From Podarcis pityusensis (Eukaryota): 64,000 bases of DNA. Positions within the stretch are counted from its first letter, which is position 1. The number at the start of each line of letters is the position of its first letter. The notes beneath the pieces were generated by a model. The model saw only the letters and a list, made by a program, of their open reading frames with translations. It had not been told where the DNA came from and ran no database searches. Positions 1 through 64,000 of this stretch are shown here, in pieces. Position numbers and translations under genes: made by a program. Where the stretch lies: assembly GCA_964106645.2 (NCBI GenBank), contig OZ067038.1; one strand, given 5' to 3'.

Positions 1-640
1 CACGCCTAGAACTCAGCTCTACACAGCAGCATGGTACCACTTCTATCTTTCTCCAACTCCCTCCTCAGAAACGATCTCTGAAGCATCTGACTTAACCTCC
101 TGCTGTAGAACTGTGGCCTAAACATTTTCTCTGGGGTAAGTTCACTACTAAATATGAAAGACCACGTAAGATTGCTGATTGGGTGCCTGTAACTAGGGTT
201 GGGAAAGCACCGAAGTGCTTGCCCTGAAAAACAATCGAGCCCTTTCAGTAAAAACAATTCAATTGGTTTTGCAAGCGTTTGACAAGAATAGTTGCTTGGC
301 TACAAGCATCAACAATCCCCAGTAAAAAAAAGATGCAATGAGATCATCATCTGCCACCAGCAAAGAAGCCTGCCAGGTCTTTCCTGGGTTCACTGCTACC
401 CTCTATCAGCTGCTACCCTCTCCCCCTTCCTCAAGGCAAGGATTTCCCTCCTCCCTGAAGATGGAGGGAAGACTAGCAAGGGTGGCAGGAGTGGGTGCCA
501 GCTTGTTTGCGAAGGGCTATGCACGCTGCAAAATGCTGCTGCTCATTCACGCTCCCCCACCGCACTGCATTCTTCTGTGTTTATGTTCACTGCTGGTTAT
601 CCTTGCCCTTCCCATTCCTTCCCCACCCCCTTATTTCTCA

Positions 641-984
641 CTAGGAATGGACAAATCCGTCAGTTTTTGTTTCTCTCTGTTTCTGCTTTTTTCCAGTTCA
701 GATCTCCACATTTGCAATTTTTTCAAAAAGTCCTCATGAAAATTCATCAGCATTTATTGCACATTTCTCCTAATGTACTCCATTTTTCTATGCCATTTTG
801 CCCGACACAGACATTTTTGCAAGCAATCTCCCCTGATATAATGCACTTTATATGCTATTTCCCTAATATATGTATTATTATGCACACTTGTTCCTTAAAT
901 ACATTTCTTTTAAGCTGGAGAACTACATCACAAAAATCTGAGAAATGCAAATCCTAACCAAAGTAGATTTCTTCCCCATCCCTA
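641..984. mobile_element. Old hAT-like non-autonomous element
   Basis: TAGG(A/G)ATG...CATCCCTA ends; related copy at about 37464-38020. Confidence 0.5.
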
Positions 985-1201
985 TTTGTCCCTACTTATT
1001 CCATGCCACATTTTTGTCTCCTCCTACTTTCAACATGTTGTTTGCAACTTTCTTGTGACAAGGGATCAGTCTTTTTGCTTTTGCCAAGTCTGTATAGTGC
1101 CATGCACATGGGATTTAATAGTATTTTAATAACCGCAGCACCACCAAACATTGTGACTAGCCTTAAGAGCCAAGTGGATAGAGCAAGAGCTCCTTCCCTA
1201 C

Positions 1202-1336
1202 CTTTCACTGTTCTTTTTACCACTAGATGAACTGCTTGTGGATCCAGCTCGATTGCGGCTGATTTTGGAATCTCCATAGCTTTCCCTTCGGCCTCCAGGA
1301 GACACACGCTCAGCTGAGTTGGTTCTTTTGACAGTG
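1202..1336 (-). CDS. EML1: EML1 coding exon 4 (135 nt, phase 2-2): (S)TVKRTNSAERVSPGGRRESYGDSKISRNRAGSTSSSSSGKKNSE(S); gene continues beyond the left edge
   Basis: Peptide matches the recalled EML1 segment after the coiled coil. Acceptor ttctgttag, donor AG/gtaggg; phase is compatible with exon 3. Confidence 0.93.
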
Positions 1337-3323
1337 CTAACAGAAAAGGAAGCATACCCGATTATAAAAAAATAATACATTAGTCTGAGTCTACACGTCA
1401 AGCTCTTCAGAAGTACAATCCCCAAACAGTAATCTATGGTGAGCTGAAATTATTAATCCTTTTGAAAAGAAAGAAACATGGGCAAACATGCAGAGGTTTA
1501 TATTTCACTGTTTCAGGATGCATAACTTTTAACAAGAGTAAAAATAATTTATAAACATAAATGCAAATATAGGACCACATCCTGGTCTCAGTCCTTCTCA
1601 GGGATGCACAAGCATCCCAAGATTCCGTGGGGAAAATGTAGAATCTGTGTGGGTGTGTAGAGGGTCTTCTGCCCAGCAGAAACTGATACACATGGCATCA
1701 TTTTCCCACTGGGGGTGCTGGGATCTGTTATCACAGTTCCAGACCTTCAGAAAGTATGCTTCACAAGCGATCTGGAGGACTGATCATCACCTTTCCCATC
1801 ACCAGAGACATGTTGCTTGGCTCTTTGGGGAAAGGAAGTTATAGAGGTGGGGGAAGTGGTTTCCTTCATACTTTGTTTCATGTCTTAACAGGTCATTTGC
1901 CTTTTTCATTAAGAGATAGTCTGTAACAATAACAGAACTGACTTGACTCTTTTGGAACGTTTTGTACTTTCAGTCTTGTTGTTTATTATTAATATGTTTA
2001 TAACTAAAAGGAAGACTGAATCAAGCTCACCTGGAACCTACTTGCAAGCAATGGAACAGGGGCACTCACTTCTGCCATTTTTGGTGACGTCCCTAGTCAT
2101 GCTGATACAACGTCAACAGGCATGTTACGTAAGAATATATAACATATGGATCCATGCTTCTAAGTATTTTTACCTGAAACTAAACTCAAGTTAAATGTTT
2201 TGTGCCGTAAGTCATTTAACTGGGTTTAGTTCAAGGTCATAAATATTTCAGTCGTGGTTCAATATCTTTCACTGAAACATAGTCATATTGTTAATTGGCT
2301 GAAATATATCAACACTTTAGATTGCTCTCATTAGGGCAATTGAGGCAGTGACCCACGCAACAAACTTTTCAAGCTCAGTAGGACTTTGGATTTCTGTTTT
2401 GAGAACAGCGGTTATCTCCTTTAGCAAACTGGTTTGGAAAATGGGGAAAAGTTCCAAAAGCAATTCACAATACTGATTGGTAGTAGTCAAATTCCTCTTC
2501 GGGTACCCAAAAGTTCCCAGACAAATGAACTGAGAAAGCCTTACATATGGTATAAATAAAGATTATATAAACTAGATAAACCTTTACAGAATTGGTCAGA
2601 GAGCTTCCCTGGGTTTTGCCCTTGTGGGATAGCTCAGCAATGGCACCTTTGGGTGTTCCGATTAGGCCGCACACCTCCCATACATTTGCATCTAGGACTT
2701 GGATAAAAAACCGCAAGCAGATTCAAAGCGGCTTCAAAGCCAACAGCAGCACAAATTCCTGTAGGAGAGGGCTATCAATGGCTACCAGCCATGATGGCTG
2801 CTGTTCTACCTCCACAAATGGAGGCAGAAATTCTTCTAAATAGCAGCTGCTGGAAACCACAGGAAGGAAGAGTGCTCTTGGGATCATGTTCTGCTCACTG
2901 ATTTCCCACCAAGCATCGAGTTGGCCATTGTGAGAACAGGATGGTGGATTAGATGGGCCATTGGCCCAATCCAGCAGGTTATTCTTATATTCTTATGTTA
3001 ACAAGCACAGTTTCATTGCACATAAAATGTTTGCATGTAAAGGCATTCGGATCAGAAAGAAATCCTCACCAAGAAGCAAGAAACGTTAGTATAGAAATGT
3101 TAGTACAGAAACAGAGGAAACAAAGTTAATACTCCTTAAAATGTAATATGAAAAGTGCTGGTTATGGGAACTTCCTTTTTCTTTCTTTCAACTACTCAAG
3201 CTTTTACTTATTACTACAAATACATACTACTGGTGATGCAAACTGCTAATTTCATTATGAATGATGGGAGACAGATGGACGAACGAAAATGACATATTAC
3301 AATACTAGTAAGAATTCCCTCAC

Positions 3324-3374
3324 CTTAGAGCAGTTTTTTTCAGTTTGCATGCATTGAGAAGACTCACAGACCTG
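3324..3374 (-). CDS. EML1: EML1 alternative cassette exon between exons 3 and 4 (SRSVSLLNACKLKKTAL); 51 or 48 nt depending on which tandem acceptor (AAG/CAG) is used
   Basis: Phase-2 translation resembles the recalled human long-isoform insert RLNRSVSLLNACKLNRSTP. Donor AG/gtgagg, polypyrimidine tract upstream, frame preserved. Confidence 0.7.
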
Positions 3375-4826
3375 CTTAATCCATGAATGAGAAGTGCATA
3401 AACAAAGCAGAATAAAAGTGAATGCAGTAAAAATAAGAATGCACAGACAGAGAACATTCATATAAAAAAAAGTTAAAATACAAGACGTATACATTTTTCA
3501 TGCAATCAATATACAATCCTGCATATTATGTGAAGCAGAATTAAGGAACTAAATCATTTAACAAGTTCCTTGTTCAGCTACCTTGATTGTTCAAGCTAAC
3601 CGATAAACATAGCACCTTGAGCAAAAGATTCTGAGAGCCCCACAAAGAGTCTGCAAAGCACTTTAATACATTAAGCAATGCTTTCTGTATGTAGACATCT
3701 CAGGATCTTTTGGTTTTAAAAGTTAAAAAAACAAAACAACAAAACTGGTGAATACAGCCAGCAGTATTCAATGGAGGACAGACAGGAAACTCAATACTAG
3801 AGCAGTAAAGGGGTGGGGGAGAGACAAGGAGGACAGTATAAGGTATACACACAGACAGACGTAGAAATAATGAATGGTGGTGTATAATTATTTGAAATGC
3901 CAGACATTCAAAATATCTTCACAGTACGTCAGGCAAGAAAGGAAGCAAATACTCTCCAATCATTCCAGCTAAAGATAGAATTCAGGTCACTGGGGGGGAA
4001 ATGAGATGAAAAGGGGGACAACAATACACAGGAGTTAAGTTTTTAAAGAATCAACAGCACACAGTGACATGTTTTTTTTTTTATAAAAAAAGAGGAACAT
4101 TTCGTAACCAAAAGAAAATCTGCCCTACCTTGAGTAAATTTCTGTATGATCAGTATAGTTCATATCAAGGGACAGTTGACAGTGCTGTTTTCTAGGAACA
4201 TAAACCACCATCTCTTCTCGAATTTAGCATTATTCAAGTAAGAGGGAGGCAAATGCTGTATTTGTATGACTTTGGGGATTTTATGTTTGACCCTCTGTGG
4301 ACCAACACATTTTTTTCCTCGTATAAATACATAAGAAATTATTTACATTTTGGGGTTCCTTTGAAGACAATAATTTCTTTCATATTTATGTTGAATACTT
4401 TAGTTATATTATTTCCTTAAGATCACTCTAGTTATCAGTGCTGTCCCTTTTTCTTTTCTGGCCCAGTTTAGGCAATACTCCTGTTAGTTTCCCCTAAGAA
4501 CCACATGCCACACTCTTGAGGGTATTGACGGGGGCAGATTTGACCCACCCAGTGATTTCTTGAGGTGCTGAAGGCTCAAACTACATATCCTACCTGCTGG
4601 ACCTGTAAAAGTTGGCATACATGATGTTCCATCTCCCACCCTCTCATTTTGCACACTAAATAAGTGAAGAGGGGTATAATCAAGTTCCTCCCCCTCCGTC
4701 ACAGCAGCTGGCAGATGCTTCCCCATAGTTTGATCCCAAGCCATGGAAGAGTGTGCATGCATGTGTGCGTGAATGTGGAGGGTACGTTTGGGACTGCACC
4801 ATGTGGAAGTGGCTGCTATACTAGTC

Positions 4827-4828
<2 letters not shown>

Positions 4829-4864
<36 letters not shown>
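4829..4864. repeat. (GT)n microsatellite
   Basis: Direct reading. Confidence 0.95.
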
Positions 4865-4866
<2 letters not shown>

Positions 4867-6628
4867 GTGTGTGAGAGCATGCATATGCTTCAGGAAACCT
4901 GAACTACGTGCAATCAAAGTAGCAGGCATCCCAAGACTGCACAACCTGACTACCCCATGCAATCGCGTACTCCTGATACAGAGCACAAAACTCATAATTT
5001 TGAATACTGTAAAGACACCAGGTTGGAGCCTCAATTTTCTTTCTCACACTTGGGCAACCAGAATAAGATCAGTCTTATGTTTTGCTGCAACTGGGTTAAC
5101 AAACTCATGGGGTGTGTAGGGTGCTGGCAAAGAAAGTTTAGTAGAGACATGCATCACAGAGGGGGCTGCATGTACTTTATGTTACCTGCCCTGCAACCCC
5201 AACTTCCACACTAAAGCTGGATTGTGTGACATGCATAAATTCTGCTTTTTCTACTTCTACTAATCTATGTCCTGTGCGCAAGCCCAAAACATGCAAACCA
5301 AACGCAGCAAACAAAGCTCACCCTAATCAGCTCCCTATCTCTTAGGTTAACTTATCCCACAAGATTGCTAAGAGACTAAAATGCCACTCTGAGTAACCTG
5401 AAAGGAGGCTGAAATACAAAATGAAGGCTAAAGTATTAAATAGAGACATCTTGGTCTTCCCGCCCCTCCTAATCCCCCCCCGCCCCGCTTTATTTGTCTT
5501 GGGGTGGGTGCGGGGTTTTTTTCCTTGTCTGTTTTGGGGTGGTGGTGCTAGTGGTTCTGAGCATCCCCACTTTTTCTTCTGTGAAATGGTACCCACAGCT
5601 GTTTTTCAGATTTCCAACGTGCCCGCAGATGTAATCTCTTTGCAATTAACTCTGCAGTTTAGCATCATTTCATTTCCCGTTATAGACCACAGGTGGGTCA
5701 GCCAAGTGACCTCCAGCTGTCGTTGGCTACAATTTCCATCAACCCTGAATACTGGCCATGTTGGCTGGGGAAGGTGGGAGTTGTAGTCCAAGGCTGTCCG
5801 GGAAGCACCATGTTGGCTATCCCTGCAATAGACTATGGAACAAGGGAAGGGACGCCCAAGTGCTTAAGAGCACAGAATAAACATTTCCTGCAAACAGCAC
5901 ACAAAAGAGAGAGAAGGAAACAGGCTTAGCATTGTCTCATTACATACTTGCTCCCAGAGTAATTAAGCACGGTTGTGATTGCAAACATTTATAACCTTTA
6001 AGGATAGCTTTGAATAAGAACTCAATACTTAAAAACTGTCGTGCACATAGAATGCATGAGCATGCCAAATATTGTAGGGTTCCCCCCACCCCCTGATGAT
6101 TTAATGATGTTTTCTAGCCAAGTTACCTTTGCGCTGCATAAGGTGACTAAATGAAAGCACCGCACCGATTCAAGCCGAGGTTATTAACACTTGCCTAGAG
6201 CCAACGATTTAAGAACGACAGGAAGTTTCATTATTACCCATGGGGCACTTCTCAACTCCCCATTCCTCTATTCAGATAAATTATTCAGAAGTGAAAACAC
6301 AGTATATGATATCAGCTGTGATAAGAAGCGGCCTTGTACTCAGTCAGACCATTGATCCGTTTACCTCACTATTATTTACTACTATATCAGCAGCAGTATA
6401 CACAAGTACTATCAGCCACACTCCAGGGTTTTGGAACATTAACACTCCCAGACTGTTAGCGCACATTTGGGTTGAACATATCTGATTTTTCTGTGTGCTC
6501 TTTTGTGCGTGCCTGACCACACAAGTGCTTTCAGTTGAACTCTGCCTTAATGTTTCCCATCCACACAGGTAAGCTGCGCTTGATGGGATACATTTGCACT
6601 GTGTGCTGTTGTCCTTGCTTCTCAATTA

Positions 6629-6877
6629 CAGTCATACCTTGTTACATTTGTTTCAGGTTAAATCTTTTCAGGTTGCGTCCCGCGGTGACCTGGAAGTACT
6701 GGAAGGGTTACTTCCAGGTTTCGCCGCTCGCGCATGCGCAGATGTGCAAAATGACGTCACGTGCATGTGCAGAAGCGATAAATCGTGGCCCATGCACGCG
6801 CAGACGGGGGTTGCGTTCTGCTCATGTTGTGAACAGGGCTCCGGAACGGATCCCGTTCGCAACCAGAGGTACCAGTG
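6629..6877. mobile_element. pogo/Tigger-like MITE
   Basis: CAGT...(C/G)TG ends, TA TSD; related copy at 20479-20731. Confidence 0.75.
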
Positions 6878-8099
6878 TATTGCTCTTCTGCCCTCCCTGA
6901 ATTCCAGAAACCTGAGGTCCATTGTAGGCAAGCACACGGACCTGTGTACATATGCTGTTTTTAATACAAGTTTTATATATATATATATATATATATTTTA
7001 CACACACACACACACACACATATGTGCCAGACTTGTACAAAACAGCTGATTTAAAAGCATAAGTAGTGTGTGCCAGGGCCAACACTAGCCAACCAAGGAG
7101 CACCTTGCCAGCAGAAGGAGGGGGTGCGGTGACAGATGGCACTCAGCAAAATGTCACCACATATGGGGGAAAAAAAAAAAGCATGCCACACAATGTGCTT
7201 CGATTGAGTAGCATGCAAGTTTATGATGTACTCCCCCCCCCTTTACCACATTAAATTGGGGGGGGGGGAGAGAGAGAAGAGCAGGATGAGGACAACATTG
7301 TGTGGCCAATGCAAAAAAAAAAAAAAAGCACATATGCACAAATACGCTTTAAACTGCTGTGTGAACATCACCTTAGCCAGAAATATTTCCCAGGGAAAAA
7401 GTGAACCTGGAACCTTTTGTATTTAAAGCAAGGTACTCTACCACTGAGCTCATCTCCGAATCTTGTGATAGACAAGATTGAAAACATGGAAGTATTCTCA
7501 ATGTTACAATCTATAGCAAAGCTTCAACTGTGGAGGACTTTGCACAAGGAGTTTGGCTGTCTTAATTCTGGAGGACCATGTAATATATTACAAATTAACA
7601 GGCACAGAGCATTTACCCTTGGTGTGCCCTATAAATGTGCAAAGTGGATGCATTTGTTTATTTCACCATCTGTACAAGCTGCAGGGAGTTGCTGTTAGCT
7701 TTGGCTCTGCACCCCATGGCTGAATCTGCAGTCTTTGAAGCTTCCCTGACTCTTAAAGAGGTTTTAGGGGGAAACGACATTTGCTGTTGCTCAGAGGGTT
7801 AGACTAGAGCAAGGTGAACATACTCTTCCTTCCAATCTTTGTTTTTAAGATATAAAAAGGCTATTTATGGATTTAGATATTTATAGGAATTTGTCCAGGT
7901 TAGTGTCAATAATTCTGTTTTACTATTACCATTTGAAGCTATTTCCTATCCCACTGTGCACACACAAAATATTATGAATAGTGTATTGGCTAACACACAA
8001 CTTCATACATAAAACTGAAGTTAAAAATAGGTTGTTGTTTTCTGAAATGCATGTTTTGCTGCATCTGTCTTTGTATATTCTACTATCATTCCTCTAAAC

Positions 8100-8349
8100 C
8101 ATGGGTAGGCAAACTAAGGCCCGGGGGCAGGATCCAGCCCAATTGCTTTCTAAATCCAGCCCGCGGACGGTCCAGGAATCAGCGTGTTTTTACATGAGTA
8201 GAATGTGCCCTTTTATTTAAAATGCATCTCTGGGTTATTTGTGGGGCATAGGAATTCATTCATTCCCCCCAAAAAAATATAGTCCGGCCCCCCACAAGGT
8301 CTGAGGGACAGTGGACTGGCCCCCTGCTGAAAAAGTTTGCTGACCCCTG
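8100..8349. mobile_element. hAT-type MITE
   Basis: CA...TG TIRs; 8-bp TSD CTCTAAAC. Confidence 0.85.
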
Positions 8350-9146
8350 CTCTAAACCAACCTTTCTTAACTGGTGCTGTCCTTCCTGGCTGGGGCTGAT
8401 GAGAAGGCACCATTTTACAGCCTACTGTGAACAAAAGTTCTTAGCATACACGTATATCTGCCTCTTTGACAAAGTGTTCTGAGCCTCAGGAAAAAAATAT
8501 GTACCAGACAAGTGATGATGACAAGGTTACAGAGAGACTCACTCCTAATGGATTCAGGTGGATTTGAAAGTATAAGCATTGCCTGCGCCTGCATTAGTTA
8601 CCAAAATTATTTCATCATTTGTGGAGTATCAATGCTCACGTGGACTTTGCAACATGCTCTATCATAGTATGGCAGGTGCACGATGACTACGCTGATGAGT
8701 TCTCGATCTGACTTCGTTGCCCATGGTAAGTTAGACTGGATGGGAGGGTCCAGTGTGTTAACACTTCTTCTGCTTTTACAGACACAACATGCCTCGTGAA
8801 TCTGCCTCCCATTTCCTGCCATATTAGAGAAGGAAGCACCAACATGCATATGCATGTTCCTTTGTGCTGGCAAGAAACTTGAATCCTGTGGGGAATCACA
8901 CACACCCGTTTTACACCAGGGCAATTGTTACAGCACGCTGCAGGCTCACTTTCTGGTCAGTATACCATCTCTGTGCTGTACAGACCCTAAACTCTCCCCC
9001 CACCACAGAGAATCCTTCATCTATGAATATCTTACTGTCATCCCAAAAGAAGCCCTGCTCAAAACACGACCACATTGCCAAGTGGCTTGGCACAAGAACC
9101 AAAGAACATTACACTCACTTGCCACTCAAAGAAATCATTCGTTATT

Positions 9147-9149
<3 letters not shown>

Positions 9150-9185
<36 letters not shown>
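9150..9185. repeat. (TA)n microsatellite
   Basis: Direct reading. Confidence 0.95.
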
Positions 9186-9187
<2 letters not shown>

Positions 9188-9847
9188 CCAGATTAAAATA
9201 TTGGGCAGAGGCTAGTCAAGCAACGTGGCAATTTAGCATAAGTGCTTTTAGAAGATATGACTGGAAATTGTAAAAGCATCTTTAAAAAGTACCCTTACAC
9301 ATGTGAACAGTGGGAAGAAAGGGTTGGGATTTTGATCTCACTATGCTTTCGAGGGATTTCGCTGACTGCCTGTCATGGATGAAAGTAAGCAAACTTCAGA
9401 AAATGAAAGTAATGGAAGAACAGGAACCGTAATTTTATACAATTTGGCAATAGAAAGAAAACTACTGGAGGAGCTACCTATCAAGCGTATTTGCTACTCT
9501 TGTTGGTTCGGTAAAGAAACAAAGGCACTCATTTTCAGAATAGATTACAAAATCCCTAAGCAGACATTTCCTGCTCTTAACCTCAAATTACAGAGGAAAG
9601 AAAATAACAGCCTAATTATGCACTCCTTTAGAATTCTTGCAACAACATTAATCCTGATTAATTAATCTAGCATGAATAAAGTTGAAGATATTTCTACAAG
9701 GTTTCCAATTGTAATTTGGCTTAATTATCTAGAAATTTATCTCGAAAGTTTCACCCAGAGAGCAAAAAATACTCAGAGGAGCAGTTTTAGATGCTGAAGG
9801 CAGGCAGGCAGTAATATATATACACCAGATAGATAGATACCGAATAC

Positions 9848-9980
9848 CTTTTTGCTGCTGGTGACACAATTTCTTTTCTGGTTCCTGATGGAGAAGGTAG
9901 AGAGCCACTGGGTTTCTTTGGTAGAACAGTTCCATTATTAACAGTAGTCTTTAAAGGCAGTGTTTGTACAAGGGGTCTTG
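9848..9980 (-). CDS. EML1: EML1 coding exon 3 (133 nt, phase 1-2): ARPLVQTLPLKTTVNNGTVLPKKPSGSLPSPSGTRKEIVSPAAK
   Basis: Manual translation (frame absent from the ORF track) matches recalled EML1. Acceptor tttttaacag, donor AG/gtattc. Confidence 0.93.
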
Positions 9981-11480
9981 CTGTTAAAAAAAGAAAAAGA
10001 GATGATCAAATAGAGGATTACAAGTATACAGTCTGTCTGATGAAAAAAATAAAGGGTTTGCAAATGTTTCTGTGTGTCTTCATAGCTGAAGCTGCTCACA
10101 CTGAGTCAGACCACTGGTTTATCGAGCCCAGTACTGTCTACAGAGACTGACAGCAGCTCTCAAGGGTTTCAGCCAAGAAGTTTCTCCCAGCCCTACCTGT
10201 TGACTGAACCTTGGATCTTATGCATGCAAAGCAGAACATTTACCATTGGGCTATGACACTTCCCCCACATTATGAGAAATAAGGATTATTTCAGTCTACA
10301 ATCAGGGTGCAAGTCAGCAGCCTTAGAAATTGCTTCCTAAACTTTAAACTGCAATCCTACACGCTCTGTGCACAGAAAACAGGAAGTGGAGTGGGTCTTC
10401 ACTGGGGACTGCACAGGAGACCTCAGCTCTAGATGGCGGCATAGCATGGTTTGCCAGATTCCGGGGCAGGCAGGTGCACATGTGCGCCAGGGCAGGTGGG
10501 GAGCAGAGGGTGACAAAGCTCGCCACACCAGCCCAACCCTCACTGCTGCCAGAGCACCACCCTGATTGGAACCAAGTGGGGCTGTACTGTGCCATCTGTC
10601 TGCCCTAGCAGGGTGAAGCCCGGCTTGTCAATGCGGTCCTTGGATCATCCCAGCTTCATAAAGTGGTTCAGGGCTGACAGGATGGCATGAGAAGGACGCA
10701 GCAGCCATGCCCCCTTCAGTCCCAGCCTCATCAATGAGATCAGCTCATTTATCAAGCAACTGCCCAACTTTTCCTACTGAAAATCTCTGGGGCACTAGCC
10801 TGGGCAGTATGTATGGAGACAACAAGACACCCCTTTCAGCCTCGCTGATGTGGTCCAAAGGAAAGCAGAGCAATACATCTGCTTAGCGGCAAAAGTTGCC
10901 AGAAGGAGGTGTACAAGATTTGTGTAAGGTTTACTCCTTAGTTGTTTCTTCTCCCAAAGATGTCCCTCAGAAAGTAATAATGAAAAGAGTTTACCTAATA
11001 AAATGTTAAATGAACTGTCATTCATAGATCTGATTCATCCAAAAAATGATTCATTTTTCAAAGCATGTACCAGGATATATACTAGATTATCAGTATTTCA
11101 TGCCTCACCTTCTGAGACATCAGAAAAGAAGAAAAATGATGTGGTCAACCTTCAAGAGTGTTGCAGCCACAAATACATAGGTCTTTCCATATATGGAATG
11201 CTGAACAAGCTTTCTTCATATACTATGCAGGACACTATCGGGTACCTTGGGAAAAGGAACACTTTCCTAGCCAGAGCATGCTTCAGATAGACTAAACACT
11301 TCAAAATCAAACTGCAAGTTTGATCAACTGTATACCATGAAAAGAAGTTGAGACCACAAACTTCTGTCAGATAATTCCAAGGATTCAATATACTTGACTG
11401 GTCCGAAAAATATCAAAATTATTGCAACATTTGCTCAGGTCTAAGGAGTGAATTTGAGAGGGAATGTTTGAAATCGATAC

Positions 11481-11663
11481 CTTTGGTAGGTCCTTTCTTG
11501 TTCTGCATGGCCTGTTGCTCCTCAGTAATGTTCAAGCGCCTAACAACATCTGCCAGAGCAGACTTGAGCAGCTGGATGTCATCTTCCTGCATCTGAACAC
11601 GTTGCTCCAGCGAAGCAATGCGGTCTGTCACCTCCATGCTGCTAGCGGCAGAGGCACTGTCAT
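11481..11663 (-). CDS. EML1: EML1 coding exon 2 (183 nt, phase 1-1), trimerisation coiled coil: DDSASAASSMEVTDRIASLEQRVQMQEDDIQLLKSALADVVRRLNITEEQQAMQNKKGPTK
   Basis: ORF 11419..11637 is the EML-family N-terminal coiled coil. Acceptor tttttag, donor G/gtatcg. Confidence 0.96.
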
Positions 11664-13257
11664 CTAAAAAGAGTATTTTAGAAAGATGGGGTTTTATTTT
11701 GGAAATTTGTCATGAGGTATAAGGAAACATCGTCACCTGAGAACTTTTACTAACCATACAAACTATTTTCCCACTATTATCAATGTTAAGATTCAATTGC
11801 AGAAAGTTGTTAGAAGCCAAGCTAAATTTTAGATCTTAAAAACCTACAAAATCAACCTTCAGAGTTTTGTTCATTGTATCGTACTTTGCTATGCAGAACT
11901 TTTATTTTCAAAGGAGAACTAGATTGTAACAAAGAAGTCAATCCAGCATCACTTCTTTCTTTTAAGGTGTAAAAGCAGGAAATCTACGGCATGAAGTGAA
12001 ATGACAAAATGAAATGAAAGACTTTACAGCAAGGTATTTTTCACCTTGATCAAAAGTCAACACAGTACATGTTCAAGAGCCCAATACAAATGCAAACAAA
12101 ACATTAAAACATGGCTATTTTTATATAGGAACAGTTATAGTAAGATTATGGAGCAACCTTACTGACCACCAGTTAGTCCTTTGATACTAAAATAGGCCCC
12201 AATGATTGAAATGTGAAGCAAAAGAAAATTCCTCAGCCAAAGCTAATTGCATTTAGAAACCGCCATGGGGCTCAGCAGCAGATCATTTTGCAATATAGCT
12301 GTATGAGGTATTAATCCCAAAATTAAGATTTAACAGGCACTTTGGCATTCATATAAGATTCCACAGACATGAAGCATGCCTTGAAGAGACATAAGGCCTA
12401 CACTGCTCTAATATGCTTGTACTTTAACTCAGCTGGAAGTAACAAGAATTAGCATACTGGACAGACAACCCCATCGCAGACTGGATGTAAAACATCATAA
12501 AACAAGCTCAACTTAGCAAGCATCCTTCTAAATTCAATATGACTTTACATAGTTCCAGTCAATGAGTTTGACCGGAATTTGGTCCCGTCCCCCCACTTCA
12601 GCAATTCCATCAACAGTGGTCCTTGCTCATGTGCAACAGCTATGCGGCCAGAGATTCTAGCCCTCTGCACTTGACTCTTCCTAATGCATCTTTCACAGCC
12701 TTCTCCTTGTCCACAGCAAAAATACAGACACAAGCATGGGTTGGATTCAAAATTTACTTCGAAATGAAATACATCAGTATTGTCAATTTAGCCCCCTTCC
12801 CTAATTCCTTGATACCAACACCCTCTGCAAAAATGGCTGGGGTAAAAGACAACAAGGGAGGCGGACGGTACTTTGTGCTAGGTCAACCCTTTATACTAAA
12901 TATTTGGGTGGGCGTGAAGCTCACATACATCCAACATTTTTCATTCCCAGAACAGAAGTTGTGCCAGCGTGCAGTTAAGCTGTGGTGGTGGCTCAGCAGA
13001 CATATAACTTTTTTAAGGGCGGCACAGCGCAAATGCAGGTCTACAATGAGAAATAAATTTATTATAAGAACTGAAGCCAGACAGCAGCTACTGAAAACAA
13101 TGAGACAGCAATACAGGTTATGTCTGAGTCCTGTCCAATACATTTTAATGTTATCCCTTCTCCTCCCTTCTGTTCTTGTACTTATCTTCATAAGTTTCAC
13201 CTTTGTGCATCGTTCCTCCTAGATTTGCATGCATTAGGAATCCTCCCCCGAAGAACT

Positions 13258-13585
13258 GTACTTTGGGAGCGTCCACACCCCCATCGTTCAGCCCAGACAC
13301 TGAGGTCCAGCGCCGAGGGTCTTCTGGCAGTTCCCTCACTGCGAGAAGGGAAGTTACAGGGAACCATGCAGAGGGCTTTCTCGGTAGTGGCACCTGCCCC
13401 GTGGAACGCCCTCCAATCAGATGTCAAGGAAATAAACAACTATCTTACTTTTAAAAGACATCTGAAGGCAGATTTTTTTGAATGTTTAATGCTGTATTGT
13501 GTTTTTAATATTTGGTTGGAAGCTGTCCAGAGTTGCAGGGGAAACCCAGCCAGATGGGCAGGGTTTTATTTATTTATTTATTATT
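13258..13585 (+). mobile_element. L2-clade LINE 3' fragment
   Basis: Encodes RAFSVVAPAPWNAL...TFKRHLK; reverse-complement relative at 40905-41314. Confidence 0.75.
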
Positions 13586-15700
13586 CTGCAGAGACCTTTG
13601 AGGGAACTATGTCTCCAATGAGCCACCAAGCCCACTTTTTGCACACACCACTCCAGGAAAAGAGGAGGGTTGTTTTGGGGATCAGATAGGGCAGATGGGT
13701 AGGGAAGCAACCTCTGATCATAATCCAAAATGAGGGGGGGGGGATTAATGGGTCTTAGAGTTAACCTCTCCTTTGGAGGAAAGCTTTTAAGAGCCCCAGA
13801 AAACAATTTCCAAGCAAAGTTGGGAGGAATTCAACTTATTTCCTTGGAATGAATTCCAACTGTGTTCAATGGCACGTATGTCTAGGACTGAAGCCTGAAC
13901 GATAAGAGTCATATGATATATGTCTGTAAATTGCCTTGGGAGATCTATGTGGTAGGCAATTCACAAGTTAGTAAACAATAAATAATATAGCAAGAAATAT
14001 TCTTCAAATAACGTTTGAGAATGACACATGTTTATTTAAAAATCCACTAGAGAGGTGTGCCAGTTATCTCTGGGTACACCATATAAGATGTCAATAGCTG
14101 TAGAATGTCTTCATTTAAAAAAAAAAAAGTTTTTCAATTTAAATACTGCCTAGACAAATTTTTCAAAAAATAGTATTTCCTGGCTTTTGTTTCACAGACA
14201 TAAAGCACACGCTCTTAACATTTAGCTCATCGCTGAGGACCATATGTTCCCAAAAGAGTGTTCTGTATAAATGGGAATGCTCATCACGCTGCTCCTTTTC
14301 TTTCCCTGCTAATTAATCCATGATCTCACTGGAAAGATTCCGCATGACTCTCTCCAGGACAATACAGGGTGATTAATCCATCCCCACAGTACCTTCCAAT
14401 TTTAAGCCATCTTGTCGCTGAACTGAGCAGGGCATGAAGATGTATCAGAAATGTGATAACTAACAAAGGCTGCGCTCTCAACAAGCAGGCCCAGCTTATA
14501 TATAATGGAGATAAAATCAAGGCTTTCCAAGAAAGGTAGTTTAGAAGAAATATCTTCCACTGCTATTTGAGCAGGCAGATAAATTTTAAGAACACAAGAG
14601 CGAGAAAACCTTTTGAGCAGCCATCGGGAAACTAATATCCGCAGTAGCTAAACCTGTGGAATATTTACAGTATTCCAAGATGCCTCATTTCAAACAGGGG
14701 TCTCATGGCTACACAGGCTCAAGAACAGGTAGAGAGAGGAGACTGAACTATGGCATCTGTGGGAACTTGGGCTTCTTTTTGTAGGAAACTCAGCATCATC
14801 CTACAACTCAAGGGTTATGGAACATTTGGCATTGATGAGAGTTGGAGTCTACCAACGTCTGGAAGGCAATAGCTACCACGACTCACTGTGGTATCTGAAG
14901 CCAACAGTTATCACTGAAAGTAGGCACAATGGACTGTGTGGACAAAATGGTTCTCTAAACAAGGGTGCCTGGTGTTTTTCTGCAGGGGAGGTCTCCCCTA
15001 ATATTGTCTGCAGCCCCTGTTTTTAAGTGCTCATGAAATGCACTCATCTGGGTCTTTAGTGTTGAAGCTGCAGCTTTCTGGAATCAGTTAGCAGGCAGAT
15101 ATGTTTTAACCGCCCATTTCACATCAGTGACTTCTACTCACGGGGGAAGGGAAATCCAGTGTTACTATCCCGATACTAGAGAGAAGGGAGTTTACATTTA
15201 GGGCTGACATTTTCAGCTGTAGTCCTATGTATCTCATAATGCTTAGTTTCACCCAAAGTTCACACTGCTGCCATTTGGCAAGTGTTACTCATGTACACAT
15301 TAAGAAGGCCTTTAAAAGGGAATAATACCTTTGGACCCTCACTATTCAGACTACATTACATCCACCCTCTTCCATCTGCACTGGCTTCATGTTTAGGTCC
15401 AGGCCTTTTCAAGGCACTATGAAACCTTAAATGGCTTAGGACCTGGGTACTTGAAGGACCACCTCCTCTTATATGAACCAGCCCAACAGTTGTGGAAATC
15501 AGCAGAAACCCTGCTGTGTGTTCTGCTGCCAAGACAGACCCACTAGGCATTGTCACGAGACATATGAGGGGTTTTTTTATGGCAGCACCCAAAGCTAGAG
15601 AGGTTTCTCCCAAGGAAAGATCAACTAACACTGTCTTTGATGGTTTTAGATGGGCAGCAAATGTCTTTTTATCCCACCAAACCTTTAACAGCTTTTAAAT

Positions 15701-15793
15701 CTGAAGAATCTGAAGAAGTGTGCATGCACACGAAAGCTTATACCAAGAACTAACTTAGTTGGTCTTTAAGGTGCTACAGGAAGGAATTTTTTT
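15701..15793 (+). mobile_element. Penelope-like element remnant containing a hammerhead-ribozyme core
   Basis: CTGAAGA-A-GTGTGC-AT-GCACAC-GAAA-GCTTA; flanked by 11-bp duplication AGCTTTTAAAT (15690-15700 and 15794-15804). Confidence 0.7.
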
Positions 15794-15981
15794 AGCTTTT
15801 AAATTGTTTGTTAAAAGACCTCATTGAAATGCAGGCTTAATGTATTATTTTTAATTGCTGGTCTTGGTTTTTGTCATATTGAGATACACATTTAATGCTG
15901 TAAGCCACCTTGGGAGCTAAAGAATCCCATTGTTTAGGAAAGTATTTCAGTGTTCGGAGGACTACAGAGAAGTTAGGAGTA

Positions 15982-16016
<35 letters not shown>

Positions 16017-19000
16017 TTTTAGTTACGATTTTAGTTACTTCCGCTTGCAAAAATGTTGTTCTGAATAGACACTGCTGTTTATTCCTCCGAAAAGCAAAGC
16101 AATAGATACACATGCACACACCTTTGTGCATAAGCCAACATCAAACTTAAGATATATCACCTGGCCCACTGTTTCCCAAACATTTCAAAATCAGATGCCC
16201 CAACTCTCAACTTAGAAACTGAATGCAGCATCTAAAACTCCTATGCTAATTCTCTCCCCCCCCCCCAAGAAGCTTCTACACATCCTGGTGCTGCATAATT
16301 TGTCACCTACTCCTCCATCTCAGTAACCCCAATGTGGCACAACTTGCATTTTGGGGAACCTTAAGCCCTGGCTCTTGAAAGGCCTACTCCCAATAAGACA
16401 TGCAAGGTAGTTTATACCTTTCCTGAGAGTATCCCATGCCACACTCTTAAGAAATACCGACTACATCAAAATAGAACTACAAAACCCTATTAAATTTAAA
16501 TCTATAGAGAGGGTGAACTGTGGAGCTTGTATGATTTTTATGTAAACTATTTAAAAGGGAAGAGGGCAGAAGCATGGCATACTTAATTAAAAAGTAACAA
16601 ATGTGTTACCGGCATAATGAAGTACAATTACTATTTAAAGAGTCCCTTGAATAGCAGCCAAAAGTATGATTTCCTAGTGAAGATCCAATGGTTTAATTTA
16701 GAATTCTGAATGTTGCTTTATTCATAACTAAAATGCTTATCTTTTTCCTACTAGTTTTCTTAGGGAAGGATAGCTTAAGTATTAAATTCCCACACATGTT
16801 GATGCATGATATTAGCCTACAGCACTCAAAAGCATGTTTGTTCTTAAAAACCTACAGTGAACTCTAAATGCAATGTAATCAATATGTAGGAATGAGTTAG
16901 AGTAGTAGTATCATTCCTTCATTACATACATTTCTTCTGCAGTATTTAACAGACATGAATGAATTTCACTAGCTGTGGGGGGCTTGTTTCCTCCACTCCC
17001 CAACATTTAATTATTTGTATGTCATCAAATATTGGGGTTTTCTGTATAAGGGTTTTAGTTAACTATACAAAATATATTCACAAGTGAAAATACACTCACA
17101 CATGTATATAAATACACAAAATGTTGTCAAGAGTTTGAGGGTGCCAGATCCCTCTAAATCTCTGGTTCCAGTACGTGTTAAAGGCTATTTAAGCCAGGCT
17201 ACCTTCGTGTGTTCAGACGATCACCTACCTGATGGGCCATTAAGGAAAGGGGGCTCTGTGAGAGATTACAAATGTTTGGGGCTCCTTCAATGCAGAGTTA
17301 GTTAGAAGACAAACGAAGAGCTGGGAGTTAAGGGAGTAAGAAGCTGGATGCAAAAAGCAGCAAGCTGGAAAGCCAGAGAGTCTAATTTCTGTTTGATTTC
17401 TGATTGAATCCAAGGCTGCAGCCAATGCCAGAATTAGGGCAATGCAGGCGGTTTCCCTGCACAGGGGGACAAACCCATGGAGTCCAAAATAGAAGGCAAG
17501 AAGGAGGAGGAGAGCTTGAAAATAAGAAAGGAGGGCCAGATTTTGTCCTTGCTCAGGGCAACATATTATCAGAGTCTCTCTCTCTCTCTCTCTGTAAATA
17601 TATATATTGCATATATGTGTAAATAAACCATGTATATTAAGGATACCACGGTCTCCGCTGTGCCTCATTTCCAAAAGGAAACTCGGGGCCTGGGTAAGTC
17701 TGGGTAAGTGCCTGGAATCTTGTACAGCTTGGAGATTAGGGCGCCATGCAGCAATATTATCACATGTGATATAGCCAGACTTAAGCATCTTTCTATGAGT
17801 TTCAAGAGAAGAGTTAAGCACCTGCTTTTAGCACACACACACCCGCCACCCCATATAAGCAACAAGTCTATTAAAGTACTTTACTTTGGTTTAATCGTGT
17901 GTGTGGAATTCTGTTCTTAAGACCAAACCAGACAAAATGCTAAATGCATCACTTGGAAGTTCCATCTTTTTTTTTGCTTTTGTTTTTCATACTTAATAGC
18001 AGCCTTGGGAGGACATGGTTTTTATCAGGGTTGTGGTGTACAGGGTTGGGTTGGTTATCCCTGTCCTCTTCCACCACAACACTGAAGAATTCCTCAGACT
18101 TCAATGGGGGAGAAAGAGGTCAATATTTTCACTATGATCCCATATCCTGTAACTGCTACTAACTGTAAAAAAAAAAACATTCGCAAACAACCAAATATGC
18201 AAATTCAAGTGATGCATTTAGCATTGCCTCTAGTTTGGCCTTAAAATGTAAACATTTAGAGAGAATATGCTGTTTGTGATTCCTACTAAGGAAATCTTTC
18301 CATATAAAAACAAAAGAAACCTGGCAATGCCTGACAACAATCTAGCAGGCAACGATAATAGACATTTCTTGTGTTTGGTCAGCTTGGGCGGTAGACCTCC
18401 CCTCCCATATCAAAACCAACATTTGCTGAAAAAGTTGAATTACAAGTTTTTTTGGCAGCCAACAATAAAGACACGTCTTCCACTCCACTTTATATGCCGA
18501 GAGAAGCTTCTGGATCCCCACTGCGCTAAATAATTCAGCAACACTGGCAGTTAACTGAATATATACTATGCAGTATATAATAATTTTAAGTTATACTAGC
18601 TTTAGGAAATGTCTCCAAGCCAAAGTCCAAAATGATCTAAATATCTAATCTTTCACAAGACAAACTGACTTTTTAAAACACACACACACTTGCCTATGTG
18701 GAACCTGATAGTCGATGATTGATGGTTACTTTAAAGAAAAAGCTGTTAGGGCTACATTCAGTTAAACTGTTATGCTAGGAGAAGCCATCACGACAACTCC
18801 CAGTAGCACAAGGGGACTTCCCCTTCTCCCCAAATCTCCTCTGGAGGATAGGGAGAACCCCCAAAACAGCGGGCAGGGGCAGAAGAGGGACGATTGTTCT
18901 GTTGGGTCAAGCAGAAATGCTTGCGCTGACAGTACCATCTTCTTAGTGCTATGCTGAATACAACCCTTAGGCTATATAACATTCATGTTTTGGAAAAGGG

Positions 19001-20129
19001 ATAGGAATGTCAACAGAAAAATGCAAAATTTTACCAATGTATTTGCCTGGTGTGATATCAGAATGTCTCCCACCGGTCTGGTACCGGAAGTGACCAAAAC
19101 TTTTCCAATAGTTTAAATGTGCCTCTGCCTCTGCGTGGTTTCTATTTTGAAACAAGAGTCAGGTCTTGTCTTTCATGACCCCATTCTGCATATACCTGGC
19201 ATGTTCCCAGGCCACACTTCTTGCTTCCATATGGGGCATCTTCATATGAGGGTTTTGCCTTATCAAATAAACGATGTGTTCAGCCATTCATTGTGGACTG
19301 TCAAGGACTATGGAGCTTAAACAAGATACCTCTTGGTTAGAGGCTGTTCTAATTAAGTGAGGCTGTGCACTCAAACCTGAGATCTCTTCCAGTACAGAAA
19401 GAGTCTACAGAAAATGTGCAACATCAGCCCCTGTGCCTGGCAAGCAGACCAAGAGCTCTGGATTGAGAAGATCTCCTATATTAGGAGTGTGGATTTCTGC
19501 CCTTACTTGTTCATCAGAGGAATGCTAGCTGACCTTCAGACTCCAGATGTTTCCAGTTTTCTGCTGCTTCCAGCTTCTCCACAGGCTCCAGGTCTAGATT
19601 CAAGTATCTCCAGCCTAGTCCTGACAAGAGTCATTCCAGAAAAAAAAGCCTTCAAGTACTTGCTACCGTTGCTTGCTACCGTATCCGTTTTCCAGAGTTG
19701 CATTTATTTTGGAGCGTTTGGAAAACTTGGGTTTCCTGGACCCTCTTTAGTATTTAATCAATGTTCCACTGTCACATGTACTGCAGTTATACATTTGACT
19801 CTGGTAACTTCTGAGTTTGTTGCATGTGGCATTGCTGGTCAGTGATTGTATTCATCTCCTCTGGTTAAGAACATATTTCTTTACCATTTGCTATGTAAAG
19901 AATACATGGATTGACTCCAGGTGAAGGGCAGAAAATCTAGCACATAAATGTTTTAATAAGTAACTAAATATAGGTCATTACAAAAAAATGGTGTAATGCT
20001 CCTCTGTGCTCACGTTCTTCATTTTCACGGCTTGACTACAGCAACAACCAACTTATCTTCACTTCTCTCTCCAGTTTTCCTCTTTCCCATGTACAGCTCT
20101 GCATTGTTTATGCATGCCAACACACAAGA

Positions 20130-20361
20130 GTGCTTCCAGATGGGTGTTTACTGTGGGATCAGTGCTCCTCACGCTAGTTTTTCACAGTGTTCATACAATG
20201 TTGTTGGCATCAAAATGCCTGCCCATTATTCCCCATTTCATTTAACTTCAGTTGACCTTTTGCAAGAAAACTCCGATAAGTAAAAGGGGAAAAAAGCCTT
20301 GCTGATTCTGTTGCAGTATCTCAACGGCCTGTTTGCAAATTAAGTTCCCATCTGGAAGCAC
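20130..20361. mobile_element. MITE with 15-bp perfect TIR
   Basis: GTGCTTCCAGATGGG (20130-20144) / CCCATCTGGAAGCAC (20347-20361). Confidence 0.65.
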
Positions 20362-20413
20362 GGTTAACACTGCTATTTCAATATAGCCATCAGAAGAAAA
20401 CACTGAGGTAACT

Positions 20414-21064
20414 AGGGACTCATCCACACTTAAACTTGTCCCACTGCTTTCCCCCAGAAAACCTGCTCTTTAGAACTGAAGTCATAACTCGTGCTCCATC
20501 TGCTTGATGTTGCGTCTTTTTGCGTTACATCCCGCTGTAACCCGGAAGTACCGGAAAGGGTTACTTCCGCGTTTCGCCACTCGCGTATGCGCAGAAGCAC
20601 TAAATCGCGCATGTGCAGAAGTGCCAAATCGGGTCACACACCTGCGCAGACACAATGCTTCGAGTTGCGGGCATTTCACGTTACGGACGGGCCTATGGAA
20701 CGGATCCTGTCCATAACACGAGGTACCACTGTACTGGTTACGAACTTAATTTGTTCCGGAGATCCGTTCTTAACCTAAGACCGTTCTTAACCTGAGGTAC
20801 CACTTTAGCAAATGGGGCCTCCCGCTGCTGCCGGCGCACGATTTCTGTTCTCATCCTGAGGTAAAGTTCTTAGCCCGTGGTACTACTTCCGGGTTAGCGG
20901 AGTCTGTAACTTGAAGTGATTGTAACCCAAGGTGTTTGTAACCTGAGGTACCACTGTAAATCAGAGTAAACACCAACCAAAATGACTTTTGCTCTGATTC
21001 AGCGGTAAACAGCAGGTTTTCCTGGACAGAAGCATCAGGGCAAGCGGAAGTGCGGATGATCCCT
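20414..21064. mobile_element. Harbinger-like palindromic MITE interrupted by two tandem Tigger-like MITEs (20479-20731 and 20734-20956)
   Basis: Outer ends agggactcatccacactt / aagtgcggatgatccct; uninterrupted relatives at about 23701-23887 and 62806-63048. Confidence 0.65.
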
Positions 21065-21572
21065 TAATGAATGCCGAATCTTGGATCTTCTTGCCTCGTA
21101 CAGAGAGGAAGAGAGTTCCTCAAGATACAAAATGTTGATACTTCAAAAAAATTACCCAGCAACTTGCCACTCATTGCCACAGCCATGCCACTGTGCACAG
21201 GTTGAAACGACAAAGTCTCTCCTCTTCCCCAAGGGGAGGGGTTGTGAGCGAGTCTTGCTTCCCGCGCTTCGCAGGGGGGCATGGCTGGCACACAAGCCCC
21301 CTGCATCACTGAGAGTCCCTGGCCTGCATCATGCCCACAGCCAGCCTACATGGCTGGCTGGGGGGGGGGGGCATGGTTTGCCGCTCTTAAGCGAGCGCGG
21401 CACTGTGGCTCAGCCTGTTTGTTTCCTGCACACACAGATCTCCCTCCCTCTATTCTCGTGCATTCAACACCTGACTTTGCTATGGACCTCGGTTGGTCGC
21501 ATGTTGAAGGGGCCTGGTAGAAAGTTCTTCCACTTGGCAGATTGGCACCAGCCACTTGGTTTTTCGCCTACC

Positions 21573-21968
21573 TCGTAGCAAATCGTCACAACTTTGTAAG
21601 GTTTGGCAGTTAGGCATTGGAAAATGTGTTGTGTGTTGGAGGAGAGGTTGTGGCCATCACCTACTCCTCCCCTTGAAGGGTATTCCGTTACAGGAATCTG
21701 GTGGTCGTGGTTCCTGTCTGAAGCCCAGGTGGTGGCTAGGGCAATTTGCATCAACAAGCTCCCCCTATAGGTTGTTAACCCTTGTGTGACTTCCTGCAGA
21801 GTGGGCAGGAGTCAAGTATAGTCGGTTCAGATCCAATGCCTAAGCCAATACCACTCAAATTCTGTAGCCAATAAAGTTGTGGCCTTTTTTAGCCCATTAA
21901 CCTAAAATACTTGTGTCCATGTGTCTTATTTCATCATAAAGTGGGGGACGGGGCCTCGACTCACAACC
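21573..21968 (+). mobile_element. Possible degenerate solo LTR
   Basis: About 400 bp with AATAAA at 21870-21875 followed by a U5-like tail; imperfect inverted ends; no clear TSD. Confidence 0.35.
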
Positions 21969-23500
21969 AAGAGAAGAGATGGCCCTCTTACTGAAGGAGA
22001 CCCAAGCAGCTGTTCCTTCTACAGTGGGCTGAACAGCATATTACTGATGACCAGTGGAAATTCTGGTCAGCATTCTTGACTTTCAGTGCTACACTCTGTC
22101 ACTATAAAATCAGCAAAGCACCTGCACAGCTCTGGTACTATAAAGTAAAAGTGACACACAGAGGACCTGTTGCATTCTCAGGCGAAGGCAGGCAAGCAGA
22201 TATACATGTGCAGCAGCATTCCTGTGCCTCTCTCAAAAGAACAGGGATGGTCTATTTACAACGCAAGATTTACTAGTTTAAGGTGGGAGAGCAGAAATTC
22301 TATCCGATATATTTTATCTGCACAATCAGAATGAATCTGAGGAACCAAAAAGTAGTACTGTATTGAAAAATACGGCTTTTGAGCCATTTGGCCCAAAAAT
22401 GGCAACTAGGCCTTCCACTTTGGCAACTGTAACCCTTGTTTATGGAGCCATTTGGTGACTAGCGTGTATATATCTGATTTTCCACTTGGATTTTTGTTTT
22501 GCAATAAATCTCTTTCTAATTTTTCACCTGCACATTCAATTAGGAATCACCGACATTCACCCTAATATTCATAATATTAAGCTGGTGTGGTTTAAAATAA
22601 GTCTTCCTATCCCCCTCCCTCCCAAAATAGGAGAGCTGAGTAGTCACAGTAGTGTCATATAAACCTACTTATAAAGCTACAGTGAACAATGATTACTTAA
22701 GTGACAAATGAAAAATTGTAAAGCAACAGAAAACCCAGGGGGGGTAGGAAACTGTGCCTCCTGACACATGAACACACTCCCAAGAGTCTTCGTTTTAGAA
22801 CTCAATGCAAACAAACAAAGGCTTGCTTCGCCATCCTGGACGGTTTGTAGAATGAAGTATTTTGTAAACCTGCCATACAGGACTGAGATGTTAAGGGAAA
22901 CACCTCATGATGATAGGCCACATATGATACTAAGAATGCAATTACATTACCCCACTACAAGGAAGAAAATTTATTGTTGAACATTAAAGATTTAAAGCCA
23001 ACTTCTCTCCATTTTCTCATAATTCTTGCTATTAAAATATCCTCCATCAAAACGTATTAATGCCTTTCTCTCCCTCAGTCTGAATTGCTCAAGCATATTC
23101 CCATTTTTGTTCACAACACAAAAACTTGCCGACATCTCTCTGTGTCCTACTGCTGATCCACAGACAACCAGTTCAGGTATAAGGAACTTTGTCTGATAAA
23201 CTATAGCCTGTGCACCACTCATTGACCTTCCTCTTCCTGCCACATAACCCCACATATACTGGTTTACAAGTAGTGCTTAATGCATAGTTTCCTAGTTCAA
23301 ATACTACAGGAAGCTGTGGTTAAACAAATCACAAGCCTGGGACCTGGACACAAAGCTACCGTAGTTCTTAGTCCAATAAACCATGGTTTATTGAACTGAG
23401 ATGTCTGAACTAGGCCTTCAGCTTCACTTCCTTCTGAATTCTCCTTCAGCTGTTTTCCATCAGCTTCTGCAAAAGCTTCATTCAAATTTGTTTCCTCATA

Positions 23501-23661
23501 AAGGTAAAGGGTCCCCTGACCATTAGGTCCAGTTGTGACCGACTCTGGGGTTGCGGCGCTCATCTTGCTTTATTGGCCGAGGGAGCCGGCGTACAGCTTC
23601 CGGGTCATGTGGCCAGCATGACTAAACTGCTTCTGGCGAACCACAGCACCACCAGCATCCC
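23501..23661 (-). mobile_element. Internally deleted Sauria SINE
   Basis: Both ends retained; 13-bp TSD TTGTTTCCTCATA (23488-23500 and 23662-23674). Confidence 0.82.
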
Positions 23662-25883
23662 TTGTTTCCTCATACTAAATAACAAAACACTCTGAAGCTA
23701 AGGGCTTGTCCACACTCCCACTGAGCAGTTTCCCCTTTGCCCCACATTTTTCCCAGGGAAAACCTGCTCTTTTGCTCTATATCGGAACAAACATCAATCT
23801 GGAGAAAACCCAAATTGCTGTTTGCTCAAAAGTGTGATTTTCCAGGGCGGGGATGGAATGGGACAAGAGGCTTTGTGGATAATCCCTAACTCTGCATTCA
23901 CAACTTTCTACTGTCCTTCACACAATTCTCTATACTTAGAACACCTTCCCAAAGTTCCCACCTGTCAACCACTTTCCTTCTAAACTAGCCCTGTAACAAA
24001 TTACCTCTGATTTGTTTTGTCAGGGACCAGACTCTGTGTACCACTATCATCCAATCTCTTCAGGGTAGTGCCTGTGGGTCCAGTTCTGCAACATCTTATC
24101 ATACAAACTAATCCTGTTGTAACCAAACGCACATGAGGAAGGCATGGGTGAATCAGACTATTTGTGCTCTCTGCGAGAGAGGAAAACCATAGGCATGGAG
24201 AATGATCCATCAAAAAATGCTAATTAGCTAATGTGTTTTTAGAAAACAGCAGACTTCATGAAGCACATCTACAGAGATGTATTCCAGAATTTTTATTCTG
24301 CAACAGGGCTTCCATGCTATTGATACAGGGAGCTGTCTTGCCTGTACCTTGATTTATGGAATCTCATCCTTTGTCTCTGACTTAGAAGATCTGCTCCTCC
24401 TGTTTTCTAATACTGAGAAAAATATAGAATCTAATAATGTACTATACAAATACAGTATTTCACATATCTTCTTGTCCAGACAGCAGGCACACAATTATAT
24501 ATAGCAATAAAAAAGTGCCTACATTTTACTAAGAGCTATAAGATACCTGCTGCTATTTAGTGATCATGGTTTAGGGTGGGGGGAGAGAAACAAACTCTAA
24601 AGTCACAAGTCCAGAGCTCTCTGCAATTAACAGTGCCAGGACTATTCAGCAGCAAGTGCCACTGAGTTCAGTGAGGCTTTCCTTCAGTGTAAGAATATTT
24701 TATTAGAATGAGTCCTTTTTAAAAAATAATGATCCCACTGATGTTGTCTAAGTAGCAATCCACATAAATAATATAGAGCCAGTTACTGAACATTAATTCC
24801 TCCAATGGAAGTTACTCTCCCTGCCTTGTAAATTTTTACTGCAAAAGTTTACTGTAAATTTAGCTGACTTAACATAATCCCAAAGAAACATGCCAGAATC
24901 TACAGAACTTAGAAACAGGCATTCTTCCATCTCAAAGCTGACTTCTGTTTACTTTGAAAATAGCCTCACTAGGAACGACACCTCTTCCACACTGTGCTGC
25001 CTTCGAAACAAACTGAACCCATCACCAGAATTACACAAAACGTCAACGATTCGTATGAAAAATATGGTTTGGCAAATACACATTCCTCAGAGGTTTTGGA
25101 AGGCTTCCCCCCCCCCCCCCGCTCATTCAAAACCAAAAGGTCTGCAAAAAACCAGAAAAGAGGTCGCCCCAGACAAGCCTTTCGGTTCACAAAGCGGTGG
25201 TCCCTACAAGTCAACCCCAGAAGAAGCGGAAACGAATCCCTTCCCAAACACACAACATGGGGAGTTTTCACTTTCTTTTCCAACTCTGTATTGCATCTTC
25301 CACTACACACGTCTACACATTCCTGCAAAGCAGAAGGGGGGGGGGGAGTTCTGCACAGCAGACATGAGCTTTCTCCCAAGCATGCAAAGATATATATATA
25401 TATATGTGCATGCATACACACACACACACACACACACACAGGAACAGAAAACTATTTCTCTGCTGTGCTGTCAGGCAAAAACAGGGTTGTGGCTCTGGAG
25501 GAGCCAAATCCTTCCCTCCCTTCCTCTTTTCCCGTGTCCCCCAGTTTCGTGGGCGGGGGGGGGGGGGGAATAGGCGAGCCGAGCAAAGGCCCCGCCGCGC
25601 TTCACCCGGGTTGGGATAACTGGGGAGCTGGTGGGGTAGCTTGTGGGTTCCTCCCCTGGGCAGCTTCTTCCTCTCGCCCCACACAATCCACCTTACTTGG
25701 CCAGAAGTAGGCGGCGGAGGCAGCAGCAGCAGCAGGACTTTGCATGCAAGGCAACATACCGGAGCCAGGACGGCGGGGGCTTCTTTGCCACACATACCCC
25801 CCCCCCCAAAATCCTTGGGCGTGTGTGCATCTGAGAAAGAAACCCCACTTCTCTCCCCCCCCCCTTCCCACCGTTCTTCTTAC

Positions 25884-25953
25884 CGTTGCAGAACTGCAGG
25901 AGCGAGGAGGTGTCATAGAGGCTGCTGTAACTGGAGAAGCCGTCCTCCATCAT
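25884..25953 (-). CDS. EML1: EML1 coding exon 1: (M)MEDGFSSYSSLYDTSSLLQFCN
   Basis: Start of ORF 25693..25953 is the recognisable EML1 N-terminus. Tandem ATGs at 25953 and 25950; in-frame TGA just upstream; donor G/gtaaga joins exon 2 in phase 1. Confidence 0.95.
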
Positions 25954-26195
25954 CCTGAAGCCAGCTCAGCCGCCGCCTCCTCCTTGTCTTCCCCCCACTT
26001 AGGGGTCGTCGCCCCCCGGCCTCCCTTCTCCTTTTCTCCCGGCTCCTCTCTCGCTCTCCCTGCCTCTCGCTGCCGCCTCTCCCGCTCCCTGCCTCTCGCT
26101 CGCTCGCTCGCTCGCCCACCCACACATACACAACACACACACCCCGCGCCGAGGAGAAGCCGAGGCGGCTGGGGCCTGCCCGCCTGCCTCCGCCG

Positions 26196-26209
26196 GTTGC
26201 CACGGCAAC
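26196..26209. promoter_or_regulatory. RFX X-box motif GTTGCCACGGCAAC
   Basis: One mismatch from the palindromic X-box GTTGCCATGGCAAC; about 245 bp 5' of the EML1 ATG. Confidence 0.7.
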
Positions 26210-26893
26210 GCAGTCACTCCACCGTGGCTTGGGCCGCCGCCGCCGCTTCTCCTCCTCCTCCTCCTCCTCCTCCTCCATTGCGAGGGGAGAGAGGATGGGG
26301 CAGGCGGCCGGCTTTCCTCTGAAATTTTAATATGTATATATTTAAGAACGCGCTTTTCCTCTCTCCATTCCGAAATTTGGGACCACCTAAAATAAAAGGT
26401 GGCGGTGGGAATCCTTTTTTTTGGAGGCAAGGGCGTAGCCAGGATTTGGGGGGGCGGCGGCGGCAAAACCTCAGTTTGCTATGTATTTTTATTGATGGGG
26501 GGGTGCGCCCATGTTGTGGTTTGGGGTCGCATCCTTTGGGGAGGTGTTTGGGGAGAGCATGGTGGCGCTCGGGAGAGGAAGACGCTGCCTCGCCCGCGCG
26601 ACCCATTCATCACTCTTGAATGACGCCGAAGGAAAGGGAGCCCCGAGCGCGCGTGGAGGAGGAGGGCTTCCCTCCAAACAATGGCTTTTTTCGGGGGGGG
26701 GGCATTGGTAAGGCCGGTAATGGACAAAAGGCGGTGTTTTTTGGAAGCTGGTGGGGAGAAATGCATGCGTGGCTGGGCAAGGAGGTTTTCTCCGTTTTTC
26801 ATTTCCTCTGCCCCGTAAAAGTCGCCGGGGATGAAAGCGACGATGGGAGTCGTAATAGGTTGGCAGCTCTCTCTCTCTGGGATTAAGGGTGGG

Positions 26894-26966
26894 GGAAGCC
26901 GGGCCCGTTCACACGAGCCCAAGACACGTGCCGTGTCTTGGGCTCGTGTGAACGGGCCCGGCTTCC
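26894..26966. repeat. Perfect inverted repeat, 35-bp arms with a 3-nt loop
   Basis: 26894-26928 is the exact reverse complement of 26932-26966. Confidence 0.95.
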
Positions 26967-28825
26967 ACGAATTACCCGGGAAGCCTACGCAGCTGTGCCT
27001 TGGAAGCACTTCCCAACTTTGCCAGACGGGTCTTGATCCAGCCTGGGCTGCCACGAGCGAGGGACGACGCGCGTTAATCCCACGAGTACTGACTGCGTGT
27101 GGATTCGACTCAGTTTTGCAGCCTGCGCTAATTGCTCTGAGCCGGCTGGGCGTGAAATCGCGCTGAAAAACGAAAACCGCGCTCCCAAGCATGCGCAGAG
27201 TGCCTTTTCGCACCATCATCACACGCGCACTTCTTATGTCCTCGAGGAGTAGCATTTCCAGAACTGCAAACGTAGGTTCCAACATGCACGGACTTCCCTC
27301 CCAAAGAAATCCTGGCCTCCTTATAGGAAATGGGAGCAGCCCATTTTTTGGCCGCACCCTCCTTGGCCCGATCGAGCTCAGCCTCAGCCGAGCGGCTCCT
27401 CCCTTCGACCCCGCCAGCCCCGCTGGGCGAATGATTTGCAAGCCCGCTTTCAAGATACAGGCATGGGAGGGAGGATCTGGAGCGAAGAAGGGGGCGAGAG
27501 GATGGGGAGGCGCGGAAGGGCCGAGCGAAGTCCAGTAGGAAGGAAAGTGAAAGGAGGAAAGAGATTTGCTGAAGGAAGAGCCGAACAAATAGATATGGGG
27601 AATGGGTGGAGTTGAGGGGTGCTTGGCTGTCATGGATTTTAAAAACGCTATTCAGCCGGTGGAGATCAATTACTTGCGTATTTACTCTTAAGTAAACCTC
27701 AGCTGAGACAGTGAGTCTTCCTCCAAAGTAAACGCGTGTAGGGTTGCAGATCTACAATCCAACCTCAAGTATGCTTATTTACAAGTTAGCCCCGCTGGGT
27801 TCCGTGGACCTTACTCCCGAGTAGGCGTGTCTAGGAATAACAAACAGCCTTAGTTGATACTGGGAATGACATCTACAGCTACTGAGGGGAGTGGCCTGAG
27901 GGGCGCGAGGTTGAAGAAAAGGGAGCAAAAACGGAGTGGATTATTTATTTGCAAGACAATATAAAACTGCCTATTCACTTAGAAAAGAATTCTGCAATTT
28001 ATTTATTGTACCACGCACAAAGATGAAAGTACTGCTGATGAGTTTTTCCACCCTTCCAAAGTTTGATTCTGCCTATTATAAGGGGAAGGGGGGAAAGAGG
28101 ATCCCTAAAAATTTGCAGTAAGCCTCATTAAGCAGTATGCATAAGATTGGGCTGCATAGCTTCGGTCAGTGTGCACAATCCTGTTTATTCTGCATCCAGT
28201 GAGATCCCATTTGTGGTTTGCGAAGTGTACATATCAGCCATAATACATATCTGTCCTGTATCTATCCTGTCATTTCTTACAAAATACTGCTTTTTAATGT
28301 GCTTTCCCCTATTACCAGCTTCTATCCGAAGTGAGGAAAAGAATGACCTAACAGCGTTTTAAGCCAGCAACGTGTACACAGTTTAAGCACATGTGTGGTA
28401 TGTTTATCCAGAAATAAACCCATGTAATTCAGTGGGGCTTCCTCCCAGGTAAGTGTGTGCAGTATTGCATCTCAGCCTTAAGGTTTATTCGATATCAGGA
28501 CACACACTTGATCCACACTTTTTGATGCGAGAGTGGTAGTAAACCGGTGATGCTATTTTACTCTTTCAATGTACAACGGGACTGTGGAGTGCGGGTTCTA
28601 GTGCACAAGAATGTGGACAGAGAAACAAAAGGATGGAAGTTTAATTCCACACTAATGTAAAGCAGAAAGGTGTGGTTCTGTTATGAAGTTCAGATGAGCT
28701 ATACAGCTTAGGCACAGCAAACGCCATGCCCTGTTTTGAATGATACATATCAGTCCTGGAATGTATGGCGTAAGAAAGAGATAGCTTCTGAGCATGTGCC
28801 AAACATTTTCCTCTTACTAATGGGT

Positions 28826-29177
28826 GGGACGCGGGTGGCGTTGTGGGTTAAACCACACAGCCTAGAATTTGCTGATCAGCAGGTCGGCGGTTCGAATCCC
28901 CGCGACGGGGTGAGCTTCCCGTTGCTCGGTCCCTGCTCCTGCCAACCTAGCAGTTTGAAAGCACGTCAAAGTGCAAGTAGATAAATAGGTACCGCTCCAG
29001 CGGGAAGGTAAACAGCGTTTCCGTGTGCTGCTCTGGTTTGCTGGAAGTGGCTTAGTCATGCTGGCCACATGACCCGGAAGCTGTACGCCGGCTCCCTCGG
29101 CCAATAAAGCGAGATGAGCACTGCAACCCCAGAGTCGGTCACGACTGGACCTAATGGTCAGGTCCCTTTACCTTTAC
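28826..29177 (+). mobile_element. Sauria SINE
   Basis: tRNA-derived head with B box GGTTCGAATCC; (ACCTTT)n tail; TAATGGG TSD. Confidence 0.88.
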
Positions 29178-31602
29178 TTAATGGGGGCCAATGTCCCTAA
29201 GGTTGAAGGCCAAGGTTCTGCATCAGAGGGTACAGCTTGAGTCCTCATGTCTCTAGTATATGACAAAATGAACTACTGACTTTGTCTTAGTTTTATCTCA
29301 TCAGAAGATACCGTGCAGTCACCATACTTGGAAGGCACTGTGGTGCTGAATCAACAACGCACTTAGGCCAGCATAAGTGACCTAAAACTGGGCTTAGTCC
29401 CAGAGTTGGATTACAGCCCTCAGGCAATGTTTTTAATGAAAAGAGACGGTGCAGCCAAGAATGCTTGCTTCAATTTTGATGAGAGACTTGGAGCCGTACA
29501 AGCAAAGTACGGCAATCCCTAACATTTCTTCTTTAAAGCAAGAGCCTTGTTAGGATCTCCAAAATATCAAACATAACTGTGGGTGAGAAAACCCTTGTGC
29601 CTTTATATGTGAAAAGCAGAAACAGCATTTCTTCCTTTACATTTCCCATGAAAACATGCCCTGTTCAGGTGCTTGTAGCTCACACAATTCCTGTTACATA
29701 AAAGGAAGAGCAGGATCATTTGGCCCCATCATTCTCCTCCTCTGGATCCTCCTGACTGTGCAGAGTTCTAAATTATGCAGGGAATCTCCGTGCAGGGATT
29801 CCCTAATGCAATAGGGATCATGTTATATGAACTCCCAAACAAGACTATACAGTAGTAGCACAGGAAGCTGATTAACAAACATAATATATCTGTAGTCTAT
29901 TATGCCCTGGATAATTTGTGCTAGTAGGAAACTAGTTTCTGTTCAAATAGCTTTTGGGCTGTTACTGACATACACAGAATTTGTTTGAGTGCAGAAAACT
30001 TGCCAAGGTTTGTGCATTCCTCTGACATAGCTGCAAGAAGTCGCTTCTATTTTTTATAACCATTTTATGTGAACTCAGACTAACTGTGATTAATCTTAAC
30101 TACGGTTAGTGGAGACGCCAACATCAAACCTTAGGTTATGACGGTAGCTTGTTCTTACTAGCTGTAGTTAAAATTAGCCACAGTTTAGGGCTTTGATGGC
30201 ATGCTAAACTACTGTTAGTCTAAACTGGAAACTTCCCGTCTCACTGCTACATTGGAGAGGGAGGGGGGAAACATGCAAGACTAGAAATGTCTAAATGCAA
30301 CTACAGAGACTAAAGTTCCTCCCTATGTTACACAGACTACGGCTAGGCAAAAACCACAGCAGTTGCACATCTAGGGGCAATGCACATGCAATCTTAACCA
30401 TAGCTACTCAGAAATAATCTATGAATACAGTAAAGTGCGAACCCACAACCTTCGGATGCCTCTCAGGAGCTCACAGCTTTGCCTTCCAACTCCTAAAAGT
30501 CCAAAGCACTCAGAAATGTATCATCACTTTATTATTATGGCAGTTTGTGAACTATTTGTCCTGAAAGACACCTGGTGAAGCAGGGAAGCAAGCAATACCC
30601 TAGTTTCTCAGAGGAGGAAGGTAGGCCATTTGGGAAACAAAACAGCTGCATGCAGATAGAGACCAGCTGGCTCATTTATAGAAAAAATTCCATCTTGCAC
30701 AAGCATGACAACGACAGAGAGGCAGTAGCGATTACTCTGGAAGTGAAACCCTTAGTCTCAAGACTCTGAGCATTTTCACCCATAAGCTGTTTTGAGCCTT
30801 TCACTTTATCTGTAACGTGAATGCAAAACAAACATAGGTGACAATGTGCATTAGATTTATTTGTGCATTCCAGCCTGCATTAACAATAGTCACATGTGGC
30901 TTTAATAGCACAAGAGAGGCTCAGAGTTCCTCCTGCGCCTGCAATAAACTCTCACACTCATACTGCCTTTTCCCTGACCCTCCAAGTTGTGCTCCAGCAA
31001 CAGCCCATCCTATTAGGTCCAGCTCCACCCCCTGGACCCCTTCCCTTCTCAGCTTTGCTGCGACTCTGCTCCTTGACCTTGCACACCAGAGCTTGCAACC
31101 CTAACTTCAGCAAATATGTTTTTAGAGTGAACTGCTACACCGAAACAGTGCCAGGATGCTTTTGCAAAATAAGACGTTGCCTTGGCACTGCTAAAACATT
31201 ACGCCAGAGATGCTGGAAGATTTGCTGGCACAAATATTCAGGATTAAGACAGAAAAGCGTACAAGTGAATGTGATATTTAACTGTTGCTGCTTATTTAGT
31301 CCGGCTTTCTGAGCTTTGCAGACTGCAGTACTTGCAAGAACAAACAAGTGCTCCCCAATTTCCCCAGTGTTCATTTGACAATCCAATAAAAGTTGTTCAT
31401 ACAACTTTTTGTCAAAGCAATGTCATCTTAACAAAAAGGCATAATTCACAGTTCTGCAGATTTGCTCAGTGACATGGTTTGGATGCCGGCCATAGATGAC
31501 AAAAGCTAAAGTATGACAGGGTAGTTATAAAATGATACATACTGCAAGGATGTTAGGGGCTGTAATTTCTTCTGTTGCTTTTAATATACAGTCATCAATC
31601 TC

Positions 31603-33323
31603 TTAGAATCATAGAATCATAGAGTTGGAAGAGACCACAAGGGCCATCGAGTCCAACCCCCTGCCAAGCAGGAAACACCATCAGAGCACTCCTGACATAT
31701 GGTTGTCAAGCCTCTGCTTAAAGACCTCCAAAGAAGGAGACTCCACCACACTCCTTGGCAGCAAATTCCACTGTCAAACAGCTCTTACTGTCAGGAAGTT
31801 CTTCCTAATGTTTAGGTGGAATCTTCTTTCTTGTAGTTTGGATCCATTGCTCCGTGTCCGCTTCTCTGGAGCAGCAGAAAACAACCTTTCTCCCTCCTCT
31901 ATGTGACATCCTTTTATATATTTGAACATGGCTATCATATCACCCCTTAACCTCCTCTTCTCCAGGCTAAACATGCCCAGCTCCCTTAGCCGTTCCTCAT
32001 AAGGCATCGTTTCCAGGCCTTTGACCATTTTGGTTGCCCTCCTCTGGACACGTTCCAGTTTGTCAGTGTCCTTCTTGAACTGTGGTGTCCAGAACTGGAC
32101 ACAATACTCCAGGTGAGGTCTGACCAGAGCAGAATACAGTGGCACTATTACTTCCCTTGATCTAGATGCTATACTCCTATTGATGAGGCCCAGAATTGCA
32201 TTGGCTTTTTTAGCTGCCGCGTCACACTGTTGGCTCATGTCAAGTTTGTGGTCAACCAAGACTCCTAGATCCTTTTCACATGTACTGCTCTCAAGCCAGG
32301 TGTCACCCATCTTGTATTTGTGCCTCTCATTTTTTTTTTTTTGCCCAAGTGCAATACTTTACATTTCTCCCTGTTAAAATTCATCTTGTTTGTTTTTGCC
32401 CAGTTCTCTAATCTGTCAAGGTCGTTTTGAAGTGTGATCCTGTCCTCTGGGGGGTTAGCCACCCCTCCCAGTTTGGTGTCATCTGCAAATTTGATCAGGA
32501 TGCCCTTGAGTCCATCATCCAAGTGGTTGATAAAGATGTTGAATAAGACCGGGCCCAAGACAGAACCCTGTGGCACCCCACTAGTCACTCTTCTCCAGGA
32601 TGAAGAGGAACCATTGATGTGCACCCTTTGGGTTCGGTCAGTCAGCCAGTTACAAATCCACTGAGTGGTAGCATAGTCAAGACCGCATTTTACCAGCTTC
32701 TTTACAAGAATATCATGGGGCACCTTGTCAAATGCCTTGCTGAAATCAAGGTAGGCTACATCCACTGCGTTCCCTTTATCTACCAGGCTTGTAATTCTGT
32801 CAAAAAACGAGATCAGGTTAGTCTGACATGACTTATTTTTCAGAAATCCATGCTGACTATTGGTGATCACAGCATTCCTTTCTAGGTGCTCACAGACTGT
32901 TTGCTTAATGATCTGCTCCAGAATCTTCCCTGGTATTGATGTCAGACTGACTGGGCGGTAATTATTTCGGTCCTCTTTTTTCCCCTTTTTGAAAATAGGG
33001 ACAACATTTGCCCTCCTCCAGTCTGCCGGGACTTCGCCTGTTCTCCAGGAATTCTCAAAGATGACTGCCAGTGGTTCTGAGATCACATCTGCCAGTTCTT
33101 TTAATACTCTTGGATGCAGTTCGTCTGGCCCTGGAGACTTGAATACATCTAAACTAGCCAAGTATTCTTGTACTATCTCCTTAGTTATTCTGGGCTGTGT
33201 TTCCTCTGCTGAATCATTTGCTCCAAATTCTTCAGGTCGGGCATTGTTTTCTTTATCAGAGAAGACTGAGGCAAAGAAGGCATTGAGGAGTTCAGCCCTT
33301 TCTGTGTCCCCTGTTTGCATTTC
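31603..33323 (-). mobile_element. 5'-truncated CR1 LINE (RT C-terminal part and 3' UTR)
   Basis: ORFs 32265..33353 and 31774..32310 carry [29 protein letters not shown] and [12 protein letters not shown]; (TTCTATGA)n 3' tail; one frameshift at a T13 run (32330-32342). Confidence 0.95.
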
Positions 33324-35008
33324 TGTTTGCAATTTTCCATTAATGGAAAACAAAGCTGCTCATTTTGGCCTTCTGGTTTTAAATATCTCCCCAGTGCAGC
33401 TAAGGAGGTATCTGTGCAAAAGGTGCCTTCCTGGCTGGCTCTGAAACCACAGGTGAAAATTGAATGTGCTTCTGAACGTGGATGCCTTCACTTCATTTAT
33501 TTCAATGGAATGCACATCTGAACACACATCCCCGTTCACATCCTGGTACGATGTACACAAATCTTTTAAAAACTGCTAGAGCTGAGTTGGGGTGATATTT
33601 TCCTATCGCTTGCAAAATGGTTAAGTAGGATAATTTCCCACTAAGTAGAGTAAGATTTAATATAATTACAGCACTCTTGGTGAGATGTCAATGCACATGT
33701 AATCTATACTTCATTAAGATGTCAAACACTTTTTGTATAAATCCATGAAAATCTCATTATCATGTCTGATTTTGATGACAAAACAATTTCTGTGTGTACC
33801 AGCGGAGATCCTACTGCAGCAAGAGGTTAATGAATCATTGCATCGAGAAACATTACCATTTTAGTAAAAGATGCCCTCTTGCCGAGCACAGTAGAATTCC
33901 AGGGTTACAGCAGTTTTGCTAATAAACAGACTACTTCATCATATTCTGAAAAGTAGGAGAGGCAGAATGCTGCAACACAGGATCAGCTCAGACTGGAGAA
34001 GATCAAGGGATAATAATCTATACACTAGAACAGGTTTGGAACTAGAATTGGGTGGTATCTCACAAATGTTTGACTTTCATGTGGGCCCAGTGAGTGGCGT
34101 GAAGGCACATGATGCAACTTCCTTGCAGAAGCTAACAAATTCAGGTCTGATAAGTATATTAATGGAGGCCTGCTTGGATAGGCAACTTTGAGCTCAGGGG
34201 AAGTGGGGATATAAATGCATTTAATAAGATTAAATGTACCACAACATAGTATTATGTGCAAATAAGTGTGCACACTTATTTGTTCTTCAGGTCCTCAGAT
34301 GTTGCTGGGCTACTCCGCCCATCTTCCCTGATCATTGGCTAAACTGACTCCAGATTATGGGAGTTGTAGTCCTGGAACATCTGAGGGCCAAAGGTTAAAA
34401 AAAGACTCATATAGGAGATGTTGCATGCAAAATGAAATGGTGACATTAAGGTTGCAATCCTTTACATACTTACCGGGGAGTAAATCACATTGAACTCAGT
34501 GAGAGGTAAAGTAAAAATGTAAAGAATTGCACTGTAAATGGGGAGAACCTCTATTGTTTGGAACTTTTGAAACCTTTTTTCTGTTTTCCATGAGTCTTTT
34601 TTCTTTCACTGTACCTTGATTCAAATTTGATAAGGTCACCAGAGACCAGATAGAATTGTCTCCGGGGTCAGATTTGGCCTGTGGACTTCCAGCTGGCCAC
34701 CTTAAAAACAACAACTACGGAATAACAGTGTTTACTTAAAGGCTTATACCATTGGCCAATGTGTGTGTAGTGGTGGGGATTTAGCCAATTATTTCAGAAA
34801 TCTTCCGTAGAGGAGAAATTCTGTGCATTGTGCAAATCAGTGCCATGGTTTGGGCCAGGATGATTTAGGTTTAAGTCTCTGAATGCAGGTCCATGATGCT
34901 ATTATATTCGGGGACCAAAGGCTAGGGAAAGGGGAAACAGTCGGATAATTGCATTGCATAAATTGCTTGATGCATTACAATCTTGTTAGGCTAGTGAAGC
35001 ACAAAATG

Positions 35009-35062
35009 AGAAGAAGAAGAAGAAGAAGAAGAAGAAGAAGAAGAAGAAGAAGAAGAAGAAGA
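35009..35062. repeat. (GAA)n microsatellite
   Basis: Direct reading. Confidence 0.95.
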
Positions 35063-35300
35063 AATGATTTGCTCACAAGTGCGCACAGCAGTATGATAGA
35101 TTTGAAAGCATCTTTAATGGATCTTTCAGAACTAGGGAAAGATCACTGAAACAGCCTTGGGTAACCCATTGTTCAGTAAATGACATAGCTGATAGATCTG
35201 TACAAGCCCAAATTAGTTAAGCGGGGATGGGGAGGTAGAGAGAATTGTAAGCCACCTGACTGTAAACATATGCCTTGGAATTATAGAAAATGTGACATTA

Positions 35301-35542
35301 CAGTGGTACCTTGGGTTACAGACGCTTCAGGTTACAGATGGTTCAGGTTACAGACTCCGCTAACCCAGAAATAGTACCTCTGGTTAAGAACTTTGCTTCA
35401 TGATGAGAACAGAAATCGCATGGCGGTGGCGCAGCGGCAGTGGGAGGCCCCATTAGCTAAAGTGGTACCTCAGGTTAAGGACCGTTTCAGGTTAAGAACG
35501 GAACTCCAGAATGAATTAAGTTCTTAACCCGAGGTACCATTG
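35301..35542. mobile_element. Tigger-like MITE
   Basis: CAGTGGTACC TIR, TA TSD; same family as 37615-37840 and 49521-49746. Confidence 0.82.
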
Positions 35543-37614
35543 TATCTCTGAGGGAAACCATTTTGAGAAACTCTGCTTTGTAACTATGGTATGTTGAAAG
35601 CCTTATGAATAGACCAATATGAACATGTCTTGTCGAAACCTCTGAGGTATACACATAAGTGGTTAAATGTTATAGCTTAAAACTTTTTCAGCGCGAAGAA
35701 TCAGAATGCAAACAATGCCCAGGCACTCTCTCTCCATTCAAAGAGCTTCTGCAAAGTCTGGTACAATATGATTAAGAATTGTCTCCATAGCTTAATGCGA
35801 GCGCATAATTGATTCTGATTTTAAGGCAAAGGGATTTTTTTCTCCCACACCACCCCCTTCATAATTCGGTGTTAAGAGCATTTGGATATTGAGCGTGCTG
35901 TTCCCCATATTCCCTCATTATCCCTAACCTTGTTGCAAGATGACTGATTAACAAAACTACTATGTACTGCCTATCAAAAGATACACTTTAGCATTTCCAC
36001 ATCAAAAGCATGGTAATTCATATCTCTGGGATCCCCCACAGGCATTGTAACACGAAATTGCGACAAATATGTAATTTTAGTTCAAGAGCAAGGAGTTCCA
36101 TTGTGCGCCATTACGAAGCTGCAAGTACAAATTACATCTTTTAAAATGCTTAAATACCTGGAAGTCAATGCAACAAACATCTTCATCATGTCATTCATAA
36201 CAAGTTTCCAGCAAAAAAATCCATTTGAAACCAAAAATCAAAAGATTCTGGGTGGCTCATATGCCTGCATTTAGGTACGGTGGTGTTTTGTGTTTTGTTT
36301 TAAAATTCAACTCTCCCACCAATTTTGGCAGCTGCTAAAATTATCAAAGATATCACTGGGCAGGGCGCATGATGTAGCCAACGAGAGGACTAAAAGCATC
36401 AACGAGGAGGGGGGTGGTCCTGCTGACTTATAAAGATCACCCAACCTGATCACTAAAGCAGGTGCGTGGAATCTGTGGCCCTCCAGATGTTGTTGGACTC
36501 CAACTCCCATCAGCCCCAGCCAGCATGACCAATGGTCAAGGACGATGGCAGCAGTAATCCAAGAGCATTTTGAAGCTTATAGGCTCCCCAACCCTGCCCT
36601 GAAGCATTCTCAGTGATGGGGCACTTGTGGCGATCCCACATGCCCCCAAGGTTCATCTGGCCTTCACCAGCGTAGCAGGCCCTGTCCTGTGGAACTCCTT
36701 GCCAATAGAGGTTCAACAGGAGCCGCTCCCGGCCTCTTTTTGACATCTTCTGGGAACTATTATTCAGACAGGCCTTTCAAACCTGAGATTCCTTGCCCAT
36801 TGGCTTTTACGGATGTATCTGACATTCTTGGTTTTTAAAATATGTTTTTGACTGGGTTTTTAAAAAGCTGTGTGCTGCCTTGCAATATTTTAGATGAAAA
36901 TCCGGTTTGTAAAAATTTATATGCATACCCAGGTTGGAAGCCAGGCTGAGACAGAACAAGGGAAGAAGTCCCTCAAGGCAGGCTGGATTCCAAAAGATAA
37001 AAGCAGTAGGGGCTGGGGAGGATTGGCTCAGGACTGCAGTGCGGGATGAATCTTCCCCCCTGTGCTATTACCCCAATATAAATCACCCCCTAAAAGCTAC
37101 TCTTAGCTCAATGGGAGAAGATATACTGGATCCAAGAACTGTTTGGCTACGGTACCTGTTATCACATGGATTTCTAGATTTGATTCAGCTGAACTGGTTG
37201 GCATGACAGGTCTTTCCCACTTCACTCTGTCCTGAAGAGCTTGAGCGTCCCAGGTAGAAAGAAACTACAGTTTATGATAGCTATGCTTTCCTGCCAGGGC
37301 CTCCAAAGCAGCTCAAGGTCCATTTGTAAGGGGTGGGGAGGAAGACATGCAGGAAGTGGTGGCCTTATGGGCCTATCTACACAGTAGTAAACTTTATGAA
37401 GTTTGCAGCTCAAATCCAGAATTGATTACGAATCACTACCTTTTGAGCTGGGCTAATCTCAAACAGGGATGGATTAATCTGTCAATCTCAGTTTCTCACA
37501 ATTTCTCCTCCTTTCGATCGTTTAGATCTCCACATTCAAACATAAGTTTTCTTTTTCTTTTTAAAGTCCTCATGGAAATTTATCAGCATTTTAGTGCTGG
37601 TTTCCCTTAATATA

Positions 37615-37840
37615 CCGTGGTACCTTTGGTTATGAACACTTCAGGTTATGAGCTCCACTAACCCGGAAGTAGTTGCTCCTGGTTGCGAACTTTGCCCCAG
37701 GATGAAAACGGAAATTGTGTGCCATAGGCACGCACACAGCGGGAGGTCCCATTAGCGAAAGTGCGCCTCAGGATAAGAATGGTTTCAGCTTAAGAATGGA
37801 CCTCTAGAACGAATTAAGTCCGTAACCAGAGGTACCACTA
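37615..37840. mobile_element. Tigger-like MITE inserted in an older repeat (about 37464-38020, related to 641-984)
   Basis: Homology to 35301-35542. Confidence 0.75.
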
Positions 37841-39077
37841 CATTTTTGCATAGGATGTTATTTTTATTTATAGATACATTATGTGCACACTTAAAATTTT
37901 TGTACGTGCATTTTTGTACACCTTGATTGCAGAACTGCAATCCAAAATTTGGAGAGCTTCATACGCCGAAGGACGCACATGTTTCAGTTTGCATTGTGTT
38001 TTGGACAGTGTGAATTGGATGGGGTTTTTAAAATATTCATATATATAAAACTGTACTACAATACGAAATATGGGTATATGAGCAATATTATCATTTTGAC
38101 AAGTATAAAATGATTAACAAGTCATTATATTTTTTGTAAATGCATACCAAATATTGTTCTATTTATCCATACACGATCTGCATCTAAAAGCAATCCGTTC
38201 ATATGTTGCAAGGGTTATCATATGTTCTATCCATTGATCAAAGGGGGCCATAGTGTTATCTTTCCAATGAATCAAAATCAGCCTTTTGAATTAGGTAGGT
38301 TTCCTTTTAAATCAAATTTCCCTAGCCGTAAATTTCATCACTAGCCTTTAGCAGCATGAGAAACAGACCGAACCCACCCAGCCCTATACATGTTTACACA
38401 GAAATTAGTTCCACTGAGTTCAAAGAGAGTTGAGTAAGGGGATTTCAAATTGCTGTGCTCCTGTCCACACTTACTTGAACACTGGACTTACTTCAGAGTA
38501 AACACAACTAGGCTCAGCAAGCATTTCCTTGAGCGTCCAACTTAAAAACAGTCTGTCTAGAGCAAGTGCCTCAGAGAAGCTGTACTGTTATTTAGCGTTT
38601 TCAAAGTAATTCATTCCGAGTTAGATTCATATCTCTCATTATTACCATAGCTACTCCGAAACAAATTAGATACAAAGGCATATGGCAATATATCTACATA
38701 CCTGGTGCTCCACTGCCTATCTGATAAAATGCAACCATTCCTGTAAATAAGGGAGGACTTGTGGGAACTGCAAAATATATATTTTAATGTATTCAAGCCA
38801 GGCTCCTTTATGAACTCTTGACAGCAAGTTAACTCAAAGCTCCTCCTGCTTTGGTTTGTAAATAGTCATCTAGGTGGACTCGGAGATCAGCCAAGGAGCT
38901 GCTGTTCTGAGTGCCACCCATTCAAAATGCACAGTAAGGATTTGATGGCGGCAGTGCCACAATTATGAAATAGTCTCACCAGCGACAGGTAAGCATACAA
39001 AAGCTGGCACCATCAACAGGTGTGACGCCAAAGTACAAAAGGACAGGTCCCCACCCTGTGGAATTTACAGTCTAAAA

Positions 39078-39213
39078 CAGGCATAGGCAAACTCAGCCCT
39101 CCAGATGTTTTGGGACTACAACTCCCATCATCCCTAGCTGACAGGACCAGTGGTCAGGGGTGATGGGAATTGTAGTCCCAAAACATGTGCAGGGCCGAGT
39201 TTGCCTATGCCTG
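39078..39213. mobile_element. Palindromic hAT-type MITE
   Basis: TIR CAGGCATAGGCAAACTC; 8-bp TSD GTCTAAAA. Confidence 0.88.
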
Positions 39214-39364
39214 GTCTAAAACTTAGCATTGAGACAACACAGGAAGGTGAGGGAACCAGATGTAGCAGTGTGAATATGTATTCATTTTAGTTATGCTTAG
39301 GCTGTACACGTGCCATACATTTAAACCACATTACTCCCCCCCCCAATAATCCTGGGAAATGTGT

Positions 39365-39933
39365 TTGTTGTTGTTGTTTAGTCGTTTAGTCGTGTCCGAC
39401 TCTTCGTGACCCCATGGACCAGAGCACGCCAGGCACTCCTGTCTTCCACTGCCTCCCGCAGTTTGGTCAGACTCATGTTTGTAGCTTCAAGAACACTGTC
39501 CAACCATCTCGTCCTCTGTCGTCCCCTTCTCCTTTTGCCTTCCATCTTTCCCAACATCAGGGTCTTTTCCAGGGAGTCTTCTCTTCTCATGAGGTGGCCA
39601 AAGTATTGGAGCCTCAGCTTCAGGATCTGTCCTTCCAGTGAGCACTCAGGGCTGATCTCCTTCAGAATGGATAGGTTTGATCTTCTTGCAGTCCATGGGA
39701 CTCTCAAGAGTCTCCTCCAGCACCATAATTCAAAAGCATCAATTCTTCGGCGATCAGCCTTCTTTATGGTCCAGCTCTCACTTCCATACGTCACTACCGG
39801 GGAAACCATGGCTTTAACTATACGGACCTTTGTTGGCAAGGTGATGTCTCTGCTTTTTAAGATGCTGTCTAGGTTTGCCATCGCCTTTCTCCCAAGGAGC
39901 AGGCGTCTTTTAATTTCGTGACTGCTGTCACCA
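39365..39933 (-). mobile_element. BovB/RTE LINE 3' fragment
   Basis: ORF 39378..39881 is the RTE C-terminus (DAFELWCWRRLLRVPW...EKTLMLGK); (CAA)n tail. Confidence 0.93.
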
Positions 39934-40904
39934 GAGATACTTTCCCCAGCACCCTTAACAAACTACACTTCCCAGTATTCTTTGGGGGAAGTCATCAGTT
40001 AACACCATATATGGGGAGATCTGACTCTTTTTGTCTGGTTCTGTAGTTTCTCTATCATCGCATTCATTTTTTAAATGTTGTTCTCCACTTTGGGCATTTT
40101 TAATAGAGAGGATTCCCTCTGTGTGAGGGCAGTAAGCAGGTGCCATTATAGTCCCTGACTGTGTTTCCAGAGATTCTAAAGTTGCGCATGTTGTTTTTAT
40201 AGCACTTTGCTAATATCTTCTGCTGCTGGTGGGGTGTTCCCCCCCCCATCCCCTTCTAGGGCTGATCACACTTTGGCGTTCCCCATATCTCTACCCCTGG
40301 ACTAATGTGAGCGCAGGATTTCTCTGCCCACCTGGCAAGCAGGCCCCGCAAGCTCAATATAAAGGGTTATGACTAGCCAGCGTGTGCCACTTTGCAACTT
40401 CCTGAGGTTATTGTAAAATAATTTTCTCATTAGGGCACAATGCAATTAAGGTAAATAGGGCCATCTCCGGGGAACAGCTGCACGTTTGGTTAAATTAGCA
40501 ATCAGTGCCAATAAATAATACCGCATGGATACATTTATATGCTGTAAATTATCCACCCGGTGAGAGCAAGCTATCATTTGTGTTGAAGAATGAGGGACCG
40601 TTGGTATTGTAGTATGAGGGTTATTTTCTCACGGAAACTTAGAATTCAGAATTGTGTTTACTTGCAATGCACCAGGGCTAACCATAATCAGTGAACATCA
40701 GCTAAGGACGGGGACCCTATAGTACTCCTGATGTTCTTGGATTGCATCTCCCATCTTCTTGGACCACTGATCTGGCTAGCTGGGACCGATCTGCATTGGG
40801 AAGTACAACAACATCTGGAGAGCCATTGGTTCCCCATCCCTGAGCAAGAGATCTGGATTTTTGAATGTCTGTTTTTGCTTAGTAATAATAATAATATAAT
40901 AATA

Positions 40905-41314
40905 ATTTATTATTTATATCTTGCCGATCTGGCTGGGTTTCCCCAGCCACTCTGGGTGGCTCCCAACATCATCATCATCATCATCATAAAGCGATAAAAC
41001 ATCAAACATTAAAAACTTCCCTAAACAGGGCTGCCTTCAGATGTCTTCTAAAAGTCAGATAGTTGTTTATTTCCTTGATATCTGGGGGGAGGGCATTCCA
41101 CAGGGCAGGTGCCACTACCAAGAAGGCCCTCTGCTTGGTTCCCTGTAATCTCACTTCTCGCAGTGAGGGAACCTCCAGAAGGCCCTCAGTGCTGGACCTC
41201 AGTGTCTGGGCAGAACGATGGGGGTGGAGACGCTCCTTCAGGTATACTGGGCCAAGGCCATTTAGGGCTAAAAAAGGTCAGCACCAACACTTTGAATTGT
41301 GCTTGGAAATGTAC
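40905..41314 (-). mobile_element. L2-clade LINE 3' fragment
   Basis: Homologous to 13258-13585; (AAT)n tail. Confidence 0.75.
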
Positions 41315-42134
41315 AAGTGCTTAACAAGAATTGTACCGATACTTCATCAAAGCATTTTCAGCTATGTTAGAGAACTTCTAAACTGCTCCCAGCTACACTG
41401 GAGAAATCAGAATATCTGAGACTATTTCTGTGGGCAGAAACATCCATCAAGGCAACCCACAACATTGTCACAGGATTAAGGAATGTCTCAAGAGCAACCA
41501 CAGGGAAATGGATGATGTCAGCCTTGTACCACAAAATGAATCACAGCTGTTGTGCCACACAGAAAACACGACAAGGTAAATGGACCTTGAGGCCTTATCT
41601 TTCTATTCCCTTGGTGTCAATGAGATGCCTTCCTTTCTGCTATTAGCTGTTCCAATTCTCTTTGCCTGCAGGTAAAACTTCCCATGGACACAGCTGAGGC
41701 CATTTTTGACGAGGCAACTGTAACAGTAAATCTATTATGACTTGCATGCAGTGGATTATAATTGAGGTACAGCCCCTAAAAGAATGTTCTTCCTTTTAAG
41801 TTCGTTGCTGTGTGCATTTCAAAGTTGCTGCTTATGATTCTTTTCCATAATTGCTTGGATTTATGCATTATTTAATGTGGCAACTTTGGCTCGACATTTC
41901 CGTGGCTTGTGGTTAAAGCAAAGAAAAAGCAAGCTGAACCGAATGAAGCAGAGGCACTGTCAAAGCAAGAAGGAAAAAAACCAATATTTTCTTGGTTAGC
42001 TGTGAGAAAATGCAACAGTGTGAGAACTTTTTTAAAAATAATTTGAGCATCATTTCATCATATTCATAATTTAAATATTATTTATATATTTTTCTTCCCT
42101 CTAGAGAGCTTAGAATAGTACACAACAGGGGTGA

Positions 42135-42512
42135 GAGACATGGGTGGCGCTGTGGTCTAAACCACTGAGCCTCTTTGGCTTGCCGATCAGAAGGTTGGCG
42201 GTTTGAATCCCCACGACGGGGTGAGCTCCCCTTGCTCTGTTCCAGCTCCTGCCAGCCTATCAGTTCGAAAGCACACCAGTGCAAGTAGATAAATAGGTAC
42301 CGCTAAGGTGGGAAGGTAAATGGCGTTTCCATGCACTCTGGTTTCTGTCACGGTGTTCCGTTGCACCAGAAGTGGTTTAGTCATGCTGGCCACAGAAAGC
42401 TGTCTGTGGACAAACGCCGGCTCCCTTGGCCTGAAAGTGAGATGAGCACCGCAACCCCATAGTCGCCTTTGACTGAACTTAACCGTCCAGAGGTCCTTTA
42501 CCTTTACCTTTT
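42135..42512 (+). mobile_element. Sauria SINE
   Basis: Same head and body as the 28826 copy; (ACCTTT)n tail. Confidence 0.85.
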
Positions 42513-42604
42513 GCCTACAACAAGAGTAGAGCTAGCTGCCTGCATCATGGCTCACCCTCAAAGCAATGTGCATTCTGTTGTATAAGTGAAGAAAGGGCCA
42601 TCTC

Positions 42605-43209
42605 TTTGGACTGGTTGGATACAGAGGAATAGTGGGAGGAACTAGATGGGGAACCCCCAAGGGAAGGAGGCCCAGAGCCAGGGGACTGGTGGTGGGAGAA
42701 CGATGAGCAGTCAGAGGGAGAAGATTGGGAAGAGAAGGTGCCGGAAGCTGAAGAAGTAACAGGGTTTAGTAAGCTGAGGAAGTCTGTGGCAGAGAGACGT
42801 CCAGAATCAGAGGCAGAAGCGGAGGCTGGAGAAGAGAGAGGCCAAGAGGCAGAGATGGGTCTGGCTGGTGAAGAGTCACAAGTGTCTCCTCCTGCTGCTG
42901 CAACAAGCTCCCCTCCCCACTGGTCTCCCAGAACCAGGAGAGGCATGAAGAGGGCAGGAGGAGAAGTTAGCTTCATGAAGACACAGTCTAAGATTGCTTG
43001 GGGAAAGCCCTAGGGAGGAGGGAATTAGGCAACTGTCAGGAGACAGGGACCTTCAGTCTCAGCAACTGCTTCATGGAGGCAAGACCTACTGGAGATGAGT
43101 TGCTGTGCTCCTTAGGCCTAACAGTCCTGTGCTGATCCTGTTTTCGCTAGGAAGGAGTTAACTCCAACTTGCTCAATGTGATTTACGGCTGGTTCCCTCC
43201 TGTCGGGCA
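42605..43209 (+). mobile_element. Degenerate solo LTR of a related Gypsy family with coding-like, purine-rich U3
   Basis: GA-rich acidic reading frame (ORF 42738..43013) ending in SP/R-rich motifs like the LTR-encoded tail of the intact element; ends in CA. Boundaries approximate. Confidence 0.55.
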
Positions 43210-43686
43210 TTTGTGATAAGTTGAATTTTATGGAGCAGTTGATGTTGATGGAGTACAAGTCATACCTACACTCAGGATGGATACTTGAGACCAGTGTTCT
43301 GACACAATGTATGACACGTTGGGTATGGAATGGAGACAGTGTCCAAGGCCATGCTGCTTGCTTTTAAGGGAACAGATGTGACTCTGGCTCCGTCCACTCA
43401 TTGCATGTGGGCCTTGGATGCTTGCCCATGAGGGAATGAGGTCCTTGGGTTGCAAAAAGTGTCATGGAATTCTACTCGATATGATTCAGAGCAGTACTCC
43501 GATGTATAGTTAGCAGAGTAAAAACTTAAACACGTTGCAGGATTCCCCCAAAATAGACCAGAGGCAATTGTATCTCATCCAGCAGAACTTTACTGCTCCT
43601 GAAGGCAAATGAGCATAATGGTCACAAATCCAATATGTTCAGGATTGGCACTGTCCATAGGAAATCCAGTTGCAGCAGACTTAACT

Positions 43687-44094
43687 TGTCAGGGAACTGC
43701 CATCGGAAGGAAGGGAAGTGAAAGGGCTCACACAGGTTGGGAGAGACTCAGCAGCTGAAGAGGGAACCAGTAGGGGGAGAGGAGCTGGGCTGAGGGAAAG
43801 GGAGCTGGAGGGATGGCTCAGAGACACTTCCAGCGAAAACAGTGGGGAGGTTTCAGGACCTCCTGTAGGGACACCCACTCCTCGCCGGAAACTGTCACGC
43901 AGAGAGTCCAGAAGACGTGTTTCCGTTAAGGAGCTTTTATGTTGGAAGCGATTCCGAAAGCAACCACTGTCGGAATCTGCCAGCGACTGACGGAGCCATG
44001 TTTAAGGGGCTCCGTTACAGACAGAGGTTTGCAAACTTGACCAAACTCTGAGGGACTAGGATTTTACACACAAGCAGCTCATCGTCCCATCACA
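43687..44094 (+). repeat. 5' LTR (408 bp)
   Basis: tgtcagggaac...cccatcaca; identical to 48770-49177. Confidence 0.96.
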
Positions 44095-44096
44095 GC

Positions 44097-44107
44097 ATTC
44101 CGACAGT
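44097..44107 (+). promoter_or_regulatory. Self-priming primer binding site ATTCCGACAGT
   Basis: Starts 2 nt after the 5' LTR, lacks the TGG of a tRNA PBS, and is the exact complement of LTR 43966-43976. Confidence 0.8.
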
Positions 44108-44139
44108 CTTCGTGAGCAGCTTGTGCAGGAGAAGGCATC

Positions 44140-45153
44140 ATGAGCAACCCAGCCGGAACCGGAGAAGCAGGAGCTGGAGCGGGTCCAAGCCTGGAAGAAA
44201 GGTACCGGGTGTTGGAGGTCCAGCTAGCGCTGCAGACGGCGAGGCTTGAGGAGAGGAGGGCTCAGGATGCAGACAAAAAGGGGAAAGACACCCAGCTCGT
44301 CAGAAAGGTACCAGGATTGGTGCAGAAGTTTGGGGGGGAGCCCAAAGACTATCATGGCTTTCGGACAGAGATGCAATATGCCCTCAATCTGCAGTTTGAT
44401 GAATTCCCTGACGAGGAATCAAGAGTGGCTTTCGTGATTGGGCATCTTGAAAAGGGGGCGAGAGACTGGGTTAGACCCCTGATGGCAGCGAATAGTGACG
44501 TCCTAAAGGACACGATGAAGTTCTTTCGCGCCATGGATCTGATGTTTTCCAGCGATATTGAACAGGGAGTGGTCCGCAGACAGTTAATGGCTTGCAAACA
44601 GGGGAGCCGATCTGTCCGTGAGTACTGGACTGAATTCACCATGTTGATCCATAAATTGGGGTGGGATCTATCGGCGGAACCCATTCAAATGCTTTTTGAA
44701 GAAGGGCTTTCTTCGGCTGTGAAAGACGAACTTTCCCGGGCGCCCAGGGCGGAGTCTATGGACCAGCTGACCAAATCAGCGCTGACCATAGGAGCGCGCC
44801 AGGAGGCGAGAGCATTGGAGAGGCGGGAAGGGAAGGGGGAACGTTGGAAGGAGTTCCGCATTCCAGACATTCCAGAGCCAACTTTCCCGCCGGCAGAGCC
44901 GATGGAAATCGGAACAGCGCGCGCGCGCGCAGTTTCAAAGCCCAGTGAGGGGGGAAAGAAGGAGGGAAAAGGCGCCCGGAAATGCTATCTCTGCCAACAG
45001 CCAGGTCACTTTGCCAGAGTCTGCCCCCAGAGGAAGGAATGGCAAGGGATGGTAGGAGCTGTGGAGGGAAGAGAGGAAGAAATACCGAAGCAAGTAAAAG
45101 CCAACGCCTGGCTGCCACCGTCGGGGCACAGCAGTCAGGCCAAAGAGCAGTGA
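44140..45153 (+). CDS. gag: Gag (337 aa): N-terminal coiled coil, retrotransposon capsid (PEG10/RTL-like), CCHC zinc knuckle
   Basis: QGSRSVREYWTEF major-homology-like motif; CYLCQQPGHFARVC knuckle; intact ORF directly after the PBS. Confidence 0.93.
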   Translation: MSNPAGTGEAGAGAGPSLEERYRVLEVQLALQTARLEERRAQDADKKGKDTQLVRKVPGLVQKFGGEPKDYHGFRTEMQYALNLQFDEFPDEESRVAFVIGHLEKGARDWVRPLMAANSDVLKDTMKFFRAMDLMFSSDIEQGVVRRQLMACKQGSRSVREYWTEFTMLIHKLGWDLSAEPIQMLFEEGLSSAVKDELSRAPRAESMDQLTKSALTIGARQEARALERREGKGERWKEFRIPDIPEPTFPPAEPMEIGTARARAVSKPSEGGKKEGKGARKCYLCQQPGHFARVCPQRKEWQGMVGAVEGREEEIPKQVKANAWLPPSGHSSQAKEQ

Positions 45154-48100
45154 AAGTGCCCACGCCAGAACCTCCCAAACCCGCCCTAGTGATAGAAGTG
45201 GCGCTAGAGCTGCCAAACGGACACCCTCTAAAGATAAAGGCGCTGTTGGACTCAGGCAGCTCCTGCAATTTCATGAGCAAAGAGTTTGCAGCTGAACACC
45301 AGATACAGACGATCCCTTTAAGCAACCCCCTGCAGGTGACCACGATCGATGGCAGGGAGCTGTTGGGAGGAGAAGTCAGCTTGCAGACCGTCCCAATGAT
45401 AATGAAGGTGGCAAGGCACACCGAACTGATAGCGTTTAATGTGGCCACCTTGGGAGGAGCTCCCATTATATTGGGGATGAGCTGGCTAGCGTTACATGAT
45501 CCGCTGGTGGGCTGGCATCAGAGAGTGGTTTCTTTTGGTTCAGCACATTGCTTAGAACACTGCAAAGAGGGAAAGGGTTTGGCAGGGGCCCAAGCCACCC
45601 TAGCAGGGACTGAAGTAACGGAGAACGTGAAGGTACCACGACAATACGCAGATCTCCGCGACGTCTTCAGCGAAAGGGAAGCTGACCAATTACCCCCGCA
45701 TAGACCCTTTGACTGTCAAATCAATTTACTCCCTGGGGCACAGCTCCCTGTAGGCAAGCTGTACGCCATGTCAGACAGAGAGATGCAGGAGCTAAGAGAG
45801 TTCATTGACAAGAACCTGAAGAGAGGGTTCATCAGAGAGTCCAGGGCGGTGGGGGGCAGCCCAGTGTTTTTTGTGGATAAAAAAAACACGAACAAGCCGA
45901 GGCTTGTGTGTGACTTCAGGGCCTTAAATGCAGTGTCAGAACCAGTGGCTTTCCCTATGCCCAGGATTGACGACATTTTGACAAGGGTCAGGAAGGGAAA
46001 GATTTTTACTAAACTGGACCTAAGGGGGGCGTACAACCTGATACGAATAAGGAAGGGGGATGAATGGAAAACCACCATGTTCACCCCTTTGGGGGCATTT
46101 GAATATTTAGTTATGCCCTTCGGCCTACAAGGAGGCTCCGCGTGCTTTCAATCGTTTATGAACCACGTCCTGGGGCCTTTGCTTTACAAGAATTGTGTGG
46201 CCTTCTTAGACGACGTGTTGGTGTATTCTGAGAATGAGGAGCAGCATGTGAGAGACGTCAGAGAAGTGTTGAGCAGGCTGCAAGCCAACCAGCTGTGGGT
46301 GAAACTGGAGAAGTGTCAGTTTCATACCAAGGAGGTGGAATTCCTGGGGTATCGCCTGTCAGACAAGGGATTGGCCATGGATCCCGGCAAGGTCCAGGCG
46401 GTGCTGGAATGGAAAACACCCAAAACAAGGAAGGATGTGCAGAGGTTCCTAGGATTTGGGAACTTCTATCGTAAGTTCATCCGAAACTTTGCCCACCTGA
46501 CGGCGCCCATTACGGACTGTCTCAGCAGTAAGAAGAAGTTCGTTTGGACTGAGGAGGCGGAGCGAGCATTTGAGGAACTAAAAAGGGCCTTCGCCTCGGA
46601 ACAACAACTCCTGCATGTGGATTTACAAAAACCGATGAGAGTGGAAACTGACGCATCAGACAGAGCGATTGGGGCGGTGCTTCTGCAGCCAGGGAAGGAG
46701 GAGTCAGAGTGGAGACCGTGTGCCTTTTTTTCGCGAAAGCTGAACAAATCCGAGAGGAACTACACGGTGTATGACCGAGAACTACTAGCCATTCATGAGG
46801 CGTTCCGGAGATGGAGGCACCTGCTAATTGGCGCACAACATAAGGTGCAAGTGTGCACTGACCACAAGAACCTAGAGTATTGGAGGACGGCACGAGTGCT
46901 CAACCAACGGCAAGTGAGATGGGCCCAGGAGTTCTCCAAATTTAACTTTGAGATTTGTTACGTGCCAGGCCCAGAGAACATTAGGGCGGACGCTCTCTCA
47001 CGCAAACCTGAATATTTGGAGGAGGAGGGAGCACCCGAAGAGAGACATGTCATTCCAGAGGACCGCTGGGTGTGTGGGGCGGCATTGGTGGGACAAAGAG
47101 AACTGGTAGAGGAAACAGAGAATGATGAATACGCCCAGAATAAGCTCAGAGGTCTTAGGGGTGAGGGAGAGGAACCAGGGGGTTTCGAGGAAAGAAATGG
47201 AGCTTTGTATTACAAAGGGGCACTGTATATCCCTGAAGGAGACTTAAGGGGGAGGGTACTCAAGCAGTTGCACGACAGCCCCACGGCGGGGCATTTTGGA
47301 CAACACAAAACCATGTGGTTGGTCACCAGGGAATTTTGGTGGCCTAAGGTGAGGGAAGATGTACGGGAGTATGTAAGAGGGTGTGAGCAATGCCAGCGAG
47401 CCAAAGGGGAGAGGCGGGCACCGGCGGGGCTATTAGAACCCTTACCAACCCCAGAACGACCTTGGGAGGCAGTGTCGATAGATTTTATGACTGATCTGCC
47501 GAAGTCCAAGGGGAAAACAGCCATCATGGTGGTGGTAGACCTACTAACAAAGATGTGCCACTTTGTAGCCTGCTCGCATGCAGTCACGGCGGAAGAGACA
47601 GCGAAGTTATTTGTAGAACACATTTTTAGGTTGCACGGAGTGCCATTGAGGGTGGTCTCAGACCGAGGAAAACAATTTACGTCCAGGTTCTGGAGGAAGC
47701 TCATGAGCTTACTGCAGGTGGAGGTCAACTTTTCGACTGCCCGGCACCCTGAAACCAACGGGCAGGCGGAAAGAGCAAACGGGGTCCTCCAGCAATACCT
47801 GAGGTGTTATGTCAATGACAGAGAGAATGACTGGGTAGAAAAGTTGGCGCTGGCGGAATTTGCCTACAACAATGCCGAGAATGTGTCCACAGGGATGAGC
47901 CCCTTCTTGGCTAATTATGGGTGTCATCCCAGGGCTTTCCCAGGGGGAGAAGGGGAGAGATGGGGTGTCCCGGCAGCCGAGCATTTTGTAGAAGAAATGG
48001 AAGCAATCCATCGTCAGCTCCAACTCAACTTAGAAAGGGCGAAGGAAGAATACAAGAGGCAGGCAGACAAGAACCGAAGGGAAGGTGAAACCATAAGGGT

Positions 48101-49073
48101 GGGAGATAGGGTGTGGCTGTCAACCCAAGGGTTGCCGTTCAAAGGAGGTTGTAAGAAATTAAGACCCAGGAGATTGGGTCCCTTTGAGGTCATTCAACAG
48201 GTCAACCCAGTGGCTTTCAGGCTCCGGTTACCCAACCACATGAAACTGCACCCAGTATTTCACAGGTCGTTACTGTCACCGTATGAGGGGGGACGAGAAG
48301 GGATGGCCACTCGGGGACCGGTCATAGAAGAAAGGGAATGCAGCAGCCATGTGGCAGAAATCCTCGACGCCAGATGGAAGGGGGATCAGGTGGAGTATTT
48401 GGTAGCGTGGGAAGGAGAACCGGAGTCAGAAAACACTTGGGTAATGGCAGAAGATATCAATGACGAGGTATTGATAGAAACGTTCCATCAAAGGTTCCCA
48501 AGGAAACCTCAGCCTGTGGAGAGGTTCCGGAGGGAATACTTTGGGACCACCGATGAGGAGGAGGAGTTGGAAGGATTCTCGGAATCGGAAGGGGAAGGGG
48601 AGATGGACTCTGAGGAGGAGGAGTACTTCGAGACCAGGAACCGCAACAGGTGGAGAGAAGTGTTCGGGACATCGGAAGATGAAGGAAGTTCATTCCGGGG
48701 TTTTGCCTCCTCACCGCCCGTAGAGGAGGGGGCGAGAGGGGATGAAGGGGGCCCTGGAGGGGAGGTGGATGTCAGGGAACTGCCATCGGAAGGAAGGGAA
48801 GTGAAAGGGCTCACACAGGTTGGGAGAGACTCAGCAGCTGAAGAGGGAACCAGTAGGGGGAGAGGAGCTGGGCTGAGGGAAAGGGAGCTGGAGGGATGGC
48901 TCAGAGACACTTCCAGCGAAAACAGTGGGGAGGTTTCAGGACCTCCTGTAGGGACACCCACTCCTCGCCGGAAACTGTCACGCAGAGAGTCCAGAAGACG
49001 TGTTTCCGTTAAGGAGCTTTTATGTTGGAAGCGATTCCGAAAGCAACCACTGTCGGAATCTGCCAGCGACTGA
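44982..49073 (+). CDS. pol: Pol in the -1 frame relative to gag (probably expressed as Gag-Pol): protease, RT, RNase H, integrase, chromodomain, extended acidic/basic tail
   Basis: LLDSGS (PR), FLDD (RT), ETDASD (RH), H-H-C-C plus SIDF/VSDRG/NGQAER (IN), GPF motif and chromodomain; uninterrupted 1363-codon ORF. Confidence 0.95.
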   Translation: MLSLPTARSLCQSLPPEEGMARDGRSCGGKRGRNTEASKSQRLAATVGAQQSGQRAVKVPTPEPPKPALVIEVALELPNGHPLKIKALLDSGSSCNFMSKEFAAEHQIQTIPLSNPLQVTTIDGRELLGGEVSLQTVPMIMKVARHTELIAFNVATLGGAPIILGMSWLALHDPLVGWHQRVVSFGSAHCLEHCKEGKGLAGAQATLAGTEVTENVKVPRQYADLRDVFSEREADQLPPHRPFDCQINLLPGAQLPVGKLYAMSDREMQELREFIDKNLKRGFIRESRAVGGSPVFFVDKKNTNKPRLVCDFRALNAVSEPVAFPMPRIDDILTRVRKGKIFTKLDLRGAYNLIRIRKGDEWKTTMFTPLGAFEYLVMPFGLQGGSACFQSFMNHVLGPLLYKNCVAFLDDVLVYSENEEQHVRDVREVLSRLQANQLWVKLEKCQFHTKEVEFLGYRLSDKGLAMDPGKVQAVLEWKTPKTRKDVQRFLGFGNFYRKFIRNFAHLTAPITDCLSSKKKFVWTEEAERAFEELKRAFASEQQLLHVDLQKPMRVETDASDRAIGAVLLQPGKEESEWRPCAFFSRKLNKSERNYTVYDRELLAIHEAFRRWRHLLIGAQHKVQVCTDHKNLEYWRTARVLNQRQVRWAQEFSKFNFEICYVPGPENIRADALSRKPEYLEEEGAPEERHVIPEDRWVCGAALVGQRELVEETENDEYAQNKLRGLRGEGEEPGGFEERNGALYYKGALYIPEGDLRGRVLKQLHDSPTAGHFGQHKTMWLVTREFWWPKVREDVREYVRGCEQCQRAKGERRAPAGLLEPLPTPERPWEAVSIDFMTDLPKSKGKTAIMVVVDLLTKMCHFVACSHAVTAEETAKLFVEHIFRLHGVPLRVVSDRGKQFTSRFWRKLMSLLQVEVNFSTARHPETNGQAERANGVLQQYLRCYVNDRENDWVEKLALAEFAYNNAENVSTGMSPFLANYGCHPRAFPGGEGERWGVPAAEHFVEEMEAIHRQLQLNLERAKEEYKRQADKNRREGETIRVGDRVWLSTQGLPFKGGCKKLRPRRLGPFEVIQQVNPVAFRLRLPNHMKLHPVFHRSLLSPYEGGREGMATRGPVIEERECSSHVAEILDARWKGDQVEYLVAWEGEPESENTWVMAEDINDEVLIETFHQRFPRKPQPVERFRREYFGTTDEEEELEGFSESEGEGEMDSEEEEYFETRNRNRWREVFGTSEDEGSSFRGFASSPPVEEGARGDEGGPGGEVDVRELPSEGREVKGLTQVGRDSAAEEGTSRGRGAGLRERELEGWLRDTSSENSGEVSGPPVGTPTPRRKLSRRESRRRVSVKELLCWKRFRKQPLSESASD

Positions 49074-49177
49074 CGGAGCCATGTTTAAGGGGCTCCGTTA
49101 CAGACAGAGGTTTGCAAACTTGACCAAACTCTGAGGGACTAGGATTTTACACACAAGCAGCTCATCGTCCCATCACA
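48770..49177 (+). repeat. 3' LTR (408 bp); first 304 nt are part of the pol ORF
   Basis: Direct repeat of the 5' LTR, preceded by the purine tract GGAGGGGAGGTGGA. Confidence 0.96.
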
Positions 49178-49256
49178 TAACTTAAACTTACAGTTACTTA
49201 TAATAAAATGAAACAAAACCTTAACACTAAGCATACTATTTGCAGAACACCACACC

Positions 49257-49298
49257 GGAAGGAAGGAAGGAAGGAAGGAAGGAAGGAAGGAAGGAAGG
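49257..49298. repeat. (GGAA)n microsatellite
   Basis: Direct reading. Confidence 0.95.
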
Positions 49299-49520
49299 GA
49301 GAAACCCAGACTCCTTCTGACCTTACTTTTATAGCCAGCATGACCTTGACTGAAGAGATAACAGAACCAGCTTAAACCAGCTGTAATCAGCTTCTCTGAA
49401 GGAATAACCCAAACATCATGAACCTTCTGCTTGTTTCTTTCACACAGAGAAGCTTCCAGAACCCTCTTGAATTAATTGGAATAGGAAAGATCTCTACACA
49501 TCAGATCAATACTTTCTGTA

Positions 49521-49746
49521 CACTGGTACCTTGGGTTACATACGCTTCAGGTTACATACTCCGCTAACCCAGAAATAGTACCTCGAGTTAAGAACTTTGC
49601 TTCAGGATGAGAACAGAAATTGCGCGGCAGCGGCACGGCAGCAGTGGGAGGCCTCATTAGCTAAAGTGGTGCTTCAGGTTAAGAACAGTTTCGGGTTAAG
49701 AACGGACCTCCGGAACAAATTAAGTACGTAACCAGAGGTAGCACTG
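49521..49746. mobile_element. Tigger-like MITE
   Basis: Homology to 35301-35542; TA TSD. Confidence 0.8.
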
Positions 49747-51097
49747 TACTAAGAAATGCAAACTGACAAAAAGTTCCTCACCCTGGTGTAAACAATATAG
49801 TACTGAGGTGAGTGAATCATTGGTATAGCTCAGTGTGAGGCAGCTTTTTGCCTTCCTTGATTTTAATCATTTTTGCCTGAAATTTTTTACCGAGTTTCCT
49901 CTCCTCACTAGCATTTGAACCCTAGATATTTGCGCCATTTTGTACCTGCCTGGGAAGCTGGGGAAACCTACCTTTTGTCCTTGCATTGTGCCATCTTTTC
50001 TAGGGTTGTGCTGGTACAGCCGCTGGAGCGCCCCACCTTAAGGATTTACTTACTTGCAATTAACAGTGCCACAAAGCACACCATCTTCTTTTATACCTTT
50101 GCAATTATAAGCATGGCTTACAATTAGTCTTCCGCACATCAGGATGCATTCGCAGGGCGAATTAATGTGGATTAGTTAACCCTCTCATGTATTTACGTCC
50201 GCCTTTTGTTCGCGCAGCCAGGTTGGCTAACATGTGGCAAAGGGGTGCTCTGTCTTCTCGAATTTGGCCTAAATCCAAGCAATATGCGCACACAAGCCAA
50301 AGCTTCGTTTCATGTTGGTCCCACAGCTGGTTTTGCTGCCAAAGAGGCGTTCGGGAATTGAGCAGCAGTTTGTTTCAGCGGTGGGGACTGCTGTGTCACC
50401 ATCAACAAAGAAAGCTTCAGCTGCATTGTGCTCTTGTGATTCATGCATATATCACCACACTGCTTTTTGCTCTTTTATTTTAATGGTATGATGAGCTTTT
50501 CCACCTACGGATACCAAATTTCTATCAAGGAACCTGGATTCAAAGTATGAAATGAAGCCGTTCCATCTTCTACTAGAGAATTAAAAAAATTTTCAAATGT
50601 GACTAAGTAAGTTTCTCCCATCCTAATTTGTCTTCTCGTTCATTTGTCCACTTTTAAAAAAATCATCGGATTTGGTCCAGTGAGTCTGAACCCTGGTTTC
50701 TGACAGGTTGGCTCGGAAATAAGCTGAGTGGCTTCCGAAATAAGAATAAGAGAGTAGTGCTTGGCTCAAAGCCAAATCTATTCCCCCAGCTTGAGCCCTG
50801 AAACACTCCATGGATCCCTCACTTTCTTCCTTTCATCTGGTTCCAGCTATGATGATGGGTTGCAAGGAGGTGGCCATCCTCCCTCCTCCAAGCTGGAAAT
50901 CTCTGATTAAGTAAGATGAGGGGGCGATTATGGGCTGTAATAGCTGAGCTGCCAGAAATATATGGAGTGTTCACCTCTTTCTTCCATACAGATTTCTTAC
51001 ACGTGGAAACACAGGTGCATTAATTAAAACAAAAAGAACCAGCTCCTGTAATCCTACCAGAATTCATTGTCTGGATGTTTATTAGCGATGCACCTAA

Positions 51098-51183
51098 GGC
51101 TGCAGTCCTAACCCCACTTGCCATGGAGTAAGCCCCACTGAATTCAACAGGACATACTTGTGAGTAGACACGGTTCAGATTGT
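51098..51183. repeat. Short (about 85 bp) palindromic interspersed repeat; relatives at about 27645-27750, 27755-27840, 28370-28470, 34450-34530, 38450-38520 and 60533-61010
   Basis: Shared core gagtaagccccactgaa...ggacttac with inverted flanks. Confidence 0.6.
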
Positions 51184-51342
51184 ATTATATGTGCTCCTTC
51201 CGGTGAGAACCTCTGAGGGTGGAGGGAAGGACGCAAACTGAAAACTACCATGAACAACACATGCTCCCATTCTGAAATTAGTTCTGGAAAATTTCCTAGT
51301 TAAACTGGGAGGTAGGCAGAGCAGAAGGGAGAGAAGGGTATA

Positions 51343-51791
51343 CAGGCAGACCTTGGAGATATTGTGGGTTCGGTTCCAGACCACCACAATAAAACAAAAA
51401 TTGCAATAAAGCGAATCACACATCGTTGTTGTTTCCCAGTGCATATAAAAGTTATGTGTACACTGCACTGTAGTCCATGGTTTCCATCCCTAGCTAGCAG
51501 GACCAGTGGTCAGGGATGATGGGAATTGTAGCCCCAAAACAGCTGGAGACCCCAGTTTGGGAAACCCTGCATCAATTAAGCCAGGTCCCCCTGCCTGCAG
51601 GGGCAGGAGAGGAAAACCCCAGCTCCAGCCCTAGCCAGCTGCTCTCCCATGGCCAGAAGAGGGGTGTCACTTGCGGGGGGCTTCCTTCCCTTGGAAGTGG
51701 CTGGCCTGTCTGCAGTTGCACCCACATCCTTGTAAGGAGCAATACCTGTGAAGTGCAATAATGCCAAGCATAATAAAACAAGGTCTGCCTG
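51343..51791 (-). mobile_element. Tigger1-like internally deleted transposon with a nested hAT-MITE fragment
   Basis: TIR CAGGCAGACCTTG at both ends, TA TSD; subterminal sequences resemble the recalled mammalian Tigger1 ends. Confidence 0.7.
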
Positions 51792-53627
51792 TATACAACT
51801 GCTCAGCTCTATCAACGACGACAATTCTGAACACTGCAAGTGTCCGACTTTCTGATATCTGCCTGACAACCACTGAAGCAGAACCAAGAACAGTGGTCTT
51901 TTTGTGTTTGCTAACAATAAACGTTTGCATTCTTCAGGATATTGCTTGCTGCATAATCAGGGATTTGCTTTGTAAACCGGGGTGGTGGTAGCAGAATTAA
52001 CGTAGCGGGACAGTGGGGAATTTGCAAACGCTTCTGTCACCGGTGCAGCGGGCATTATTCTTAGTAAGGAGGCATTTTAAATAATGAACTAAACTTCAGT
52101 CAGGTTTTTTTAAAAAACACTGCACAAAACCCCTGTACGACATATTTCCTTTTCATTTGGGTATACAGGCAGTGACTATTTTAGGCCCAATGTGACCCCT
52201 AAAACACGGGTCGTTTATTCCTGTGTTCTCCTGGCGTTCCATCTCTCTTGCACACAAAACTGGTGTGAGCCTTGAACAAACGGTAAGGGCTCCTAATGGC
52301 CTGAATTTTACTTCTGCCCCAGACCCATTCCTAGTGTCTCTTGTTCCTTCGTATGCTATTTTCAAACACAGAAGAATGGCCATTGTTTTCTTAGCCTCGA
52401 CACAATTAGCACCAAACAAACAGTGCATCAATGAACAGAAGCATAAATCAGCAGCTTAATAAGCAAAGGCCCTTTTTTTTTTTCAGACGAGGGGATGGTG
52501 CCAATTTGACACTCATCCCAGCTCACCAACCACTGGGTATCAAAGAGGTCACCCATCAGAAGACTCCAGTGAATGGCATGTTTCACAGTTCTGCTGCTTT
52601 ACATTTCCCTTGGCTGCCATCCAAGACTGAGGAATAAAGTAAAGTCTTATGATTACAAAGGGCCAATGTGAGTTGCAATTTGCAATTGTCACAGTGTGTG
52701 ACGTTGTAGGGAAAAGATACAAGTAGGTGGAGTTGGGCGGCAGAACAAGCTCATCTACTTTTCGCTTGTCTCTTTGGCTGCAACCAAATTAGGAAGTTTA
52801 CCGAAAATATCCTGCTCATCTATGTTTCACAAGTGCGGATAATCATCTGCAAACAGGTGTCGGGAAGAACCGCTGTGATCCTCTGGAATTGATTCCAGAG
52901 AAGTATGAATGCAAGCATTATAAATACAAATCGGCAAGCAAACCAGCTCAGTGTAAGGAGGGAGGGAAGGAGACAGAGAGTAAGAGAGCAGAGACTATGC
53001 ATTAAATTCCTAGACGGCAGTGGCAGAAATGCCAAGAACCCAGGTTGAGGAGGCGGGAGGGCACGTAAAACAAGCAGCCGCTGAAGCAAAAAAAAAAAAA
53101 GCCTGAAGAGAATTGAAGCTGAATATGAAGCCGTAAGGCATGAAAATGATTATCGCTTCAAAGGAAGCCTTGGAACAGGTAAAGTCAAAGATGAGGATAC
53201 AAGCAGCTATTTCCGAGCAATTATTTATAATGACATCATTGCAAGCATTCAAAGAGGGACGTTGGCAGGTAGGAGCACGCCTGCCCGAATACTTGCGAGC
53301 AGGATCAAGGTAGACTGCTGGCAACGTTGTGCTTGTCTCGATTGTGTAGGGTTCTGGCTCCATCTGTACTTTCCTCTGCCCCAGGACACTTTCCCCTCTG
53401 TGGAAATGATGTGCATTACATCAGTTTCCTGCCAGGGATTCTTGGGCTTGATTCTGGGATCACCCACTGTTGCCATCTTGACTTGTTTGGGGCCTTGGGG
53501 GAGGGGGTGGTGAATACTTGGAACACTTGCAAAAACTGAACCCCTTTGGGAAACATTTCAGATTTCATCCAGTCTTTCCTCCCTACCTTTTCCTATATCA
53601 CCCTTAAGGCAGTTGTATAGAAAGTTA

Positions 53628-53987
53628 AAGGTAAAGGGGTAAAGGGACCCCTGACCATTAGGTCCAGTCGTGGCCGACTCTGGGGTTGTGGCGCTCATCT
53701 CGCTTTATTGGCCGAGGGAGCCAGTGTACAGTTTCCGGGTCATTTGGCCAGCATGACTAAGCCGCTTCTGCCGAACCAGAGCAGCGCATGGAAACACTGT
53801 TTACCTTCCTGCCCAAGCGGTACCTATTTATCTACTTGCACTCTGACGTGCTTTCGAACTGCTAGGTTGGCAGCAGCAGGGACTGAGCAACGGGAGCTCA
53901 CCCCGTTGCGGGGATTCGAACCGCCAACCTTCTGATCGGCAAGTCCTGGGCTCTGTGATTTAACCCACAGCGCCACCCACGTCCCTC
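53628..53987 (-). mobile_element. Sauria SINE
   Basis: Reverse-complement copy; 15-bp TSD TTGTATAGAAAGTTA (53613-53627 and 53988-54002). Confidence 0.9.
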
Positions 53988-54029
53988 TTGTATAGAAAGT
54001 TACTACTAAATAAATGATGACGACAATGA

Positions 54030-54062
<33 letters not shown>

Positions 54063-54100
54063 TAATTAAGTGTTATGTGTAATAATAATAATAATAATAA

Positions 54101-54670
54101 TAGTTTCTTTAGGATGAAAACACTGGAGACTTTGCTTTAAAGCATTTGCTAGGTTTACCAGTATAAACGAGCAGAGCCTATTGGAATAAACCAGTTTCCT
54201 TTCAAAAAAGGAAAGCAGACAAAACCCCCAGAAATCTGCACCTTCAGTTTCCACTAAATCTAGATGCAAGTTCAGTTCTGTTCTATCTTTCTCTGTCCAT
54301 TCAAAGCCCAAACTGCTGTTTTTCATGTGCTCCCCTAAGATGATTAATGACTCAATGATGATGATAATAATAATAATTATAATATAATATATTAATTAAT
54401 TGTTCTTTAGTTTCTTCAGGATGAAAACACTGGGGACTTACGGTCCCTTTGAAGTATTTGCTAGATTTGCAAATATAAACGAGGACAGCCTATTGGAATA
54501 AACCAGTTTTCTTTTTAAAAAGAAAGAAAAAAGGCAGCAGATAGATTTCCAGAGACCTATGCAAGTCTGCACCTTCAGTTTCTGCTAAGTCCAGCTATAA
54601 CTCTCAGTTCTCCTGTTCTATTTTTCTCTGTCCATTCAAACCCCAAACTACTGTGTTTCACATGCCCCCT
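54101..54670 (+). repeat. Diverged local tandem duplication (54101-54336 vs 54408-54670)
   Basis: Collinear blocks: aggatgaaaacactgg, gcctattggaataaaccagttt, tctgcaccttcagtttc, tctctgtccattcaaa. Confidence 0.85.
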
Positions 54671-55646
54671 CCCTTGCAGATAATTTGTTTCAGATCCTAC
54701 CCCCTGCAGGTGAAAATTAACATTTTAGTTTTGTCCCTGACCACACATTCACAGTGATCAAGCCAGCCAAAACTCATAAATACAAGAAAAACAGTGTGAT
54801 TGTGCAGCATCATATTGCTTCATGTCATTCCTGCTATCTGTTAATGTTGTTTTCTCATTTCTGTATATTTAGCTGCATATGTCACCTTCATTATTTGTCT
54901 GTGGAGTTGTTGTTTTTAAGAAAAAGACAAGGGAGAAGAGGGAAAACCATAACCGCAAAAAAAAAATATTATTAAATGCAGTGTATTGAAGCAAGGTTAT
55001 TTCCTCGGGTGACAAAATTTTCTTTGGCTAGTTTTGTTCCAGCAACTAAGAGAAATCCCCCCCTCCCCCAAAGAAACAGATGCTTCTGTAATTTGCTGAG
55101 GCTACTCCAATAAAGAACATCATCTTAACTAAATGATCTCACTGAGGAAGGTGATGGGAGCAATAAATAGCTTGATGATGTAAACAAATAATGCGAGCCA
55201 AGCTTCAGCCTTTGGGAGGGGGGTGGTCTTGGGTGCGCTGAAACCCTGCCACAACTCAAAGTTTTTTGCCTTTCTACCAAGCAGTCACTATGGCAATGGG
55301 GAAATATTGTGATGTATAGGAATTATGAGGCTATGATTCAGAAAGAACAGAAAGAGCATTCAAAGTCTCATTGGGCAAATTGTACACCAGCATGTTTCAA
55401 CAGCAATGCACAAATTCAGAGACGGCCGATATCCTAGTCCAGCTGCCATTTATTTCATTTATTTATTCTATTCCATTTTTATACCACCTTTCCTTTAAGG
55501 AGTTCAAGGTGGCATGCATAGTCTCCTCCTCCCAACGACAACAACCCTGTAAAGTAGATTAAGCTGAGACTGAGTGTCTGGCCCAAGGTCACCCACTGAG
55601 TTTAATGGCTGAACAGGGATTTGAATCCTGATCTCCCTGGTCCTAG

Positions 55647-56400
55647 ATGACAAAACTTTGATGGCAGAAAGTGAGAAGGAATTAAAGAACCTCTTAATGA
55701 GAGTGAAAGAGGAGAGTGCAAAATATGGTCTAAAGCCCAACATAAAAAAACCTAAGATCATGGCCACTGGCCCCATCACATCCTGGCAAATAGAAGATGA
55801 AGAAATGGAGGCAGTGACAGATTTTACCTTCTTGGGCTCCATGACCACTGCAGTCACGAAATTAAAAGACACCTACTTCTTGGGAGAAAAGCGATGACAA
55901 ACCTAGACAGCATCTTAAAAAGCAGAGACATCACCTTGCTGACAAAAATCCATATAGTTAAAGCTATGGTTTTCTTAGTGATGTATGGAAGTGAGAGCTG
56001 GACCATAAAGAAGGCTGATCGCCAAGAATGGATGCTTTTGAATTATGGTGCTGGAGGAGACTCTTGAGAGTCCCAATGACTGCAAGAAGATCAAACCTAT
56101 CCATTCTGAAGGAGATCAGCCCTGAGTGCTCACTGGAAGGACAGATCCTGAAGCTGAGACTCCAATTCTTTGGCCACCCCATGAGAAGACTCCCTGGAAA
56201 GTACCCTGATGTTGGGAAAGATGGAGGGCACAAGGAGAAGGAGACGACAGAGGACAAGATGGTTAGACAGTGTTCTCAAAACTATCGACGTGAATTTGAC
56301 GAAACTGCGGGAGGCAGTGGAAGACAGGAGTGCCTGGCGTGCTCTGGTCCATGGGTCATGAAGAGTCGGACACGACTAAGCTACTAAACAACAACAACAA
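55647..56400 (+). mobile_element. BovB/RTE LINE 3' fragment inserted into a MIR/CORE-like SINE (about 55520-56440)
   Basis: Frameshifted RTE ORF pieces; (CAA)n tail; 14-bp TSD CTCCCTGGTCCTAG (55633-55646 and 56401-56414). Confidence 0.92.
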
Positions 56401-59113
56401 CTCCCTGGTCCTAGTCCAACACTCTTGCCACTCTTACCACACTGTCTTATATTTAATCAGGCCAATAGCTGTTCTGGCTTAGGACTGTCTCCTCTCTGAC
56501 TGACAGTGATTCTGCAAGGTCTCAGGAAGAGGTGTTTCCCAGCCCTGAGACCCCACTGAGATCCTTTTAACTGGGGGTGCTGGAAGTTAAACTCGGGGAG
56601 ACCCAATATTAGAAAGTGATCTCTTAGAAAATAACAGTCACCTAGTCCCAAGGCACTCAAGGCAACTTAGGAAGCAAGGGGGGGGGGAGGAACCCCACAT
56701 CCAAACAGCTAAAACCAACAATTAGAACATACACAAATATAACAAGAGCAGGAAAAGCAGGCATATAACCCAGCCAAAAACTATCAGGAGGGCTAAAAGA
56801 ATCTCATCACTGCTAACGGCAGGTATAGCCACACACTCACTGCTTATAAGACAGAAGGCAGGCAGGTGGGGAATAGCAGAATGCTGAACAAGCATTTTGA
56901 CATCCTGCAATGCCCTTATGGCTCTTAACCTTTCCCCAGGTCACTGAGAGACTTCTTTTCAGGAAATGGCTAATAAGCTAAATAACCCTTTATTCTTTCT
57001 GTGGTGTCATGCGTGTGCTACAAAGGGCACAGACAGAAGGAAGGTAGAGAGATTTGAGCGCAGGCCCGTTCTTCTCATCCTCTAGCGACTTCAGTTGAAC
57101 CCTGAACACGTGCTTCCCAGTTCTGTGCACCTATAATCAAAAGTGTACAAAAGTGTATAACTCCCCTAATATATTGCCCACTACTCCATTCGTTCCACAC
57201 CCATGCTCCCCAAGCAACAGTTTTGGTCACCTGTTTTCTCCCCAAACGTGTTTTTCTGGAGCCAGCCCTATGGATCTTACACCCAAATCTGTGTACTGTA
57301 GGTCTGGCACTTTAGATAAAGGGGCATGTCAGAAGTGGGGAACCTCCAGATGTTGCTGGTCTCCAATGCAACTAGAATGGCCAATGGCCAGGAATGATGG
57401 GAACGACATCGAGAAGGCTTCTCAACTTTGGTGTATCCATTTAATTAAGTACCACTTTCTGGTTTCCATGACAGAGGATATGTAAACTGCAATGAAAAGG
57501 ATGCTCAGATGAGCACTGTCTAGGTTCACCTTTAATCGATCTCCTCTGCCTCCTTTTTGTACTTCTTTAAGTACAATCTCCTACAATCAAAACCGTGCTT
57601 TATCTTTGTGTTTGGCCTCCTTTCTCACCCAAAAAACACTTCTTGTGCTGGAATGGTGCAACTGTCTCTTCTCTTTTTTTGGTTCATATTCCATGGGTGA
57701 GGCTGAGTCGTACTCCCCCCCCCCCCGCTTTTCCAGCTTAAGTTCCGCACTCCCTGGTGTGGCCTTTTCATGAGCCTGTCGCCAAGGGAAGCTGTCTGAT
57801 CCCACCTCCCATGGGGTTTGGTGGCAGAAGGTACAACGGAGCCCCTTTGGCATCAATATGATTATACAAGTATTCCTCCAACTCAAAATGACCAGCCGTC
57901 AGGACTGTTGCCCGGCAACACGAAACTCTAGTGCAAACTGGGAGCTTCATTAATCTTTTAAAATACTGTATTTTGCCTTGCCGACTCATAAATAATGGAT
58001 GCCGATTTGGGGGCATCCTTGCAATGCGCCCATTGGCATCTCAACAGGAAGCAAGTCAATTATAGCCCCCCAAAAACCAAAAACCAACCCTGATTTTTAC
58101 TTGATCGAACTGTTTCGCTTTGAACCGCATTCTGTTCAATACATGGATTGTGGTTGCGTGTTCAAACCACAGAGGGGGTGTTTTGAGGTTACAAGGAAGA
58201 TAACAGCTCTTCCTTGACTAAATCATGCAGTCAAGTCACCTATTGTGGGGGGGGGGGCGATTTTAAACTTATATTGCACCACCCATCACAAAATAAACAG
58301 TGAATTTCCGTGTGCTGCGCTGCTTGCTGCACAGGTTACAAACACTTACAATTTCTCTCCAGATAAGAATGTAACCAGTGCTTCTACTTTCATTCTGAAA
58401 CAGAAATAGCTACCATGTTCTCAGCTGTGCAGGGGCGGAGGGTTAGAATAGTTTCAAGTTTACAATGAAGATTTATTTGATTTCTTACAATAATTTACAT
58501 TCACGGCAATAGGGTGATAGGAAAAGGGGAAAGGGATAGAGACACACTCTCATATTGTCCTGTAACCACAGTTTCCCAGGGTCTACCCTGGAGGCTATTT
58601 AGCTAATGGTTCATTAGGCTCATGTTTACAGCACTGTTTCTATTGAACCTTAGGGTTCTATGAGAACAGTACTTGAGAGTCCCACTTAAAATTAAAATAA
58701 TTAATTTCGATGTAGCAGTGTCTATAAGAATACATCCCCACCAATAACAATATTTAATTGAACGCAACACCCACTGTTGGACATAACCATCCTGGCTTGC
58801 TAAACAATGGTTTAGGAAGATGTGGATGAGCTTTGGGTCCACATGCTCCCGTTGTTGTTGTTTGTTGAATATATACGGTATATCACCCTATACCTGGAGG
58901 TTTCAGGGCACTTCACTTCAGTGCAGCAATTTCCGTTATAATAAGCCATGGCTCCTTTTTATATCCAAAATGGAAAAGTGTGATTTAATTGTGGTTTACT
59001 AAGTAAGATCTCAAACCAGGATCAATCCTTTCCTAGTTTAAGATCCTAGCTGAAGAATTTCTTCCCAAGGAGAAACATTCAGTTCAACATTCCATGCTAT
59101 TTTTGCACATGCC

Positions 59114-59120
59114 ATCTATC

Positions 59121-59162
<42 letters not shown>

Positions 59163-59183
59163 ATCTATCTATCTATCTATCTA
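59114..59183. repeat. (ATCT)n microsatellite
   Basis: Direct reading. Confidence 0.95.
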
Positions 59184-60550
59184 GTATACAACTCAGTTGC
59201 CAAAGTGGATTCTAAGCAGTTTACAAGTGTAAAATCCAATGACAAAAATACATACAAACACCCATGATTCAAGCAGACAATGAAACCGCTCCTTCAAATG
59301 TTATAAAAATAAACATGCGCAATGAAAAATGTGTGATAAAGTAAGCCCATTAAAAAAAACAGCATGACAATTTTAGATGGAATTTAGGAGAGAGCACAGA
59401 GAGTTAGCATCCTGTATGGGTAACAGCTGCTAGGATAATATATGCAAAAAAGAAAAAAGTGGAGGCAAGCGGGTATTTGCCTCCTATCAGAGAATGGTAG
59501 GAGAAGGTCTGGGAATTTGCTACAATGGCAAAAACAGCTTATTATATGAGAAGTAGACAAGGAGAGAGAGAGAGAGAACATATTTGTGAGGAAATGGATA
59601 AAACTTTGTTCAGCGTAACAGGATCAGGAAATAAGTCCCAAATATAGATTATGGATTTACAGTATTCTGAATATAAAAAACCATCAGTGGCTTTGTTGTT
59701 GTTTTCGCCTATAATTCTGTCCTTTTTTTTTAGGGGGGTTAGACATCTCTCTTTATGTTCATACAATTAATTATAAGTAAATAAAATAATAGATGGAATT
59801 TTAGTGGGAACAGCTTCCACTCTTCCTCAATTTTATGTTTTTGGCTTGCCTTTTCTTTTGTTCTTAAGGGTGGTATTTGTTTGAGGGAGAATATTAAACA
59901 TGTATTTATAGCATGTGTGAACTGTTTTCAGTCCTATGAAGGGCAGTTTTGCTTTATTTTTGTTTCAAACATTTCATAATAAATTGGTAGGAGTTCTCCT
60001 GTTTTTTTGAGCTGGGATATGTTGGGAATGGGTCAAATATAACCAAACTCCACTCCCTGCCTAAGGCCAGGTTCTCCTCCTGCCAGTCTCTGTGGATTAA
60101 CCCAAAGAATCCATGCCACAGTATAAATCATTCAGAGAACTAAGTATACCACAGAAAAAGTGTCCAGGTCAACAGGATTATCTCCCTATTCTTTCTCTCA
60201 AATTAATGCTGATATTTACGAGAAGTTTAATTTTCAAAGACAGCATTCTTTCATTTAAACTGAGATGCCTCAGTTGGATCACTGCATCCTGCGAATCAAA
60301 TTTCCACAAATGCCCCCGAAGTATTTTAGGATCCAGATAATCTCACAATGCAGAATGCAAAATAGCCAGTCATCTCCCTACCCCCCCCCCCATATATTCC
60401 AAGGCAATCTCTTGGAGTCAATTAGCTGGAGAATGTAATTGTCACAAGAAAGCTCATTTTCATTCATCGGAATTACCATATTCACGGTAAATAAAGTTCT
60501 GGTGGAATCCAGGGCTGTCCCATTGTTTTTAAAGCTGCAAACCTAACCCC

Positions 60551-60933
60551 AGAAGGCTGATCACAGAAGAACTGATGATTTTAAATTATGGTGTTGGAGG
60601 AGACTCTTAAGAGTCCCATGGACTGCAAGAAGATCAAACCTATCCATTCTGAAGGAAATCAGTCCTGGGTGCCCACTGGAAGGACAGATCCTGAAGCTGA
60701 GGCTCCAATACTTTGGCCACCTCATGAGAAGAGAAGACTCCCTGGAAAAGACCCTGATGTTGGGAAAGATGGAGGGCACAAGGAGAAGGGGATGACAGAG
60801 GACGAGATGGTTGGATAGTGTTCTCGAAGCTACCAGCATGAGTTTGACCAAACTGCGGGAGGCAGTGGAAGACAGGAGTGCCTGGTCCATGGGGTCACGA
60901 AGAGTCGGACACGACTAAACGACTAAACAACAA
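60551..60933 (+). mobile_element. BovB/RTE LINE 3' fragment inserted in a short palindromic repeat
   Basis: Highly similar to the other two RTE copies; ends gactaaacgactaaacaacaa. Confidence 0.9.
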
Positions 60934-62246
60934 TCCCACTTACCTCGGAGTAAGCCCCACTGATTTAATTAGGACTTACTTCTGAGTAGGCATGGTTAGA
61001 ACTGTGCTGTGTTGTCGCTGAACTTTCCCCAGGCAAACGAAAATGGCTCTGCTTTATTATTTGTGTTGAATTGGGAAATTAGGTAGCTACCGGCAGCCAT
61101 GTACATGTATACCCTTTCTAGCGTTGGTAGAATGCCTGGAGCATAATACTCTAGGCACAAAGGTGCCAATTAATGGAAGACAATTCAAGCTCACATCTCT
61201 GTTATAACCAAGGGCAGCGGTTGTACTCAGGTAGCTTATCTGACCCTTTGCAATTACTGCTTGTTGTAGAAACAACATAGCAACTGATATTCAAAGAGCC
61301 AAAGCACCGTGTGTGAAAAATTAGTCCTGTACTGGGAAGATCTGCATCCTAGGGATCAGAGAAGTCCATTTGGAGAAGAAGAGGAGGAAGAAATAGGCAA
61401 TGCTTTTCATGTGAGCAATTATTGCACTGAAGAGAGGGAGTGCAGATTTAGATAAACTCCCCTCTGAAAAGCTGGTTTTCCACACTTGCCACCCTCCCTC
61501 TGTATTTCGCATTCACAGTGGGTTGGCCTACTTCTTAAAATATTTGAATGCCTTGTGAATAATGCATGAGGAAAGAGATTTATGCATATTCATAATAATC
61601 ACTGCTTGGCAAGGATGTCGAGAGATAGCACTGTTGAGGGCTAATGTTTAGAAGTATGGGTGGTGAAAATATTGATGTGCTAGATGATGATAGCATTGAG
61701 AGGAATTTGATAGCATTCAATATACACATGCGCACACAGTAATATCCAACCCGCTGCCTGCTAAGGATCTGCTTACAGCTGTGACTGTTATTAAAAATTA
61801 GCCCTGGCCATATGTTGAAAAACAGAACAAACGAAAACCTTCTGGGAATCGTGATTTTCTGGAAAATCCCATTACAGCCCAGACCTGGACACATTGTTCT
61901 TCGATCATTTCAGTTTTTCTCCTTATATTTAACAAATGCAGAATAAATACAAAGTGGAAATCAGTGACTATGTTTATTTTCATGTGGATCTCAGAGTTCA
62001 AGCACTAATTTCAGGCTGGTGTAAAGGCCCAGCCGAACAGCTACTGCCAACCAACATGTCCCCTTCGCACCTCCCTGGTAATATCTCATAAAAGAAACAT
62101 GCCCTGTGAAATCATTCTGCTCAGCTTTTCCACCATTCTCACTCCAGGTCGTTGGCCATCACTTGCAAGGTTTGGAGAATTGTTGGGTATAACATGCCAT
62201 GCATTTCTTTTACCAGGCAGTATTGGGGACACGTAGGGGAGATGTA

Positions 62247-62505
62247 CCATATTTTTTGCTCTATAAGATGCACCAGACCACAAGACACACCTAGTTTTTG
62301 GAGGAGGAAAACAAGAAAAAAAATATTCTGAATCTCAGAAGCCAGAACAGCAAGAGGGATGGCTGTGCAGTGAAAGCAGCAATCCCTCTTGCTGTTCTGG
62401 CTTCTGGGATAGCTGCGCAGGCTGCATTTGCTCCATAAGATGCACACACATTTCCCCTTACTTTTTAGGAGGGAAAAAGTGAGTCTTACAGAGCAAAAAA
62501 TACGG
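62247..62505. mobile_element. Tc1/mariner-pogo type MITE
   Basis: CC(A/G)TATTTTTTGCTCT(A/G)TAAGA TIRs, TA TSD, internal palindrome. Confidence 0.82.
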
Positions 62506-62704
62506 TAATTCCACAGCAGCAAAATACATCATGACCTTGAGACACACAACATACACACACAAATTGTGTGTATTATTTTATTGTTGTTAGCCACCCTGAG
62601 CCTGGCTTCGGCTGGGGAGAGCGGGATATAAATAAAATTTATTATTATTATTATTACAAAAAGCATCCGTGCAATTTTCAGGAGTTGGTGCAGAATCCCC
62701 TGAA

Positions 62705-62789
62705 GGGTCATAGGTCAGTGGTAGAACATCTGCTTGGCATGCAGAAGGTCCCAAATTCAATCCCCGGCATCTCCAGGTAGGGCTGGGAT
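62705..62789 (+). mobile_element. tRNA-derived SINE head (Squam3-like); an inverted relative lies at about 10085-10263
   Basis: Degenerate A and B boxes, tRNA-Ala-like body, followed by ggtagggctggga. Confidence 0.6.
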
Positions 62790-64000
62790 TCTGGGCTCTG
62801 ACTCTGGGCTTGTCCAGACTTCCTTTTGCCCACCACGTTCCAGGCACAGTTTCCAGATCTGTGTCCGAGCTTTCATTATTATTTTTGTCCCGCCACTGTC
62901 CCCAGGAAAACCCGCTGTTCACCACTGAATCAGAATAAATGGCCATCCACGGAAAGCCCAACTGCTGTTTGCTCCTGTTCAGCAGTAAACAGTGGGTTTT
63001 CCCAGGGAAAACAGTGGGGCAGTGCAAAAGGAAGTCCGGCTGAGCTCTCAATAGAAGTCATATTCCTATGATCTCTGTGGATGCTTTGCATCTCCTTGGT
63101 TTGAGAGACCGTGGTTGGGCCTGAACCTGCGAAGCAGCTTTCACTCAGGCACATCCTATTGTCAGAGCAATTAATGCAGTAGCAACTAATTGCAGACCAT
63201 CTTTCGCTGAATGAGGAGGAGAGACTTCTTCTGGAAGAGGAAAGCCATTTTGGAGAAAGGGGCCTTTTCCTTCTTATCCCCCCGCCCCCCAAGGTGGAGA
63301 GGATGTAAGCAAGGAGTCTGTGCAAAGAACAGCAGATTGACAGGTTGGGTGAGACTGGGGGCTGAGGGAGGGCAGGGAGCAAAGAAGAACTGAGCAGTTC
63401 TCTGCAAGAATCGGATGGCGTTAATACACTTGGTTGTATAGGTCACCTGGTCATATTATTCTTTGTTAGGATGAATGTATTAAATGGGAGCAATTCTTTC
63501 CAAATTTGCATCTAAAAATGAGCGTGCACAATTTCAATGCAAACTGGTGTCCTTTTCCTTGGGGTGATGTGCATTGCCAAAAAAGCCAAAATGTAAAGTG
63601 GGCACTCTATGTGGCCCTGGGTGCCTGTTGTCCTGGAGGCCAGTTGTGGTTGCAGAGGACTTGAGGGAGGTCCGATTGGGTTGCTTAATGCTGTACTTAT
63701 ACTCAGCCTGTATATTTGTAAGCAAACCCAAACATTACAAAAAGCCAATTAGTTTCCAGCAATCTCAATCCAAAGGAAACAGGACCAGTTGGAATCCCTG
63801 ACAACCTGGGAGAATAAAATGTACTGTATTATTCAAGCCCTCTCCCTATGGTAAACTCTGTGCAAATAATATTGCAGGCCAGGTTCTAAGGTTCTCCTTT
63901 TCACACTCATTTAACAATTAGCAGTCTTGAAGGGCAGCCCTACATAGAAATCAGTGCAGCAGTGAATGCTCAAGGTCATGACAGCATATATAATGTTTCT

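What the first reader, a model, noticed from the sequence alone, without database searches (positions are those of the whole stretch)
43966..44125. tRNA-independent, Tf1-style self-priming architecture
Seen: no TGG-type PBS. ATTCCGACAGT (44097-44107) is the exact 11-nt complement of ACTGTCGGAAT (43966-43976) in the LTR. U5 CACAAGCAGCTCATCG (44069-44084) can pair with leader CGTGAGCAGCTTGTG (44111-44125), with one mismatch and one bulge. Hairpins ACGGAGCC/GGCTCCGT (43990-44015) and CAGAGGTTTG/CAAACTCTG lie in R-U5. Known: S. pombe Tf1 primes with the first 11 nt of its own mRNA, and this is predicted for the Tf1/sushi group. Inference: the TSS is at 43966 and RNase H releases the 11-mer primer. 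An intact amniote copy is a rare experimental substrate.
Basis: partly seen in the sequence, partly recalled or inferred. Interest (0 to 1): 0.78.

Follow-up and report, generated by a model that had tools for sequence, protein, structure and literature searches.

The report
Self-priming gypsy retrotransposon in a lizard
A complete, very young jumping gene of the Tf1/sushi (chromovirus) group in a lacertid lizard carries the sequence layout of an element that primes its own reverse transcription instead of borrowing a tRNA; this layout has long been predicted for the group, so it is a clean example rather than a discovery.

Summary
The element spans 43687-49177. It has two 408-bp LTRs that are 100% identical, a TAACT target duplication, intact gag and pol, and a polypurine tract. 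Two bases after the 5' LTR sits an 11-nt site (44097-44107). It is the exact complement of 43966-43976 inside the LTR (chance about 1 in 1000), and no TGG-type tRNA site is present.

- **Structure:** the predicted RNA pairs these two stretches with probability near 1. A second U5:leader duplex crosses the first, as in the Tf1 'pretzel', but is only weakly significant (p about 0.045).
- **Start site:** one of only two all-A/T hexamers in the LTR lies 31 nt upstream of 43966.
- **Family:** the protein tree puts the element among squamate and other vertebrate chromoviruses, inside the fungi/vertebrate cluster. More distant members of that cluster fetched here show the same layout with compensatory primer/site changes.

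Tf1-style self-priming is therefore the best reading (about 0.7).

The start site at 43966, RNase H release of the 11-mer and covariation within the lizard family could not be tested.

Self-priming is already described for Tf1/sushi elements of fungi and vertebrates, and intact chromoviruses are common in reptiles. This scan has also noted the same design in other windows of this genome. Verdict: new member of a known kind, modest interest.

The parts
43682..43686 (+). target-site duplication TAACT (5' copy)
   Evidence: Same 5 nt at 49178-49182, directly flanking the LTRs.
43687..44094 (+). 5' LTR, 408 bp, starting TGTCAGG and ending CATCACA
   Evidence: 100% identical to 48770-49177 at an offset of 5083. 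The termini fit the Sushi LTR end motifs TGTYANR / CNTNACA (PMC3601003).
43935..43940 (+). TATA-like TTTTAT, 31 nt upstream of the putative start
   Evidence: One of only two all-A/T hexamers in the LTR. Its function is inferred.
43966..43976 (+). putative self-primer, and by inference the first 11 nt of the transcript (start of R)
   Evidence: Exact complement of 44097-44107. The start site itself was not tested.
43988..44017 (+). 10-bp hairpin in R. In the 3' LTR copy its base holds the pol stop codon
   Evidence: Minimum-energy fold. The stop TGA at 49071-49073 corresponds to 43988-43990.
44022..44050 (+). second R/U5 hairpin (CAGAGGTTTG / CAAACTCTG, one bulge)
   Evidence: Minimum-energy fold.
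44069..44084 (+). U5 arm of the U5:leader duplex
   Evidence: Pairs with 44111-44125, -20.9 kcal/mol. It crosses the central duplex, giving the pretzel topology. p about 0.045.
44097..44107 (+). primer-binding site, 2 nt after the LTR end
   Evidence: Exact complement of 43966-43976. Pair probabilities are 0.9-1.0 for most of the duplex in the RNA ensemble.
44111..44125 (+). leader arm of the U5:leader duplex
44140..45153 (+). gag, 337 aa (Retrotrans_gag / Ty3 capsid-like, CCHC knuckle)
   Evidence: Pfam. The only PDB sequence match is the PEG10 capsid 7LGA, E 3e-5.
44982..49073 (+). pol, 1363 aa from its first ATG. Its frame is -1 relative to gag and open from 44949. Domains: PR, RT, RNase H, integrase, SH3_Tf2-1, chromodomain. 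It ends inside the 3' LTR
   Evidence: Best PDB match is Ty3 Gag-Pol 7Q5B, E 8e-140.
48756..48769 (+). polypurine tract GGAGGGGAGGTGGA abutting the 3' LTR
   Evidence: Read directly. The junction varies among copies in other runs (table 5c).
48770..49177 (+). 3' LTR. Its copy of the 11-mer is at 49049-49059
49178..49182 (+). target-site duplication TAACT (3' copy)

Best explanation
This is an intact, recently inserted Ty3/gypsy chromovirus of the Tf1/sushi (fungi/vertebrate) group in a lacertid lizard. It most likely starts reverse transcription by self-priming.

Proposed sequence of events:
1. Transcription starts in the 5' LTR at or next to 43966.
2. The first 11 nt of the RNA fold back onto the site at 44097-44107, two bases past the LTR.
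3. A U5:leader duplex (44069-84 with 44111-25), and perhaps a short 3-bp extension of the central duplex, hold this 'pretzel' together.
4. The element's RNase H cuts after nucleotide 11.
5. The freed 3' end primes minus-strand synthesis through U5 and R.

Shown here: the anatomy, the exact complementarity and its position, the absence of a tRNA 3'-end site, the predicted stability of the duplex, the placement in the family, and the same layout with compensatory changes in more distant relatives.

Inferred from Tf1: the start site, the cleavage and the priming itself.
For: - **Intact, young element:** LTRs 100% identical, target duplication, open gag and pol, polypurine tract.
- **Complementarity:** 11/11 complement placed 2 nt after the LTR's CA, p about 1e-3. 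No TGG between the LTR and gag.
- **Fold:** the central duplex has pair probability about 1 for RNAs ending at 44130 to 44300 and is kept in the minimum-energy fold.
- **Pretzel:** the crossing U5:leader duplex is -20.9 kcal/mol. This matches the three-duplex pretzel described for Tf1/sushi elements (bioRxiv 10.1101/2022.12.06.519325). In Tf1 the first 11 bases pair with the site and RNase H cuts between bases 11 and 12 (PMC7175516).
- **Start site:** TTTTAT at -31 and a CA at -1/+1.
- **Placement:** the tree puts the window with Podarcis, inside a squamate and then a vertebrate clade (support 99). That clade sits inside a 35-row cluster (support 100) holding fungal and metagenome elements with self-primer signatures. 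Plant elements with a tRNA-iMet site (L068) fall outside.
- **Relatives:** L015 has 13 nt (p 0.0005) and L050 has 10 nt (p 0.004). L012 and L042 carry ATAATCTT and L034 carries ATAACCTT. Each matches its own LTR about 90 nt before the LTR end, and the site starts 1-3 nt after the LTR's terminal CA. That is a compensatory change. L093/L096 give a second example.
- **Gag:** sushi/PEG10-like.
Against: - No RNA 5'-end data. All runs found are contigs, so the start at 43966 is unproven.
- No AATAAA-type signal anywhere in the LTR, so R cannot be delimited. The fish Sushi LTR model does have such a signal (PMC3601003).
- The U5:leader duplex is only weakly significant (p about 0.045). The other flanking duplex is just 3 bp.
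- The site was not compared with the host's tRNAs or tRNA halves. The window has no tRNA gene.
- Covariation was shown only in relatives 36-41% identical in pol, not within the lizard family.
- An 8-bp inverted repeat (43950-57 / 43970-77) spans the putative start. The 11-mer may therefore also belong to another structure.
- Tf1 and sushi-ichi themselves were not in the tree.
Confidence: 0.72

Rival explanations
1. The complementarity is real and selected, but it works as a long-range RNA stem in the 5' leader (packaging, dimerisation, translation control or strand transfer). Priming would use another primer. Alternatively the transcript starts upstream, so the 11-mer is internal rather than the 5' end.
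For: - The start site is untested.
- An 8-bp inverted repeat straddles 43966, and the first 7 nt of the site recur at 43951-57.
- No polyadenylation signal defines R.
Against: - No alternative primer site is visible, and there is no TGG in the leader.
- The pairing ends exactly at 43966, with a TATA-like motif at -31.
- The same geometry recurs with compensatory changes in relatives of a group for which self-priming was shown experimentally in Tf1.
Confidence: 0.15
2. The 11-nt match is chance. The element is primed by a host RNA that was not examined, such as an internal tRNA fragment or tRNA half, as in copia-type elements.
For: - The host tRNA set could not be examined.
- Half-tRNA sites exist in other LTR elements (PMC6317226). 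One has been noted elsewhere in this genome (s1-711365, unchecked).
Against: - The chance of such a match at this position is about 1e-3.
- Half-tRNA priming is reported only for Ty1/copia lineages in that survey.
- The element's clade is the self-priming one.
Confidence: 0.07

Closest known systems
Tf1 / Tf2 of Schizosaccharomyces pombe (and Tj1, Tosmo1-3, Tcry1)
   Same: Chromodomain-bearing Ty3/gypsy element. An 11-nt self-primer is complementary to a site just past the 5' LTR's CA. It has three-duplex pretzel potential and no tRNA site.
   Different: The host is a vertebrate. Gag and pol are separate frames with a -1 overlap, not a single ORF or an in-frame stop. Pol reads through U3 into R. 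Priming here is untested, whereas it was shown experimentally for Tf1.
sushi-ichi and the vertebrate V-clade chromoviruses (Amn-ichi/-ni/-san)
   Same: Vertebrate chromoviruses of the fungi/vertebrate cluster, for which self-priming was predicted (Butler et al. 2001, as cited in PMC6317226 and PMC4600332). The LTR termini fit the Sushi motifs. Gag is PEG10-like.
   Different: The host is a squamate. No AATAAA in the LTR.
Podarcis muralis 'Gypsy retrotransposon integrase-like protein 1' clusters (P0001-P0003)
   Same: 93-96% identical over RT to integrase. The same pol tail reads through the LTR to the same stop.
   Different: Only proteins were available. Their tail has Asp where this copy has Glu, so position 10 of their 11-mer must differ.
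PEG10 / RTL (sushi-derived mammalian genes)
   Same: Homologous capsid domain, CCHC knuckle, and a -1 gag/pol arrangement.
   Different: Domesticated single-copy genes without LTRs, primer site or mobility.

Membership tests
Tf1/sushi group (self-priming chromoviruses) | Ty3/gypsy domain order PR-RT-RNase H-IN with a C-terminal chromodomain | tested here: met
   Pfam: RVP_2, RVT_1, RT_RNaseH, Integrase_H2C2, rve, SH3_Tf2-1, Chromo, in that order.
Tf1/sushi group (self-priming chromoviruses) | Pol falls in the fungi/vertebrate chromovirus cluster, apart from plant chromoviruses | tested here: met
   Quick ML tree, 37 rows. The window sits in a squamate clade, then a vertebrate clade (99), then a fungi/vertebrate cluster (100). 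Lolium and L068 (tRNA-iMet site) are outside. Caveat: Tf1 and sushi-ichi themselves were not in the tree. Equating this cluster with the Tf1/sushi group rests on the literature.
Tf1/sushi group (self-priming chromoviruses) | The site just downstream of the 5' LTR is complementary to an LTR-internal sequence, not to a tRNA 3' end | tested here: met
   11/11 complement starting 2 nt after CA, p about 1e-3, and no TGG in the leader.
Tf1/sushi group (self-priming chromoviruses) | The complementary sequence is the very 5' end of the mRNA | not testable with these tools
   Only Logan contigs were available, with no raw RNA reads. Indirect support: TTTTAT at -31 and pairing that ends at 43966.
Tf1/sushi group (self-priming chromoviruses) | Two further duplexes between site-adjacent sequences and LTR sequences downstream of the primer (the 'pretzel') | tested here: inconclusive
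   The U5:leader duplex is -20.9 kcal/mol and crosses the central duplex, but p is about 0.045. The upstream-adjacent duplex is only 3 bp.
Tf1/sushi group (self-priming chromoviruses) | RNase H cleavage after nucleotide 11 releases the primer | not testable with these tools
   This is biochemical. It is known for Tf1 (PMC7175516).
Tf1/sushi group (self-priming chromoviruses) | Primer and site covary among related elements | tested here: inconclusive
   Met in distant relatives: L012/L042 against L034, also L050, and L093 against L096.
tRNA-primed LTR retrotransposons | Site complementary to the 3' CCA end of a tRNA (TGG... next to the LTR) | tested here: not met
   No TGG in 44095-44139. The plant relative L068 shows what such a site looks like: TGGTATCAGAGC.
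half-tRNA-primed LTR retrotransposons | Site complementary to an internal part of a tRNA | not tested
   No host tRNA set was available. The window has no tRNA gene, and Rfam finds nothing in 43600-44300.

The most novel reading that the evidence does not exclude
In this lizard family the self-primer and the start site lie inside the pol reading frame. In the 3' LTR copy, all of U3 and the first 25 nt of the putative R are translated as the pol C-terminal tail. The same 11 nt would then serve as initiator, as primer of reverse transcription and as codons (Pro-Leu-Ser-Glu).

Two P. muralis subfamilies keep the frame and the stop, one with an in-frame 16-residue insert. If the tail is functional, this is a new variant of the Tf1/sushi design in which primer/site covariation is tied to protein evolution.
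Probability: 0.35. Interest if true: 0.5.

Novelty: new member of a known kind. Interest (0 to 1): 0.3.

Why it matters
Self-priming has been shown experimentally only in fission-yeast elements. For vertebrates it is a sequence-based prediction. A clean, young squamate example with an exact 11-nt duplex gives sharp predictions that can be checked by observation: a cap site at 43966, and a specific compensatory base at 44098 in the sister subfamily. It also shows that the design persists in amniotes. It does not change the picture of how this group replicates.

Tried and rejected
- **The look-up of encoding contigs** was closed, so no DNA of the Podarcis, Anolis or Crotalus relatives could be fetched.
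- **The look-up of sequencing runs** gave only contig-level runs and no run on record as RNA.
- **Read laying** shows the family is very abundant in four coded organisms and present in a possibly-RNA run. It cannot show RNA ends, and it listed only 40 of 1013 differences. None of those 40 fall in the 11-mer or the site, which is not proof of identity.
- **Viral contigs with the single protein** found nothing.
- **A relaxed self-primer search on single-LTR circular contigs** had too little power; individual p values were 0.07-0.8.
- **A broad test of the leader against the whole R-U5** was not significant, 333 of 2000 shuffles. Only the test restricted to the last 60 nt of U5 reached p 0.045.
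- **Rfam** found nothing in 43600-44300. The bacterial promoter/terminator scan is irrelevant here.
- **Papers:** the original Tf1 papers and Butler et al. 2001 are not held in the library, so their content is cited second-hand. No paper held reports self-priming specifically in lizards.
- **A canonical -1 slippery site at the end of gag** was looked for and not found.

Full report
**Anatomy.** The finding sits in the 5' LTR and leader of a complete LTR retrotransposon at 43687-49177.
- The two LTRs (43687-44094 and 48770-49177) are 408 bp and 100% identical. They start TGTCAGG and end CATCACA, and are flanked by a 5-bp target duplication TAACT.
- Between them lie gag (44140-45153, 337 aa; Retrotrans_gag / Ty3-capsid-like plus a CCHC knuckle) and pol in the -1 frame. 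The pol frame is open from 44949, its first ATG is at 44982, and its stop is at 49071-73.
- Pol carries protease, RT, RNase H, integrase (H2C2, rve, SH3_Tf2-1) and a chromodomain.
- A polypurine tract GGAGGGGAGGTGGA abuts the 3' LTR.
- It is the only copy in the window.

**Observation.**
ACTGTCGGAAT (43966-76) is the exact complement of ATTCCGACAGT (44097-107). The latter begins 2 nt after the LTR's terminal CA.
- Pairing cannot be extended by a single base at either end.
- With the site held within 8 nt of the LTR end, 18 of 20,000 shuffled LTRs gave 11 nt or more, p about 1e-3.
- No TGG occurs between the LTR and the gag ATG, so a site for a tRNA 3' CCA end is absent.
- Both R/U5 hairpins are in the minimum-energy fold.

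**RNA structure.**
- RNAs starting at 43966 and ending anywhere from 44130 to 44300 keep the 5'-end:site duplex with pair probabilities of about 0.9-1.0.
- The U5 arm (44069-84) and the leader arm (44111-25) can form 14 pairs at -20.9 kcal/mol. The U5 arm lies inside the loop closed by the central duplex and the leader arm lies outside it, so the two helices cross. A nested-structure predictor cannot show such a crossing.
- This is the topology of the three-duplex 'pretzel' described for Tf1 and other Tf1/sushi elements (bioRxiv 10.1101/2022.12.06.519325).
- On its own this duplex is only modestly unusual, p about 0.045. The other flanking duplex is just 3 bp after a bulged C.

**Start site.**
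- This is the main untested inference. The runs that hold the element are all kept as assembled contigs, and no listed holder is on record as RNA.
- Contigs cannot show RNA ends, and no start or end pile-ups were reported.
- Indirect support comes from three points. The LTR has only two all-A/T hexamers, and one (TTTTAT, 43935) lies 31 nt upstream of 43966. The -1/+1 bases are CA. The complementarity stops exactly at 43966.
- Against a tidy picture, no AATAAA-type signal exists anywhere in the LTR, so R cannot be delimited.
- R must extend at least to 43990. The pol stop codon in the 3' LTR copy corresponds to 43988-90, at the base of the first hairpin.

**Family.**
- The best protein relatives are Podarcis muralis 'Gypsy retrotransposon integrase-like protein 1' clusters at 93-96% identity, so the host is a lacertid lizard. 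Anolis is at 48-49% and Crotalus at 43-44%.
- Gag's only solved-structure relative is the PEG10 capsid. Pol's best is Ty3.
- In a 37-row tree the window groups with Podarcis, inside a squamate clade, inside a vertebrate clade (support 99). That clade sits inside a cluster (support 100) with fungal and metagenome elements. A plant sequence and L068, whose site is the classic tRNA-iMet TGGTATCAGAGC, fall outside.
- This matches the 'fungi/vertebrate' cluster, which the literature equates with the Tf1/sushi group. Tf1 and sushi-ichi themselves could not be added.

**Relatives.** I fetched 80 metagenome loci and 18 IMG/VR loci encoding pol relatives, 34-45% identical.
- Among those with two LTRs and clear TG...CA ends, L015 has a 13-nt site complementary to its own LTR (p 0.0005) and L050 a 10-nt one (p 0.004).
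- L012 and L042 carry ATAATCTT. L034 carries ATAACCTT. Each matches its own LTR about 90 nt before the LTR end, which is a compensatory change.
- In these loci the site starts 1-3 nt after the LTR's terminal CA. Here the offset is 2 nt and the primer lies 129 nt before the LTR end.
- L093 and L096 give a second compensatory example, but individually with weak statistics.
- The design and its covariation are therefore real in this cluster. They were not shown within the lizard family.

**Lizard family.**
- Because pol reads through U3, the 11-mer is translated (Pro-Leu-Ser-Glu). P. muralis clusters P0003 and P0002 keep the frame to the same stop but have Asp for Glu.
- Position 10 of their 11-mer (43975) must therefore be C or T. 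Self-priming predicts G or A at the partner position 44098.
- Laying contigs of four runs showed a very abundant family in three organisms and in a possibly-RNA run of a fourth.
- Two near-fixed differences lie in U5 (44068 A>G, 44084 G>A) in three of those organisms. The first would add a G-C pair to the U5:leader duplex and the second would remove its terminal pair.
- No difference inside the 11-mer or the site is among the 40 rows shown, but 973 rows were not shown.

**What is known.**
- Self-priming was demonstrated for Tf1: the first 11 bases pair with the site and RNase H cuts between bases 11 and 12 (PMC7175516).
- It has been proposed for Tj1 and for Tf1/sushi elements 'from fungi to vertebrates' (PMC4600332; PMC6317226; Butler et al. 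2001, cited there).
- No held paper reports the design specifically in lizards.
- First-stage notes of this scan describe the same design in at least four other windows of this genome. These notes are unchecked.
- The finding is therefore a new, unusually clean member of a known kind.

Noticed in passing
window 48756-49073: The pol frame runs through the polypurine tract, all of U3 and 25 nt past the putative start site, stopping at 49071-73. P. muralis relatives P0003 and P0002 keep the frame to the same stop. One has an in-frame 16-residue insert, which suggests coding constraint on the LTR.
   Followed up: partly
window 43687-44094: No AATAAA, ATTAAA or common variant occurs anywhere in the LTR. 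The signal for 3'-end formation and the R/U5 border are unknown.
   Followed up: partly
window 43950-43977: An 8-bp inverted repeat, GATTCCGA / TCGGAATC, straddles the putative start site. The first 7 nt of the primer-binding site (ATTCCGA) are thus repeated in U3, 9 nt upstream of the 11-mer.
   Followed up: no
window 44949-45153: The gag/pol -1 overlap is 204 nt. The only in-phase X XXY YYZ heptamers (GGGAAAG at 44952, GGGAAAA at 44964) lie upstream of the CCHC knuckle (44977-45030). A shift there would leave Gag-Pol without the knuckle. No canonical site lies near the gag stop.
   Followed up: no
window 49258-49300: A (GGAA)n microsatellite lies about 80 nt downstream of the insertion.
   Followed up: no
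L081-L098 (IMG/VR contigs): Contigs of 5.4-7 kb filed as viral genomes are LTR retrotransposons. Most have terminal overlaps of 45-123 nt, i.e. assemblies collapsed on the LTR.
   Followed up: partly
L002 143-3935 / 5488-9244; L004 62-844 / 5315-6092: The closest metagenome relatives (44% identical) are arranged as internal region, one LTR, then internal region again. That is, tandem element arrays sharing one LTR.
   Followed up: no
L068 7596-7610: A plant-type chromovirus in a metagenome has the classic tRNA-iMet site TGGTATCAGAGC, 2 nt after its LTR. It served as a negative control for the self-primer search.
   Followed up: yes

Follow-up and report, generated by a model that had tools for sequence, protein, structure and literature searches.

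Continuation of the pol reading frame through the polypurine tract and U3 of the 3′ LTR in a young lizard chromovirus

Chromoviruses of the Tf1/Sushi group carry a self-primer which, according to 10.1101/2022.12.06.519325, marks the 5′ end of the element RNA, and the LTR logo given for Sushi in PMC3601003 contains a clear AATAAA. In plants, the ORFs of CRM group A are described as extending into the 3′ LTR (PMC3059260), and several ORFs of the beet element Bingo are reported to run into it as well (PMC3605345); given these precedents, an overlap of this kind is a known design and not unique. Outside Butler et al. 2001, Repbase and GyDB, our literature search found no paper describing it for vertebrate chromoviruses. 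In the lizard element discussed here the overlap is real, selected and clade-wide, and represents a vertebrate variant of the known design.

The window (the whole 64,000-nt stretch of DNA analysed) contains a complete LTR retrotransposon, a chromovirus of what we call family A, bounded by two identical LTRs of 408 nt. Gag is followed by PR-RT-RH-IN between TG...CA LTRs with a target-site duplication, in agreement with the Tf1/Sushi criterion. The features of the element are:

43682 to 43686 and 49178 to 49182, strand not applicable: left and right copies of the 5-bp target-site duplication TAACT
43687 to 44094, + strand: 5′ LTR, 408 nt, TG...CA ends, identical to the 3′ LTR
43966 to 43976, + strand: self-primer 11-mer, the presumed RNA 5′ end and start of R, complementary to the primer-binding site and paired with it in the predicted fold
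44097 to 44107, + strand: self-primer-binding site (PBS), recognized by complementarity and fold
44140 to 45153, + strand: gag, with Retrotrans_gag, Ty3 capsid and CCHC knuckle (ORF and domain search)
44964 to 44970, + strand: candidate −1 slippery site GGGAAAA in the gag/pol overlap, proposed from the frames
44949 to 49073, + strand: pol frame with PR, RT, RNase H, IN, SH3, chromodomain and a 192-codon tail
48351 to 48494 (aa 1135–1182), + strand: chromodomain without the first and third positions of the aromatic cage (PF00385 above cut-off)
48522 to 48578, + strand: TIM-like motif 1, a predicted helix, an acidic linker and LEGF (FxGF in sister families)
48651 to 48704, + strand: TIM-like motif 2, WxxxF, a 9-residue acidic S/T linker and FRGF
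48756 to 48769, + strand: polypurine tract (PPT), read in frame as GGEVD
48770 to 49177, + strand: 3′ LTR, its initial 304 nt coding; U3 placed at 48770 to 49048
48966 to 49001, + strand: arginine-rich cluster in U3, a candidate NLS or nucleosome anchor on sequence grounds
49011 to 49043, + strand: predicted helix bearing the conserved LCW motif
49049 to 49059, + strand: 3′ copy of the self-primer, translated in the pol frame
49071 to 49100, + strand: TGA stop (49071–49073) with a 10-bp hairpin directly behind it, near the place of the AATAAA of sister families

The limits of U3 follow from the self-primer, since it marks the 5′ end of the RNA. Self-primer and PBS covary, with two compensatory changes in family B. 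Family A comprises hundreds of near-identical copies: all 40 DNA matches scored among 1271 candidates are 100% identical, and on contigs C1–C2 alone the SH3 and chromodomain are 100% identical in 150 of 150 scored matches (at least 150 copies). The family is very young, the product of a recent burst. Its closest named relatives are Gypsy proteins of Podarcis muralis, with about 90% identity over Pol, and the best matches of the element are to lizard, snake, frog and fish elements.

From stop to stop, the pol frame measures 1374 aa. Beyond the chromodomain, where the initial annotation had seen about 195 codons without a stop, we count 192 (a tail of roughly 190 residues); the frame passes the PPT and then the 3′ LTR for 304 nt, or the whole presumed U3 plus 25 nt of R, and ends at a TGA 12 nt beyond the self-primer copy, at the coordinates given in that annotation. 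The openness of the LTR is weak evidence in itself because 132 of 3000 dinucleotide shuffles (4.4%) also leave its 100 codons without a stop; five of 3000 do so for the entire 192-codon tail. It is the selection test that carries the case.

In a comparison of the window's element with copy L061, the LTR-coded part has a pN/pS of 0.28 in the pol frame (19 synonymous and 16 replacement differences; p=3e-4), and five further family A/B pairs give 0.35–0.51 (p 9e-5 to 0.02). These values come from nucleotide alignments of real copies of different subfamilies, with no correction for multiple hits and with pairs that are not independent; a transition weight of 3 moves them to 0.33–0.62. The other reading frames of the same part range from 0.57 to 6, except for the mirrored antisense frame, which is a weaker shadow, and the 100 nt past the stop carry no selection signal. 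Judged by these substitutions, purifying selection acts on the LTR-coded tail in no frame but that of pol. An antisense ORF (48509–49084) was rejected, being interrupted by stops in the family-B pairs; we take it as a shadow of the coding frame. The constraint is uneven. Tail pN/pS lies far above that of the integrase core (0.05); most of the constraint falls on the final 55 codons, and there is weak constraint over the 5′ half of U3 (0.43, and at least 1 among close variants, where changes are few).

Differences in length point the same way as the substitutions. The U3-coded part measures 100, 102 or 109 codons across subfamilies, so that length changes in U3 are triplet-sized (in one divergent pair a net difference of 27 nt was split by the aligner into non-triplet pieces), the tail of P0003 contains an in-frame insertion of 15 aa, and gaps of non-triplet size occur behind the stop in five of six pairs. 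Most of the copies checked read through the PPT rather than stopping before it. The same 1374-aa frame was counted by eye in about 104 of 150 copies retrieved by SH3 and chromodomain alone. Of 30 older family-B copies selected by integrase DNA, 18 keep the frame open as far as the LTR stop (16 flagged by script, plus L186 and L198, also full length at 245 aa); no common lesion lies in U3, and the lesions are private to single copies save for one G-run slip found in two. Open tails that had been retrieved by tail similarity (59 of 60) were left out of this frame test.

Read-through is not limited to these families. Sister families with 64–75% identity over SH3 and chromodomain retain it (LTRs were resolved in five of ten sister-family stretches, L231 and L232 being duplicates), and every other chromovirus family resolved in the genome also reads into its 3′ LTR. 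The description of the arrangement as atypical for Gypsy elements was therefore overstated, CRM group A, Bingo and these families doing likewise. A distant young family, C (L126–L165; 40% identity), was retrieved without the tail as query: 26 of 30 copies read through, 117 codons into U3, and in the other four the G-run at the PPT has slipped. Its stop sits just before a GATAAA, about 30 nt ahead of the self-primer, some of its subfamilies have a single 1623-aa frame, and selection is weak (pN/pS 0.48–0.62, p 0.04–0.3). In the young copies L163 and L164, which have identical LTRs, G-run slips at the PPT cut the tail, and the 1163-aa frame length of L163 is common to six matches; the tail may thus not be needed in cis. 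Broken-pol variants recur in family A too, so that the family-C truncations may be accounted for by help in trans or by errors in homopolymers; the recurrence of a 1084-aa broken-frame variant, seen several times on C1–C2, suggests spread in trans.

At the protein level, amphisbaenian and viper proteins have similar tails, acidic and then basic. Among 150 relatives, 14, the named ones from Labeo rohita, show a PPT-like GGG.V with a shared SPx[YF] end about 10–25 residues further on (P0013, P0020, P0029-31, P0034, P0038-39, P0082, P0085, P0098, P0114 and P0116-17; a fifteenth protein with this ending, P0087, was subtracted as an unrelated fusion). These sequences suggest short LTR-coded tails in fish elements, and the pol/LTR overlap is apparently common in vertebrate chromoviruses. 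A search of the lizard genome with the P0005 tail gave no match. The 38-Mb contig C19 is strongly over-represented among matches of the older chromovirus families, as would be expected of a repeat-accumulating sex chromosome.

The middle of the tail is unalignable among the 12 tails compared, and what is kept is motif 1, motif 2, the junction of PPT and LTR, and a basic cluster with LCW behind it. The initial annotation had passed over the most conserved of these, namely LCW and the pair of FxGF motifs that precede the PPT. Motif 1 consists of F, an acidic linker and FxGF (LxGF in family A) and is missing in P0005; the FxGF of motif 2 is retained in 11 of the 12 tails. LCW or ACW is likewise present in 11, L230 being the exception, its codons varying synonymously at a spacing of 20–28 nt from the self-primer. 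Basic residues are conserved by composition and not by sequence, the exact basic sequence being limited to families A and B. The CDK-like TP sites and the basic stretch that had been pointed out in the LTR part are both present in the window, but the TP sites (TPTP) are confined to families A and B and absent from more distant sister families. Overall, the charge of the tail is acidic, then basic.

The TIM anatomy described in PMC9987994 and PMC7220354 comprises a helix, an acidic linker of 8–16 residues phosphorylated by CK2, and an FxGF needed for binding to LEDGF/HRP2, often in tandem. Motif 2, with its 9-residue, acidic, S/T-rich linker followed by FRGF, agrees with the linker criterion. 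Of 20000 shuffled tails, 59 contain a strict TIM-like pattern; the 147 other chromovirus-containing proteins contain it nowhere. The chromodomain of all ten TIM-bearing sequences lacks the third cage aromatic, and nine of the ten lack the first; no TIM-like motif occurs in 110 sequences that retain the third, though the pairing of motif and cage loss falls within one clade and so counts as one event. Family C, with its cage intact, carries instead of FxGF motifs an RRSARL near the end of its U3-coded tail, an exact match to the acidic-patch anchor that PMC12487698 describes for HMGN/Dsup; in the window's tail the RRSARL core is absent and only the arginine-rich cluster is found. A low-confidence single-sequence model predicts a folded chromodomain, a disordered tail, and helices ahead of motif 1 and across LCW, with none seen before motif 2. 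The motif 2 profile retrieved no known TIM from the PDB, PDB searches with pieces of the tail returned nothing relevant, and the ESM Atlas search gave no usable match. Exons for the IBD of both LEDGF and HRP2 are present in the lizard genome.

Upstream of the element, the window also contains an old solo-LTR-like repeat (42607–43204) with TGTCA-type ends, about 80% identity to its best relatives and 5047 first-look candidates. A frame within it (42633–43013) codes for a stretch of like character, acidic and rich in SP and arginine, and other copies have RRSLRL-like motifs. An internal part for this repeat was looked for and not found.

If the tail is to be made in full, the poly(A) site must lie past 49073. 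The LTR contains no AATAAA, ATTAAA or TATA, as had been noted for AATAAA and canonical TATA, and the AATAAA of the Sushi model near the LTR's 3′ terminus is absent in families A and C. It is kept in the sister elements L231, L235 and L239, and none is visible in the family-B LTR ends examined. The AATAAA earlier located in the flanking DNA (49202–49207) is indeed there and may be used by the window's own copy; as a signal of the family it was rejected, such a hexamer lying within 100 nt in 4 of 47 copies in sense and 6 of 47 in antisense, which is chance level. A candidate TATA substitute, TTTTAT at about −30, is not kept in L231, L233 and L236, and family C has GATAAA there. Contigs of four presumed-RNA runs cover the region and are uninformative on transcript ends. 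In family B, a lineage without AATAAA, the hairpin behind the stop is kept with different stem letters; it may serve 3′-end formation or self-priming. Of the three roles the initial annotation gave to one sequence, coding and primer are backed by frame-specific selection and by the covariation of primer and PBS; that of promoter would follow from general LTR biology.

On balance, we think the selected tail is likely a mostly disordered integrase extension for targeting or nuclear entry, which would bring the integration complex to the chromatin of the host. The tail would stay on the mature integrase. Its FxGF motifs, once phosphorylated in the manner of CK2 sites, would bind a domain of the TFIIS N-terminal type, for instance that of LEDGF/p75 or HRP2, and this binding would take over from methyl-lysine reading by the chromodomain. 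The basic cluster and helix coded in U3 may bind importin or the nucleosome surface. The element can afford the overlap since its RNA contains U3 at the 3′ end and nowhere else; the same DNA would be read as protein there and act as promoter in the 5′ LTR. By analogy with CRM and with the MLV-BET tail, and given the position behind the chromodomain, nuclear entry and chromatin tethering seem the most likely role; we infer the LEDGF/HRP2 step from the anatomy of the motifs and the presence of both genes. More tentatively, and at somewhat less than even odds, the squamate clade may have switched tethers, losing the cage and gaining tandem mimics of TND-interacting motifs for LEDGF/HRP2 or a related elongation-factor domain, while the U3-coded basic motifs grip the nucleosome.

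A simpler tail, only NLS and spacer, with the basic cluster importing the integrase and the acidic FxGF region serving as a linker that balances charge and has no specific host partner, would suit the predicted disorder, the conservation of basic residues by composition alone, and the C-terminal NLSs of Ty1 integrase (listed among the references of PMC3605345); we consider it rather unlikely, as FxGF and LCW spacing and aromatics are held where the surrounding tail is unalignable, which exceeds the needs of a linker. Less probable still is a function inside the particle, or on nucleic acid of the element itself (as chaperone, in protease regulation or in Gag-Pol packaging), or release as a small protein in the manner of retroviral accessory ORFs overlapping U3. 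The acidic-then-basic charge pattern would fit such a role, as would the predicted frameshift site, which lies upstream of the Gag zinc knuckle and would thus leave Gag-Pol without one; yet the position behind the chromodomain matches the targeting domains of other chromoviruses, and the motifs resemble ligands of host chromatin factors. That the frame is a by-product of a T-poor, purine-rich U3 which seldom forms stops, with promoter, PPT and primer signals accounting for the conserved letters, is very improbable and largely refuted by the selection test: the shuffles that stay open, the LCW codons about 30 nt ahead of the presumed start site and the tail-truncated family-C copies speak for it, but the synonymous excess is seen in the pol frame only, length changes are triplet-sized, and LCW varies synonymously, at variable spacing, in several families.

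If the tail is a targeting extension, it bears on the larger question of how vertebrate LTR retrotransposons choose their insertion sites; the tails supply short, testable peptide motifs in recent, near-identical families, and one genome offers a natural contrast between a lost cage with FxGF motifs and an intact cage with RRSARL. The GC content of the 3′ flank is 0.405 in 47 family-A copies (from L001–L030 and L067–L090) versus 0.465 in 28 family-C copies (from L126–L155; Mann-Whitney p=1e-4), which reflects a difference either in target preference or in retention. Mimicry of LEDGF/TND ligands, if true, would be an independent route to the tether used by HIV, and if tethers were switched, targeting tails encoded in the LTR would be a modular trait general to vertebrate chromoviruses. 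It follows, too, that there are thousands of solo LTRs with coding-type constraint, a matter of importance for LTR dating and annotation. From their sequence, the candidate host-mimicking motifs appear to be the part most worth following.

Among described systems, the window's element shares with the Tf1/Sushi group (sushi-ichi and Amn-san of the GyDB V-clade) the domain order, the chromodomain, the self-primer/PBS duplex and pol in the −1 frame, as far as these are set out in 10.1101/2022.12.06.519325 and PMC6317226; it differs by its 192-codon tail over U3 and part of R, its degenerate cage and its lack of AATAAA. With CRM group A and Bingo it has in common an ORF that runs into the 3′ LTR. 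In CRM the CR motif replaces the chromodomain, the primer is tRNA-Met and the location is centromeric, whereas the window's element has retained a chromodomain, located upstream of the PPT, uses a self-primer and is scattered along C1–C2. Its tail resembles the TIM/IBM of IWS1, KMT2A/MLL1 and JPO2, as presented in PMC9987994, in the apparent combination of helix, acidic S/T linker and FxGF in tandem. A further likeness, by analogy, is to the MLV-BET system outlined in PMC5053271, where the flexible tail of integrase holds a short motif that serves as the host tether. HIV integrase binds LEDGF through folded domains; the window's element would use a candidate linear motif. The likeness to HMGN/Dsup is exact in the U3-coded tail of family C, and in the window's family it is limited to an arginine-rich cluster. 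The nef and sag ORFs of HIV and MMTV overlap U3 as separate spliced genes; U3 is coding in those viruses as it is here, but in the window's element it is read as the continuation of pol.
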